Part shown: piece after piece, positions 1 through 64,000 of the stretch
Layout of the letters: each line of letters opens with the position of its first letter
How positions within the stretch are numbered: the first letter of the stretch is position 1
Assembly (NCBI RefSeq): GCF_963921235.1
Contig: NC_086097.1
Coordinates: forward strand, 18,478,001-18,542,000
Reading direction: 5' to 3'
From: Mobula hypostoma
Taxonomy: Eukaryota
Length of the DNA stretch: 64,000 nucleotides
The notes under the pieces: generated by a model
The model's database searches: none
Told to the model about the DNA's origin: nothing
The model's input: the letters and a program-made list of their open reading frames with translations, nothing else
Translations under genes and position numbers: made by a program

Positions 1-118
1 AGTACAAGGGATCTATTGGATAGGGTCCGCTACACTGCAGTTTCTTATGTTCCTGTACATTCAGATGGCTGTAATTTCAACCCTTGCTTTTTTTTCCTAT
101 TTTGATTTCGCATTTATA

Positions 119-541
119 GGTGGCAAGGTGGAGATACATCTCTAGGAAAGGAGGTGCAAGGTGTTCCTTCCCTCCGCCAGCCTGCAGGTCACCCTTGGAC
201 AAGGTGTAGCACCTGTTTATCCTCCTGACCAAGCTATGAGAGCAGGTGGTGGATGGTCATATAAGCAGCTGGTTGCATATCACAAATCCTAGTTATGCGA
301 CCACTGATGACAGGCAGACAATCTCTGAAGAGTATTGATAATGTCACTGATCATCCATCTTGGAAAGACACTGCCCAGAAGAAGGCAATGCCAAACCACT
401 TCTGTAGAAATATTTGCCAAGAATAATCATTATCATGGAGACCATGATCAGTCATGTCATACAAAATGGCATGTAATGATGACATCATACAACATGGCAC
501 ATAATGATGATGGCATACAACATGGCATGTAATGATGATGA
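119..541 (+). mobile_element. Non-autonomous retroelement/SINE with RTE-type 3' tail
   Basis: Contains GAAGAAGGCAATGCCAAACCACTTCTG (RTE/Bov-B-type tail motif) and ends in (ATG)n with a ~29-bp tail unit repeated three times; second copy on the minus strand at ~35940-36290. Confidence 0.75.
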
Positions 542-1150
542 ATATTGCTTATTCCTTAAGAAACCAAACTGACCAGATGGGTACTGAGTGATAAAAATTA
601 AAATATTCTATTCTCTCACAGAGATACTCTTGCAAAGAGAAGAATCTTTCACCCCTTCTGGTCTGAATTTGATCCTAGATTCCTGAGATTTAATGACACT
701 AGCTGACACTGTATATGTAAAATTGGCCAAGTGGCCATATTTGGTGCAAAACCAAGGAATAACTGTGCACTGAAGCGTAAATAAAGGCACATTTCTTCTC
801 TGGAGCTGTGACATGTATTTCAGTGGCAATATAATCGTTTCTGTTTGTTTATTGGTAACTCAAAAACAATCTCTAAAGAAGAATCATTACAACTGCACTC
901 CAGGGAATTCATGATCCATGAAATTTATCAACACCCGTCCACATATTGTGAAAGATTCACAACTACATCAGTTATAGATGAGTGAATGAAATTCGCTGTA
1001 TCATTTTAATGCTGAACCAGATGAGTGATGAGTCTCTTTTTTCTCCCCAGTCGGTTGAAGCACCTGGTTTTGTTCTATTCGTCTTCATAACCCCCAGTCG
1101 ATGAAATATCTGCTTTCAGGTAATTTACTCTAACGTGAAACTTTCTTATA

Positions 1151-2316
1151 TAGAGTCATAGAGTCATATAAAAGTACAGCACAGAAACAGGCCCCTCAGC
1201 CCATCTAGTCTTTCCCAAGCCATAAATGCCTGCTCACATCGACTGGCAACAGGGACATACGCTCCATGTCCCTAACATCCATGTACAGTACCTATCCAAA
1301 TTTCTCTTAAGCATTGAAATTGAGCTCTCATGCTCCTCTTGTGCTAGCAACCAGTTCTACACTCTTAAGACCCTCTGAGTGAAGAAGTTTTCCCTCATGT
1401 TCCCCTTAAACATTTCACCTTTCACTTGTAGCCCATGACCTGTAGTCGTAGTCCCAGCCAACCTTAGTGAAATAAGCCTGCTTGCATTTACCCTATCTAT
1501 ACCCCTCAAAATTTTGTATACCTCTGTTAAATCTTCTCTCAACCTTTTGCATCCGAGGAATAAAGTCCTAACCTATTCAAACTTTCCCTATATCTCAGGT
1601 CATCTAGACCCTGCAACATCCTTGTAAGTTTTCTCAGTACTCTTTCAACCTTACTTACATCTTTCCTGTAAGTGGGTGACTGAAGCTGCAACAGGGTAAT
1701 CCAAATTAGGTATCGCCAATGTCTTGTACAACTTCAACATAACATTCCATCTCCTGTACTCTACACATTAACTTGTGAAGGCCAATGTGCCAAAAGCTTT
1801 CTTTATGACCCTGTCAACCTGTGACACTACTTTCAATGAACTATAGACTGGCATTCCCAGATCCCTTTGTTCCACCACACTTCTTAGTGTCCTACTGTTT
1901 ACTGTGTCAGATCTACCCTAGTTGGTCCTACTGAAGTGAAACACCTCACATTTGTCTGCCTTAAATTCCAACTGCCATATTTTCCATCTGGTCCAGATTC
2001 CACTGCAAGCTCTGATAGACTTCCTCATTGTCCACCACACCCCAATCTTGGTGTCATCATAAATTTAACATCTCCTCTGTACCTACTTCCAAGCAACTTA
2101 AAACTGTGCCCCTTCATGTTAGCTATTTCCGCCCTGTGAAAAAGTCTCTGACTATCCACACGATCAATGACTCTCATCTTCTATACACCTCTATCTGGTC
2201 ACCTCTCATTCTCCATCACTCCAAGCAGACAAGACAAAGTTCACTCAACCTATTCTCATAAGGCATGCTCTCCAATCCAGGCAACATCCTCGTAAATCTC
2301 CTCTGCACTCTTCCTG
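1151..2316 (-). mobile_element. CR1 LINE 3' fragments (degenerate ORF2 C-terminus + 3'UTR)
   Basis: ORFs 1357-1542 (DLTEVYKILRG...NFFTQRV) and 2216-2533 (RVQRRFTRMLPGL); CR1 tail at 1151-1210. Confidence 0.9.
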
Positions 2317-2328
2317 TAGTATCCACAA

Positions 2329-2476
2329 GTATGGCGACACTTGCTGGCTGTCCCCAGCACAATCCTTGCATTCCAAGGATTGTGCTGGGGGTTGTTGGTT
2401 GTTGAAAAACAATGCATTTCACTGAATGTTTTGATGTTTCGATGTACATGTGACAAATAAAGCTAATCTTTATCTT
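2329..2476 (+). mobile_element. SINE 3' portion (ends TGTGACAAATAAAGCTAATCTT)
   Basis: Homologous to the 3' part of the SINE at 25312-25625 and to 17947-18085 (minus). Confidence 0.65.
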
Positions 2477-2832
2477 TCCTTCATGTATTTGACTTTGGAG
2501 ATGCATCATAGCTGAGCCGGATCTGACAGCCATTTTTGGTTTTGCACAGCCCTTTCAGCTAGACTCATTGCATCGTGGCCACGAGTGGATGTATAACATG
2601 TTGGTTAGGTCATTTTGGACTACGGTGTGCATTTCTGCTCACCATACTACAGGAAGGATGTGGAGGTTTTGGAGAGGGTGCAGAGGAGGTTCATCAGGAT
2701 CTGCCTGGATTGGACTATATTAATTATAAGGAGAGGTTGGAAAACTTAAATTTTTTTTTCCTGGAGCTTCAAAGGCTGAGGGGAAAACTGATAGAACTTA
2801 ATAAGAATCTGGAATAGATCATTAGAGTCTGG

Positions 2833-3403
2833 ATGTCAGGACCTCTGAGGACCTAACCTGGTCCCAAAATATCAATGCAGCTATAAAGAAGGCAAGACAG
2901 TGCATACACTTTTAGGAGTTTGAAGAGATTTGGTATGTCAACAAATACACTATAAAACTTCTATCGATGTACCATGGAGAGTACTCTGACATGCTGCATC
3001 ACTTGGGTACTAGTCTACAAAGTACCCAGCACATTTTCAAGGAGCGGTGTCTCAGAAAGGCAGCGTCCATTATTATTTTCTCACTGTTACCATCAGGTAG
3101 GAGATACAGAAGCCTGAAGGCACACACTCAGCGATTCAGGAACAGCTTCTTCCTCGCTGACATACAATTCCTAAATGGACATTGAACTGTGAACACTACC
3201 TCTCTTTTTCGATATATATTATTTCTGTTTTTGCATGATTTTTAATCTCCAATATACATATACTGTAATTGATTGATCGATCGATCAATTGATTTTTTTT
3301 TCTATCTCTTCTATATTGTGTATTGCATTGAACTGCCGCTGCTAAGTTAACAAATTTCATGACACATGCTGGTGATAATAAATCTGATTCTGATTCTGAT
3401 TCT
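2833..3403 (+). mobile_element. Rex1/Babar-type LINE 3' end nested in a CR1 fragment (~2600-3540)
   Basis: LLPSGRRYRSLKAHTQRFRNSFF peptide; (TCTGAT)n tail; CR1 sequence resumes after 3403. Confidence 0.85.
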
Positions 3404-5280
3404 GAAATGTCAAATACTAGAAGCTATAATTTTGAAATGAGAAGGGAAGCTGTGGAGAAACTTTTAAATGGTGGTAGGTGCCTGAAATGTACTGCGGTGG
3501 GGGTGGGGGATAGCAATATTTAAGTGGTGTTTAGACAGACATTCAAAGATTCAAACTGCATTTATTATCACACAATGTATAAATTATACAACCTTGAGAT
3601 TTGTTTATTTACAGGTAGTGACAAAGCAAGGAATCCGAAGGAACAAGATTTAAAAGAATAAGACCAACCCCCAGTGCCTACAGAGAAATAAAAAAAAAAG
3701 AATCATGCAAACAATAGAAGCGAGCAACAACAGAGTTCCAAACCAAATTGAGTCCTTAGACCCAAATCCCCAGAGCAGCCTGGAGTAGATCTAAAGCTTC
3801 TGCACTCAGTTCATGTGAACAGGCAGGAAAGATTGCTGAGCCTCTGGTGATGATCTTTGCATCATCCATGTGGACAGAAGATGTTCCAGAAGATTGGAGG
3901 GCTACAGATGTTGTTCCTTTATTCAAGAAAGGCAGTAGAGATAGCCCAGGAAATTATAGACCGGTGAGTCTTACTTCAGTGGTTGGTAAGTTAATGGAGA
4001 AGATCCTGAGAGGCAGGACTTATGAACATTTGGAGAAGCATAATATGATTAGGAATAGACAGCATGGTTTTGTGAGAGGCAGGTCGTGTCTTACAAGACT
4101 GCTTGAATTTTTTGGGGATGTGACTAAACACATTAATGAAGGTAGAACAGTAGATGCAGTGTATATGGATTTCAGCAAGACATTTGACATGGCACCCCAT
4201 ACAGGGCTTATTGAGAAAGTAAGAGACGTGGGATCCAAGGGGACACAGAAGGCAAAGAGTGGTTGTAGAAGGGTCATATTCTGCATGGAGGTTGGTCACC
4301 AGTGGTGTGCCTCAGGGATCTGTTCTGGGACCCCTACTCTTCGTGATTTTTATACATGACCTGGATGAGGAAGCGGAGGGATGGGTTAGTAAATTTGCTG
4401 ATGACACAAAGGCTGAGTGTGTTGTGGATAGTGTGGTGGGCTGTCAGAGGTTACAACGGGACATTGATAGGATGCAAAACTGGGCTGAGAAGTTGCAGGT
4501 GGAGTTCAACCCAGATAAGTGTGAGGTTGTTCATCTTAGTAGGTCAAATATGATGGCAGAATATAGTATTAATGGTAAGACTCTTGGCAGTCTGGAGGAT
4601 CAGAAGGATCTTGAGGTCCCAGTCCACAGGACGCTCAAAGCAGCTGCGCAGGTTGACTCTGTGGTTAAGAAGACATACAGTGCATTGGCCTTCATTAACC
4701 ATGGGATTGAGTTTAAGAGCCGAGAGATAATGTTGCAGCTATATAGGACCCTGGTCAGAACCCACTTGGAGTACTGTGCTCAGTTCTGGTCGCCTCACTA
4801 CAGGAAGGATGTGGAAACCATAGAAAGGGTGCAAAGGAGATTTACAAGGATGTTGCCTGGATTGGGGAGCGTGCCTAATGAGAATAGGTTGAGTGAACTC
4901 GGCCTTTTTTCCTTGGAGCGACAGAGGATGAGAGGTGACCTGATAGAGGTGTATAAGATGATGAGAGGAATTGATCGTGTGGATAGTCAGAGGCTTTTTT
5001 CCCAGGGCTGAAAGGGCTAGCGTGTGAAGGAACAGGTTTAAGGTGCTTGGAAGTAGCTACAGAGGAGAGTCAGGAGTAAGTTTCTAACGCAGAGAGTGGT
5101 GAGTGCGTGGAATGGACTGCTGGCGACGGTGGTGGAGGTGGATATGATAGGGTATTTTAAGAGACTCCTGGACAGGTATATGGAGCTCAGAAAAATAGAG
5201 GGCTATGGGTAACCCTAGGTAATTTCTAAGGTAAGGGAATGTTCGGCTCAGTTTTGTGGACCGAAGGGTCTGTATTGTGC

Positions 5281-5990
5281 AACACTTCACCTGTGAGTCG
5301 GCTGGGGTGATATACTGCATCCGGTGCTCCCGATGTGGCCTTTTATATATTGGCGAGACCCGACGCAGACTGGGAGACCGCTTTGCTGAACATCTACGCT
5401 CTGTCCGCCAGAGAAAGCAGGATCTCCCAGTGGCCACACATTTTAATTCCACATCCCATTCCCATTCTGACATGTCTATCCACGGCCTCCTCTACTGTAA
5501 AGATGAAGCCACACTCAGGTTGGAGGAACAACACCTTATATTCCGTCTGGGTAGCCTCCAACCTGATGGCATGAGCATCGACTTCTCTAACTTCCGCTAA
5601 TGCCCCACCTCCCCCTCGTACCCCATCTGTTACTTATTTTTACACACATATTCTTTCTCTCTCTCTCCTTTTTCTCCCTCTGTCCCTCTGAACATACCCC
5701 TTGCCCATCCTCTGGGTCCCCCCCCCTTGTCTTTCTTCCCGGACCTCCTGTCCCATGATCCTCTCGTATCCCTTTTGCCTATCACCTGTCCAGCTCTTGG
5801 CTCCATCCCTCCCCCTTCTGTCTTCTCCTATCATTTTGGATCTTCCCCTCCCCCTCCCACTTTCAAATCCCTTACTCACTCTTCCTTCAATTAGTCCTGA
5901 CGAAGGGTCTTGTCCTGAAACGTCGACTGCACCTCTTCCTAGAGATGCTACCTGGCCTGCTGCATTCACCAGCAACTTTTATGTGTGTTG
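5281..5990 (+). mobile_element. Penelope-like element 3' end: GIY-YIG endonuclease C-terminus + pLTR/3'UTR
   Basis: ORF 5256-5600 VIYCIRCSRCGLLYIGETRRRLGDRFAEH...LEEQHLIFRLGSLQPDG; 11-bp TSD CTGTATTGTGC at 5270-5280 and 5991-6001. Confidence 0.95.
5893..5928 (+). ncRNA. Minimal type I hammerhead ribozyme motif in the PLE terminus
   Basis: AGTC-CTGACGA-AGGGTCTTGTCCT-GAAA-CG-TC-GACT: stem I AGTC/GACT, CUGANGA and GAAA cores, UC cleavage site. Confidence 0.8.
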
Positions 5991-7479
5991 CTGTATTGTG
6001 CTGTAGGTTTTCTATGTTTCTATGAATGCTAGCCAGGCAAATGGGGTTAGTACGCCCACTCTGAAGACATTTTCCTGCTCTGGGATTAGTTTAATTTGGC
6101 ATCATTGCCAGTGCACACATTGTGAGCTAAAGGGTCTGTTCCTGTGCTGTACTGTTCTATGTTCTGTGTTACAAGCTGATTAAGCTTTCTTCTTATTGTG
6201 CCTCAGCTTCTGGTCTCCAAGCCAAACTCCTCACCCATTCTCTGTCATGGGTCATCAATTTACCACGATATGAAAATAAAAATCACTGGAAAGTAAACTT
6301 CCCAGTCAGTGTTCTGAAGTACATCATTCTAAGTGATATACAGAGGCCAGCTCGTTACAGTGATGTCCGTGTGTTTGCATGCTTCGTGCCACAGTGCAGT
6401 TTCGTCCAGTGGCTTCAGGATGGAGTGAGAGGACTGGGAATGCTGAGGGGAGAAACCTAGCTTCTGTCTCACTGAATGTGATGCTCAGTAGTCCCAGCTA
6501 TCCTTCAGAGCACAGGTTGCTTTATCGCTGTGATATCCCGCAAAGGACTTTGCTCATGGGTGTCCAAGACTGCAATGGCACTAGACTGACAGTATAGAGT
6601 ACTGTGTGCCTAAGACTATTACATAGTACTGTACGGTACAACTTCTCAGAACTAAACACCGCTAGAGTTGATGGAAACTGAGTTAATCAGTTCCTTGAAA
6701 TAGGAGTTGGATATGTACGAGAGAGTGAATACCGTGGAGTGTTGAGGGGAAGGAGTATTGGAACAGGCAGGTGGGTAGTGTCTAAGCTGGGAAGGCACGA
6801 AGTGTCAGCACAGACTCAGTGGGTCTATGGCTTCCTTCCGTGACATAACGATTCCATCATTTTATGGACAATAGGCAAATTAAAATGGCACTCCCTCAGG
6901 GATGATGGATGAAGTGCAAGACTCTAAGTAAAGAGAAGATAAGAAGCAGCTCCTCATTATCGTAGATATAAAATCGCTGATCGGGAGATTCCAAACGTGA
7001 TTTAAAATTCACACAGTTGTAATCTTTTATTTAATATTGACATACTCCAAAGCCTTTTCCCTGTGGATGCAGAGGAATTAAACTCTGAAAGCTTTAATGC
7101 TTTGCTTTCAGCCTTCCAGTGCCGAGATATTTCTTTAAAGACTGTCAGCAGCTCCAGAAAGATGCATACACTGGTCCCAGACTTAGCGGTCAGAATGCAT
7201 TTGTAGAATGAAACAGTCATTCTAGAACTGTACATGGGGGAGTACCATATTACTGACTGCACAGCTGTGCTGGTAAGTAGGCACAGTGGGAGTGAGGTCA
7301 GAGTTCAGTGGGGGGTGGGGGGGAGTTGCTGGTATTAGCTGGACAGAGATGAGTACTGAGATGAGGAGCTTGGAGCTGCACCCTGGCTGGTTTAATGAGT
7401 ATAGGTACTGCTGGGGATTGGCAGCAGATACTCCACAGATCCAGGTCCTTCACTCCACCTCCTTATTTCCTGGGATGAG

Positions 7480-7915
7480 AGGGCTATCTTAGCAGTGGAG
7501 GCTAAACAGGCTGGCTCCTTATTCTCTGGAGTTGAGAAGAATGAGGGGGCAAATATTGAGGAAACTATAGAGGGGAAAGTACAGGGGGAATGTATACAGA
7601 GAGTGGTAGGTACATGGAACATGCTACCAAGAGCGGTGGTAAAGGCACATTCATTAGGGACATTTAAGAGACTTAGATAAGCACATGATAGAATGAAAAA
7701 ACAGAGGGCTATGTGGGAGAGAAGGGTTAGATTGACCTTAGAGTAAGTTAAAATGTTGCCACAACATCGTAGGTTGAAGGACCTGGACTGTGCGGTATTG
7801 TTCTGTGGCCTGTGTTATTGAAACATACAAGGTGCTGAGGGGTAATGACAGAGAAAATGTGAAGATGTTTCCATGAGTGGGAAAATGTCAAAAGAATGGA
7901 CATCATTACGTGATA
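7480..7915 (+). mobile_element. Old CR1 3' fragments
   Basis: QRVVGTWNMLPRAVV peptide and CR1 3'UTR motif. Confidence 0.7.
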
Positions 7916-8140
7916 AGGCTATCGTTTCTTTAGACTAAATGTAGAACTCATCACAATTCCACATTGAAGAATCTGTAATTCAGCTTAACTATAAGAGGAA
8001 CTAATTTGCTCTAAATTTAGCTGGATAACGTAAATGGCTGTCACCTGCGAGGGCTTAAAGGAAAATGAAGGGTCTCGGCCCTAAACATCGGCTCATTATT
8101 CTCCATAGATGCTACCTGACCCGTTGAGTTCCTCCAACAT

Positions 8141-8175
8141 TGTGTGTGTGTCTGTGTGTGTGTGTGTGTGTGTGT
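8141..8175. repeat. (TG)n microsatellite at the end of a PLE terminal fragment (~8065-8175)
   Basis: About 17 TG units with one interruption. Confidence 0.9.
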
Positions 8176-8218
8176 TACTCAGCACTTAAAGGAACTAAAA
8201 TGCTGAGGCTACAACAGG

Positions 8219-8722
8219 TTGTAGCCTCAAACCTGATGGCATGAACATTGACTTCTCTAACTTCCGTTAATGCCCTTCCTCCCCTTCTTATCCCATCCCT
8301 TATTTATTTGTTTGTTTGTTTATTTATTTATTTATTTCCCCCCTTTCTTTCTCTCTCTTTTTTGTCCCTCTGTCCCTCTCACTATATCTTCTTGTGGTGC
8401 TCCCCTCCCCCTTCCTTTCTCCCTAGGCCTCCCGTCCCATGATCCTCTCCCTTCTCCAGCCTTGTATCCCTTTTGTCAATCAACTTTCCAGCTCTTAGCC
8501 CCATCCCTCCACCTCCTGTCTTCTCCTATCATTTCGGATCGCCCCCTCCTCCTCCCACTTTCAAATCTCTTACTATCTCTTCCTTCAGTTAGTCCTGGCA
8601 AAGTGTCTAGACCCGAAATGTCGACTGTACCTCTTCCTATAGATGTTGCCTGGCCTGCTACGTTCTACTAGCACTTTGTGTGTGTTGCTTGAATTTCCAG
8701 CATCTGCAGATTTCCTCATGTT
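8219..8722 (+). mobile_element. Penelope-like element 3' end (pLTR) with degenerate hammerhead at 8591-8626
   Basis: Homologous to 5550-5990. Confidence 0.9.
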
Positions 8723-9633
8723 TTCATTCCCAGTTGAGCAGCTTTGGAATTAATGAGACTGTTGGCAGGAAGAAGGTGAACCATTGTGAGTTTAGACTCA
8801 GATGGGGGGAATTGGATGAAATAAAGCAGGACCGCTTGTCTCCTTGCTGTGAGTTTATTTTTTCGTACATTGAGGATCAAATTAACTGCATGTATCAATT
8901 GATACAGACTCTGTATTCTGACAGCAGTGATATTCCACATGAATCCTCATCTTTTATTAGCATCAACCGACCTCCATTCCCTTTCTTCTCACATGCCACC
9001 TAGATTTGCCTTAAAATAGACACCATTATTTGTCTCAAATTGCTCTCCGTGGTAACAAGCTCCACACCTTCAGTGCTAACTGGATTTCTTCTGAATTTCC
9101 CTTTTGATTTCCTGTTGACATCATTATAATAGTGGCCTCTGGGTTTTTTTTTATTTTTCTCTTCCACAGAAGTGTAACTATGCTTTGAGAACCTTTCAGC
9201 AATCCATTCAATTGTGTGATGTGACACACAACAGCCTATCACTATTCACCCTCAGGTCGCTGGTGCTGAGTTGTCCTCTTGATCTGCTGCTGTCCTTCTG
9301 CCGAGGATAGCACCACTGTGCTGCAGGAGTGGAGTTTTCAGATTTAGATTCAGCAATGAAGTAATGATAAAGTTTCATTGACCTGTTGGCAGTTGCATAT
9401 CTATGTTATGATCATCGTACAGTCTTCCTCATTTAAGAACGTTAACAAAAGGCCAACTCTGATTATTCATCCTCAACATTTTGTTCTTGTACATCGTTTT
9501 TACACTCTCTTCCAATATCTCTGTTTCCTTTCAATGTTATGGACTTTTATGCAAGGCAATCACCCAGCATCGAGTGGATAGTATTTGCTGAAGAATGTCA
9601 CTGTAAACACTAAACTTGTAGTTACGTTCAATC

Positions 9634-11590
9634 ACAAACAAGAGAAAATCTGCAGATGCTGGAAATCCAAGTAACACAAATGCAGTGCTGGAGGAACTCT
9701 GCGGGCCAAGCAGCATCTATGGAAATAAGTAAACAGTCAACATTTCAGGCCGAGACCCTTCATCAGGACTGATAAAAAGGAGATGAGAAGTCAGAGTATG
9801 AAGGGGGGGGAGGGGAAGAAGAAATACAAAGCAGTAGGTTATTGGTGAAACTGGGAGAGGGGGAGAGATGAAGAATCTATCTATAAATTTGCTGACGATA
9901 CAACCATTGTTGGTAGAATCTACGGTGGTGACGAGAGGGCGTACAGGAGTGAGATATGCCAACTAGTGGAATGGTGTCACAGCAACAATCTGACACTCAA
10001 CATCAGTAAGACGAAAGAGCTGATTGTGAACTTCAGGAAGGGTAAGATGAAGGAACACGAACCAATCCTCATAGAGGGATCAGAAGTGGAGAGAGTGAGC
10101 AGCTTCAAGTTCCTGGGTGTCAAGATCTCTGAGGATCTAACCTGGTTCCAACATATCGATGTAGTTATAAAGAAGGCAAGACAGTGGCTATACTTTATTA
10201 GGAGTTTGAAGAGATTTGGCATGTCAACAAATACACTCAAATACTTCTATAGTTGTACTGTGAAGAGCATTCTGACAGGCTGTATCACTGTCTGGTATGG
10301 AGGGGCTACAGCACAGGACCGAAAGAAGCTGCAGAAGGATGTAAATCTAACCAGCTCCATCTTGGGCACTAGCCTACAAAGTACCCAGGGCATCTTTAGG
10401 GAGTGGTGTCTCAGAAAGGCAGCATCCATTATTAAGGACCTCCAGCACCCAGGGCATGCCCTTTTTTCACTGTTACGATCAAGTAGGAGATACAGAAGCC
10501 TGAAGGCACACACTCAGCGATTCAGGAACAGCTTCTTCCCCTCTGCCATCCGATTCCTAAATGGACATTGAAATTTTGGACACTACCTCACTTCTTTTTA
10601 ATACATAGTATTTCTGTTTTTGTATGTTTATTTAATCTATTCAATATATGTAATTGATTTACCTGTTAATTTATTATTATGTATTATTTTATTTAGTGTT
10701 ATTATTTTTTTCTCTCTGTCAGATTATGTATTACATTGAACTGCTGCTGCTAAGTTAACAAATCTCACATCACATGCTGGTGATAATAATTCTGATTCTG
10801 CTTCTGATTCTAAAGAGCTGGGAAGTTGATTGGTGAAAGAGATAAGGGCTGGAGAAGGGGGAATCTGATAGGAGAGGACAGAGGCCATGGAAGAAAGGGA
10901 GGGGGAGGTGCACCAGAGGGAGGTGATGGGCAGGTAAGGAGATAAGGTGGAAGAGGGAAATGGGAATGGGGAAAGGTGAAGGGGAGCGGGTGGAGGGTCA
11001 ATTACTGGAAGTCTGAGAAATTTATGTTCATGCCATCAGGTTGGAGGATACTCAAACAGAATATAAGCTGTTGCTCCCCCAACCTGAGTGTGGCCTTATT
11101 GTGGCAATAGAGGAGGCATGGATTGGCATGTCAGAATGGGAATGAGAAGTAGAATTGAAATGCGTAGCCACTGGGAGATCTCGTTTTTTCTGGTGGATGG
11201 GGCGTAGGTGCTCAGTGAAGCAGTCTCCCAATCTACGCTGGGTCTCATCGATATGCAGGAGGCCACTCCGGAAGCAGCTGCCACAGTATATGATCCCAAT
11301 AGAGTCACTGATGAAGTGTCGCCTCACCTGGAAGAACTGTTTGGGGCCCTGAAAGATAGTGAGGGAGGAGGTATAGGTGGTATAGGGGGCAGGTGTAGCA
11401 CTTGTTCCACTTGCAAGGCTAAGTGCCAGGAGGGAGATCAGTGAGGAATGAGATCTGCCATCTTCAAGGGAATCCCCAGCACCAAGCACATCTTTCTCTC
11501 TCCCCAATTTCTGCTTTCCACAGAGATTGGTCCTTACGCGACTCCCTTGTCCATTCATCTATTCCCACTGATCTTCATCTTGGCACTATT
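9634..11590 (-). mobile_element. Penelope-like element (GIY-YIG + pLTR), split by a Rex1/Babar insertion and carrying a 5' inverted segment (~11450-11590)
   Basis: ORF 11052-11558 contains GIIYCGSCFRSGLLHIDETQRRLGDCFTEH; hammerhead motif 9735-9770 (minus); PLE sequence is continuous across 9873/10811. Confidence 0.9.
9874..10810 (+). mobile_element. Rex1/Babar-type LINE, 5'-truncated (RT C-terminus)
   Basis: KFADDTTIVG at ~9883-9912; ORF 9966-10571 (LNISKTKELIVNFRK, FKFLGVKISEDLTW, KKARQWLYFIRSLK); (TCTGAT)n tail. Confidence 0.92.
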
Positions 11591-11599
11591 TTCTCAAAA

Positions 11600-14560
11600 C
11601 TATCTGCCCATCCAACCTACCTTCGTATTGTCTGCAATCTTTGCAATAAAGCCATTAATTCCAGATCCAAATCATTGACGTATATATCAATCCCAGCACA
11701 GACCCCATTAGTCACCACTAGTTATCGACAGTCAACCAGAAAAGAGTTCTTTTATTCCCACTCTTTGCCTCCTGCCAATCAGCCATTGCACTATCTTTCC
11801 TGTAAACCATGGGCTCATAGCTTGTTAAGCAGCCTCATGTGTAGCACCTTGTCAAAGACTTTCTGAAAATCCAAGTACATAGCATCAACTGATTCACCTT
11901 TGTCTATCCTCCTTGATATTTCTTCAAAGAATTCCAACAGATTTGTCAAGCAAGATTTGCCCTTAAGGAAACCATGCTGACTACAGTCTATTTTATCATG
12001 TGCTTCCAAGTATCATCCTTAACAACTGACTCCAACATCTTCCCAACCACTAACTGGCATATATTTTCCTTTCTTTTGCCTTTCTCTCTTCTTCAAGAGT
12101 GGAGTGACATTTGTAAATGTCTCCACAATCTCTTCAGTCACCTCTCTCTTGGGGTGTACACCATCCAGACCAGGTGAATTATCTACCTTCACACCTTTTA
12201 TTTTCCCAAAAATCTTCTCTCTAGTTATTGCAATTTTGCACGCTTCACGACCCCTGATACCTGAAACTTCCACCATACTGCTAGTGTCTTACGCAGTGAA
12301 GACTGGTGCCAAATGCTGTCATCTGTCATTTCCTTGTCCCCCATTACTACCTCTCCAGCATTGTTTTCCAGTGGTCCAATATCCACTCTTGCCTCTCTTT
12401 TACACTTGAGCTATCTGAAGAAACTTTGGTATCCTCTTCAATATTATTGGCTAGCTTACTTTCATATTCCGTCTTTACCTTCTTAACAAATTTTTCAGTT
12501 GCCTTCTGTTAATATTTAAAAGCTTCCCAATCCCTTAACTTCCCACTAATTTTTGCTCTTTAAATATATCCTCTTTTGTGTTGGCTTTGACGTCCCTTGT
12601 TTGAAATTATTGTGTCATCTTTCCTTTAGAATACTTCTTCTTCTTTGGGATGTATATATCTTGTGCCTTCTGAATTGCTTCCAGAAATTCCTGCCATTGC
12701 TGCTCTGCTTTCATCCCTACCAGTGTTCTTTTCCAATCAATTCTGGCCAACTCTCTCTCATGCCTCTGTAATTTCCCTTACTCCACTGTAATACTGATAC
12801 ATCTGACTTTAGCTTCTCCTTCTCAAACCTCAAGGTGCAAGTGTTCATATTATGATCACTTGCCAAGGATTCTTTTACCATAAGCTCTCTAATCAATTCT
12901 GGTTCATTGCATAACACCCAATCTAGAATAACTGATCTCCTAGTGGGCTCAACCACGAGCTGCTCTAAAATGCCATCTTGTAGGCATTCTAGAAATTCTC
13001 CCTCTTGGAATCCTGCACCAACCTGATTTTCCCAATCTACCTGCATATTGAAATCCTCCATGACTATTTTCTATCTCCTGTTGTAACTTGTAGAACACAT
13101 CCTTACTACTGTGTGGGCATCTGTATGTAACTCGCAGCAGGGTCTTTTTACCCTTTCTGTTCCTTAGCTTTACCCACAAATATTGAACACCTTTCCACCC
13201 TATGTCACATCTTTCTAATGATTTGATTTCATTTTTTACCAACAGTTATGCCACCCGCCCTGCCTTCCTGCCTGTCCTTCTGATACAATGTGTATCCTTG
13301 GACATTAAACTCCCAGTTACAATATTCTTTCAGCCATGATTCAGTGATGTCTACAACATCATACTTGCTAATCTGTAACTGTGTTGCAAGTTCATCAACC
13401 TTATTACTTATACTGCACACATTCAAATATAACACCTTTAGTCCTGTATTCGACTTTTTCGATTTTGTCCACCTTTTACATTGCAACTCATCCTGTTGAC
13501 TGCAATTTTGCCCTATCATCTTTCTATGAGTCTCACTGCACATTGCCTCTGGTTGCAAACTAACCACCTCAACTTCAGCACTATTACTTTGGTTCCCATT
13601 CCTCTGCCAAATTTGTTTAAACCCACCAAACAATTCTAGCCAACCTGTTCACAAGGATGTTGGAACCACTCGGGTTCAGGTGTAACCCATCCCTTTTGTA
13701 CAGGTCATACCTTTCCCAGAGGAGATCCCAATGATCCGCACATCTAAACCCCTGCCTCTGCACCAGTTCCTCAGCTGCACATTCACCTGCAAAATCATCC
13801 TATCCTTATTCACAGTGACACATGGCACAGGCAGCAATCCAGAGGTTATTACACTAGAAGTCCTGTTTCTCAGCTTTCTACTTGCTCCCAGAAACTCTCT
13901 TCCAGACGTCCTCATCTTGTCTACCTATGTCACTGGTGCCAATATGTCCCAAGACTTCTGGCTGCTCACCCTCGCCCTTGAGAATGTCATGGACCCACTC
14001 TAGGATAACCCTGATCCTGGCATCAGGGAGGCATCTTGGTTTCTCTATTGCACCTACAGAACTCCATCTCTGTTCCTCTGTCCAAGGAATCTCTTATCAA
14101 CACTGCAGTCCTCTTCACCTCCCTGCTCCTCTGAGCCGCAACAGCAGACTCAGTGCCAGAGACCCGGTCACTGTGGCTCCCCCCGGTAGATCATCCCCCT
14201 GAATTGTATCTGAAATTATAGGTTTATTATTGAGGAGAATGGCCAGGAGGTGTACTCTGCAACGGCTGTGCATTTCCTCTCTTTCTCCTCACAGTCATCC
14301 TGATACCAATTTCCTGCATGCTAGGGGTGACTACCTCCCTGTAGCTCCTGTCTATCATCTCCTCAATCTCCTGCATGAGTTGAGGGTCATCGAGCTGCAG
14401 TTCCAGTTCCTTAATACGTTCTCTCAGGAGCTGCAGCTCGGTCCACCTGGTGTAGATGTGTTTATCTGGGAGACTGGATATCTCCCAAACTTACCACGTC
14501 CTACGCACAGTACAAAACACTGCCCCTGGAGCTATTCTCACTAATGCAGTAATTGATGAG
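11600..14560 (-). mobile_element. Degenerate CR1 LINE: ORF1 (Zn-finger/coiled coil, esterase-like) + ORF2 (APE, RT), with internal deletions
   Basis: ORF fragments QHGFLKGKSCLTNLLEFF, EDFNMQVDW..SDHN, LKVLYLNVCSI..ITESWL, SSVITSGLLPVP. Confidence 0.9.
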
Positions 14561-15152
14561 GATTGAACAAATAAGGACACAGAGGGAGTGACTTAAAAGA
14601 CAATCTTCCTCACCCAAGTCTGATGAGCCAAAGCCACTCTAAAGACTGGCACACTCTAAGTGAACGGCCGCTCTGCTTACACTTGAATTATTCTTATTGG
14701 CCCTTTCTAATGAAGCCTTCTTGCTGCTTGGTCACTCCTCGACTCAGGAAAACTCCTGGGAAACTCTGCCTGATTACTGCCCTGATTAAAATGTCGACCA
14801 TTTTACGCACCTGTGGTATGGATTGTCCAACTCAGCTCAGCTTTTTGAATCTTGAACGCGGACCTGGATCTATTTACACACTGCCACTTGCTGATTGGTT
14901 GTCCTCAAATCAAAAAAAAACTACTGTGAAACTCTGATTTCAAAATCTTGATTGCCAGCCTGATTAAAAAGTGTCTCTTTCCATGCACCCCTGGTATGGA
15001 TTTTCCAACGTATTGATTGGTCATTGATTTATTATTGTCCATGAAAGCTGCTGTTGCATGTCATCTAGATGGTTCTGGTGCTGCTGCAAATTATTTTCTG
15101 CTACTAATCTATTTAATACTATTTTCCTATTACTGTTTTGGTTTTATCTACC

Positions 15153-15946
15153 TGTACGGGGTCTTCCTTTTTTGTGTGTTAAATTTAAAATGGCTTCTTT
15201 GTTATGTTATACCTGGGAATGCTTCTTCGTTATACTAAATGCTGAGAGAGGCTCTAGCTAGGCATTTGCTTGGGTTAATACAGACAATAGGGTGCTATTA
15301 GCCAATGGGTGGTCATGTATCGTTTTTTTCGGATGATAATACTGTCTCATATGACTGTGGACGGCGTTTTTGGCGGGGAGTCGGAGGAGAGATTGGGTTT
15401 TTGGCGGGGAGTCGGAGGAGAGACGGGGAGGACGGCAGACGGGGTTTTGGTGGGGAGTCGGAGGAGAGACGGGGAGGACGGTGGACGGGGTTTTTGGGGG
15501 GAGTCGGAGGAGAGACGGGAAGGACGGCGGACGGGATTTTGACGGGGAGTCGGAGGAGAGACGGGGAGGATGGCGGACGTGCGGAAAGGCTCCGGTCGAT
15601 CACTTCGGGTGGTCCCAAGCCGTGAGTCAACAGGGTCTGGGTGGTCGTCAGGAATTGATTGAGCTCCAACAGTTGTGCGCGAAGAACTTGGACTTTGATA
15701 AGTCTGGCATCTTTTTTTTCCATTACTTCCTTTTCTGTATGGAATTAATATTAATTTAATATTAATTCGTAGTATAATCTAAAAAGTGTACTTGGTAAAA
15801 CGTACCGGGTATGCTGGCTGCTGATTGATGTTTGGGATTGATTCGGGCGGCAGGGGTGCAGCCACCGACTCCGTGGGAAGCGTTCAGGCCGGTGCTGGGT
15901 GGGATTTCCCCTAGATATATACGAGCCAATAAAACTGAGCATTACA
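15153..15946. mobile_element. Solo LTR (Ty3/Gypsy- or ERV-type), 794 bp
   Basis: TGTA...TACA termini; 4-bp TSD TACC at 15149-15152 and 15947-15950; AATAAA near the right end; CpG-rich. Confidence 0.85.
15356..15585. repeat. G-rich minisatellite (~46-bp unit, ~5 copies) inside the solo LTR
   Basis: Repeats of GGGGAGTCGGAGGAGAGACGGGGAGGACGG. Confidence 0.9.
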
Positions 15947-16639
15947 TACCACTTTATTTAATTGCCTGAGAGGAAACCAAACAGAGTTTCATTGTACCTA
16001 TGTACAATGACAATAAAGATCATTCAATTCAATTCAGTTCAATTACTCCGTACATAAATACACCAAGACCGTAGAAAATGAAAAACAATTATACATACAG
16101 AACATGGAGTTACCATTACAGAGAAAGTTCAATGCAGATAGGCAAATTATGAGCAAAGGTCTCAACAATGTAGACTGAGAGATCAGGAGTTCATGTTTAT
16201 CACATGGATAAGGGCTGTATCAGGAGGAAAGGTCAGTTTGGTCTTGGACTAGGTTGGGAGTTTGGCACAAAACTGTGGACCAAAGGGCCCATACAACTGT
16301 AATTTTTGCACTTTCTATATAGGAGGCTTGTTCAAGAGTCGTATATCAGTGGGATAGGATCTTTCTTTGAACCTAGTCGTACATCTTCTCGTGTTTTTGC
16401 ATCTATTTCCAATTAGAGGGAGGAGAAGAGAGAATGACTGGAGTGGGGGGGTGGTTTAACTATGTTGGCTGCAAAGGACTGGGAAGCTGGGGGGGTGACA
16501 AAATGTGAGTGTAGGGTTGGGAAGATGGGGGATGAGGATTGAAGAAAAGGAATCGAGGAGCTGGGACTGGGGACTGGGGAGCCAAGGTCAGGGCTTGAGA
16601 AACTTGGATACAGGGAACGGGAGAAATAAGTAGTTAATC

Positions 16640-17378
16640 ATAGTCATAGTCATAGTCATAGTCATACTTTATTGATCCCGGGGGAAATTGGTTTTCGTTA
16701 CACTTGCATCATAAATAATTAAATAGTAATAAAACCATAGATAGTTAAATAGTATTATGTAAATTATGCCAGGAAATAAGTCCAGGACAAGCCTATTGGC
16801 TCAGGGTGTCTGACCCTCCAAGGGAGGAGTTGTAAAGTTTGATGGCCACAGGCAGGAATGACTTCCTATGACGCTCTATGTTACATCTCGGTGGAATGAG
16901 TCTCTGGCTGAATGTACTCCTGTGCCCAACCAGTACATTATGTAGAGAATGGGAGACGTTGTCCAAAATGGCATGCAACTTGGACAGCATCCTCTTTTCA
17001 GACACCACTGTCAGAGAATCCAGTTCCATCCCCACAACATCACTGGCCTTACGAATGAGTTTATTGATTCTGTTGGTGTCTGCTACCCTCAGCCTGCTGC
17101 CCCCGCACACAACAGCAAACATGATTGCACTAGCCACCACAGACTCGTAGAACGTCCTCAGCATCGTCTGGCAGATGCTAAAGGACCTCATTCTCCTCAG
17201 GAAATAGAGACGGCTCTGACCCTTCTTGTAGACAGACTTAGTGTTCCTTGACCAGTCCAGTTTATTGTCAATTCGTATCCCCAGGTATTTGTAATCCTCC
17301 ACCATGTCCACACTGACCCCCTGGATGGAAACAGGGGTCACCGGTACCTTAGCTCTCCTCAGGTCTACCACCAGCTCC
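16640..17378 (-). mobile_element. Rex1/Babar-type LINE 3' end, second subfamily
   Basis: ORF 16793-17371 YKYLGIRIDNKLDW..KKGQSRLYFLRRMRSF; (GACTAT)n tail; possible TSD TTAATC at 16634-16639 and 17379-17384. Confidence 0.9.
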
Positions 17379-18689
17379 TTAATCGGTTATCATGTTAACC
17401 GATTATCATGTTAACAGATACGATGGGCCGCATGGCATCCTTCCATGCTGAATATTCTTGGAATCCATTAAGATCTGGTAGCTTTGACCCACTTGTCGCA
17501 GCAGAGATCCAGGTGTTGTGTATACAAAAGCATTCTACCATCCACTTAGCCTGACCGCAATACCAGGAGACGTGAACTGTGTAATGGACTCCTCATGGAA
17601 TCCAGCAGAGGGTGCAAACATCTACAACTTTCCGAATCTCTCTGCTGAAATGGCATTGGATTAACAAATGTAAAAGAGATTAACTCTGACTTCTATGCAA
17701 GGACCGTTCTTCAGTTATTTAAACATTAAAAGCTGTTGCAAAATGGATACTTGCGCTCCATCATGTAATAAATTACTCTGCTTTTTCTAATTATATCATG
17801 TCCTTGTACTAGTGTATCGCTGCTTAATTTCATGGATCTAATGCATTCAAAGCTGTCTTTGAACTTTATTAGCCATCAAGAGAATATTTAGGGCTATGGT
17901 GAAAGAGCAGGGGATTGCCATGGATTTGTCTATGAAGGGCTGCCAAGATTCAAGATTCAAATTTATTTATCACGTGTATGTCGAAGCACAGTGAAATGCG
18001 TCATTCACGATAACAACCAACACACCCGAAGTTGTGCTAGGGGCAGCCCACAAGTGTTGCCACACATTCTGGAGCCAACATAAAATGTCCATAATCCTCA
18101 GAGGAACAACACAATAAGCAACAAAACAACAGCAAAATAAGCCTTATACTTTCATCCCACCCTTGCACATACACAGTCCTTTAACTCAGGCCAGACATCC
18201 AGCCTGCAGCCTCCAGTGGACTCAAGCCTGCAGACATTGGGCTGCAACCTCCATGCCCTCAGTGGGCCAGACAGGTTCACTCTGTGTCAGTAACCCACAT
18301 TGATGTGTGCAATTCAAGTCCATGCATATACAAACAATTCAAGTTGTGGAAATCTGAAATAGAACAGAAAATTCTCAAGATAGTAGGTCAAGTAGCATCT
18401 GTGGAGAGAGAAAAATAAAAATAACTTTTCAGATTTGGTTCTGATGAAGAAGCATTAACTCTCAGTCTCTTTTCACAGAACCTGTAGCTGAGCTCTGGTC
18501 TGGGAATCAATTCTTAGTTATAGAATATAGAACATGGATCATGACAGCACAGTCATTCCTTTCCTTTGTGATCACTTGAGTTGAGCGTAATGTTCTCCTA
18601 ATGGACTTCTACCGGTGAGACCTCAAGCAGCTGTAGAGGTCAACTTGGGATCCACATCTCAAGTTGAGACTTGGGATTCTCCTGTTTGG

Positions 18690-21600
18690 ACAGGGAATGA
18701 GACAGTGAACAGACAGTTTTCACAGAGCACCCCTGTGGCATTCCCCTCAAAAATAAATATACCATTTTGGATACTTTTATGGGGGATGACCTCCCAGGGG
18801 AATGCCATGGAGACCAGGTTACTGGCACTGAGCATGGGTCCGTGGTGCAGAAGTGGAAGTGATGGGGGGCTCAATAGTCAGAGGAACAGATAGGAGATTC
18901 TGTGGACTTGAATGGGACACCCGAATGGTATGTTACCTCCCAGGTGTCGGGGTCAGGGACGTCTTGGATCACATGCACAACATTTTGGAGGAGGTGGGAG
19001 AGCAGACAGATGTCTTGGTGCATATTTGTACCAGTGACATAGGAAGGAAAAGCAAAGAGTTCCTGAAGAGAGAATTTAGAGGGCTAGACAGAAAACTGAG
19101 AAGCAGAATCTCCAGGATAGTAATTTATGGATTGCTACCTGTGCTACATGCCATTGAGGTTAGAAACAGGATGATTTGGCAGATAAATTCATGGCTGAGC
19201 AGCTGGTGCTGAGGGTAGGGCTTCAGGTTCTTGGATCACTGGGATCTCTTCTGGGGGAGGTATGCCTTGTATAAAAGGGACGGGTTGCACCTGAACCAGA
19301 GGGGGCCAATATTCTCGCGGGCAGGTTTGTTAGAGTTGCTGGGGAGGGTTTAAACAAATTTGGCAGGGGTGTGGGAACCGGAGTGAAGGGACTCCGGATA
19401 GGATGGATGGTAAAAAAGCAAAGATAGTGTGCAGTCAGACCATTAGGAATGGCAGGCAGATTATAGAACAAAATTACATCCTGCAGGTTGAGTATCAGTG
19501 CATTCAGGACACAGAATCAAAAAGGGTAGCAAATACAGTACTCAAAAGTGTTATATCTCAATGCATGAAGTATAAGGTGGCTACCTTGTTGCACTTTTAC
19601 AGATTGTCGAGTATGATGTTGTGGCCATCACTGAATTTGGCTGAAGGATGGTTGTAGTTGGGAGCTGAATGTCCAAGATTACCCATTGTATTGGAGGGAT
19701 AGGATGGTAGGCAGAGGGAATGGCGTGGCTCTGCTGGCAAAGAATGGCATCAAATCTGTAGAAATATGTGACATAAAATTGGAAGATGTTGAATCCTTGT
19801 GGGTTGAGTTAAGAAATTGCAAAGGTAAACTACTCTGATGGCAGTTATATACAGGCCTCCAAACAATAGCTAGGGTGTGGACCACAGAATACAATGAGAC
19901 ATAGAAATGACGTGTCAAAAGGGCAATGTTATGATAGTCATGGGAGATTTTAACATGCAGGTTGATTGGGAAAATCAGGTTGGTTATGGATCTCAGGGTT
20001 GTGAATTTGTTGGATGCCTATGAAATGGCTTTTTAGAGCAGCGTTTTGTTGAGCCTACTAAGGATCAGCTATTCTGGATTGGGTGTTATATAATGAACCA
20101 GAGGCAATTAGGGAGTCTAAGGTAAAGGAACCCTTAGGAGGCAGTGATTACAATATGATTGAGTTAAAGTTGAAATTTGATAGGAAGAAAGTAAAGTCTG
20201 ACATAGCAGTATTTCATTCGAGTAAAGGAAATTACAGTGGTATGAGAGAGGAGTTGGCCAAAGTAAATTGGAAGGAGATGCTGGCAGGGATGACAGCAGA
20301 GCAGCAATGGCTTGTGTTTCTAGGAAAAATGAGGAAGGTGCAGGATAGATGGATTCCAAAATCAAAGAAATACTCAAATGGCAAAATAGTATACCCATTG
20401 CTGACAAGAGAAGTCAAATCCAATGTAAAAGTAAAAGAGAGGGCATACTACAAAGCAACAAGTAGTAGGAAGATCAAGGATTGGGAGCTTTTAAAAACCT
20501 ACAGAAACAATGAAAAGAATCATTAGGAGGGCAAAGATGAAATATGAAAGCAAACTAGCAAACAATACCAAGGTGGACCAAGAAGACTTTTTCAAGAGTA
20601 CAAGAAAGTAAAGGAGAAATGAGAGTAGACAGAGGACCATTAGAAAATGGGGTTGGAGAAATAGTAATGGGGTCAAGTAACTAAATGAGAATTTTGCATC
20701 AGTCCTCACTGTGAAAGAGACCAGCAATCAGCCAGGTGTTGAAGGGTGTGAAGGAAGAGAAGTGAGTGCAGTTACTATTACAAGGAAGCAGGTGCTTAAA
20801 AAGCTGAAAGATCTGAAGGTGCTTAAGTCACCCGGACTAGATGAACTGCACACTAGGATTCTGAAAGAGGCAGTGGTGGAGATTGTAGAGGTACTTTGTA
20901 ATGATCTTTTAGAACTTACTGGACTCTGGATGCTGTATACTTGGACTTTCAGAAGGCCTTTGACAAGGTGCCCTACATGAGGCTGCTTACCAAGTTAAGC
21001 GCCCATGGTATTACGCAAAAATTTCTAGCACTGTTAGAGCATTGGCTGATTGGTAGGAGGCATCAAGTAGGAATAAAATAATCCTTTTCTGGTTGGCTAC
21101 CAGTGACTAGTGGTGTTCCAGAGAGGTTGGTGCTGTGACCACATCTTTTTATGCTATATATCAATGATTTAGATGGTGGAATAGATGGCTTTATTGCCAA
21201 GGTTGAAGATGATACAAAGATTGGTGGAGGGGCAGGTAGTGTAGGGTTGCCAACTGTCCCGTATTAGCCAGGACATCCCGTATATTGGGCTAAATTGGTT
21301 TGTCCCATATGGGACTGCCCTTGTCCCGTATTCCCCCCACTAAGGTAGAGCATTCCTATGAAACCTTTTGTAAGCCGAAATAGCATAAAGGGAAGAAACA
21401 ATTACCATTAATTTATATGGGAAAATTTTTTGAGCATTCCCAGACCCAAAAATTAACCTACTAAATCATACCAAATAACACATAAAACCTAAAATAACAC
21501 TATCATATAGTAAAAGCAGTAATAATATGATAAATACACAGCCTATATAAAGTGGAATTAATGTATGTACAGCGTAGTTTCACTAACAGAATTGGGAGAT

Positions 21601-22693
21601 TAAACCAAAACTGATTTGTAGAAAAAAATTGGCACGTACACACATGCGCACGTCACATATGCGCATGTCACGCATTCGCACACAGGTGCCCGTGCAAGGC
21701 TTCATGGTCATGGTAGTCTTTCTCGGGGTTAACACAAGTGTCCTGTATTTGACTGCTACTTATGTCCCTTATTTGGGAGTGAGAAAGTTGGCAACCCTAG
21801 GTAGTGTTGAAGAAGCAGGTAAGCTGCAGAAGGACTTAGACAGAATAGGAGAATGGGCAAGAAAGTGACAAATGAAGCACAATGCTGGAAAATACATGGC
21901 CATGCACTTCGGTATAAGAAATTAACAAACGGACTACTTTCTAAACAGGGAGAAAATACAAAAATCTGACATGCAAAGGGACTTGGGAGTCCTTGTGCAG
22001 AACACCCTGAAGGTTAACTGCAGGTAGAGCTGATGGTGAGGAAGGCAAATGCAATGTTAGCATTCATTTCAAGAGGTCTGGAATACAAGAACAAGGATGT
22101 GATTCTGAGGCCTCACCTTGAGTATTGTGAACAGTTCTGGGCTCCTCATCTAAGAAATAATGTGCTGGCATTGGAAAGGGTCCAGAGGAGGTTCAGAAAG
22201 ATGATTCCAGGAATGAAAGGGTTATCATATGAGGAACGTTTGATGGCTCTGGGCCTGTACTCACTGGAGTTTAGAAGAATGGGAGGGGTGGGGGGTGGGT
22301 GGGAATCGTATTGAAACCTTTTGAATGTTGAAAGGCCTAGACAGAGTAGATGTGGAAAGAATGTTTCCCATGGCGTGGGAGTCTAGGACAAGAGGGCACA
22401 GCCTCAGGATAGAGGGGAGTCCATTTATAATAGAGATGTGGAGAAATTTCTTTAGCCATAGGTTGGTGAATTTGTGGAATTTATTACCACATGCAGCTGT
22501 GGAGGCCAGGTCATTGGGAGTAACTTAGATGGAGATTGGTAGGTTTGTAATTGGCCACAGCATCAAAGGTTACACAGAGGAGGCTGGGGGGTGGGACTGA
22601 GAGCGGGAAAAAAGGATCAGCCATGATTGAATGGCAGAGCAGACACAGGGGGCCAAGTGGTGTAATTCTTCTCCTATGTCCTATGGTCTTATG
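18690..22693 (+). mobile_element. Degenerate CR1 LINE (ORF1 esterase-like region through 3'UTR), interrupted by a DNA transposon
   Basis: ORF 18853-19212 (GGSIVRGTDRRFCG..GLLPV), EPLGGSDYN, RPHLEYCEQFWAP; CR1 tail at ~22620-22693. Confidence 0.92.
21242..21799. mobile_element. Non-autonomous DNA transposon (hAT/Blackjack-like TIRs)
   Basis: 14-bp perfect TIR TAGGGTTGCCAACT/AGTTGGCAACCCTA, subterminal GTCCC repeats, duplicated CR1 target GGTAGTG. Confidence 0.88.
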
Positions 22694-23025
22694 ATCACAT
22701 ATTCTGATTCAGTGTGGGCAAGAGTAAGTGGTGGCTGTGGTTAGTGGATGGGTCTTTTGATTGTCTAGTCTCTCCTCATTGATCTCTGCGACACAGTGGA
22801 GGTCGTTCTCATGCAGAGCAGCTCATACTTGAACAGATTTCCTCCAGGTGTATCTATTGATTGCAATATCTTCCTGGAATTTAGATGTAGTACTGAAATT
22901 TTTCAGTCTGATGTGTTTGGTGTTATCTTTAAACATTTCCATTGCCCACAGTACAGGCCGTTCGGCCCATTATTTTGTGCCGACTTTATCACCTACTCTA
23001 AGATCAATTTAAACCTTCCTTTAAG

Positions 23026-23275
23026 TATTGTATTTAATATTTCTATAATATTTGAGTAATATTGCAGATATATTGTTTGATCAATCATTCCTTGTTCACA
23101 TAATTCATTATTGGTTATATGTAAGAGTACCTGAATGGCGTATGTCATTTTGCCACCAGGTCATGTTTGAGTGCCTCACTGCAAAAAAGGAAAGAGGAGC
23201 TAAATAGCTAAGCATACTGGCTCATTTCTTTTTCTTTTTCTTTTGAATTAGTTTCTGGAGTTACGAAATATAATA
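23026..23275. mobile_element. Probable degenerate short solo LTR inserted in a CR1 tail
   Basis: A CR1 3'UTR (22951-23025 / 23275-23315) is split by a 250-bp block with TATTG...TAATA (decayed TG..CA-like) ends. Confidence 0.4.
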
Positions 23276-24272
23276 GCCATCCTCTTTTCTATCATCCATG
23301 TGTCTATCTAAGAATATATCAACTATATAAAATCTGAAACACAAGGAAGTCTGCAGATAAGAGAAAATCTGCAAATGTGGAAATACAAAGCAACACAAAC
23401 AAAATGCTGGAGGAACTCGGTAGGTCAGGCAGCATCTACGGAAAAGAGTAAATATTCGAGACACTTCCTCAGTCTTGAAGAAGGGTCTTGGCCTGAAATG
23501 TTGACTATCTAGTATTTCTACAGCATTTTGTATGTGTTCTATAAACTGTCAGTTAGATTCTAACCTGTCTGTGATTTAGTATCTGGTGTTCACAACTGTA
23601 TGCATAAAGCATATGAGACCTCATTTAGATTCCAACTTATGAATCAATCCTGGGTATCCATAAACCATAAATAATTCCCAATCTGTTTCTTACTTACAGA
23701 TATTCCCTGTTCTCTCCTAAGCCACCTGATCTCTTGCATTAGACTACAGTCTTTTAGTCACATACAAATATCCTTTATATATTTGTAAGCCGTTTGTGTT
23801 CTTTGGTAGATTCCAGCCTGTAATTCATTTGCAAGTATTCATTTTACATAAAACACATGAGTTGCTCAATTATGTTGCAATCTGTAATACACTCCCAGCT
23901 ATCAATTATTCTCCTTTCGTGGGTGCCATGATGTGGAACTGCAGCTTTAGTTAATATTCTGACTGAATTCAGATTTTCTTGTAAATGTGATTACTGGCTC
24001 ATGTCAGGTATTACAGACTTGGCTGAGGCTGCCAGAGCTTATATTAGTCCAATTATCCAAACATTATTCGCTCACCTTTGGGGATTGATAATTGATCTGA
24101 AGATATCTTTTGCCGAACCACATTTTTGCAGTGTGCTGTATGTGAGCAGTACTGAAATTTCTACACCAAAGCACCACGAAATAACTAGAATAAATGAAGT
24201 ATAAGTATCAGGTTGAACTACCTTCAAAATAAAGTCTCAGGTTCCAATACAGTATCTGCTATTTCCAGTTTA

Positions 24273-24828
24273 CGTTCAGTGCCCACGTTATTAGGTACCT
24301 CCTGTGCCGTATAAAATGGCCACTGAGTGCACGTTCGTGGTCTTCTGCTGCTGTAGCCCATCCACTTCAAGGATCGACGTGTCGTGCATTCGGAAAAGCT
24401 ATTCTCCACACCACTGTAGCAACGCGTGGTTATTTGAGTAACTGTCACCTTCCCGTCAGCTTTAACAAGTCTGGCCATTCTCCTCTGACCTCGCTCATTA
24501 ACAAGGCATTTTCACCGACAGTGCTACAGCTCACTGGATTTTTTCTTTGTTTGTTTCTCGCATCACTCTCTGTAAACTTTAGAGACTGTTCTGTGTGAAA
24601 ATCCAAGGAGATCAACTGTTTCCGAGATACTCAAACCACTCCATCTGGCACCAACAATCACTCCATGGTGAAAGTCACTTAGATCACATTCCTTCCCCAT
24701 TCTGATGTTTGCTCTGAGCCGCTTGACCATGTCTGCATGCTTTTATGCACTGAGTTGCTGCCCCATGATTGGCTGATTAGATTTTTGCATTTACGAGCAG
24801 GTGAACCTAATAAAGTGGCCACTGAGTG
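24273..24828 (-). mobile_element. Tc1-family internally deleted transposon
   Basis: TIR CACTCAGTGGCCACTTTATTAGG, TA on both flanks; ORF 24224-24478 RLVKADGKVTVTQIT...TTRRSLKWMGYSSRRP (Tc1 transposase HTH region). Confidence 0.9.
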
Positions 24829-25311
24829 TAACCGTATAATAATATTTTAAAATGTACCATTTAGATTTCTGCAAAATTTAAAAATAGATAGGCTAAACTT
24901 TGTAGATGTGAATATTTGTTGTGATTATAATCATAAGACTATAAAATGACATGGCAATGTAAAATGAGATGATAAACGTCATATTATTTTGGTATTGACT
25001 AGCTTTGGAGCATTCACGTTTCTCTGTATTCAATTGCTTTGACAGAAATTGATGAAATAATTTTGAGCAGGAGAGCTGATTTTACAAAGGCCATCCGTCA
25101 CTTTCAAGTACGACTGTTGTGTATACTGGAATCAGCTTTCTGTGGGCAGAATTTGAGAAACGATTTGATGCCTGTGCTTTACCCAGCCAGAGCTGGTGTG
25201 ATGATTTTTTTGTTCCTTTCATTAGCGTGGGCCATTGCTTCGCAAGCTGTGTGGGCCATTCAGCGGAGTGTAAATGCTCGTATAGTAGAAGAGCCCAAAG
25301 TCTGTTACAGT

Positions 25312-25625
25312 GGGGCAGCACAGTAGCATTGTGGTTAACGCCAGACTTTACACCGCCAGCTGTAAATTGTTTGGTGTTCAATTCCCACTACTGTCTGTCA
25401 GGAGTTTGCAAGTTTTCCCCATAACCACATGGGTTTCCTCCGGATGCTTCGATTTCTGCCCATACTCCAAAGATACACGGTTAGGTTATGAGTTGTGGGC
25501 ATGCTATATTGGCACAGGAAGCATGGCAGCACCAACAAAATGCCCAGCATAATCCTCACTGATCTGATCTGCCGCAAATGACACATTTCACTGTATGTTT
25601 GAATATACGTCTGACAAATAAAGCA
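25312..25625 (+). mobile_element. tRNA-headed SINE with V-domain-like core
   Basis: Head with A/B-box-like motifs (GTGGTTAA, GTTCAATTCC); core TGGGTTTCCTCCGGATGCTTCGATTTC. Confidence 0.8.
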
Positions 25626-25789
25626 ACCATTGAAACTTTTCTTTGTCAAGTTCACCAACAAAATGTTCTTAGGCAGTCGAATCCTGCCCATGGAGTGGTG
25701 TATGTGATCCACGTCGTTTGCCTCTGTTTGGCAGTGTTCTTAACTGACAATGCTACCTATCGTAGATATTGGTACTTGGTTTATACTGA

Positions 25790-26290
25790 CATGGAGAGGG
25801 TTCAGAGAATATTCACGAGAATGATCCCAGGAATGAAAGGGTTACCATATGAGGAATGTCTGGCAGCTCTTGGGCTGTATTCAGGAGAATGAGGAGGGAC
25901 TTCATAGAAACATTACAAATGTTAAAAGGCCTGAACAGATTAGATATAGCAAAGTTATTTCCCATGGTAGCAGAGTCTAGGACAAGAGGGCATGAATTCA
26001 GGATTGAAGGACATCCTTTTAGAACTGAGATGTGGAGAAATTACTTTAGTCAGTGGGTGGTAAATCTGTGGAATTCATTGCCACGAGCGGCTGTGGAGGC
26101 CAAGTCATTGGGTGTATTTAAGGCAGAGATAGATAGGTTCTTGATTAGCCAGGGCATCAAAGGGTATTGGGTGGAAGCAGGGGAGCGGGGATGACTGGAA
26201 GAATTGGATCAGCCCATGATTGAATGGCGGAGCAGACTCGAATGTCTGAATGGCCTACTTCTGCTCCTATATCCTATGGTCTTCTGGTCT
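25790..26290 (+). mobile_element. CR1 3' fragment
   Basis: ERVQRIFTRMIPG, ESRTRGH, VVNLWNSLP; CR1 3'UTR. Confidence 0.9.
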
Positions 26291-26515
26291 TAATTCCCAT
26301 TACCACTGCTTTGGTGATATTGCTGGAGGCAGTTATATTTTGTGACGTCGCGATAGTAGTTAGGCCACAGATGGAGCCCACTGTCTTGGTTGTCAGACTA
26401 CGGGCAGGATGTAGTGACTTCAGGAAGGATAAAACAAACAGTCTGCTGAAAAAGCAGCATCTGTCAGGGGAAGGGAATTGGTGAAATTCTGGTTCAAAAC
26501 CCTGTCAAAAAAGAA

Positions 26516-27180
26516 CTTACTTAGTTGGGCCCTTAACTCCTAACTGGAGCATAGGCCATCGACGACCTCCCTGAAGGTGATGGTATGGTTGCAGTTCATC
26601 AATGCTTCTGTAATCTTGTTGTTCGTCCATCGTTGACGTCGATGAGGACCTTGACACCATAATGATGGTGTCGAGACTAGCGCGTGATTTGGATTTAAGT
26701 GAGGGAGAGTTGCGCAGCGTCAGCCTCACTCTCTCTTCCCAATTCCCATCTGGATCCAGTGGCAAGACAGAGTCTAGATGGATGGAGATGGGACTAGGCG
26801 CAGTGGATGACCAGGACGTCTTCTGTGTCTTGTCCTGCTCTACAAGTTCCACGACGCTTGCAGAGACCGCCTTCTTGACCGTTGGACCTTCCATTGGTCT
26901 CGTCCGCTCAATCCGCTGGAGTCTGTCATCAAATGCTGGGATAGACAACTCCCTATCTCACCGAGGGTTTGAGACCCGTCGGCTACCCTCACCTGGTTTA
27001 GCCGGCTTGTCGAAGCCGTTGCTCGGGGTGTGGCTGCTGTCGCATGCAAACAGCTACAGGGAGCCACAGGTGAGAGCTGAGTGCCAGGTGGGGACCAAAG
27101 GTGGACTAACCTCCCTGAAAAGGACGCGACATGTTCCCCCACCAGAGGTGCTACCCCTCCCTGACACCCCATATACCCCT
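26516..27180 (-). mobile_element. Bipartite non-autonomous RTE-derived element (RTE 5'UTR-like body + RTE 3' tail)
   Basis: Minus strand ends GGCCTATGCTCC...TAAGTAAG (RTE-type tail); body contains GAGAGTGAGGCTGACG...CCCTCACTTAAATCCAA; CpG-rich; no RT ORF. Confidence 0.75.
26985..27170 (-). ncRNA. HDV-like self-cleaving ribozyme fold
   Basis: P1 GGGGUGU/ACACCCC, P2 GCUCUCACCUGU/ACCAGGUGAGGGU, P3 GGC/GCC, L3 starting UCC, P4 CGGCUU/AAGCCG, J4/2 GCUAA, all in canonical order. Confidence 0.75.
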
Positions 27181-28488
27181 CTGTAATCTATTGTATGCAC
27201 TGTACAAGGGAATTGGTCTATACAGCTTCACCAGAGCCCTGTTGGCTGGCCCTTCCCACTTTCACCTCTTCTGACATTGATGTAGGGCTGGACTTTGAGA
27301 GGCATCAGAAAGAAATGTCATCCTGAAATGTTGACAAGTCCCTTCCCCCTGCAGGTGCTGCTCGACCTGCTGAGTTCCTACAGTTGGATGTTTGTTACTC
27401 CAGGTTCCAAAATCTGCAGTCTCTTGTATCCCTGTAGGATGGCCGTGACGCACAAGGGAAGGAGAGAAAAGAGCTAGAAGGACATAGAGGAGAGGGTGGC
27501 TGCAAATATGTAAAAATTATGAGAACTCAAGAGAGGGTGAAGAGTAAGGATTCATAGAACATTCCATTTCAAGTGGGCTTGGCTCATTTGGAAAAGAATT
27601 AGGAAAAATTCTTCCGCTCATCAAATATTGGTGCTTTGGAACCCACAGTCCAAAAGAGAAACCCTCGTCATATTTAAAAAGCACCAGGATGAGAACATCA
27701 GCTAGCTGTGACTCGCAAAGCTCTGGACCAGGAGCCAGACAAGACGATTAAACTAAACCCATTTTTACCGGTATGAACACGATTGGCTGAATGGCCTCCA
27801 ATAGATTTCTGTGATGGAGAAAATAGGCAAGTCATGAGTAAACAAGATCCATAAGCTTGGAATTTTGTGGACTCTGTGACCTTGTCTTCCCCAACCCCAT
27901 TTTTGCCCAGTCTTTATCCTGTAGCTGACTGAAAGTTGAGGAGGATGACTTTAAATCAGCAAAGTACTTTGTCAAAGGCAGTGTAACTGATTTACCTTAG
28001 CAACAGATCGACAAAGGTTCAAACAACTAATTCTGTATTGGTCCAAATTAGATTCAAAAGGAATTCTACTCACTCTGGAAACAATATTGTGAAAATAACA
28101 GTGCAGGTTCAGACAGCAAACTTTATTGTGCATCTACAGTTGGACTGGCTCTGTTTCTACAGCAATGCCAGTTCAGGATAGCTGAACTAAACATATACCT
28201 TCCCTCTGTTCCATGCCAAATGAGGTGCAGATCACTGGTGGTAAACTCCAAATGTGCTGCTAAAGAACAGGAACTCTGATACCTTCCTAGTCACAGCTTT
28301 GTGGATTTAAAAGCCCATAACAAAATTGAAGCATATTTGACTGATTAAAAATCCTCATGAAGTCAAAAAATTCCAAGTTCAAAGTAATTATTATTATCAG
28401 AGTACATATATATCACCATATACAATCCTGAGTTTCATTTTCCTGTGGGCATACTCAGCAAATCTATAGAATAATAACTATATTATCA

Positions 28489-30921
28489 ATGGCATGTGGC
28501 AAAGAAAATGTCGCAGTAGTTATGGGGGATTTCAACGTGCAGGTGAATTGGAAAAATCAGGTTGGTACTGGACCCCAGGATAGGGAGTTTGTAGAGAGCC
28601 TACAGGATGTATTTTTGGAGCAGCTTGTACGAGAGCCGACCAGGGATAAGGCTATTCTGGATTTAATGTTGTGCAATGAACAGGATTTGATAAGTGATTT
28701 TGAAGTAAAGGAGCCATTAGGAGGTAGTGACCATAATATGATGAGTTTTTATCTGCAAGTTGAGAGGGATAAGGGCAGATCAGAAGTGTCAGTATTGCAG
28801 TTGAACAAAGGAGACTATGGAGCCATGAGGGAGGAGCTGGCCAAAGTTGACTGGTCGGATATCCTAGCAGAAAAGACAGTGGAACAGCAATGGCAGGTAT
28901 TCTTGGGAATTATGCACAAGGTGCAAAATCAGTTCATCCCCCAGAGAAGGAAGGATTCAAAGGGGGGAAAGTGGCCACAGTGGTTGACAAAGGAAGTCAG
29001 AGATAGCATAGCATTAAAAAAGAAGTATACCAGAGCTAAGGTGAGTGGGAAGACGGATGATTGGGAAATTTTTAAGGAGCAACAGAACTTAACTAAAAAG
29101 GCAACACGGGGAGAAAAAATGAGGTATGAACGCAAGCTAGCTAGGAATATAAAGGAGGATAGCAAAAGTTCTTTTAGGTATTTGAAGAGAAGAAAGATAG
29201 TTAAGAACAATGTTGGGCCCTTGAAGAATGAATTGGGAGAAATTGTTATGGGAAACAGGGAAATGGCAGACGAATTTAAGAAGTACTTTGGATCTGTCTT
29301 CACTAGGGAAGACACAAGCAATCTCCCAGATGTATGGATGGGCCAAGGACATAGGGTAACAGAGGAACTGAAACAGATTGACATTAGGAAGGAAACGGTG
29401 ATGAGTAGACTGATGGGACTGAAGGCTAACAAATCCCCAGGTCCAGATGGTCTGCATCCTAGGGTACTAAAGGAGGTGGCTCTGGAAATTGTGGATGCAT
29501 TGGTGATCATTTTCCAATGTTCCTTAGATTCAGGATCAGTTCCTGAGGATTGGCGAATGGCTAATGTTATCCCAATTTTTAAGAAAGGAGGGAGGGAGAA
29601 AACAGAGAACTATCGCCCTGTTAGCCTAACATCAGTAGTGGGGAAGATGCTAGAGTCCATTATTAAAGATGAAATAGCAACATATCTTGATAGCAGTGAT
29701 AAGATTGGGCCGAGCCAGCAAGGATTTACCAAGGGCAAATCATGCTTGACTAATCTATTAGAGTTTTTCGAGGATGTAACCAGGAAGATAGATGCGGGAA
29801 ATCCAGTGGATGTGGTGTACCTTGACTTTCAGAAGGCATTTGATAAGGTACCACATAGGAGATTGGTGGGTAAAATCAGAGCTCATGGCATTGGGGGGAG
29901 GATATTGACATGGATAGAAAACTGGTTGGCAGATAGAAAGCAAAGGGTAGCAGTGAATGGGTGTTTCTCGGAATGGCAGGTGGTGACTAGTGGGGTGCCA
30001 CAGGGCTCGGTATTGGGACCACAGCTGTTTACGATTTACGTCAATGATTTAGAGGAAGGCATTGTGAATAACATCAGCAAGTTTGCTGATGATACTAAGC
30101 TGGGTGGCAGTGTGACATATGATGAGGATGTTAGGAGAATTCAAGGTGACTTGGATAGGCTGGGTGAGTGGGCAGAAACTTGGCAGATGGTGTTTAATGT
30201 GAATAAGTGTGAGGTTATTCACTTTGGGAGCAAGAACAGGAAGGCAGATTATTATCTGAACGGTGTGGAGTTAGGTAAGGGAGAAACACAAAGAGATCTA
30301 GGAGTACTTGTTCATCAGTCTCTGAAGGTGAATGAGCAAGTGCAGCAGGCAGTGAAGAAGGCTAATGGAATGTTAGCCTTTATTACAAAGGGAATGGAGT
30401 ACAAGAGCAAGGAAATCCTTTTGCATTTGTACAGGGCCCTGGTGAGACCACACCTGGAGTATTGTGTGCAATTTTGGTCTCCAGGGTTAAGGACGGACAT
30501 CCTGGCTGTGGAGGAGGTGCAGCGTAGGTTCACTAGGTTAATTCCTGGGATGTCCGGTCTGTCTTACGCAGGGAGGTTAGAGAGACTGGGCTTGTACACG
30601 CTGGAATTAAGGAGATTGAGGGGGGATCTGATTGAGACATATAAGATTATTAAGGGATTGGACAAGATAGAGGCAGGAAATATGTTCCAGATGCTGGGAG
30701 AGTCTAATACCAGAGGGCATGGTTTAAGAATAAGGGGTAGGTCATTTAGGGCAGAGTTGAGGAGGAACTTCTTCTCCCAGAGAGTTGTGGAGGTGCGGAA
30801 CGCGCTGCCTCAGAAGGCAGTGGAGGCCAATTCTCTGGATGTTTTCAAGAAGGAGCTAGATGGGTACCTTATGGATAGGGGAATCCAGGGTTATGGGGAC
30901 AAGGCAGGAACCGGGTACTGA
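28489..30921 (+). CDS. CR1 LINE ORF2 (partial APE endonuclease + reverse transcriptase), 810 aa uninterrupted, 5'-truncated
   Basis: MGDFN, GGSDHN, NYRPVSLTS, GVPQGSVLGP and KFADDTK motifs with no stops; 3'UTR and (CTATTGT)n tail to ~31012. Confidence 0.95.
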   Translation: MACGKENVAVVMGDFNVQVNWKNQVGTGPQDREFVESLQDVFLEQLVREPTRDKAILDLMLCNEQDLISDFEVKEPLGGSDHNMMSFYLQVERDKGRSEVSVLQLNKGDYGAMREELAKVDWSDILAEKTVEQQWQVFLGIMHKVQNQFIPQRRKDSKGGKWPQWLTKEVRDSIALKKKYTRAKVSGKTDDWEIFKEQQNLTKKATRGEKMRYERKLARNIKEDSKSSFRYLKRRKIVKNNVGPLKNELGEIVMGNREMADEFKKYFGSVFTREDTSNLPDVWMGQGHRVTEELKQIDIRKETVMSRLMGLKANKSPGPDGLHPRVLKEVALEIVDALVIIFQCSLDSGSVPEDWRMANVIPIFKKGGREKTENYRPVSLTSVVGKMLESIIKDEIATYLDSSDKIGPSQQGFTKGKSCLTNLLEFFEDVTRKIDAGNPVDVVYLDFQKAFDKVPHRRLVGKIRAHGIGGRILTWIENWLADRKQRVAVNGCFSEWQVVTSGVPQGSVLGPQLFTIYVNDLEEGIVNNISKFADDTKLGGSVTYDEDVRRIQGDLDRLGEWAETWQMVFNVNKCEVIHFGSKNRKADYYLNGVELGKGETQRDLGVLVHQSLKVNEQVQQAVKKANGMLAFITKGMEYKSKEILLHLYRALVRPHLEYCVQFWSPGLRTDILAVEEVQRRFTRLIPGMSGLSYAGRLERLGLYTLELRRLRGDLIETYKIIKGLDKIEAGNMFQMLGESNTRGHGLRIRGRSFRAELRRNFFSQRVVEVRNALPQKAVEANSLDVFKKELDGYLMDRGIQGYGDKAGTGY

Positions 30922-31394
30922 TAGTAGATGATCAGCCATGATCTCAGAATGGCGGTGCAGGCTCGAAGGGCTGAATGGTCTACTTCTGCACCTATTGTCT
31001 ATTGTCTATTGTATAAACAGGATCAATGGAAGATCAACCAGAGTACAGAAGACAACAAACTGTGCAAACGCACATATAAATAAATAGCAATAAATAACGA
31101 GAACATGACATAATGAGATAAAGAATCCTTAAAGTGACATCATTGGTTGTGGGAAACAACTCAACGATGGGACGAGTGAGTGTAGTTACCCCGTTTTGCT
31201 CAAGAGACAGAGTCATACAATCATTGTCCTTTGACTTGCTCATGCTGACCAAACTGCCCGTTTGCCTGATTTGCCCAATGTCCCTCTAAATGTTTCCTAT
31301 CCAAGTACCTGTACAAGTGGCTTTTAAAAGTTGTTACAGTACCTGCCTCGATCATAACTTCTGGCTACTCATCCCATGAATGGAATACCTTCCC

Positions 31395-32503
31395 TAACAT
31401 CTTCTACAGATGTACTGTGGAGAGCACTCTGATAGTCTGCGTCGCTGTCTGGTATGGGTGGGGGAGGGAGGGGCCATTGCATAGGATCAAAAGAAGCGAC
31501 AGAAGGTTGTGAAATCAGTCAGCTCCATCTTGGGTACTAGCCTCCGTAGTACCCATGACATCTCCAAGGAGTGGTGCCCCAGAAAGGCAGCGTCCATTAT
31601 TAAGTACCCCCATCACCCAGGACAGGCCCTCTTCTCATCTTTACTGTTGGTAGGAGGTATAGAAGCCTGAGGGCACACAATCAGCGATTCAGGAACAGAT
31701 TACTCCCCTCTGCCATCTGATTCCTAAATGAACATTGAACCCACAAACACTACTTCACTTTTTAAAAAATATGTATTATTTCTGTTTTTACACTATTTTA
31801 AATCTAGTCAATATTCATATGTAGCCTGGGGAAAAGTACACACTCAGGACAACAAATACTTTTTCGGGTTTTAATTCCTTTATCTGTTTTAGATGTTTAA
31901 GTGCCAGAAGAGGGTCGCAAAACGGCACGACCGAATTTCCAACCAGTTCTTGCCGTTACAATCTCAGTCTAACTTTCGATCCACACCCTTGTGTATGGAC
32001 AGAATTGCGTATGAAGTATAAAAAAATACCAGAACTAATACAGTACTAATACAGTAGTGGCAATTCTACTTGGCTAGTGAGGAACTTTGCCCAAGCCACG
32101 CTACCCAGTGTCAATTCCTTCACTCGTGGAAATCTTTCCTCACCATGCCCAGCCTTGGGAGGAACTCAATTCCAATGCCCCAACGTGTCTTCAGCAGAAA
32201 ACAAAATGGTCTCCCCACTATCCCGCATGTGTGAAATGACATCACCGTCTCCCTTAAAGGTACAGACAAATATTCTAGCATTACCCGGATGGATGCCTAA
32301 GTACACTTTTAACAATACTGAATAAGATCCGACGGTCACCCGGTTACATATATATATACTTACTTTAATTGATTAATTTATTTATCTATTTTACCCCCTT
32401 TCTATATTATCATGTACAGTATTGCATTGAACTGCTGCTGCTAAGTTAACAAATTTCATGATACATGCCGGTGATAATAAACCTGTTTCTGATTCTGATT
32501 CTG
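31395..32503 (+). mobile_element. Rex1/Babar-type LINE 3' end interrupted by a solo LTR
   Basis: Homologous to 10240-10810; tail resumes at 32349; (TCTGAT)n end. Confidence 0.88.
31820..32348 (-). mobile_element. Solo LTR, 529 bp
   Basis: Termini TGTAGCCTGGG...CCCGGTTACA; flanks CATA/TATA; ATTAAA near the 3' end on the minus strand; cleanly splits a LINE 3'UTR. Confidence 0.78.
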
Positions 32504-32599
32504 GTGAGATGGTGAGATGTTCAGACACAGAGCCTTTTGGAGGCCAGACAAATGTGTTCATCTTTTTTACGATGGCAGGATAATGCTGGACATAAAGAA

Positions 32600-33283
32600 C
32601 TTCCGGTTATACAGGTTCACTCCATCAGCTCATTGGTGGAGGAGTAGGAGGAGCTGGGCTTAGTGCGGACGGTGTTACTGCCTGATACAGGAAGACATCG
32701 GAGTCAGTGTGCCGAGGCAGTGTGCGGTCTAACAGTGAGTGATCATCTTGGATGTTTCTCTGGCGATCGCAAGACCCTGTTGGACATTGAAAATATAAAG
32801 TGCTGCAAGTCCGTTTCCCTTGTTTATTGCCGAGACAGGCGATGGGGGTCGCTGCATGGCGACGGTTGCAGTGAGGACTAGACCTCAAGCTGTAGGCTTG
32901 TCCGTTGCCGCAGTCCGGGAGAGGAGACATCAGAGGTAGAGTAGCACACCATCCATGCTGGCCCCTCCTGATCATTTGGTAGAATGACAATCTGGATTGC
33001 ATGCATGTGGGCGTTCATCTGCGGGCTGCTGAGAACTGTTTGTTCTTGCCAACAGTACCCATGCACCATCAATTTACAGGACATACCATTCAGGGACTTA
33101 GGCTATATATGTATATATATTTTTTGTGTGACCATGTTTACTTGCTATATGTGTTTCGTGCTGTGTATGATTGTTGGTACTGTGTTTTGCACCTTGGCCC
33201 TGGAGGAACACTGTTTCTTTTGACTGTATTCATGGGTATTCACGTATGGTTGTGTGACAATCAAACTTGAACTTAAACTTGAC
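32600..33283 (+). mobile_element. Non-coding CpG-rich element with LINE-type (CTTGAA)n tail
   Basis: Ends GACAATCAAACTTGAACTTAAACTTGA; lies inside a split CR1 tail (31210-31380 / 33283-33620); 5' boundary uncertain. Confidence 0.5.
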
Positions 33284-33650
33284 ATGCACCACCCTCTGTG
33301 TGGAGAAGTTATCCCTTAGGTCCCTTTTAAATCTTACCCCTCTCACTTGAAACCTTTGCTCTCTAGTTCATGATTCCCTTTCCACGGGGAACAGACTGTT
33401 TACATTCACCCTACCTATATCTCTCATGATTTTGTTCACCTCTATAAGGCCACCTCTCGGTCTCTCATATTCCGAGAAGCAAAGTCCTCCTCTCCCCAGC
33501 CGCTCCCCTTAACTCAAGCCCTGTAGTTCTGGCACATTGCCGTAAGTCTTCTCTGCACTCAACCAAAAGAGTTACACGCTACCCTGGATGTGGCTTCACC
33601 AACATCGTGTGCAACTACAACATATTAGAATTAAGGGTTTAAATTCAGAT

Positions 33651-33893
33651 TTAGAGAAACAGCACAGTAACGGGGCGTTCCAGCCCAATCAGTCTGCTCC
33701 ACCCAATTACACACTGATATGACCAATTAACCTACTAACCTGTAAGTCACTGGAATGTGGGAGGAAACCTGGAGCACCCGGGGAAACGCGAGCAGTCACC
33801 TGGGGAACATACAAACTCTTTACAGTGGTGGGATTGAACCCTAGTTGCTGGGGTTGTAATAATGTTACGCTAATCACTATCCTACTGTGCTAC
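33651..33893 (-). mobile_element. tRNA-headed V-domain SINE with CR1-type tail
   Basis: TGTGGGAGGAAACCTGGAGCACCCGGGGAAAC core (reverse orientation); same family as 57664-57914. Confidence 0.82.
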
Positions 33894-34307
33894 ACAGAAA
33901 GACATACAAGAAAACGTACAATGTAAAATGTCCAGGTGTTTTCAATACTAGATGATAAATAGATGTAAATAATTAAGTTTATTAATGATCCCCAATAATA
34001 TGCTCCATGTTTTTGATCTCTAAATAGCTAAAATTATTTATTTTATCATCCAGCTCCTCAGGACTTCCAGACACTTTTACAAACACTAAGAACGTGAGAA
34101 ACAGGATTAAGAGGAGGCCAGTCAGCTCCTTGAGCCTGCTTGCCATTCAATAAAATCAGGGCTGATTCAACCCTGGCCTCAAGTATCCCTTGACCCCCTG
34201 TTCAGATTCCATGGTGAATGCACTAAATAATTCCTCCATAGTTCTCTCGCAACAAGAATGCTGAAGTATCCAAGAGAAGAGATACCTCCTCACCTTCAGC
34301 TTACCTC

Positions 34308-35330
34308 AGAATCAGAATCAGGTCTAATATATTGGCACAAACACGAGGAAATCTGCAGTTGCTGGAAATTCGAGCAACACACACAAAATACTGGTGAACG
34401 CAGCAGGCCAGGCAGCATCTATAGGAAGAGGTACAGTTGATGTTTTGGGCCAAGACTCTTCATCAGGACTTTAACTGAAAGAAGAGATAGTCAGAGATTT
34501 GAAAGTGGGAGGGGGAGCGGAGATCCAAAATGATAGGAGAAGACAGGAGGGGGAGGGATGGAGCTAAGAGCTGGAAAGTTGATTGGCAAAAGGGATACAA
34601 GGCTGGAGAAGGGAGAGGATCATGGGACTGGAGGCCTAGGGGGAAAGAAATGGGGAGGGGAGCACCAGAGGAAGATATCCCTTTTGCCAATCAACCTTAC
34701 AGGTCTTAGCTTCATCCCTCCCTCTCCTGTCTTCTCCTATCATTTCAGATCTCCCCCTCCCCCTCCCACTTTCAAATCTCTTTCTATCTCTTCTTTCAGT
34801 TAGTTCTGATGAAGGGTCTTGGCCCGAAATGTCGACTGTACTTCTTCCTATAGATGCTGCCTGGCCTGCTGCGTTCCACCAGCATTTTGTGTGTGTTGCT
34901 TCATATATTGGCATACGCTATGTAATTTGTTGCTTCGTAATATATGATAATTAAAATTATAAGATCCTGTGCAGTGGCCCCTCCATACCAGACTGATGCA
35001 ACCAGTTAGAATGCTCTCCACTATACATTTGTAGAACTTTGCAAGTGCCTTTGGTGACATACCAATTCTCTTCAAACTCCTAGTGAAATATAGCTGCTGT
35101 AGTGCCTTCTTTCTAATTGTATCCATATTTTGGCCCCAGGATAGACCTTCAGAGATGTCGACATCAGGGAATCTGAAGTTACTCACTCTTTCCACTGCTA
35201 ATTCCTCGATGAGGACTGGAGTGTGTTCCCTCGATTTCCCCTTCCTGAAGTCCACAATCAGTACCCTGGTCTTACTGACACTGAGTGCAAGGTTGCCGCT
35301 GCAACTCCTCTCAACCAGCTGATCTGCCTC
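34308..35330 (-). mobile_element. Rex1/Babar-type LINE fragment hosting the PLE pair in its tail
   Basis: ORF 34848-35255 (DFRKGK..ISEGLSW..FYKCIVESILTGCI); AGAATC repeats at 34308-34320. Confidence 0.8.
34338..34902. mobile_element. Inverted (tail-out) pair of PLE termini inserted as one unit
   Basis: Minus copy 34338-~34672, plus copy ~34677-34902; 11-bp TSD ATATATTGGCA at 34327-34337 and 34903-34913; hammerhead motifs 34435-34470 (-) and 34802-34837 (+). Confidence 0.9.
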
Positions 35331-35495
35331 ACGCCTGTAAGCCTCCTCATTATCATCTGAAATTCTGCCAACAGAGGGAACATGGGAAACCTCTTACTCT
35401 GAAACTGTGCTTCCTAGTTCTAGATAACCCCGTGAGGGTAAACACCCACCCAGCCAACCTCCCTTTTAATTGGATCACTTCTCATTCATCTAAAC

Positions 35496-35688
35496 CAGGG
35501 GTGGCCAACCTTTTACATTCCATGTGTCAATTTTTTCACTCACGAGTTCAGATGTGCAGTACAACTCTTGCACCCCTTTTCAATTCTTGTAAAAATATGT
35601 TAATATAGAACTTGTGCATGAAAAAATCTCATCTAAACTCGTGTGTGAAAAAATTGACACATGGAGCGTAAAAGGTTGGCCACCCCTG
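35496..35688. mobile_element. hAT (Charlie-like) MITE, 193 bp, long TIRs
   Basis: CAGGGGTGGCCAACCTTTTAC...GTAAAAGGTTGGCCACCCCTG with ~55-bp arms; 8-bp TSD ATCTAAAC/GTCTAAAC. Confidence 0.92.
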
Positions 35689-35939
35689 GTCTAAACTCTA
35701 ATGAGTATAGGCACACCCTCTCTTTACACAACATGCTTCTCAGCCCAGGAACCAATCAAGACAAGTTTATTGTTAATGTTTTTGGAGTCTTGATCTCGCA
35801 ATCTATCTTATTATGATCTTGCACCTTATTGTCTCCCTGCACTGCACTGCACTTTCTCAGGAATTGTTACACTTCATTCTGCATTCTGTTATTGTACTCA
35901 CCATCATCTTGCTACCTCCATGGGCTTACTGACCTCATC

Positions 35940-36290
35940 ATTGTCATCATTATGTAAAGTCTCAAATGACATGAGCAATCGTGCTCCTCGACCATGATTG
36001 TTCTTGGCAAATATGTCTGCAGAGGTGGCTTGCCAATGCCTTCTTCTGGGCCAGTGTCTTTACAAGTCAGGTGACCTCAGCCATCATCAATACCCTTCAG
36101 AGATTGTCTGCCTGGTGTCCGCGATTGCATGACCAGGACTTGTGATATGCACCAGCCGCTCATACGACCATCCACCACCTGCTCCCATGGCTCCACGTGA
36201 TCCTGATTCAGGGGCTTAGCAGGTGCAGGCTAGTGGAGGGAGGAGTGCCTTACATCTCCTTTGGTAGAGATGTATCTCCACCCCACCACC
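35940..36290 (-). mobile_element. Second copy of the RTE-tailed SINE
   Basis: Reverse-complement homolog of 119-541. Confidence 0.78.
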
Positions 36291-37932
36291 TTGTACAATC
36301 TCATGCAATGTTCCAATAAATTGATCTGTATGAGCCATGTGTCAGACAAACTGTACACTGTACCTGGGCACATGTGATGACATTAGACCATTTTCAATTC
36401 CAGTTCACAGGTGCAGTGAAAAAGCTCACTTGTAGCAGCATCGAAGGCATATACGTAGAATCAGAGTCACAATGTGCACCAGGAAACTATAAATCAAACA
36501 TAAATTATGCAAGAAGGAATGCAATTAGTAAATCTGTTCTGCACTGTCACCTGTGCAAAGATAGCTTGTACACTGTATTTCCAGGTGGCCTGTGAAGTTG
36601 AGTCAAAACTCTGTGATTATACTCTATAGTTATTGCCAACATTTAATTTGCCTTTCTAATTATAGGCTGCACCACCAGGAACACTCTGAAAAGCATCTGC
36701 TCTATGTAATTAAAAGTGTCACAATTAGTTAATGGATTTTGTTTATACCTTCACGGGATATTGAAACAGATCGATCAAGTTCACTAGTGCATATATTTTA
36801 AAAATCGAATAACGGTGCGGTGGGCTTGATTGGCAGCCGTGTCTCAAACAGCTGAGACTGAATAAGCTCGGCAACTAGCTATCGTCCTCTGGGCGGCTGT
36901 GCGACTGGAAGTTTTGAGTGCTGACTGCTAATGTCTGCATCATTCTTCTGCCCGAAGGCAGGACAGGAACCGCGGCAGAGGGTCATCATGTAAATAAGTG
37001 TCTCTTTTCTAGGTTCTGTTAGATGTTAAGAAATACCTCAGGAAAAAAAATGAATCATCCTGTTTATATTTTGTGAGCAATAGCGAGGCCTGAAAATTCT
37101 GATAAATGACAGGCGCTTATTGAATTCTGTTCATTTATTGGGTCTATGTGAAGTAAACTATCTGTTGATTGATAGCTTGAGTCCATGACAGAGTCTGTAA
37201 TCTGTCACTCTATTAGACACTAGGAAAATGCCCGGCTGCACAAAGTCAATTCTACTAAGCCTATATACACTGGCAAGGGCTGCTTATTCAACCATTGGAA
37301 TCGTGCTTTAAATTGCCTCAATCATGGAGGCTATTCAGGATTATAACAACCTTCCACACGGTGACACTTAACACAAAGGATAATTCTACATAAAACTCAA
37401 AAATGTGACTCTCAGCTTTCCCCCACTCAAAAAGAAAAAGCTGAGAGATTACAATTTCAGAACGAGCACTCAGTTTTTGAATGGGCAACAGCTTTTTCAG
37501 GGCCATGTCATACTGACTGCAGCTAATGATACTAAGGGGAGCCATTTGTGTTCGGCTGCACGAGGATAAGGATAACCTGCGTTGGTACCAATCTGCTGTA
37601 TGTCTGAGGCATGCCGAGAGACAGACCACAGCGCATGAATCACTTAACATTATGCTGAGGAATCCGCCTCCCTAATCTTCCACTGACAGATTCAGCACCG
37701 AAACTGTGGCACCACTGGCTTGAACAGGGAGTAGATAAGGGAATTTAGAGAAGGTAAATTCAGGCAGAGAAGGTAAATTCAGTCGCTTGCGAACGGTCAC
37801 AAAATAAAATATATGGGGGATGTTGTAAATCTGAGAAAATGCCGCAAACTCTCAGCAGATCAGATATTGATTACTTTGTTTTATTAATTTTAATGTTTGG
37901 ATTTATTTTCTAATATTTCAAGCCTGAGATAT

Positions 37933-38263
37933 ACACACAGAGGTGCCTTTATTATGTACTTCCTGCACCTAATAAAGTGGCACTGAGAGAATATTCAAGG
38001 TCTTCTGCTGCTGTAGCCTATCCACTTCAAGGTTTGATATGTTGTGCATTCAGAGATGCTCTTCCGTACACCACTGTTGTAACACATGACCATTTGAGTC
38101 CTATCAGTTTGAACCAGTGTGGCCATTCCCCTCTGACCTCTATCATTAAGAAGGTGTTTTCACCAACAGAACTGCAGCTTACTGTTTTTTATTTGCTTTT
38201 CACTCCATTCTCAGTTTCAGCAGTTTCTGAAATACTCAAATCACCCTGTCTGGCGCCAACAAC
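37933..38263 (-). mobile_element. Truncated copy of the Tc1 element at 24273-24828
   Basis: Shares CCTAATAAAGTGGCACTGAG and GGTCTTCTGCTGCTGTAGCC blocks. Confidence 0.85.
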
Positions 38264-38861
38264 ACAAGCCACAATACTCCCAATGACTCCAATGGAATTC
38301 ACTGTAAGAGTATAGAAACAGCACAGGAACAAGATACCTAAGAAAGTGGCGATTGACAGTACGTTGACGGGTATAGGAGCAAGCTGAAACGTCACATGGA
38401 GTTGGTTTTCGAATAGCGGGAGATTTATTAAAAACAGGTGCTCACCGAGAGATTGGCCAAAGCTGATCTACCTGAGCAGTAATTTGGTACCTTTTGTAGT
38501 TTCTCAGTTAACGTGAAACCAGAAAAACTACACTTTGATAACAGAATGGTGGTTACAGGAAGATGTAATTAAATAACTGACTAGGTCCTGATTGCACAAT
38601 AAAATGATTATTGCCAGGTCTAGCAGTGAATCCAATTTTCTATTACAATATGGGTGCCTGCTGTAACATAAGTAATTAGTGAAATTCCTGAAACCTGGGT
38701 GTCATCACTGATACATTCCATGCCTCTACTTATGTCTGCAGTTCCCAGATACCACATTAGCACAATCCACGTCTCTACTTTACTAATTGTTAGCCCTCAC
38801 AGTTCTTTCCCCTTCTTTCCCTAGGCCCTTGGCCAATAAGGCCAAAGGATTAGATCCCCAA

Positions 38862-39289
38862 CAGTACTCTTGTTTGGCATGCAGAAGTGTTAGGCACATA
38901 TATATAGCTAGGGTGCCTAAGACTTTTGCACAGTACTGAATTTGTCAACGTGGAGCAGAGAGCGAGCTTGTAAATCTGGTGGGATGTTTGAAATGGCAAG
39001 TGTGGAGCACCACAGGAGGGTTGTTGGGCAGGTGACAGAGAGGGGCGGAGGATGGCGCAGGTGTAAACATACCCATCCCTGAGACACCAGGCACCATCAT
39101 TCGTTTCCAATCAATTGGTTTATTGATCATTACAGAATGTCTCTGGTGCTTCCCGCTCCCTCCTTTCTGCCTTCCCCTTTTCCCAACCATGATTCCCCTC
39201 TCCCTGCCTCCTTCCCACTCTCAGTCCACAACAGAGACCCATATCAGAATCAGGTTTATCACACTCATCAGTACTTTGGCACAGTGCTG
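38862..39289. mobile_element. Tc1/mariner-type non-autonomous element with terminal mini-palindrome
   Basis: CAGTACT...TTAGGCAC / GTGCCTAAGACTTTTGCACAGTACTG at 38862-38938 and a further GCACAGTGCTG-TA end at 39289; related remnant at ~6598-6633. Confidence 0.6.
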
Positions 39290-39407
39290 TAAATGACTAT
39301 TCCCTTTACATGAATGCTTCAACTGCACACTTAGTTAATAAAAGTCCTTAAAATAATCAGCTGTACAACACCAATGAAAGTTCAATCCAGGGATGGATTT
39401 GTACATT

Positions 39408-40085
39408 CAGAAGCAGAATCAGATTTATTATCACCGGCATGTGTCATGAAATTTGTTGACTTAGCAGCAGCAAATCAATGCAATACATAATATAGAAGAT
39501 AAATAAACAAACAAACCAATAAATAGATTACAGTATTTGCATATTGAATAGATTAAAAACTGTACTAAAACAGAAATAATATATATATTAAAAAAGTGAT
39601 GTAGTGTTCAAGGGTTCAATGTCCATTTAGGAATCGGATGGCAGAGGGGAAGGAGCTGTTCCTGAATCGCTGAGTGTGTGCCTTCAGGCTTCTGTACCTC
39701 CTACCTGATGGTAACAGTGAGAAAAGGGCATGCCCTGGGTGCTGGAGGTCCTTAATAATGGACACTGCCTTTCTGAGACACTACTCCTTGAAGATGTCCT
39801 GGGTACTTTGTAGGCTAGTACCCAAGATGGAGCCGACTAAATTTACAAACATCTGTAGCTTCTTTCAGTCCTGTGCAGTAGCCCCTCCATACCAGACAGT
39901 GATGCAGCTTGTGAGAATGCTCTCCAGGGTACATCTATATAAGTTTTTGAGTGCATTTGTTGACGTGCCAAATCTCTTCAAACTCCTAATGAAATATCGC
40001 CACTGTCTTGCCTCCTTTATAGCTGAATCAATATGTTGGGACCAGGTTAGGTCCTCAGAGATCTTGACACCCAGGAACAGAAACT
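39408..40085 (-). mobile_element. Rex1/Babar-type LINE 3' end
   Basis: ORF 39865-40107 FLGVKISEDLTWSQHID..ESILTSCITVWYG; homologous to 10100-10810. Confidence 0.92.
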
Positions 40086-40122
40086 GAACTTGAAACCCCA
40101 ATTCCAAATACTGTCCCTAGAG

Positions 40123-40202
40123 CAGGGGTTCCCAACCTGGGGGCCATGGACCCCTCAGTTAATGGCATGGGTCTATGGCATAAAAAAGGTTGGGAATCGC
40201 TG
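40123..40202. mobile_element. 80-bp hAT (Charlie/MER5-like) MITE
   Basis: CAGGGGTTCCCAACCT...AGGTTGGGAATCGCTG; flanks CCCTAGAG/CTCTCGAG (6/8). Confidence 0.8.
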
Positions 40203-42639
40203 CTCTCGAGCCACTTTGAGACTATTATAATGATGTATTATCCCTTTCGACAATGCATCCCATTTGTTATTGACTTTCTTCCTCTCACCCACCTCCAGAT
40301 TATCTTTTTGGACTCAGCCGAAATGGCTGGTAGATCTGTGGCTACATACATGTGCAATCCCTTGTCAGTGTCACTACCATAAATAGGAAGCTCCAGCTCC
40401 AACTCCAGCGTCCCTTCTAAGGTGGGATCTGCTCCACAATAATTAATTCAGTAGCAATATCACTGGTTGCCACATTATAGCTAGCCAGATTGTATTATAA
40501 CTGCTCCTTGTGATATGTTCTTACTGATATTGTGATGTAGGAGGTGTTGTTCACCAAAGTATGTCTCAGGAAGGTTTCGTTATCAACAGGCAATATGGAC
40601 AGGGACCAGTTGTTATATGTAGCAAAACCACATTGAGTCAGGTGTCTTCATGCAATCTCCTCTGGACATACCCAGTGATTCTCTATTCAGTGACATTTCA
40701 TCAAGTTCACCCCCTGCCCCCTTGGTCTTGTGTAACTCAATTACACAGACCAGAGAATCTCTCAGAGATATCCAAGTCCCTTCATGATATTTTCCAACAT
40801 TAGGCACTCTCATATGAGGGTACGTCTGATTGTCATCGTGTTGGGGAATGGGGAGAACTGTTACAGCATACTCTGGACTTCTCACTTTTTGTAGTCTCTC
40901 AGACCATGATTAGTCAGAGTGTGATCACAAATGCGGCCCACCGGGGAGCCTTCACCCACCCATTCTTTCAGCTGTTTGTCTGATATTCAATCCAGTCCAG
41001 GACTCTGTTGCCTTTTAAATGTAAAATGTTTGCCCCAGCAACAAATAAAAGCCAAGTAGTATACTGGATGTTGTGTAGGCTGCATTTTTATCACAGTGTT
41101 AGGTGTCATTGTTCACTCTATCGATAACCTCGTTAGTTATATCCTTTAATGACCACACTAACTGGATAGTTTCCAACTCCACTTCTGCCCCCTGCTCTCC
41201 TATTCTACTAGCCTCTCTTAGGTCACCATAACTTTGTGTTTTGATCCCCTTCAACTTCTGCTGAAGGGAACTGATTTGTGCATCTATATTTGCTATTTTT
41301 AAACTATTGATTGGGGACAGAACTGCTGAATATCCTGCTCCTTACAACTCTAAAGTCAGAAAGTAGTCAGGTTCAAAACTACACCCTCAAAATGCTGGTG
41401 GAACTCAGCAAGTCAGGTAGCATCTATGGAAATGAATAAAAAAAGTCAATTTTGAAGGGTCTTGGCCTGAATTCATTTCTTTAGATGCAGCCTGATCAGC
41501 TGAGATCCTCCAGCATTCTGAGTGTGTTGCTCTGGATTTCCAGCATTCGCGGAATCTCTTGTATTCAAGTTCGAAGCCACATGCACGTGCCTGCAGCCTG
41601 GTAGTCGAGTAACCCTTTCGCCCATATTCTATTTCCAACTCTATCCCCCAGTGTCCTCTGGACCTCACTATGCGGTTGTGCACAGGTGGTAACAGGGGTC
41701 CCACAGAGATCGATTCCCAAACAGAGCAGCCCTCTCACAATACTGGACAAGTTCGATTGCCACTCTTAAATGTGAAAAGTTTGTTGGTTACATGTCTCAG
41801 CATGATGAACATTAAAATGGAGCCCTTCTCTTGCAATACCCACTTCCCACATATGCCCTGTGAGTGTCATGCAGTTTTCAAAATGTCCTTTCAGAGCATC
41901 ACTTACCATCACATTCCCTGTGTAAAACCGCACACCATTGATACACTTTTCTTTATTATTCTCTCAACCTAGTCTGCATGTTGTTTGCTATTGAGAGAGA
42001 GCTCAAAAGGGTGACACATCCAATTATCCAAATTCTTCGGTGAGTAGTCTCTGGTTCCATGGTTATTGTTCCTGTCTGCATGGTTACATCATTTCTGCCC
42101 AAGCTATCTTTCCAGGTGCTACCAGTGTTTCCTTCTTGGGCCTTTCCTTAGACTCCACCAGGAGACATGTCTCTCCAGTCAAGATTACCATAGATGGTCA
42201 AGTTAGTCCAGGTTGTGGTCCCAGTTTAAACCATAAGACATATGAGCAGAGTAAGGCTATTTCACCCCTTGAATCTGCTCTGCCTTTTCATCACGGCTGA
42301 TCCATTTCCCTCTTGAGTAAGACCATAAAACGTAGGTACAGAATTAGATCATTTGGCCTAAATCTGGTACAGCCTTAATCACAATCTTACCTCCTGTTTC
42401 TGGCTGATTCCCCTTCACTAGGGCATCTTCATACTTCCAGCCTTCACTCTCTACCAAGGGCTTCCCCTTTTAGGTCATACACACAAGTGGCTCTCTCCCG
42501 TACAAATGGATAAGACAGTCCTTACCACTGCAGCTTTTCAGTCCTCCGTAATCACATACTCCATTATTTGCCAAGCTCATCCTGTCATTAATTCGAAAGG
42601 ACTGAATTCTTGCCCATGAGCAGGGTTCACCCAGAGTTT

Positions 42640-42865
42640 CATCAGCACCACTTTTTTCATATACAGTATTACTGCTTTTGCACGTTTTTAATAATCTATT
42701 CAATATATGTAATTGATTTACTTGTCTATTATTGTTTTATTTTATCTATTATTTTTTCTCTCTCTGCTAGATTGTGTATCGCATTGAACTGCTGCTGCTA
42801 AGTTAACAAATTTCACATCACATGCCGGTGATAATAAACCTGATTCGGATTCTGATTCTGATTCT
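42640..42865 (+). mobile_element. Rex1/Babar 3'UTR fragment
   Basis: GAACTGCTGCTGCTAAGTTAACAAATTTCAC and (TCTGAT)n tail. Confidence 0.85.
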
Positions 42866-45800
42866 AGTGAGACCCTAGACCAACTTTCCCCAGTCTCTAT
42901 TATGGCGTGAATCTTTCTCTCAATCATACCAGAACTCTGAGGTCAGTATGGAATGTAAAATTTCTGCTTGACCCCAGGAACATGCAAACCCTCCTGATTA
43001 CCTTTCCAGTAAACTACTGTATATTCTCTGATCCAAATCAGGGCTGGCCAGTATTCCGCATGTGGATATTACCTCCTCAGCTGGCACACAGACTACCTCC
43101 TCAGCAAAGCAATTCCAACAGGGAACACTTTCCCCCTCTTGCTGAGCCTATCAATGATTATGAAGCTCGTAGACTGAGTAATGGCCCTGTGAAGTCTGTC
43201 TGAAGTTGCTCCCAATGGGCCTTTAGGCCATGGCTGATATTCTGGTTGGATTTTAACAGTCACATATGATACAGTCAGCAGAACTTAGCAATATCCCTCC
43301 CCATCCCCTGCCTTATCTTGAATTTCTAGCTGGGTCATTTTTTGTCCTGTCCTCTGTGAGCTAAACCATAATAGGAATTTAACAATGTATGTCTGACGCA
43401 CTTGGAGAAACCAAGTGTTCACTTTCTCACCACATCCCATCTTCTTTTTTAACACTGCTCCAGACTGTTCCTAAATCTGTTTTTCCACTGACGACAACCG
43501 CTTTTGTATTACGTTTAAATCTTTCTCCTTCCCGTCCCTGACCGTCGCTACCCACGATTCCTCCACAAGGCAGATGCAATGTTGGTATTTCTTTCAAGGG
43601 GAACAGAATAGAAAAGCAAGGATGTAATACCAAGGTTTCACAAGACACTAGTCAGACTGCACTTGGGGTATTGTCAACAGCTTTGGGCCCCGTATCTCCA
43701 AAAGGATGTGTTGTCATTGGAGAGAGTCCAGAGGAGGTACACGAGGATGATTCTGGGATGAAGGGATTAATATACATCGAAACATAGAAAACCTACAGCA
43801 CAATACAGGCCCTTCAGCCCATAAAGTTGTGCCGAAAATGTCCCTACCTTAGAAATTACTAGGTTTACCCATAGCCATCTATTTTTCTAAGCTCCATGTA
43901 CCTATCCAAAAGCCTCTTAAAAGACCCTATCGTATCCACCTCCACCACCATTGCCAGCAGCCTATTCCAATTCCACACACTCACCACTCTCTGCGTAAAA
44001 ACTTACCCGACATTTCCTCTGTACCTACTCCCAAGCACCTTAAACCTGTGCCCTCTTGTGTCAGCCATTTCCGCCCTGGGAAAAAGCCTCTGACTGTCTT
44101 CTCATCAATGATCAAGGGCTCTCATCATCTTATATTCCTCTATCAGGTCACCTCTCATCTTCCGTCGGTCCAAGGAGAAACGGCCAAGTTCACTTAACCT
44201 ATTTTCATAAGGCATGCTCCTCAATCCGGGCAACATCCTTGTAAATCTCCTCTGCATCCTTTCCACATCCTTCCTGTAGTGAGGCGACCAGAACTGAGCT
44301 CAGTACTCCAAGTGGCATCTGACCAGGGTCCAAAACAGCTGAAACATTACCTCTCAGCTCCTAAACTCAATCCCATGATTGATGAAGGCCAATACACAGT
44401 ATGCCTTCTTAACCACCCAGTCAACCTGCTCAGCAGCTTTGAGTGTCCAATGGACTTGGACCCCAAGATCCCCCTGATCCTCCACTCTGCCAAGATTTTT
44501 ACCTTTAATGCTATATTCTGCCATCTTATTTGACCTACCAAATGAACCACCTCACGCTTATCTGGGTTGAACTCCATCTGCCACTTCTCAGCCCAGGTTT
44601 GCATTCTATCAATGTCCCGCTGTAACCTCCGACAGCCCTCCACACTATTCACAACACCACCAATCTTTGTGTCATCAGCAAATTTACTAACCCATCCCTC
44701 CACTTCCTCATCCAGGTCATTTATAAAAATCACAAAGAGTAGGGTTCCAGAACAGATCCCTGAGGCACACCACTGGTCACCGACCTCCATGCAAAATATG
44801 ACCTGTCTATAACCACTCTTTGCCTTCTGCGGGCAAGCCAATCCTGGATCCACAAAGCAAGGTCCCCTTGGATCCCATGCCTCCTTACTTTCTCAATAAG
44901 CCTTGCATGCTGAAATCCGTATATACCACATCTACTGCTCTACCTTCATCACATCCTCAAAAAATTCAATCAGGCTTGTAAGGCACAACTTGCCTTTGAC
45001 AAAGCCATGCTGACTAATCCTGATCATATTATGCCTCCCCAAATGTTCATAAATCCTGCCTCTCAGGATCTTTTCCATCAACTTACCAACCACTGAGGTA
45101 AGACTCACTGGTCTATAATTTCCTGAGCTATCTCTACTCCTTTGCTTGAATAAGGGAACAACATCTGCAACCTTCCAATCCTCCGGAACCTCTCCTGACC
45201 CCATTGATGATGCAAAGATCATCGCCAGAGGCTCAGCAATCTCCTCCCTCGCCTCCCACAGTAGCCTGGGGTGCATCTCGTCTGGTCCCGGAGACTTATC
45301 CAAATTGATGCTTTCCAAAAGCTCCAGCACATCCTCTTCATAGAAAATAGGTGCAGGAGTAGGCCATTCAGCCCTTCGAGCCTGCACCGCCATTTATTAT
45401 GATCATGGCTGATCATCCAACTCAGAACCCCGCCCCAGCCTTCCCTTCCTTAATGTCTATATGTTCAAGCTTTTCAATCCACTGTAAATCATCCCTAAAA
45501 TCACCAAGATCCTTTTCTGTAGTGAATACTGAAGCAAAGTATTCATTAAGTGCTTCTGCTATCTCCTCCAGTTCCATACACACTTTTCCATTGTCACACT
45601 TGATTGGTCCTATTCTCTCACGTGTTATCCTCTTGCTCTTCACATACTTGTAGAATGTCTTGGGGTTTTCTTCAATCCTGCTCGGCAAGGCCTTCTCATG
45701 GCCCCTCCTGGCTCGCCTAATTTTATTCTTAAGCTCCTTCCTGCTAGCTTTATAGTCTTCTAGATCTTTATCATTACCTAGTTTTTTTGAACCTTTCGTA

Positions 45801-46322
45801 AGCTTTTCTTTTCTTCTTGACTAGATTTACAGCAGCCTTTGTACACCACGGTTGCTATACCCTACCAACCTTCCACTGTCTCATTGGAAAGTACCTATGC
45901 AGAATGCCACGCAAATATCCACTGAACATTTGCCACATTTCTGCCATACATTTCCCTGAGAACATCTATTCCCAATATATGCTTCCAAGTTCCTGCCTGA
46001 TAGCATTATATGTCCCCTTACTCCAATTAAATGTTTTCCTAACTCATGTTCCTGTCCCTCTCCAATGTTATAGTAAAGGAGATAGAATTGTGATCACTAT
46101 CTCCAAAATGTTCTCCCACTGAGAGACCTGACGCCTGACCAGGTTCATTTCCGAATACCAGATCAAGTACAACCTCTCCTCTTGTAGGCTTATCTACATA
46201 TTGTGTCAGGAAACCTTCCTGAACACACCTAACAAACTCCACCCCATCTAAACCCCTTGCTCTAGGGAGATGCCAATCAATATTTGGGAAATTGAAATCT
46301 CCCATCATGACAACCCTTTATT

Positions 46323-47976
46323 TATCACAATGGCGGGGCCATAGGGAGCAAGGGTGGACCCAAGTGCAAGACACATCTTGTGAGGTTAATTAAATTTAGT
46401 TTATTGTTCGATATCAGGAGAAATAGGCAGGAGCAGGAGTAGAGAACTGGACAAGGACTGAGGACTACGACCAGGCTGGAACCAAGGGTCTGGGCTAGGA
46501 CTCGGAATCAGCTCCCAGAACTAGAGGAGACATGAAGAGGCTACGGTATGGACTCCGAGCCAGAGACTAGGCAAGGACCCAGTACCTGGGTCTTGCCTTG
46601 GGCTCAGACCCCAGAACCAGGCATGGACATGACATGGGCTAGGGAAAGGAGGAACATGGGAACACAGAGCCTCGGTCTCGGGAGAGCAGGTACACGGAAC
46701 CATGGACACATACACAGAACACAGAGTCGGGCCCCTTCCTTGGGTACAGGACATAAGGCCGGGACTCACACACAGAACAGAGAGCCAGGACCCCTCCTTG
46801 GGTACAGGACATAAGGCCAGGACTCATGACCCTCCACGGGGCAATGGCAAGACGGCCTGACTTACCCCACGGAGGCGAGGACCAGACAAGACAAGACCAA
46901 CACGAATGAACACCAGACAGTACCTATCTAGTTCCGGCGATGGAACTAGACCGAAGTGCAGGCGGGGGCTGCAGACGAGGGCTAGAGGCGAGAGGGGTAG
47001 AGAAGGGATTCAGACAAGGGGGTAGGACAGGAATCACAGACCGCCAGGGCCAGGACTTGACTCAGAACTGGAAAGCCGCCAGTGCAAGGACTTGACTTGG
47101 TGCTTGAATGCCGCCAGGGACAGGACCTGACTTGGTGCTAGAATGCCGTCAGGGCCAGGACTTGACTTGGTGCTTGAATATCGCCAGGGCCAGGACTTGA
47201 CTTGGTGCTTAAATGCCGTCAGGGCCAGGACTTGACTTGGTGCTTGAATGCCGCCAGGGCCAGGACTTGACTTGGTGCTAGAATGCCGTCAGGGCCAGGA
47301 CTTGACTTGGTGCTAGAATACCGCCAGGGCCAGGACCTGACTTGGTGCTTGAATGCCGCCAGGGCCAGGACTTGACTTGGTGCTAGAATACCACCAGGAC
47401 CAGGACTTGACTTGGTGCTAGAATACCACCAGAGCCAGGACTTGACTTGGTGCTAGAATGCCGTCAGGGCCAGGACTTGACTTGGTGCTAGAATACCACC
47501 AGGGCCAGGACTTGACTTGGTGCTTGAATACCGCCAGGGCCAGGACTTGACTTGGTGCCCCCGGGTAGTGGTAAGCTCCTGACCTGACCCGACCCGGGAA
47601 CAGTAGACAGCGGTTCTTGATTCCCTCCGGCGGGTTAACTGATGGACCCACCTCAGTGAGGAAACTTTGCAGGCTCGCTTTGGCGAGGTAACTGGACAGG
47701 TTTGCTCCGGTGAGGAGAGGCGAATTACCGGCACTCGCTTCGGCAGAGACTAGGCTTGCTCCGGCCAGATGATATCGGCACACTGTACCTTGGATGACTT
47801 TGCAGACGCTCCCGCGCCAAACGGCTGAAAACCGGAGACTATAAACTACCGGTTCAGCTGAGAATTAATTGCCTCTAATCACCAAAATCGAGGGACAAGG
47901 GAAAACAGGGAATCAACGGTCCGGATCGTAACATAAACAAGGTAAATTTAAAGGGACCCCGATCCGGACCATGGCA
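46323..47976 (-). mobile_element. Large solo LTR (Ty3/Gypsy-like), 1654 bp
   Basis: Minus strand TGCCATGG...TTGTGATA termini; 5-bp TSD TTATT at 46318-46322 and 47977-47981; AATAAA then TGCACTTGGGTCC near the 3' end; splits the CR1 APE region cleanly. Confidence 0.82.
47041..47558. repeat. 35-bp minisatellite, ~15 copies
   Basis: Unit GCCAGGGCCAGGACTTGACTTGGTGCT(T/A)GAAT(G/A)CC; head-to-tail, no spacers. Confidence 0.95.
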
Positions 47977-48555
47977 TTATTATTATACTTTCCAGAATCT
48001 GTCTCCCTACCTGCTCTTCAATATCCCTGTTACTATTAGGTAGTCTATAAAAAGCACCCAGTAGAGTTATTGACCCCTTCCTGTTCCTAACTTCCACCCA
48101 CAGATTCTCGGTAGACAATCCCTCCATAACTTCCTCCTTTTCTGCAGATGTGACACTATCTCTGCTCAACAGTGCCACGCCCCCACCTCTTTTGCCTTTC
48201 TCCCTGTCCTTTCTGAAACATCTAAAGCTTGGCAACCTAAGTAACCATTCCTACCCCTGAGCCATCCAAGTCTCTGTAATGGCCACAACATCATAGCTCC
48301 AAGTACTGATCCACGCTCTAAGCTCATCTGCTTTGTTCATGATGCTTCTTGTGTTAAAATAGACACATCTCAAGTGGACATATTGGTCTGAGCGTATCCC
48401 TTCTCTATCACCTGCCTATCTTCTGTCTCACACTGTCTCCAAGCCTTCTCTATTTGTGAGCCAACCACCCCTTCCACCGTCTCTTCATTTCGGTTCCCAG
48501 CCCCCAGAAATTCTAGTTTAAACTCTCCTCAGTAGCCTTAGCAAACCTCCCTGCT

Positions 48556-49438
48556 AGGTGACTTGGATAGGTTAGGTGAATGGGCAAATTCATGGCAGAT
48601 GCAATGTAATGTGGATAAATGTGAGGTTATCCACTTTGGTGGCAAAAACAAGAAAACAGATCATTATCTGAATGGTGGCTGATTAGGAAAAGGGGAGGTG
48701 CAACGAGACCTGGGTGTCATTATACACCAGTCATTGAAAGTGGGCATGCAGGTACAGCAGGCGGTGAAAAAGGCGAACGGTATGCTGGCATTTATAGCGA
48801 GAGGATTCGAGTACAGGAGCAGGGAGGTACTACTGCAGTTGTACAAGGCCTTGGTGAGACCACGCCTGGAGTATTGTGCGCAGTTTTGGTCCCCTAATCT
48901 GTGGAAAGACATCCTTGCCATAGAGGGAGTACAAAGAAGGTTCACCAGATTGATTCCTGGGATGGCAGGACTTTCATATGATGAAAGACTGGATCAACTA
49001 GGCTTATACTCGTTGGAATTTAGAAGATTGAGGGGGGATCTTATTGAAACGTATAAAATCCTAAAGGGACTGGACAGGCTAGATGCAGGAAGATTGTTCC
49101 CGATGTTGGGGAAGTCCAGAACGAGGGGTCACAGTTTGAGGGTAAAAGGGAAGCCTTTTAGGACTGAGATTAGGAAAAACTTTTTCACACAGAGAGTGGT
49201 GAATCTGTGGAATTCTCTGCCACAGGAAACAGTTGAGGCCAGTTCACTGGCTATATTTAAGAGGGAGTTAGATATGGCCCTTGTGGCTAAAGGGATCAGG
49301 GGGTATGGAGGGAAGGCTGGTACAGGGTTCTGAGTTGGATGATCAGCCATGATCATACTGAATGGCGGTGCAGGCTCGAAGGGCCGAATGGCCTACTCCT
49401 GCACCTATTTTTTATGTTTCTATGTTTCTATGTTTCTA
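48556..49438 (+). mobile_element. Young CR1 3' fragment inserted antisense into the older CR1
   Basis: ORF 48698-49333 intact (RDLGV..LEYCAQFWSP..NFFTQRVVNLWNSLP); (TTTCTATG)n tail. Confidence 0.93.
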
Positions 49439-49782
49439 TATTGGTCCCTTTCGGATTCAAGTGCAATCTGTCCTTTTTATACAGGTCATGCCTGTCCTAA
49501 AAGAGGTCCCAATGATCCAGATATCTGAATCCCTGTCCCCTGTTCCAATCCCTCAGCCACGCATTTATCCTCCACCTCACTCTGTTCCTATACTCACCGA
49601 CACGTGTCCCTAGAATATGATGCAGATTGGGAGAATTCGGCTGATGCAACTGGTGAATACGGAATGTGTAATAAAGACTCACAATCATAATGTCAGCAGG
49701 CTGGAGCCACTGGATGAGCATAGAGGGGCTTGAATCTTATGAGTCAGACCATGTACTGCATGCCAAAATTCCTAGCAGGCTC

Positions 49783-52205
49783 AAGTGTTACCGGTGTCTG
49801 CATAGTGCTGGGGCAGTCTACCAATCATTTTGAATCTGCCCCAGTCTGGCTTGGAGGGTGTTACTTGATGCTCTGTATTCTGCCTTGGCTGCTTGTTTAT
49901 CAGGTCTAGACAGCACCACTTGATGGGAGGAGTATTCCTTCTGGAGCAGGTTCTGGACTTCAATGTCATTTTCATCAAACCAGTCCTTGTTTCTTCTAGA
50001 GGAGTACCCAATTACCTTGACAGCCGCATTAGATGGCAGTCTTCAGGTGCTCCCATTTCCTTCCTGTGTTGCACTCTGTGCTTGGGGAGCCTTTGCTGTC
50101 CAGTTTCTCCCTCAGCTTGATCTGGAATACATCTCAGAGACCAAGGAGTTTATCTACCTGGAGCCTCTTCCACCGTGTTCCCCTTTTCCTTATTGCTGCC
50201 TTGATAGCCAGCCTGAGTTTTGCCCTGACCCGTCTCTGATCTTTTTAATAGTAACAACATTATCGTGCAATCATCACAGAGTAGCAATTGCCAAACTAGT
50301 TTAGAATCTTCTGACTTCAGGAAGCTATTATGAGGTGATGGACGGACCACTACGAAAGCATTTTTGGGGATAATCATCAAGTACAAGAAACATCCATTAA
50401 AATGATCCCCAGCATGAGGTCTGGCTTAAGCTGATGGCCCACCAACTCTAGACAAGGTCAAAGACATTTTTTCCATGCTGAAATGCCATAAAGCTCCAGG
50501 CATTGATGGGATCCAGCAGAAGAGTACAACACGGGCAGAGGCATCCTCCTGAGTGAATGCACAAACCTGTTTGCACTCTGTTGGGAGAAAATGACCTACA
50601 CAATGCTGTAAATGTCTCTTTGTACAAGAACAAAAAGGTGAAATCGGATTGCTCAAACTACAGAGGCGTTGCCCTGCTGTCCACTGTTGGGAAGATCCAC
50701 ACCAGAATTCTTCTGGATAGAATCATTCCTACCGTCGCTGAAGGTAACCTCACAGAGAGGCAATGTGGACATCAGAGTGAGCCGAGCCACATCTGGCATG
50801 ATCTTCATCCTGCGCCAGATTTGGGAGAAGTGTTGTGAACAGAACATGGGACTGTGTATGGTGTTCACTGGCGAGACCAAGGTCTTTGATACAATGGTCT
50901 CTGGAAGATTCTGTCGAAGCGCAGTAGTCCCCCGAGATTCCTCACCGGCCCGCAGCAGCTGCATGAAAGCCAAAGCGGTCAGGTTAAACACAACAGGAAC
51001 TGTCTGATCCGTAGCCCATCAGTACTGGGGTGAAACAAGGCTGCGTTTTGGCACCAACGCTCTTCGCCATCTTTTTCAGCGTGATGCTATGGGAAACAAA
51101 ATACACCGCCTCGGAGAGCGTCTACATTTGGTTCTGTAGTGACAGAACTACCTTCAGCCTCTGCTGCCTTCTCACCCGAACAAAAACCACGCAAGAGCCC
51201 ATTCTCCAGCTATGATATGCGGATGACTGTGCTCTCCTCACGCACGCAGAGGATGCACTACAGGCTGCAGTTACTCAGTTCGTCAAGGCTGCAAGGACTT
51301 TAGGGTTAACGGTCAGTCTGAAGAAAACAATGATCCTCCATCAGGAACCCCCTCGTGGCGTTCACAACCTACCTCGGATCAGCGTTAACGGCTTCCTCTC
51401 ACCATGGTTGAGCAGTTCACCTACTGGGCAGCGTCATCTCCAACGATGGTACAGTAGCAAGGGACGTTGACAAATGACTGCCCAAAGCCAGCAGTGTCTT
51501 TGGATGCCTCCAGAAACGTGAGTGGGAGAACCATCAGCGGTGTCTGTCTACAAAAATCAAGTTGTACAGAGCTGCCATCATCACAGCACTGCTATAGGGC
51601 TCCGAATGCGGGGTCTCATATCACAAGCAAATCCGGTTGCTTGAGCTCCTCCATCAGTGCTGTCTCCACTCCATCATGGGTATCAGCTGACAGGATCGTG
51701 TCTCCAACAATGAGGTCCTGGAGAAGATTCAACTTCCAAGCATTGAAGCCACTTTGCTGCTCAAGCAGTTCTGCCGGCCTGGCCACCTGTCCCGCATGTT
51801 ACCGAAAGTAGTATTGTACAGAGAACTCTCTCAGAGCAAGAGAGACTGTGGTGCCTTGCACAAGAAATACAAAGACCAACTTAAGCAGCTGCTCTCTCAG
51901 ACAAATATCAAGGTCAACAAGTGGCAGTAGCCGGCTTGTGACAGAGACCGCCGGAGAACGCTGATCCACGGAGTAGCCATGAATTTTGAGAAATCCAGAA
52001 CAGCGACTGCTGAAGAGAAGAGGGGACACAGCAAGGATCCTACTACCCAAGTGCCGCATCTCAGCTGTTCCCCTGTCCCTACTGTCCCATAGTCTGCAGA
52101 TCCAGAACTGGCCTCTACGGTCACCAACGATCATGCCTTCGCTCCTGAAGATTCTTCTTCCATCCTGATCTTCACAAGTGAAGAACCAGCCATCATCATC
52201 ATTAC
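49783..52205 (+). mobile_element. Degenerate RTE (Bov-B-like) LINE with inverted 5' segment (~49783-50245 on minus)
   Basis: SDCSNYRGVALLSTVGKI, KQGCVLAPTLFAIFF, YADDCAL on plus; RRNKDWFDEND..YADTGNT on minus; (CAT)n tail. Confidence 0.88.
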
Positions 52206-52932
52206 TATGGCCTTTTTATATTTGCTCTTCCCTTGTCCCTTCCACTGAGCAATTTGCTTATGCATTGTCCCATCCAGATTGTAACCCTTCTTTACCATAC
52301 TTATAGTTACAGTGCACTACTGTCTGTATGAGGTATTCCCACACTAACTCACTGGTTTCCTCTGGCTTCTTGTTTTTCCACTATGCCCATCACTTACAAT
52401 GTCTGCATACTTTAGTGTCTGCAATTCCAGCTCCCAAGCCCATGCCTCCAATAAAATTAGTTAATCAATTGATTTCCCAAATCATTCGCAACCCGTAACC
52501 ACCTGGACCCTGTCCGCCAGTTACCCAGACACCGCAGTCCCCCGTTTGCCAACACCAAACTCCTCACGCTCCACAGTCTCTTTTTAACACAACTTATGGT
52601 CACAGTCAACTATGAGGTTATCTCCTAACCAAGCAGGGTGGTATCTTAAACACACCAAGCCAACCAGAAGCCACATAGTCAGTTTCGATCCAATGGGGTA
52701 TCCTGTCGACTATACCAATTGTCAGAGCAAACTGAAAGAACACACGGAGTTGGTGTTCCAACAGTGGGTGATTTACTAAAAACTGATGCACACTGGGAGA
52801 CCAGCCGTAGCTGATCTATCTGAGCATACATTAGGTAGAGTTTTTACATGCTCAGCTGATGAGAATACCAGTAACACTGCATTTTGATTGCAGATTGGTA
52901 TCTATATGAAGTCACAGATTAAGTGACTTAAA

Positions 52933-54960
52933 ACCATAAGACCATAAGACATAGGAACAGAATTATGCTATTCAGCCCATTGAGTCTGATGATTTATTAC
53001 GCTTCTCAACCCCATTTGTCTGCATTCTCCTCATAAACTTTGAAGCCTGGACTAATCAAAAACCTATGAAACTCCACAGATTCACCACTCGCTGGCTAAA
53101 GAAATTCCTCCTCATCTCTGTCTAAATGGACCACCCTCTAATCTGAGGCTGTGCCCTCTGGTCCTAGACTCCCCCACTATAGGAAACACTCTCCCCACAT
53201 CCACTCTATCTAGGCCTTTCAATATTTGATATGTTTCAATGTGATCCCACCCCCCCCCATTCTTCTAAACTCAGAGTCATCAAACTCTCCTCAGACATTA
53301 ACCATTTCATTCCTAGAATAATTGTCGTGAAGCTCTTTTGGGCGATCTCCAATATAAGCGCATCTTTCTGAGATAAGAACCCCAAAACAGCTCACAATAT
53401 TCCAATTGCAATCTGATCAATGCCTTATAAAGCCTCAGCATTACATCCCTGCTTTTATCATCTAGTCCTTTTGAGATGCATGTTAACATTGCACTTGCTT
53501 TTCTTACCACCAACTTAACCTGCAAACTAAACTTTAGGGAATACTACTACACGAGGACTCCCAAGTCCCTTTGCACCTGATATTTGAATTTTTCTCGCCA
53601 TTTAGAAAATAGTCTACACCTTTATTCCTTCAACAAAGTACATGACCAGACACTTCCCTACACTATATTCCATCTGAAACTTCTTTGCTCATTCTTCCAA
53701 TCTGTCTAAGTCCTTTTGCAGGCTCCCTGTTTCCTCAGTGCTCCCTGCCTATCCACCTATCTTCGTATCATATGTAAACTTGGCCACAAAGCCATCAATT
53801 CCATTATCCAAATCAGTGACATATAACATGACAAGAAGCAGTCCCATCACCAACCCCTATGAAATACCACTAGTCACCAGCAACTAACTAGAAAAGGCCC
53901 ACTTTATTCCTTACTGCTAGTCAACCAATCTTCTGTCCATACCAGTATCTTTCCTTTAATACCATAGGTTCTTAACTTATTAAGCAGCATCATGTGGAAC
54001 ACCTTGTCAAAGGCCTTCTGAAAATCCAAGAAAACAATATCCTTTGTCTATCCTGTTTGTTATTTCCTCAAAGAATTCCAACAGATTTGTCAGGCACGAT
54101 TTCCACTTAAGGAAACCATACTTGTTTTGTCCTATTTTATCATGTGCCTCTAAGTACCCCAAAACATCATTCTTAATAATGGATTCCAACATCTTCCAAC
54201 CACTGAAGTCTGATAAACTGGCCTATGGTTTCCTTTCTTCTGCCTTCCTCCCTTCTTAAAAAGTAGTGTGACATTTCCAATATTCCAGTCCTCCTCCTTT
54301 AGAATGCCATGGATCCAGTCCAAGATGTCTCTGACCCTGGCAGCTGGGAGGCAACATACCATCCGGATGTCTCTTTCTCATCCATAGAATCTCATACCTA
54401 CTTCTCTAACTATGGAATACCCTATCACTACTACAGTCCTCTTCTCCCTCATCCCTTCTGAGCCACAGTGCCAGAGACCTGGTAGCTGCAGCTCGCCCCT
54501 AGTAGTCCATCTCCATCAACAGTATCCAAAGTGGTATACTTATTATTGAGGGGAACAGCAACAGGGGTACTCTGCACTGGCTGTCTATTCCCTTTCCCTC
54601 TCCTGACAGTCACGTAGGTACCTGCCACCTTTTGCCTTCTGACTATCTCCCAGTAGCCATTATCTATCAACTCCTCATTTTCCCATATGAGCCAAAGTTC
54701 ACTGAGCTTCAGCTCCAGTTCCCTAACATGGTCTCTAAGTAGCTGAAGCTTGATGCACTTTGTGCAGATGTAGTTATCAGGGAAACTGGAGGTATCCCAG
54801 AGTTCCTGCATCTCACTTGAAGAACATACCATTAACCCTGGACCCATTCTTACTGCATACTAATAGACAAAGAAAGAAGGAAAAGCATTTACTAGAGAGT
54901 TACTGAGAGCTATTCTTTCCCAAGCCCATTGAGCCAAAGCCTAACCATTCTGACACCGTC
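52933..54960 (-). mobile_element. CR1 LINE with large internal deletion (ORF1 N-terminus joined to RT/3' end)
   Basis: ORF 54449-54847 (CSSSEMQE..YICTKCIKLQLLRDHVRELE), 54007-54192 (SCLTNLLEFF), 53313-53525. Confidence 0.88.
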
Positions 54961-55699
54961 CACTACAACAATGGCTCCCTAATCACTTCACCTGATGAAG
55001 TGTCCTGGCCCTTAACATCAACTGTTTGTTCTTCTCCATAGACACTGCCTGACTTCTTAGCTCCGCCATCATTTTGCTTGTGTCACTCTGGATTTCCAGC
55101 ATTTGCAGAAACTTTTGTGTTTAACCTTTAAATACTTTTCTTTCCTCCTCCCACCCACCATTTCTTCTGTTCTGATGAATGGTATCTAACCCAAGATCTG
55201 GACCCTCTCCTCTCCCTTTCCCTCTCCATGGATGTTGGCCCATCTGCAGAGTATTATCTGCATTTTCTGTCTTTGCTTCAGATGTCAAGCATCTGCATTA
55301 TTTTGTGCTCGAGACCTTATCTCCTGCCTAAGGATATTAAGGCTTTCTAGGGGCAGTTAGCCTACTCAAGGCTGAGACTTCACTCTGTCTTGCTTCTGCT
55401 GGTTAAAGAAAAGTATTTTTGAAAATCTGAGGCTGATAAATTCTTGATAAGAGGTGAAAGGTTACCAGACGAGGAGGAGTCATGTCAACTACAATCATAA
55501 GCAGATTCAAAGGCTTAAGTAGGATCTATCCCTATTCTGAATTCACATGTCTGTGTATAATCTATGTAAAATATACATCGGAAGCAAAATAAAAATGTTT
55601 TGTGGCACAAAAGCCCAACAGGAAGAATTGTTAGCGACCGAGATGAGAAGTTAAAGACAGAAAGGGTGTTATGAAATCAAAGGATGACCTGCATAGTTG

Positions 55700-56400
55700 C
55701 CAGAAATAGAAGCAAACCTGAAGATTGTGGGTGTTTTAGAACTTAGTAAAAAGAACCAAGAAACCAATAAAGGATGTGAAAATGGAATAAAATGAGAAAC
55801 TGGTGAGAAACATAAAAACAGACTGCACAAACCTTTATCAGAATATATAAAGCAAAATATTAATGAGGGCAAATGTGGATTCCTTTTAGACAGAATGAGG
55901 GGAATTTATAATGGGGCATAAGGTAACGAAAAAGAAATTAAACACATGCCTTCCAATCTGCCTTTATGGACACAAAAGAAAACCTGTCAAAGAAAGTGGA
56001 GACCTAAGAGTAGAGAGGAAATGTAGAAAATATTCGCCAGAATGGCTCCTGGCTTGGCAGGTTTGCTGTATGACGAGAGATGGAGAAGACAAGGCCTGTA
56101 TTCTCTCTGGTTCACAAGAATGAGAAGTGACTCCACTGGCACTTGCAATATTATCACAGGGCTCAGAGGGTGAATGAAGGGAGGATGATTTCCCCTGGCT
56201 AACAAGTCTGGAGCCCAGGGTAGTAGATGTAGAATAATGGGTATGTCAATTGGAACTGAAATGAGGAAAAATTTCTTCGCTAAGTGATGTGTGGAGCATT
56301 AGAGACTTAATCATTCCAATTAGAGATCGACAGATTTCTGGATATTAAGGGAGTAAATTATACGTGCATAGAGTAGGAAGATGCCATGGTTAGAAGATGT
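55700..56400 (+). mobile_element. Old, heavily decayed CR1 fragments
   Basis: Remnants such as AGAATGAGAAGTGACT and GAAATGAGGAAAAATTTCTTC. Confidence 0.6.
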
Positions 56401-56806
56401 TTATGAATTGCCGTTGAAGAATCAGTTGCCAAATCTGACTCCACGTATTTTTTGATAATCACAACACTTCTCATTAAGAATTCACAATGAACCCTCTTAA
56501 TTGGAATGAGGTCGTGCCAATGCTGAAGCTATCTCTGCTGTAACTTTCAGAAACACCACACCATTGGGGCTGACTGGCTGCCAAAGAAGTTGGACGACTA
56601 TTGTAGTCAGCTCTTTCCAACTTTTCATGTAGTTGCATCCTCAGAATAGACAATGTGTACGTCGATCTTAGAGTGGATCAAAAAGTTGAGGCATTATTGT
56701 TGGCCGAAAGGCTGTACTATACTGTACCCTTTTATGTTCGATGATATTTCTGTTCAATATTGGGACAGAGCAAATTTTACATGGCATGCTGGTGTTCCAG
56801 TATGGT

Positions 56807-57163
56807 TGTCAAAAATGAAGAGCAGCAGAAACAATTTAGTGGTAAGCGATCACCTTAATAATAAATTGAAAAATAATAAGCCACAAGGGGCCACAAAACA
56901 AGAGAGAATGGAACTTAACATGACAAGGCAACAAGGTAACTAAAGGCTAAAAACAACTGGCTGAGGCTGACTGGTTCAATTGATGAACAAGGACTGTGGA
57001 TCGTGGCTGGGTTTGAATAGGCTGCAGGTGATGAGATGGAAATGAGTGGCAGGTGATTCCTGTTAGCTGACTCGAGACTGGGGTTGTCTGCCTGTGCAGG
57101 CCTGACAATGGCTTGGCCAAATGTACACGGAACAACATTGTCCATGTCAGAATTGCTGGGACA
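56807..57163 (-). mobile_element. Possible old solo LTR
   Basis: TGTCA...GGACA ends with GGT(T) on both flanks; CACCTG and TATA-like CTATTCAAACCC on the minus strand. Confidence 0.4.
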
Positions 57164-57663
57164 GGTTAAGGTTAACTGGATTCTACTTAACTCCTTGAGG
57201 GACACATTGATATACCAAGCAACAAGATGATGATAAGATCCAGCATATAAATACAAAGTGGTAGAAGATGGCCATCAATACATATAAATAATAGGTGAAT
57301 GAACCAGGCATCAGTACTCAACTGGAGAGATTTTTCGTTTCGATCTCATCTGCATGATTGCACACATAGATTAAAGGTTTGTTACATTGACAGCGCTGGG
57401 CTCCAGGTAGATTTTCATCCGCAACAATCAGAGAGACGTCAGTGTTGTAATCATATTGGAACAGCTTGACTGGAGACACATATCTTCGAGTCCACAGCTG
57501 TAGCCTTTGCTGTAACCAGTGTTCTCACTTGTTTCTACATATGGTAGTTTGGCTGAGCGGCCTAAGGCCCTGGATTAAGGGTCCAGTCTCTACAAAGGCA
57601 TGGGTTTGCATTGACCACTACCAGCAGATGGATATCTGTTCCTTCTCTTCCACGAGTATTTAT

Positions 57664-57914
57664 GGAAGCAGCACAGTAATGTAGCGGTTAGCGTAATGGT
57701 ACTACAGTGCTAGCAACCCAGATTCAGTCCTGGACAGTCTATAAAGAGTTTGCAGGTTCTCTCCATGACCATTTGGAATTTCTGTGGGTGCTCCAGTTTC
57801 TTTGCACATTCCAAAGATGTATGAGTTAGGAGGTTAATTGATTACATAGATGTAATTGGGCAGCGTGTACTTGTTGGGCTGGGAGGGCCTGTTGCTGTGC
57901 TGTATCTAAATAAA
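57664..57914 (+). mobile_element. tRNA-headed V-domain SINE with CR1-type tail
   Basis: GGGTGCTCCAGTTTCTTTGCACATTCCAAAGA core; tail GGGCCTGTTGCTGTGCTGTATCTAAATAAA. Confidence 0.8.
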
Positions 57915-58182
57915 AATATCAGGTGGAGTAAATAGAATTTGCTTTTCCTGGGTAGTTCCGATGGTGGAGATTTCAAGAGATGAATGGATGGACCATTGAT
58001 TCAGCACTTCTGGCTGAAAATGTTTGTAAATATTTCCACCAGCCAGTAGCTCTTGCAGGCTAATTCCACCATCTCTGATGGTTGGAATAGAGTCATAGAC
58101 AGAATCATAGGGAGATACAACATTGAAACAGGCCCTTTCTCCCACTGAGTCTACACTGACCATCACCCATTTATATACATAA

Positions 58183-58790
58183 TACTTCCTTAGGAGTCTG
58201 TGGAGATTTGGCATGACACCAAAAACATTGACAAACTTCTATCGATATATAGTCGAGAGTATATTGACTGGCTGCACCATGGCCTGGTATGGGAACACCA
58301 ATGCCTTTGAACGGAAGTTCCTACAAAAGCTTATGGATTTGGCTCAGTACATCACGGGTAAAGCCCTCCCAACCATTGAGCACTTCTATATGAAATGCTG
58401 TCATAGGAAAGCAGTATCCATTATCTTCACCACTCAGGCCATGTTCTTTTCTTACTGTTGCCATCAAGCAGAAGGTACAAGAGCTTCAGGACTCACATCA
58501 CCAGATTCAAGAACAGTTACTACGCCTCATTCACCAGGCTCTTGAACAAAAGGGGATAACTACACTCATCTAGAGAGATGTTGCAATGGCCAGTGATCTC
58601 ACTTTGAGGACCCTTTATCTTGTTATTTCATGTTCTCATTATTTATTGCTATATATTTATAATTGCACTTGCACAGTTTGTTGTCTTCTATGCTCTACAT
58701 GGTCATTCAATAATCCTGGTATAATTACAATTCTATAGATTTTCTGAGTATTCCTGCAGGATAAAGAATCTCAGAGTTGTACGTGGTAAC
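58183..58790 (+). mobile_element. Rex1/Babar-type LINE 3' end, third subfamily
   Basis: ORF 58213-58545 LTNFYRYIVESILTGCTMAWYG; 3'UTR homologous to the sequence flanking the CR1 at 28375-28485/31013-31140. Confidence 0.85.
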
Positions 58791-59229
58791 ATAGAACATA
58801 GAATAGTACAGCACATTTCAGGCCCTTCGGCCCACAATGTTGTGCTGACCCTCAAACCCTGCCTCCTATATAATCCACCACCTTAAATTCCTCCATATAC
58901 CTGTCTAGTAATCTCTTAAACTTCACGAGTGTATCTGCCTCCACCACTGACTCAGGCAGTGCATTCCACACACCAACCACTCTCTGAGTAAAAAACCTTC
59001 CTCTAATATCCCCCTTGAACTTCCCACTCCTTACCTTAAAGCCACGTCCTCTTGTATTGAGCAGTGGTGCCCTGGGGAAGAGGCACTGGCTATCCACTCT
59101 ATCTATTCCTCTTATTATCTTGTATACCCTCTATCATGTCTCCTCTCATCCTCCCTCTCTCCAAAGAGTAAAGCCCTAGCTCCCTTAATCTCTGATCATA
59201 ATGCATACTCTCTAAACCAGGCAGCATCC

Positions 59230-59710
59230 AGGTAGCCTCCAACCTGATGGCATGAACATCGACTTCTCTAACTTCCGCTAATGCCCCACCTCCCCCTCGT
59301 ACCCCATCTGTTACTTATTTTTATACACACACTCTTTCTCTCACTCTCCTTTTTCTCCCTCTGTCCCTCTGAATATACCCCTTGCCCATCCTCTGGGTCT
59401 CCTCCCCCCCCTTGTCTTTCTTCCGAGACCTCCTGTCCCATGATCCTCTTGTATCCCTTTTGCCAATCACCTGTCCAGCTCTTGGCTCCATCCCTCCCCC
59501 TCCTGTCTTCTTCTATCATTTTGGATCTCCCCCTCCCCCTCCAACTTTCAAATCCCTTACTCACTCTTCCTTCAGTTAGTCCTGACGAAGGGTCTCGGCC
59601 TGAAACGTCGACTGCACCTCTTCCTAGAGATGCTGCCTGGCCTGCTGCGTTCACCAGCAACTTTTATGTGTGTTGCTTGAATTTCCAGCATCTGCAGAAT
59701 TCCTGTTGTT
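59230..59710 (+). mobile_element. Penelope-like element terminus (young copy)
   Basis: Near-identical to 5550-5990; target duplication AGCATCC at 59223-59229 and 59711-59717. Confidence 0.93.
59578..59613 (+). ncRNA. Minimal type I hammerhead ribozyme motif (best-preserved copy)
   Basis: AGTC-CTGACGA-AGGGTCTCGGCCT-GAAA-CG-TC-GACT. Confidence 0.85.
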
Positions 59711-60693
59711 AGCATCCTGGTAAATCTCCTCTGTACCCTTTCCAATGCTTCCACATCTTTCCTATAGTGAGGTGACCAGAACTGGACACAGTACTCCAGT
59801 TGTGGCCTAACTAGAGTTTTATAGAGCTGCATCATTACATTGCGACTCTTAAACTCTATCCGTTGACTTATGAAAGCTAACACCCCATAAGCTTTCTTAA
59901 CTACCCTATCTACCTGTGAGGCAACTTTCAGGGATCTAGGGACATGTACCCCCAGATCCCTCTGCTCCTCCACACTACCAAGCACAAATATGTACTCTTG
60001 ATAATAAAATTTACTTTGATTTTGACACCAATCCCACGTTCTCCTCAACTCCATCCAATTCTGCCACTTGCCTCTACACAAGGGGCAATTTACCATGGCC
60101 AATTAACCTACAGACCTAGGCATCTTTGGAAGATGGGAAGAAGGAAGGAGAATAGGTTTGAGATGGAGATAGGTCAGCCATGATGAAATGGTGGAGCAGA
60201 CTCAATGGACCAAATGGCCTAATTTTGCTCCCATGTCTTATGGTCTTAAGGGCCCAGAGGAAACCCGCACAATCAAGACGAAAATGTTCAAACTCCTCAC
60301 AGACTAAACCGAATGTTAGCATGGCACTTGGGTCACTGGCACTATGAGGTACATGGCTACCCACAGTACAGCCCAATCATCTTGATGTTCATGGAGCCTC
60401 CTCCTCCTATTGGCTGCTTAATGAATTACCACCATTCACGAATAGACATGATAGTACTGTGGAGCTTCTTATGAATTTGATTTGCTGGTTCTGCGATCAC
60501 TCTGCCTGCCACTTCATGCTGTCTTTGCTGTTCTGCAGGCACGTAGTATTGAAACTTCACCAGGCACCCTTAGGTGTGCCTACTGCTGCTCTGGGCTAGC
60601 CCTTCTGCACTCCTCATTCATCTAGAGCTGATATTAATGGTAGAGTGAGGAAGGTGCCAAGCCACGAGGTTACACATTATGGTGGGGTATATT

Positions 60694-60888
60694 AAACACA
60701 AAATACTCTGCAGATGCTGGGGTCAAAGCAACACTCACAACACGCTGGAGGAACTCAGCAGGTCGGGCAGTATCCATGGAAAAGAACAGACAATGTTTCG
60801 GACCAGAACCCTTTGTCACCTTCGAAACTTTGTTTTTTTTCCACGGATGCTGCCCAGCCTGCTGAGTTCCTCCAGCGAGTTGTGAGTG
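60694..60888. mobile_element. Fold-back element made of two inverted PLE termini
   Basis: ~52-bp inverted arms 60732-60783 and 60837-60888. Confidence 0.8.
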
Positions 60889-61774
60889 GTGGGATATATT
60901 TCTGCTGCTGATTCTCCTTGCATTTGCCCAGTTTTGACCTGACAGATCTGTTCTGAGACAGTCTCACTTAAAATTTTAGCATTGCCTTCAGCAGGAAGGA
61001 GGTTGGCCTCAGTGTGCAGACAAGACTTTGCACTTGCAAGTCTGGAAGTCTCTATGGATGCAGTTGACGTAGACCCTTCATCAGGACTAGAAATGAAGGG
61101 TGCAGATTCTGGCTCCTTTCTGCCCCCTTCCTTTCCACTCCTGCTGAAAGGTCTCCCACCCAGTATACATTCAAAGCCTTTGTTACTTAAGGTACATTTT
61201 CTGAGTAGAGACACAAGGAACTGCAGATACTAGAATCCGAAAAGAAAATAAAAACAAACTTCTGAGGAACTCAGCAGGTCAGGCAGCATCTGTGGAAGGA
61301 AACGGACAATTGATCAATCGCTGTTTTGGATAGAGGCATTCCATTTGGACTGAAATTGACTGTTCATTTCCCTCCACAGATATTGCCTGATCTATTGAGT
61401 TCTTCCAGCACGTGTCTGTGAAGCCACTGAAAACAAGTCTTTTATTGCATATGTGCATACACATGACAATGAACTGGACTTGACACGCCAGCAGTTTGCT
61501 TTTTACAATGCTTTTCAAGTATTGTTCAACATGCAGAAGTACTAATTCATCAGCTACGAAGGGCACAAAGCAGGGGACAGGATAATCTGCAAACCCGCTT
61601 CCCTGCAAGTAGCTCTTTAAAACACTATGCTGCAATAAATAAAACATTGCGGCCATTACAACAGAAGAAATAGGAGCAGAAGCAGGTCATCTGGCAGGTT
61701 GAGCCTGCTCCGCCATTCAGTAACATCATGGCTGAGGTAACCATGGACTCAGCCCCACCTACGTGCCTTTTCAC

Positions 61775-62190
61775 CAAACTCCAACCAGATGGCATGAATA
61801 TCAACATCCCCCCCCTCTCCTTCACCATTCCCCATTCCTGCTTCCCTCTCTCACCTTATCTCCTGAACTGCCCATCACCTCCTCCCCCTTCCCTTCCCTT
61901 CTTCCATGGCCTTTTGTTCTCTCCTGTCAGATTCCCTCTTCCCCAGCCTTTTATCTCTTTCACCAATCGACTTCCCAGCTCTTTACTTCACCCCTTCCCC
62001 GTCTCCCAGATTCACCTATCACCCGTCACCTTGTACTTTTTCCTCCACTCCCCAACCTTCTTAATCTGACATCTCCCATTCTTTTCCAGTCCCGATGAAG
62101 GGTCCCGGCCTGAAACATCAACTGTCTGCTCTTTTCCATAGATGCTGCCTGGCCTGCTGAGTTCCTCCAGCATTTTGTGTGTGTTGCTCT
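61775..62190 (+). mobile_element. Penelope-like element terminus inserted in a CR1 tail
   Basis: CTCCAACCAGATGGCATGAA start; degenerate hammerhead 62088-62123; CR1 resumes at ~62200. Confidence 0.85.
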
Positions 62191-62199
62191 GAATATTCC

Positions 62200-64000
62200 A
62201 CTCCTATGCTAAAATGTAGCTAACTGTGTCTTAAGTGTACTTGATATGATAGCTTCCAATAATTCCTTAGGCAGCAAACTCCATAGTTCCACTACACTCT
62301 GGGAAAAGCACTTTCTCCGCATCTGCATTCTAAACCTATTCCCCTTAATCTTAAGACTCTGTTTTCCAGTTCTAGTCTCACCTACAACTGGAAACAACTT
62401 TCCTGCCTCTATCTATCCTTTTCATAATTTTATGCAGTATGTTTCTGCAGAATATCCTTTCATTCTTCTGAATTCCGGTGAGTATAGTCCCAGGCGACCT
62501 AATCTCTCCTCATAGGCTAACCCCCTCGTCACCGGAATCAACCTGGTGAAGCTCCTGTGCACCACCCCCAAAGCTAGTATGTCTTTACTCAAGTAAGGAG
62601 ACCAGAGCTTCATGGAGCACTTCAGATAACTGCGTGCAGTACTCCAGGTGGAAACCTCTTTCCCTGTGACTGGCCCTTTAAATCACGTGGCTACAATGAA
62701 CAAAATGTTCTGGTACTTGGCAGGTCAGGCAGCATCTATAGAGAGGAACAAACAATCGATACTTCGATCCAAAACCTGTCATCAGACTCAGCCTAAAATA
62801 CTGGTCTTGGCCTGAAATGTTGACTATTCATTCCTCTCTACTTGACCTGATGAGTTCCTCCAGCATTTTGAGACCATAAAACCATAAGACATAGGAGTAG
62901 AATTAGGCCATTTGGCCCATTGAGTCTGTTCTGCCATTCAATCATGGCTGATCCTGTTTCTTCCCTCCTCAGCCCCACTCCCAGCCTTTTCCCTGTAACC
63001 TTTAGCCTTGTCCAATCGAGAACCTATCAGTTTTTGCCTCAAATATACCCAACGATCTGGCCTCCACAACTGCCAGTGAAAATAAATTCCACAATTCACC
63101 ACCTACTGGCAAAAGAAATTTCTCCACATTTCTGTTTTAAATGGACACTCCTCTGTTCTGAGGCTGTGCCCTCTTGTCCTGGACTCCTCTACCATGGGAA
63201 GCATCCTTTCCACATCTACTCTGTCATTCGAAAGGTTTCAATGAGATCCCCCCTCATCCTTCTAAATTTCCGTGAGTACAGACCCAGAATTATCAAACGT
63301 TCCTCGTATGATAACCCTTTCGTTCCCAGAATCATCCTCATCCTTGTGAACCTCCTATGAACCCTCTCCAATGCCAACACATCTTTTCTTAGATGAGGAG
63401 CCCAAAACTGTTCACAATACTCAAGGTGAGGCCTCACAAGTGCTTTATAAAGCCTCAGCATCACATCCCTGCCCTTATATTCTAGACTCCATGAAATGAG
63501 TGCAAACATTGCATTTGCCTTCCTCACCATTGACTCTACCTGCAATTAACCTTTAGGCTGCTCTGCACAAGGACTCCCAAATCCCCTTGCATCTCAGGTT
63601 TTAGGATTTTCTCCCCCTTTAGAAAGTAGTCTGCATATTTATCTCTTCATCCTTTGATTTCATAACCATGTATTTTCCAACATTGTATTTCATTTGCCAC
63701 TTTCTTGCCCAAGCTCTGCCCCAGAAGGCTGTGAAGGCCAAGTCTCTGGATGCTTTCAAGAAAGAGATGGATAGAGCTCTTAAAGATAGCGGAATCAAAG
63801 GTTATGGGGATAAGGCAGGAACTGGATACTGATTGTGGATGATCAGCCATGATCACAGTGAATGGCGGTGCTGGCTCAAAGGGCTGAATGGCCTACTCCT
63901 GCACCTATTGTCTATTGTCTATAAGCTCCTGATCTGTCTAAGTCCTTCTGTATCCTACCTGTTTCCTCAACACTACCTGCCCCTCCACCAATCTTCATAT
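62200..64000 (-). mobile_element. CR1 fragments (minus) with a PLE fold-back (62700-62870) and a nested plus-strand CR1 tail (~63713-63922)
   Basis: ORFs 62422-62613 and 63216-63545 (RPHLEYCEQFWAP). Confidence 0.88.

What the first reader, a model, noticed from the sequence alone, without database searches (positions are those of the whole stretch)
26985..27170. HDV-like ribozyme fold at the 5' end of a non-autonomous RTE-derived element
Seen on the minus strand, in canonical HDV order: P1 5' GGGGUGU (27170-27164); a long J1/2; P2 5' GCUCUCACCUGU (27077-27066); P3 GGC (27065-27063); L3 beginning UCC; P3' GCC (27034-27032); P1' ACACCCC (27031-27025); GAGCAA; P4 CGGCUU-CGAC-AAGCCG; J4/2 GCUAA with the putative catalytic C at 27001; P2' ACCAGGUGAGGGU (one bulged C). 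The predicted cleavage site (5' of G27170) lies at or within about 10 nt of the apparent element start. Established: HDV-like ribozymes process the 5' ends of R2, RTE and L1Tc retrotransposon transcripts. Two things are unusual: L3 carries an inserted hairpin (GCUGUUUGCAUGCGACAGC), and P1.1 reads GA rather than GG, so this copy may be impaired. Inference: a SINE-like family released from host transcripts by self-cleavage rather than driven by a Pol III promoter.
Basis: partly seen in the sequence, partly recalled or inferred. Interest (0 to 1): 0.85.

Follow-up and report, generated by a model that had tools for sequence, protein, structure and literature searches.

The report
Probable self-cleaving ribozyme heading a retrotransposon
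The first 195 bases of a 564-base, high-copy mobile element fold like the hepatitis-delta-type self-cutting RNA that some jumping genes use to trim their own transcripts, and the full-length parent element carries the same head; this is a plausible new example of a known trick, with cutting itself still untested.

Summary
A relaxed HDV-type descriptor finds only this site in the window and none in 100 dinucleotide shuffles. The stretch is the head of a 564-bp non-coding retroelement (window 27179-26616, minus strand) with target-site duplications and a (CAA)n tail, and at least 3,210 candidate copies.

Three corrections:
- The odd "GA" at P1.1 is a private CpG decay; 29 of 30 copies read the canonical GG.
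- Copies start at G27179, not G27170: 25 of 30 at position 1, 0 at position 10. The first 7 nt (ancestrally GGGGUGU) pair with the same ACACCCC.
- L3 begins with a canonical-looking 8 nt (UCCNNGNN); the extra hairpin follows it.

An older family shows core conservation (2 of 55 core against 27 of 140 peripheral differences) and a compensatory G-C to C-G change in P4. P1, P2 and P3 never vary, so they show no covariation.

Full-length 4-kb LINEs (EN+RT, one with an intact ORF) carry the same head. The window element is thus an internally deleted derivative. The RTE assignment fits but is not phylogenetically proven. Catalysis is untested, and Rfam gives no hit.

The parts
26616..27179 (-). Whole non-autonomous element (564 bp): a short internally deleted derivative (SIDE) of a ribozyme-headed LINE, family 'A'
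   Evidence: Blast limits against 29 other copies at 96-97% identity. At least 3,210 first-look candidates, of which 40 were scored. No long conserved ORF. TSDs and tail seen.
27180..27188 (-). 5' copy of the target-site duplication (GATTACAGA)
   Evidence: The TSD directly abuts G27179.
26607..26615 (-). 3' copy of the target-site duplication
27173..27179 (-). Proposed P1 5' strand (GGGGUAU here; GGGGUGU in 8 of 30 family-A copies, in family B and in the LINEs), with the inferred cleavage site 5' of G27179
   Evidence: It pairs with ACACCCC at 27031-27025, with one A.C mismatch in this copy. Element 5' ends lie here. The G variant is the majority in family B, 21 of 33. LINE L174 also carries it.
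27164..27170 (-).
   Evidence: Paired with 27088-27079 in the minimum-free-energy fold. One-sided changes in this helix keep pairing across families (helix 2). No copy starts here: 0 of 30.
27079..27169 (-). J1/2 insert folding into a long hairpin (P1.2-like peripheral domain)
   Evidence: Minimum-free-energy fold. One pair changes on both sides, GC 14 / AU 8 (columns 89-138). This is the most variable part between families, 19 of 95 positions. Precedent in PMC4908430 (passages).
27066..27077 (-). P2 5' strand
   Evidence: Pairs with 26985-26997. Across 29 sequences 92% of cells are paired, and the helix does not vary between families.
27063..27065 (-). P3 5' strand (GGC)
27055..27062 (-). L3 core (UCCCUGUA here; UCCCCGUA in the family-A consensus, UCCAAGUA in family B)
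   Evidence: U118, C119, C120 and G123 are kept in 30 of 30 family-A copies and in 28-31 of 33 family-B copies; positions 121-122 differ between families. Alignment to HDV L3 positions 20-27 is from recall.
27036..27054 (-). Extra hairpin GCUGU-UUGCAUGCG-ACAGC inserted between the L3 core and P3'
   Evidence: Present in families A and B and in LINEs L169 and L174; 96% of cells paired (helix 12).
27032..27034 (-). P3 3' strand (GCC)
27025..27031 (-). P1 3' strand (ACACCCC)
27023..27024 (-). P1.1 3' strand: GA in this copy, GG in 29 of 30 copies
   Evidence: The A is a CpG-type transition private to the window copy.
27003..27018 (-). P4 hairpin (CGGCUU-CGAC-AAGCCG)
   Evidence: In family B the second pair is C-G instead of G-C, and the fifth pair is U.G instead of U-A.
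26998..27002 (-). J4/2 (GCUAA) with the putative catalytic C at 27001
   Evidence: C179 is kept in 30 of 30 family-A and 27 of 33 family-B copies. It fits C-N-R-A. The role is inferred.
26985..26997 (-). P2 3' strand, with one bulged C
26616..26660 (-). 3' end region with short hairpins and the (CAA)n tail, presumably the reverse-transcriptase recognition end
   Evidence: Tails are (CAA)n or (CAAC)n. 18 of 24 TSDs start with A, and 22 of 24 are preceded by T.

Best explanation
The 5' 195 nt of the element (window 27179-26985, minus strand) encode an HDV-like self-cleaving ribozyme inherited from an RTE-like LINE.

Proposed fold:
- P1 = nt 1-7 (27179-27173) with ACACCCC.
- A 95-nt J1/2 whose hairpin (nt 11-101) acts as a P1.2-type clamp.
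- P2, 12 bp.
- P3, GGC/GCC.
- L3 core UCCNNGNN, followed by an extra hairpin.
- P1.1, CC with GG.
- P4 hairpin.
- J4/2 GCUAA, with C27001 as general acid.

Proposed mechanism. The LINE and its short internally deleted derivatives lack a promoter of their own at the first base. They are transcribed as part of longer host or neighbouring transcripts. The ribozyme cuts just 5' of the element's first G. This releases an RNA that begins exactly at the element boundary, and the LINE's EN/RT then copies it by target-primed reverse transcription at T|A sites.

Shown: the fold fits; its core is conserved while the periphery varies; P4 covaries; copies begin at the first G; the parent LINE has the same head.

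Inferred: catalysis, the cleavage site, co-transcription, and the role of C27001.

The window copy itself is a decayed insertion. It has an A.C mismatch in P1, GA in P1.1 and two further changes in or beside L3, and it is probably impaired.
For: 1. All helices sit in HDV order at the stated coordinates. The descriptor finds 1 site in the window and 0 in 100 shuffles.
2. The family consensus restores canonical P1.1 GG in 29 of 30 copies.
3. L3 U-C-C..G and J4/2 C-U-A-A are kept in both families.
4. Comparing the family-A consensus (30 copies) with a family-B consensus (33 copies chosen by a downstream stretch, so unbiased for the head) gives 2 of 55 differences in core positions against 27 of 140 in J1/2, the L3 remainder, J1.1/4 and P4; Fisher p = 0.006.
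5. The second pair of P4 is G-C in 11 sequences, C-G in 11, and U.G or G.U in 5, out of 29. A J1/2 hairpin pair is GC in 14 and AU in 8. Overall, 15 pairs show changes on both sides, a count reached by 2 of 500 shuffles.
6. 5' ends: 26 of 40 best genomic matches begin exactly at G27179. 25 of 30 aligned copies start at position 1 and none at position 10, and 14 of the 30 have a TSD flush against their first aligned base (12 of those at position 1). Family-B copies and LINE L170 (TSD TATGTG) also begin at the first GGGGURU.
7. Full-length LINEs carry the same head 855-900 nt upstream of a 1,050-1,110-aa EN+RT ORF (L169, L170, L174). L174 belongs to a copy whose ORF is uninterrupted, and it is 93% identical to the window element over 265 nt.
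8. Precedents, from the passages I read: HDV-like ribozymes process R2, L1Tc, baggins and RTE transcripts (PMC6765202); structured J1/2 'P1.2' domains activate large HDV-like ribozymes (PMC4908430); R2 J1/2 loops reach 216-498 nt (PMC3774820).
Against: - No cleavage data exist.
- P1, P2 and P3 never vary in anything I collected, so there is no covariation for the two pseudoknot helices.
- The covarying helices (P4, J1/2) are ordinary hairpins, and any structured RNA would keep them.
- Rfam's HDV-family models give nothing at E up to 10.
- In R2 ribozymes, L3 with P3 and P1.1 is a tight 15-nt block (PMC3774820, passage). Here a 19-nt hairpin plus one G sits between L3 and P3', next to the active site.
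- The first P1 pair is G-C in family A (28 of 30), not the G.U wobble I recall for HDV and CPEB3. In family B the site is a CpG, read T in 15 and C in 14 copies.
- 22 of 30 family-A copies have A at position 6, an A.C mismatch in P1, yet that subfamily spread.
- The descriptor was written after seeing the candidate.
- The minimum-free-energy z-score is only -1.75.
- The Fisher test compares only two lineages.
Confidence: 0.65

Rival explanations
1. The ribozyme is real, but P1 is the second GGGGUGU (27170-27164), so cleavage falls 9 nt inside the element.
For: The second repeat is a perfect 7-bp partner of ACACCCC in 22 of 30 family-A copies whose first repeat has an A.C mismatch. The descriptor accepts both registers in L063. 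A few copies begin near position 7-10: L024, L067, L074 and L120.
Against: An RNA cut there would lose GGGGURUAU, yet 25 of 30 copies keep it and 0 of 30 start at position 10. The same holds for family B and LINE L170. The second repeat pairs with 27088-27079 in the minimum-free-energy fold, and that helix keeps pairing across families (helix 2: 87% of cells paired). In the intact-ORF LINE L174 the second repeat reads GGGGCAU and the first GGGGUGU.
Confidence: 0.1
2. The head is a conserved structured 5' UTR with another job (internal promoter, translation start, or packaging/RNP signal). Either it never cleaves, or it is a dead relic of a ribozyme.
For: Conservation of sequence without covariation in P1, P2 and P3 fits any sequence-level constraint, such as a DNA promoter element. 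In L1Tc the same 77 nt are both promoter and ribozyme (PMC3383444, abstract in the listing). The sharp 5' ends at one G would also follow from a defined transcription start. The L3 insertion and the G1-C pair depart from the canonical active site.
Against: The match to the full HDV order, with UCC..G in L3, GG, C-N-R-A and a bulge-tolerant 12-bp P2, occurred 0 times in 100 shuffles. The variable parts (J1/2, J1.1/4, P4 sequence) are exactly those that HDV-like ribozymes tolerate (PMC3774820 and PMC4908430, passages). About half of the 5' junctions carry 1-14 extra nt, as described for R2 elements cut at their own 5' end (PMC3774820, passages).
Confidence: 0.2
3. It is an ordinary Pol III SINE head (tRNA-, 7SL- or 5S-derived), and the fold is incidental.
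For: The element is short, high in copy number and non-coding, with a LINE-type tail.
Against: ARAGORN finds no tRNA-like gene in 26500-27300. Rfam gives no tRNA, 7SL or 5S match at E up to 10. The same head starts 4-kb LINEs with 1,050-1,110-aa ORFs.
Confidence: 0.02
4. It is a chance resemblance in G+C-rich repeat DNA.
For: The minimum-free-energy z-score is only -1.75. My descriptor was written post hoc.
Against: There were 0 hits in 100 shuffled windows. The core is conserved against the periphery. The consensus repairs the one non-canonical feature, GA to GG. The fold sits exactly at the element's 5' end.
Confidence: 0.03

Closest known systems
[quoted passage not shown]
   Same: Same position at the very 5' end of the element, same nested double-pseudoknot order, and the same presumed job of releasing the element RNA from a co-transcript (PMC6765202 passages; PMC3774820 abstract and passages).
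   Different: Activity is untested here. An extra hairpin lies between L3 and P3'. The first pair is G1-C in family A. The P1 strand occurs twice in tandem. The host is a large, probably vertebrate, genome. I could not read the paper that describes the RTE ribozymes (Ruminski et al. 2011, not held), so I cannot say whether their L3 looks like this one.
Large HDV-like ribozymes with a structured J1/2 'P1.2' peripheral domain (drz-Agam-2 type)
   Same: A helix in J1/2 brings the outer ends of P1 and P2 together, with 2-3 nt and 1 nt spacers. Here that is the hairpin at nt 11-101, between P1 (1-7) and P2 (103-114) (PMC4908430 passages).
   Different: Here the 5' strand of that helix repeats the P1 strand, so an alternative P1 is possible. 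No kinetic data exist.
SIDEs: R2 SIDE of Drosophila, NARTc/RIME of trypanosomes
   Same: Non-autonomous elements made by internal deletion of a ribozyme-headed LINE. They keep the 5' ribozyme and the 3' end recognised by the reverse transcriptase (PMC3414825 abstract; PMC4035085 passages). The window element shares at least 265 nt of its 5' end with LINE L174. The sister family C keeps about 400 nt of the LINE 3' end, including remnants of the ORF's C-terminus.
   Different: Not site-specific. Copy number runs to thousands (3,210 and 4,432 first-look candidates for two families), whereas R2 SIDEs are called rare in the abstract of PMC3414825.
RTE-related SINEs of animals with (CAA)n tails
   Same: The tail is (CAA)n and 18 of 24 TSDs start with A, as described for animal RTE-clade LINEs and one type of their SINEs (PMC6007223, section 16).
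   Different: Those SINEs have Pol III heads as far as I recall; this one has the LINE's own 5' UTR. I did not see table 2 or supplementary table S3 of that paper.
HDV genomic ribozyme and the CPEB3 ribozyme
   Same: L3 starts U-C-C and has a G at the sixth place. GG follows P1'. J4/2 reads C-N-A-A. The GGGCAAC-like stretch after P1' is present in the family-A consensus. All of this comparison is recalled, not from a call.
   Different: J1/2 is 95 nt rather than a few. There is an insertion after L3. The first pair is G1-C rather than G.U. Rfam shows no sequence-level match.

Membership tests
HDV-like self-cleaving ribozyme | Nested double pseudoknot in the order P1, J1/2, P2, P3, L3, P3', P1', P1.1, P4, J4/2, P2' | tested here: met
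   The definition comes from PMC4908430 (passage).
HDV-like self-cleaving ribozyme | Cleavage at the first nucleotide of P1, so the product begins with that G | tested here: inconclusive
Cleavage itself was not tested.
HDV-like self-cleaving ribozyme | P1.1: two C-G pairs between L3 and the two G after P1' | tested here: met
   CC with GG in 29 of 30 family-A copies. The window copy has GA.
HDV-like self-cleaving ribozyme | Catalytic C in J4/2 (C-N-R-A) | tested here: met
   CUAA. The C is kept in 30 of 30 family-A and 27 of 33 family-B copies. The motif itself is recalled.
HDV-like self-cleaving ribozyme | Short conserved L3 (P1.1 + P3 + L3 is about 15 nt in R2 ribozymes), with an important G | tested here: not met
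   L3 as drawn is 28 nt. The first 8 nt (UCCNNGNN) conform, but a 19-nt hairpin plus one G follow (PMC3774820 passages).
HDV-like self-cleaving ribozyme | G.U wobble as the first P1 pair (recalled for HDV and CPEB3; not a strict rule as far as I know) | tested here: not met
   G-C in 28 of 30 family-A copies. In family B the site reads T in 15 and C in 14 copies, at a CpG.
HDV-like self-cleaving ribozyme | Covariation supporting the helices | tested here: inconclusive
   P4 and the J1/2 hairpin covary. P1, P2 and P3 never vary.
HDV-like self-cleaving ribozyme | Match to Rfam HDV-family covariance models | tested here: not met
   No match at gathering score or at E up to 10. This is expected to be hard given the 95-nt and 20-nt insertions.
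HDV-like self-cleaving ribozyme | Divalent-ion-dependent self-scission abolished by mutating the catalytic C | not testable with these tools
   Needs a bench assay.
SIDE (short internally deleted element of a LINE) | Shares the 5' end of an autonomous LINE | tested here: met
   93% identity over nt 1-265 with the head of L174, a LINE copy with an uninterrupted 1,109-aa frame. Also 77-80% identity with L169 and L170.
SIDE (short internally deleted element of a LINE) | Shares the 3' end of that LINE | tested here: inconclusive
   Shown for the sister family C (L165 against L168 and L170).
SIDE (short internally deleted element of a LINE) | No coding capacity of its own; TSDs and a LINE-type tail | tested here: met
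   The open frames are not conserved between families (hand comparison of the sequences).
RTE clade of LINEs (the parent element) | One long ORF starting directly with an AP-type endonuclease, followed by RT | tested here: met
   P0002, which is 59-66% identical to the older head-bearing copies such as L169 and L170 and 47% to the L174 copy, has Exo_endo_phos at residues 3-230 and RVT_1 at 550-818 of 1,056 aa. Genomic copies match residues 1-1052. Absence of an ORF1 in the 855-900-nt leader was not checked.
RTE clade of LINEs (the parent element) | Very short 3' UTR and a microsatellite-like tail; (CAA)n with TSDs starting in A in animals | tested here: met
   About 45 nt lie between the stop codon and the tail in L170 (read by eye). 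The criterion comes from PMC6007223 section 16; the short 3' UTR is recalled.
RTE clade of LINEs (the parent element) | RT phylogeny places it among reference RTE elements | not tested
   No reference RTE sequences were available.
Pol III-driven SINE | Head derived from tRNA, 7SL or 5S | tested here: not met

The most novel reading that the evidence does not exclude
This would be a structurally new branch of the HDV-like ribozyme family with two features:
- A conserved hairpin is inserted at the L3/P3' junction beside the active site, and its loop holds the palindrome GCAUGC.
- Two tandem copies of the P1 substrate strand let the RNA choose between a cleaving fold (first copy in P1, second copy in the P1.2 clamp) and a non-cleaving or differently cleaving fold.

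It would serve an active RTE-type LINE and thousands of SIDE copies in a large, probably vertebrate, genome. It would also scatter thousands of potential self-cleavage sites through host transcripts.
Probability: 0.2. Interest if true: 0.7.

Novelty: new member of a known kind. Interest (0 to 1): 0.5.

Why it matters
If the head cleaves, three things follow.
- It would extend ribozyme-based 5' processing to an RTE-like LINE and to very abundant deletion derivatives in a large animal genome. It would explain how a promoter-less, non-tRNA short element reaches thousands of copies.
- It would mark thousands of places where host transcripts could be cut.
- The insertion next to L3 and the duplicated P1 strand would be useful test cases for how much the HDV active site tolerates.

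If the head does not cleave, it is still a clear case of a LINE/SIDE pair sharing a conserved structured 5' UTR. Either way the principle is already described for R2, L1Tc and insect RTE elements, so the finding is solid but not surprising.

Tried and rejected
**RNA families.** Rfam gave no relevant family at gathering score or at E up to 10.

**Expression.** No RNA holder is listed. The four runs I laid (X2, X9, X11, X14) are contigs of uncertain kind. They show relatives of the element in four other coded organisms, but they cannot show RNA starts, and table 6 was empty.

**Covariation inside family A.** None. The differences are independent CpG-type decays; positions 122 and 145 change together only in the window copy.

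**More diverged copies in sequence already held.** None found in the 170 kb in hand.

**Earlier notes of this scan.** Nothing for this genome or sequence.

**Candidate partner LINEs, rejected:**
- The dominant L1-type LINE: 1,264-aa ORF2, A-rich tail, no similarity.
- The CR1-type element in the window: (CTATTGT)n tail.
- An L2-type copy in L082: no similarity.

**Searching for the partner through the family-A tail.** 17 of 20 tails continued as the short element, and 3 were truncated copies.

**Open frames as coding sequence.** I read the sense and antisense open frames of the element, but the frames are not conserved between families.

**A first, stricter descriptor.** It found nothing because of the P2 bulge and the GA.

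**A second abundant LINE lineage.** It is about 50% identical in protein and showed no ribozyme in the 400 nt examined in 3 copies; other positions were not examined.

**Naming the LINE clade from databases.** Hits were unnamed or generically named.

**Steps that could not be run:**
- Three papers were not held: Ruminski et al. 2011 by DOI and by PMC id, and Jimenez et al. 2015.

**Literature searches.** For HDV-like ribozymes in vertebrate RTE elements or SINEs I found none describing this family or an L3 insertion. These searches cover open-access text only.
Full report
**Observation**

The pairings hold when checked in a script.

The plain minimum-free-energy fold of 27175-26980 is -83.6 kcal/mol, z = -1.75, and 10 of 200 shuffles fold as well. 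It contains P2, P4 and the hairpin inside L3.

I wrote a loose HDV-type descriptor after seeing the candidate. It finds this site and no other in the real window, and nothing in 100 dinucleotide shuffles of the 64 kb on both strands. A stricter first version found nothing, because of the P2 bulge and the GA.

Rfam finds no HDV-family match. That holds at gathering score and at E up to 10 on the window stretch and on 7 near-consensus copies.

**What the stretch belongs to**

The genome is 3.48 Gb in 200 contigs. The 531-nt query gave 3,210 first-look candidates, of which 40 were scored, all 96-100% identical.

Blast against 29 of these copies sets the element at window 27179-26616, 564 bp.
- Copies are flanked by target-site duplications. 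24 of 30 have a TSD of 7 nt or more, 18 of those 24 start with A, and 22 of 24 are preceded by T.
- Copies end in (CAA)n or (CAAC)n.
- There is no tRNA-like head.
- Open frames on both strands are not conserved between families, and I take them as chance.

**Three corrections from the copies**

1. *P1.1.* 29 of 30 copies read GG after ACACCCC. The window's GA is a private CpG-type change, as are changes at 27058 and 27035.
2. *The 5' end.* 26 of the 40 best matches begin at query position 52, which is G27179. 25 of 30 aligned copies start at element position 1. 14 of the 30 have a TSD flush against their first aligned base (12 of those at position 1), and the rest have 1-23 extra nucleotides. 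None starts at position 10, which is G27170.
   - The element begins with a tandem repeat: GGGGURUAU followed by GGGGUGU.
   - The first copy reads GGGGUGU in 8 of 30 family-A copies, in 21 of 33 family-B copies, and in the LINE head L174. It is therefore an equally good partner of ACACCCC.
   - With P1 at nt 1-7, the second copy is free to form the base of the J1/2 hairpin (nt 11-101), which then sits between P1 and P2 with short spacers. That is the 'P1.2' peripheral-domain layout reported to activate large HDV-like ribozymes (PMC4908430, passages).
3. *L3.* The first eight nucleotides are UCCCCGUA in family A and UCCAAGUA in family B. They keep U, C, C and the sixth-place G. From recall, they line up with HDV L3. 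The 19-nt hairpin plus one G follow them, so the insertion lies at the L3/P3' junction rather than in the middle of L3.

**Related families**

A pattern for the core that excluded family A gave 111 matches in the genome and 0 for the reversed control. Most belong to an older family B, with copies 85-89% alike and 4,432 first-look candidates.

To avoid bias, I took the heads of the 39 best matches to a downstream stretch of a family-B copy. I dropped 6:
- 4 without head sequence in the stretch fetched,
- 1 microsatellite,
- 1 duplicate.

Comparing the consensus of these 33 with that of the 30 family-A copies gave the following differences:

| Region | Differences |
|---|---|
| Core positions (P1, P2, P3, UCC, P3', P1', P1.1, J4/2, P2') | 2 of 55 |
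| J1/2 | 19 of 95 |
| Rest of L3 | 2 of 25 |
| J1.1/4 | 3 of 4 |
| P4 | 3 of 16 |

Core against the rest gives Fisher p = 0.006. The two core differences are position 6 and the last P1' base. The latter is a CpG site, read T in 15 and C in 14 family-B copies.

I also counted pairs on a 29-sequence alignment (13 family-A-type and 16 pattern-selected), with these results:
- 86.8% of cells are paired.
- 15 pairs show changes on both sides, a count reached by 2 of 500 shuffles.
- The clear cases are the second P4 pair (C-G 11, G-C 11, U.G 4, G.U 1, unpaired 2) and one J1/2 hairpin pair (GC 14, AU 8).
- P1, P2 and P3 never vary between lineages. Departures there are unpaired cells in decayed copies, so these helices have no covariation support.

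Contigs of four coded runs from other organisms hold relatives of both families. Their loose ends show the same conserved GG and GCUAA with family-B-type P4. These are contigs of uncertain kind and say nothing about RNA ends.

**The parent element**

The dominant L1-type LINE, the window's CR1-type element and an L2-type copy share nothing with the element.

Among 20 pattern hits examined downstream of the head, 18 had the family-B body. One (L165) is a 718-bp element with TSD GACTACA. Behind the head, its body is the decayed C-terminal coding part and 3' end of a LINE.

That peptide led to an unnamed 1,056-aa database protein, P0002, with endonuclease at residues 3-230 and reverse transcriptase at residues 550-818. 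P0002 in turn led to 48 genomic matches (44 of 218,441 candidates scored).

Three full-length copies carry the same head:
- **L170.** It starts GGGAUGUAU-GGGGUGUCC directly after the TSD TATGTG. It is 77% identical to the window element over nt 1-380. The ORF starts about 855 nt downstream, and about 45 nt lie between the stop codon and the tail.
- **L169.** 80% identical over nt 8-216, with a family-A-type P4.
- **L174.** This is the leader of a copy whose 1,109-aa frame has no stop. It is 93% identical to the window element over nt 1-265, starts GGGGUGUAU, and lies 864 nt upstream of the ORF match.

The window element is therefore a short internally deleted derivative (SIDE) of this LINE. 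That is the same relation as R2 SIDE to R2 or NARTc to L1Tc (PMC3414825 abstract; PMC4035085 passages).

Three copies of a second, abundant lineage (about 50% protein identity) have a G+C-rich leader with no such head in the 400 nt examined.

**Is the parent an RTE?** These features fit:
- a single ORF that opens with the endonuclease,
- a length of about 4 kb,
- a very short 3' UTR,
- the (CAA)n tail with TSDs starting in A.

The last feature matches what PMC6007223 (section 16) describes for animal RTE-clade LINEs and their SINEs. The C-terminal motifs look RTE-like to me from recall. I had no reference sequences for a tree, and database names were generic or absent. I therefore call it RTE-like, not proven.

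**Mechanism and weighing**

The best reading (0.65) is a working, or recently working, HDV-like ribozyme. It would cut 5' of the element's first G and release LINE and SIDE RNA from longer transcripts.

For it:
- the full canonical order and signature nucleotides,
- a consensus that repairs the one flaw,
- core-against-periphery conservation,
- P4 covariation,
- the exact 5' position,
- variable extra nucleotides at about half of the 5' junctions, as described for R2 elements cut at their own end (PMC3774820, passages),
- inheritance from a LINE of a type already reported to use such ribozymes (PMC6765202, passages).

Against it:
- no biochemical test,
- no covariation in the pseudoknot helices,
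- no Rfam match,
- an insertion beside the active site,
- a G-C first pair in family A,
- an A.C mismatch in P1 in the most successful subfamily.

A structured leader with a different function is the main rival (0.2). A Pol III head and chance together are at 0.05.

The window copy, with four changes in the head relative to its family consensus, is most likely inactive whatever the family does.

**Novelty**

The principle is known: ribozyme-headed LINEs, including RTEs, and their SIDEs. What may be new:
- the host group,
- the copy number,
- the hairpin after L3,
- the duplicated P1 strand.

I could not read the primary RTE ribozyme paper. My open-access searches found no description of this family.

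Noticed in passing
window 28432-30921 (+), tail about 30990-31012: An uninterrupted 829-aa CR1-type ORF2 ending in a (CTATTGT)n microsatellite tail. It looks like a young CR1 copy and is unrelated to the finding.
   Followed up: partly
window 26614-27186 (+): A 190-codon stop-free frame runs antisense across the whole element, and a sense frame from an ATG near element position 283 is open to the tail. The frames are not kept between families A and B, so I take them as chance in G+C-rich DNA (hand comparison).
   Followed up: partly
window 27041-27049 (-): The loop of the hairpin that follows L3 (UUGCAUGCG) contains the palindrome GCAUGC, identical in the family-A and family-B consensus. A loop-loop dimer contact is conceivable but untested.
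   Followed up: no
window 26550-26615 and 27207-27250: The flanks of the element are themselves repeated. Contigs from other organisms join 26609/26615 to 27207-27227 with 16-23 other letters and no element, so the SIDE sits inside an older repeat (tables 5 and 5c).
   Followed up: no
L104, L105 (G000 C1:196471300-196472700; C2:203953300-203954700): The genome's commonest LINE is L1-type with a 1,264-aa ORF2, many intact copies and an A-rich tail. The RVT_1 search gave 332,531 first-look candidates.
   Followed up: partly
L171-L173 (leaders of C50:39670426, C18:97405749, C73:38446380): A second, abundant LINE lineage is about 50% identical in protein to the ribozyme-headed one, and several copies have uninterrupted frames of 1,109-1,131 aa. 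Its G+C-rich, CpG-rich leader has no HDV-like head in the 400 nt examined, so it may use a promoter instead.
   Followed up: no
L168 (G000 C50:108964300-108968700): A decayed head-bearing element lies in opposite orientation next to a 792-aa CR1-type ORF and a LINE 3' fragment. This is a nest of insertions.
   Followed up: no
family-A insertion sites (L002-L030 and the window): There is a strong target preference: 22 of 24 TSDs are preceded by T and 18 of 24 begin with A.
   Followed up: partly
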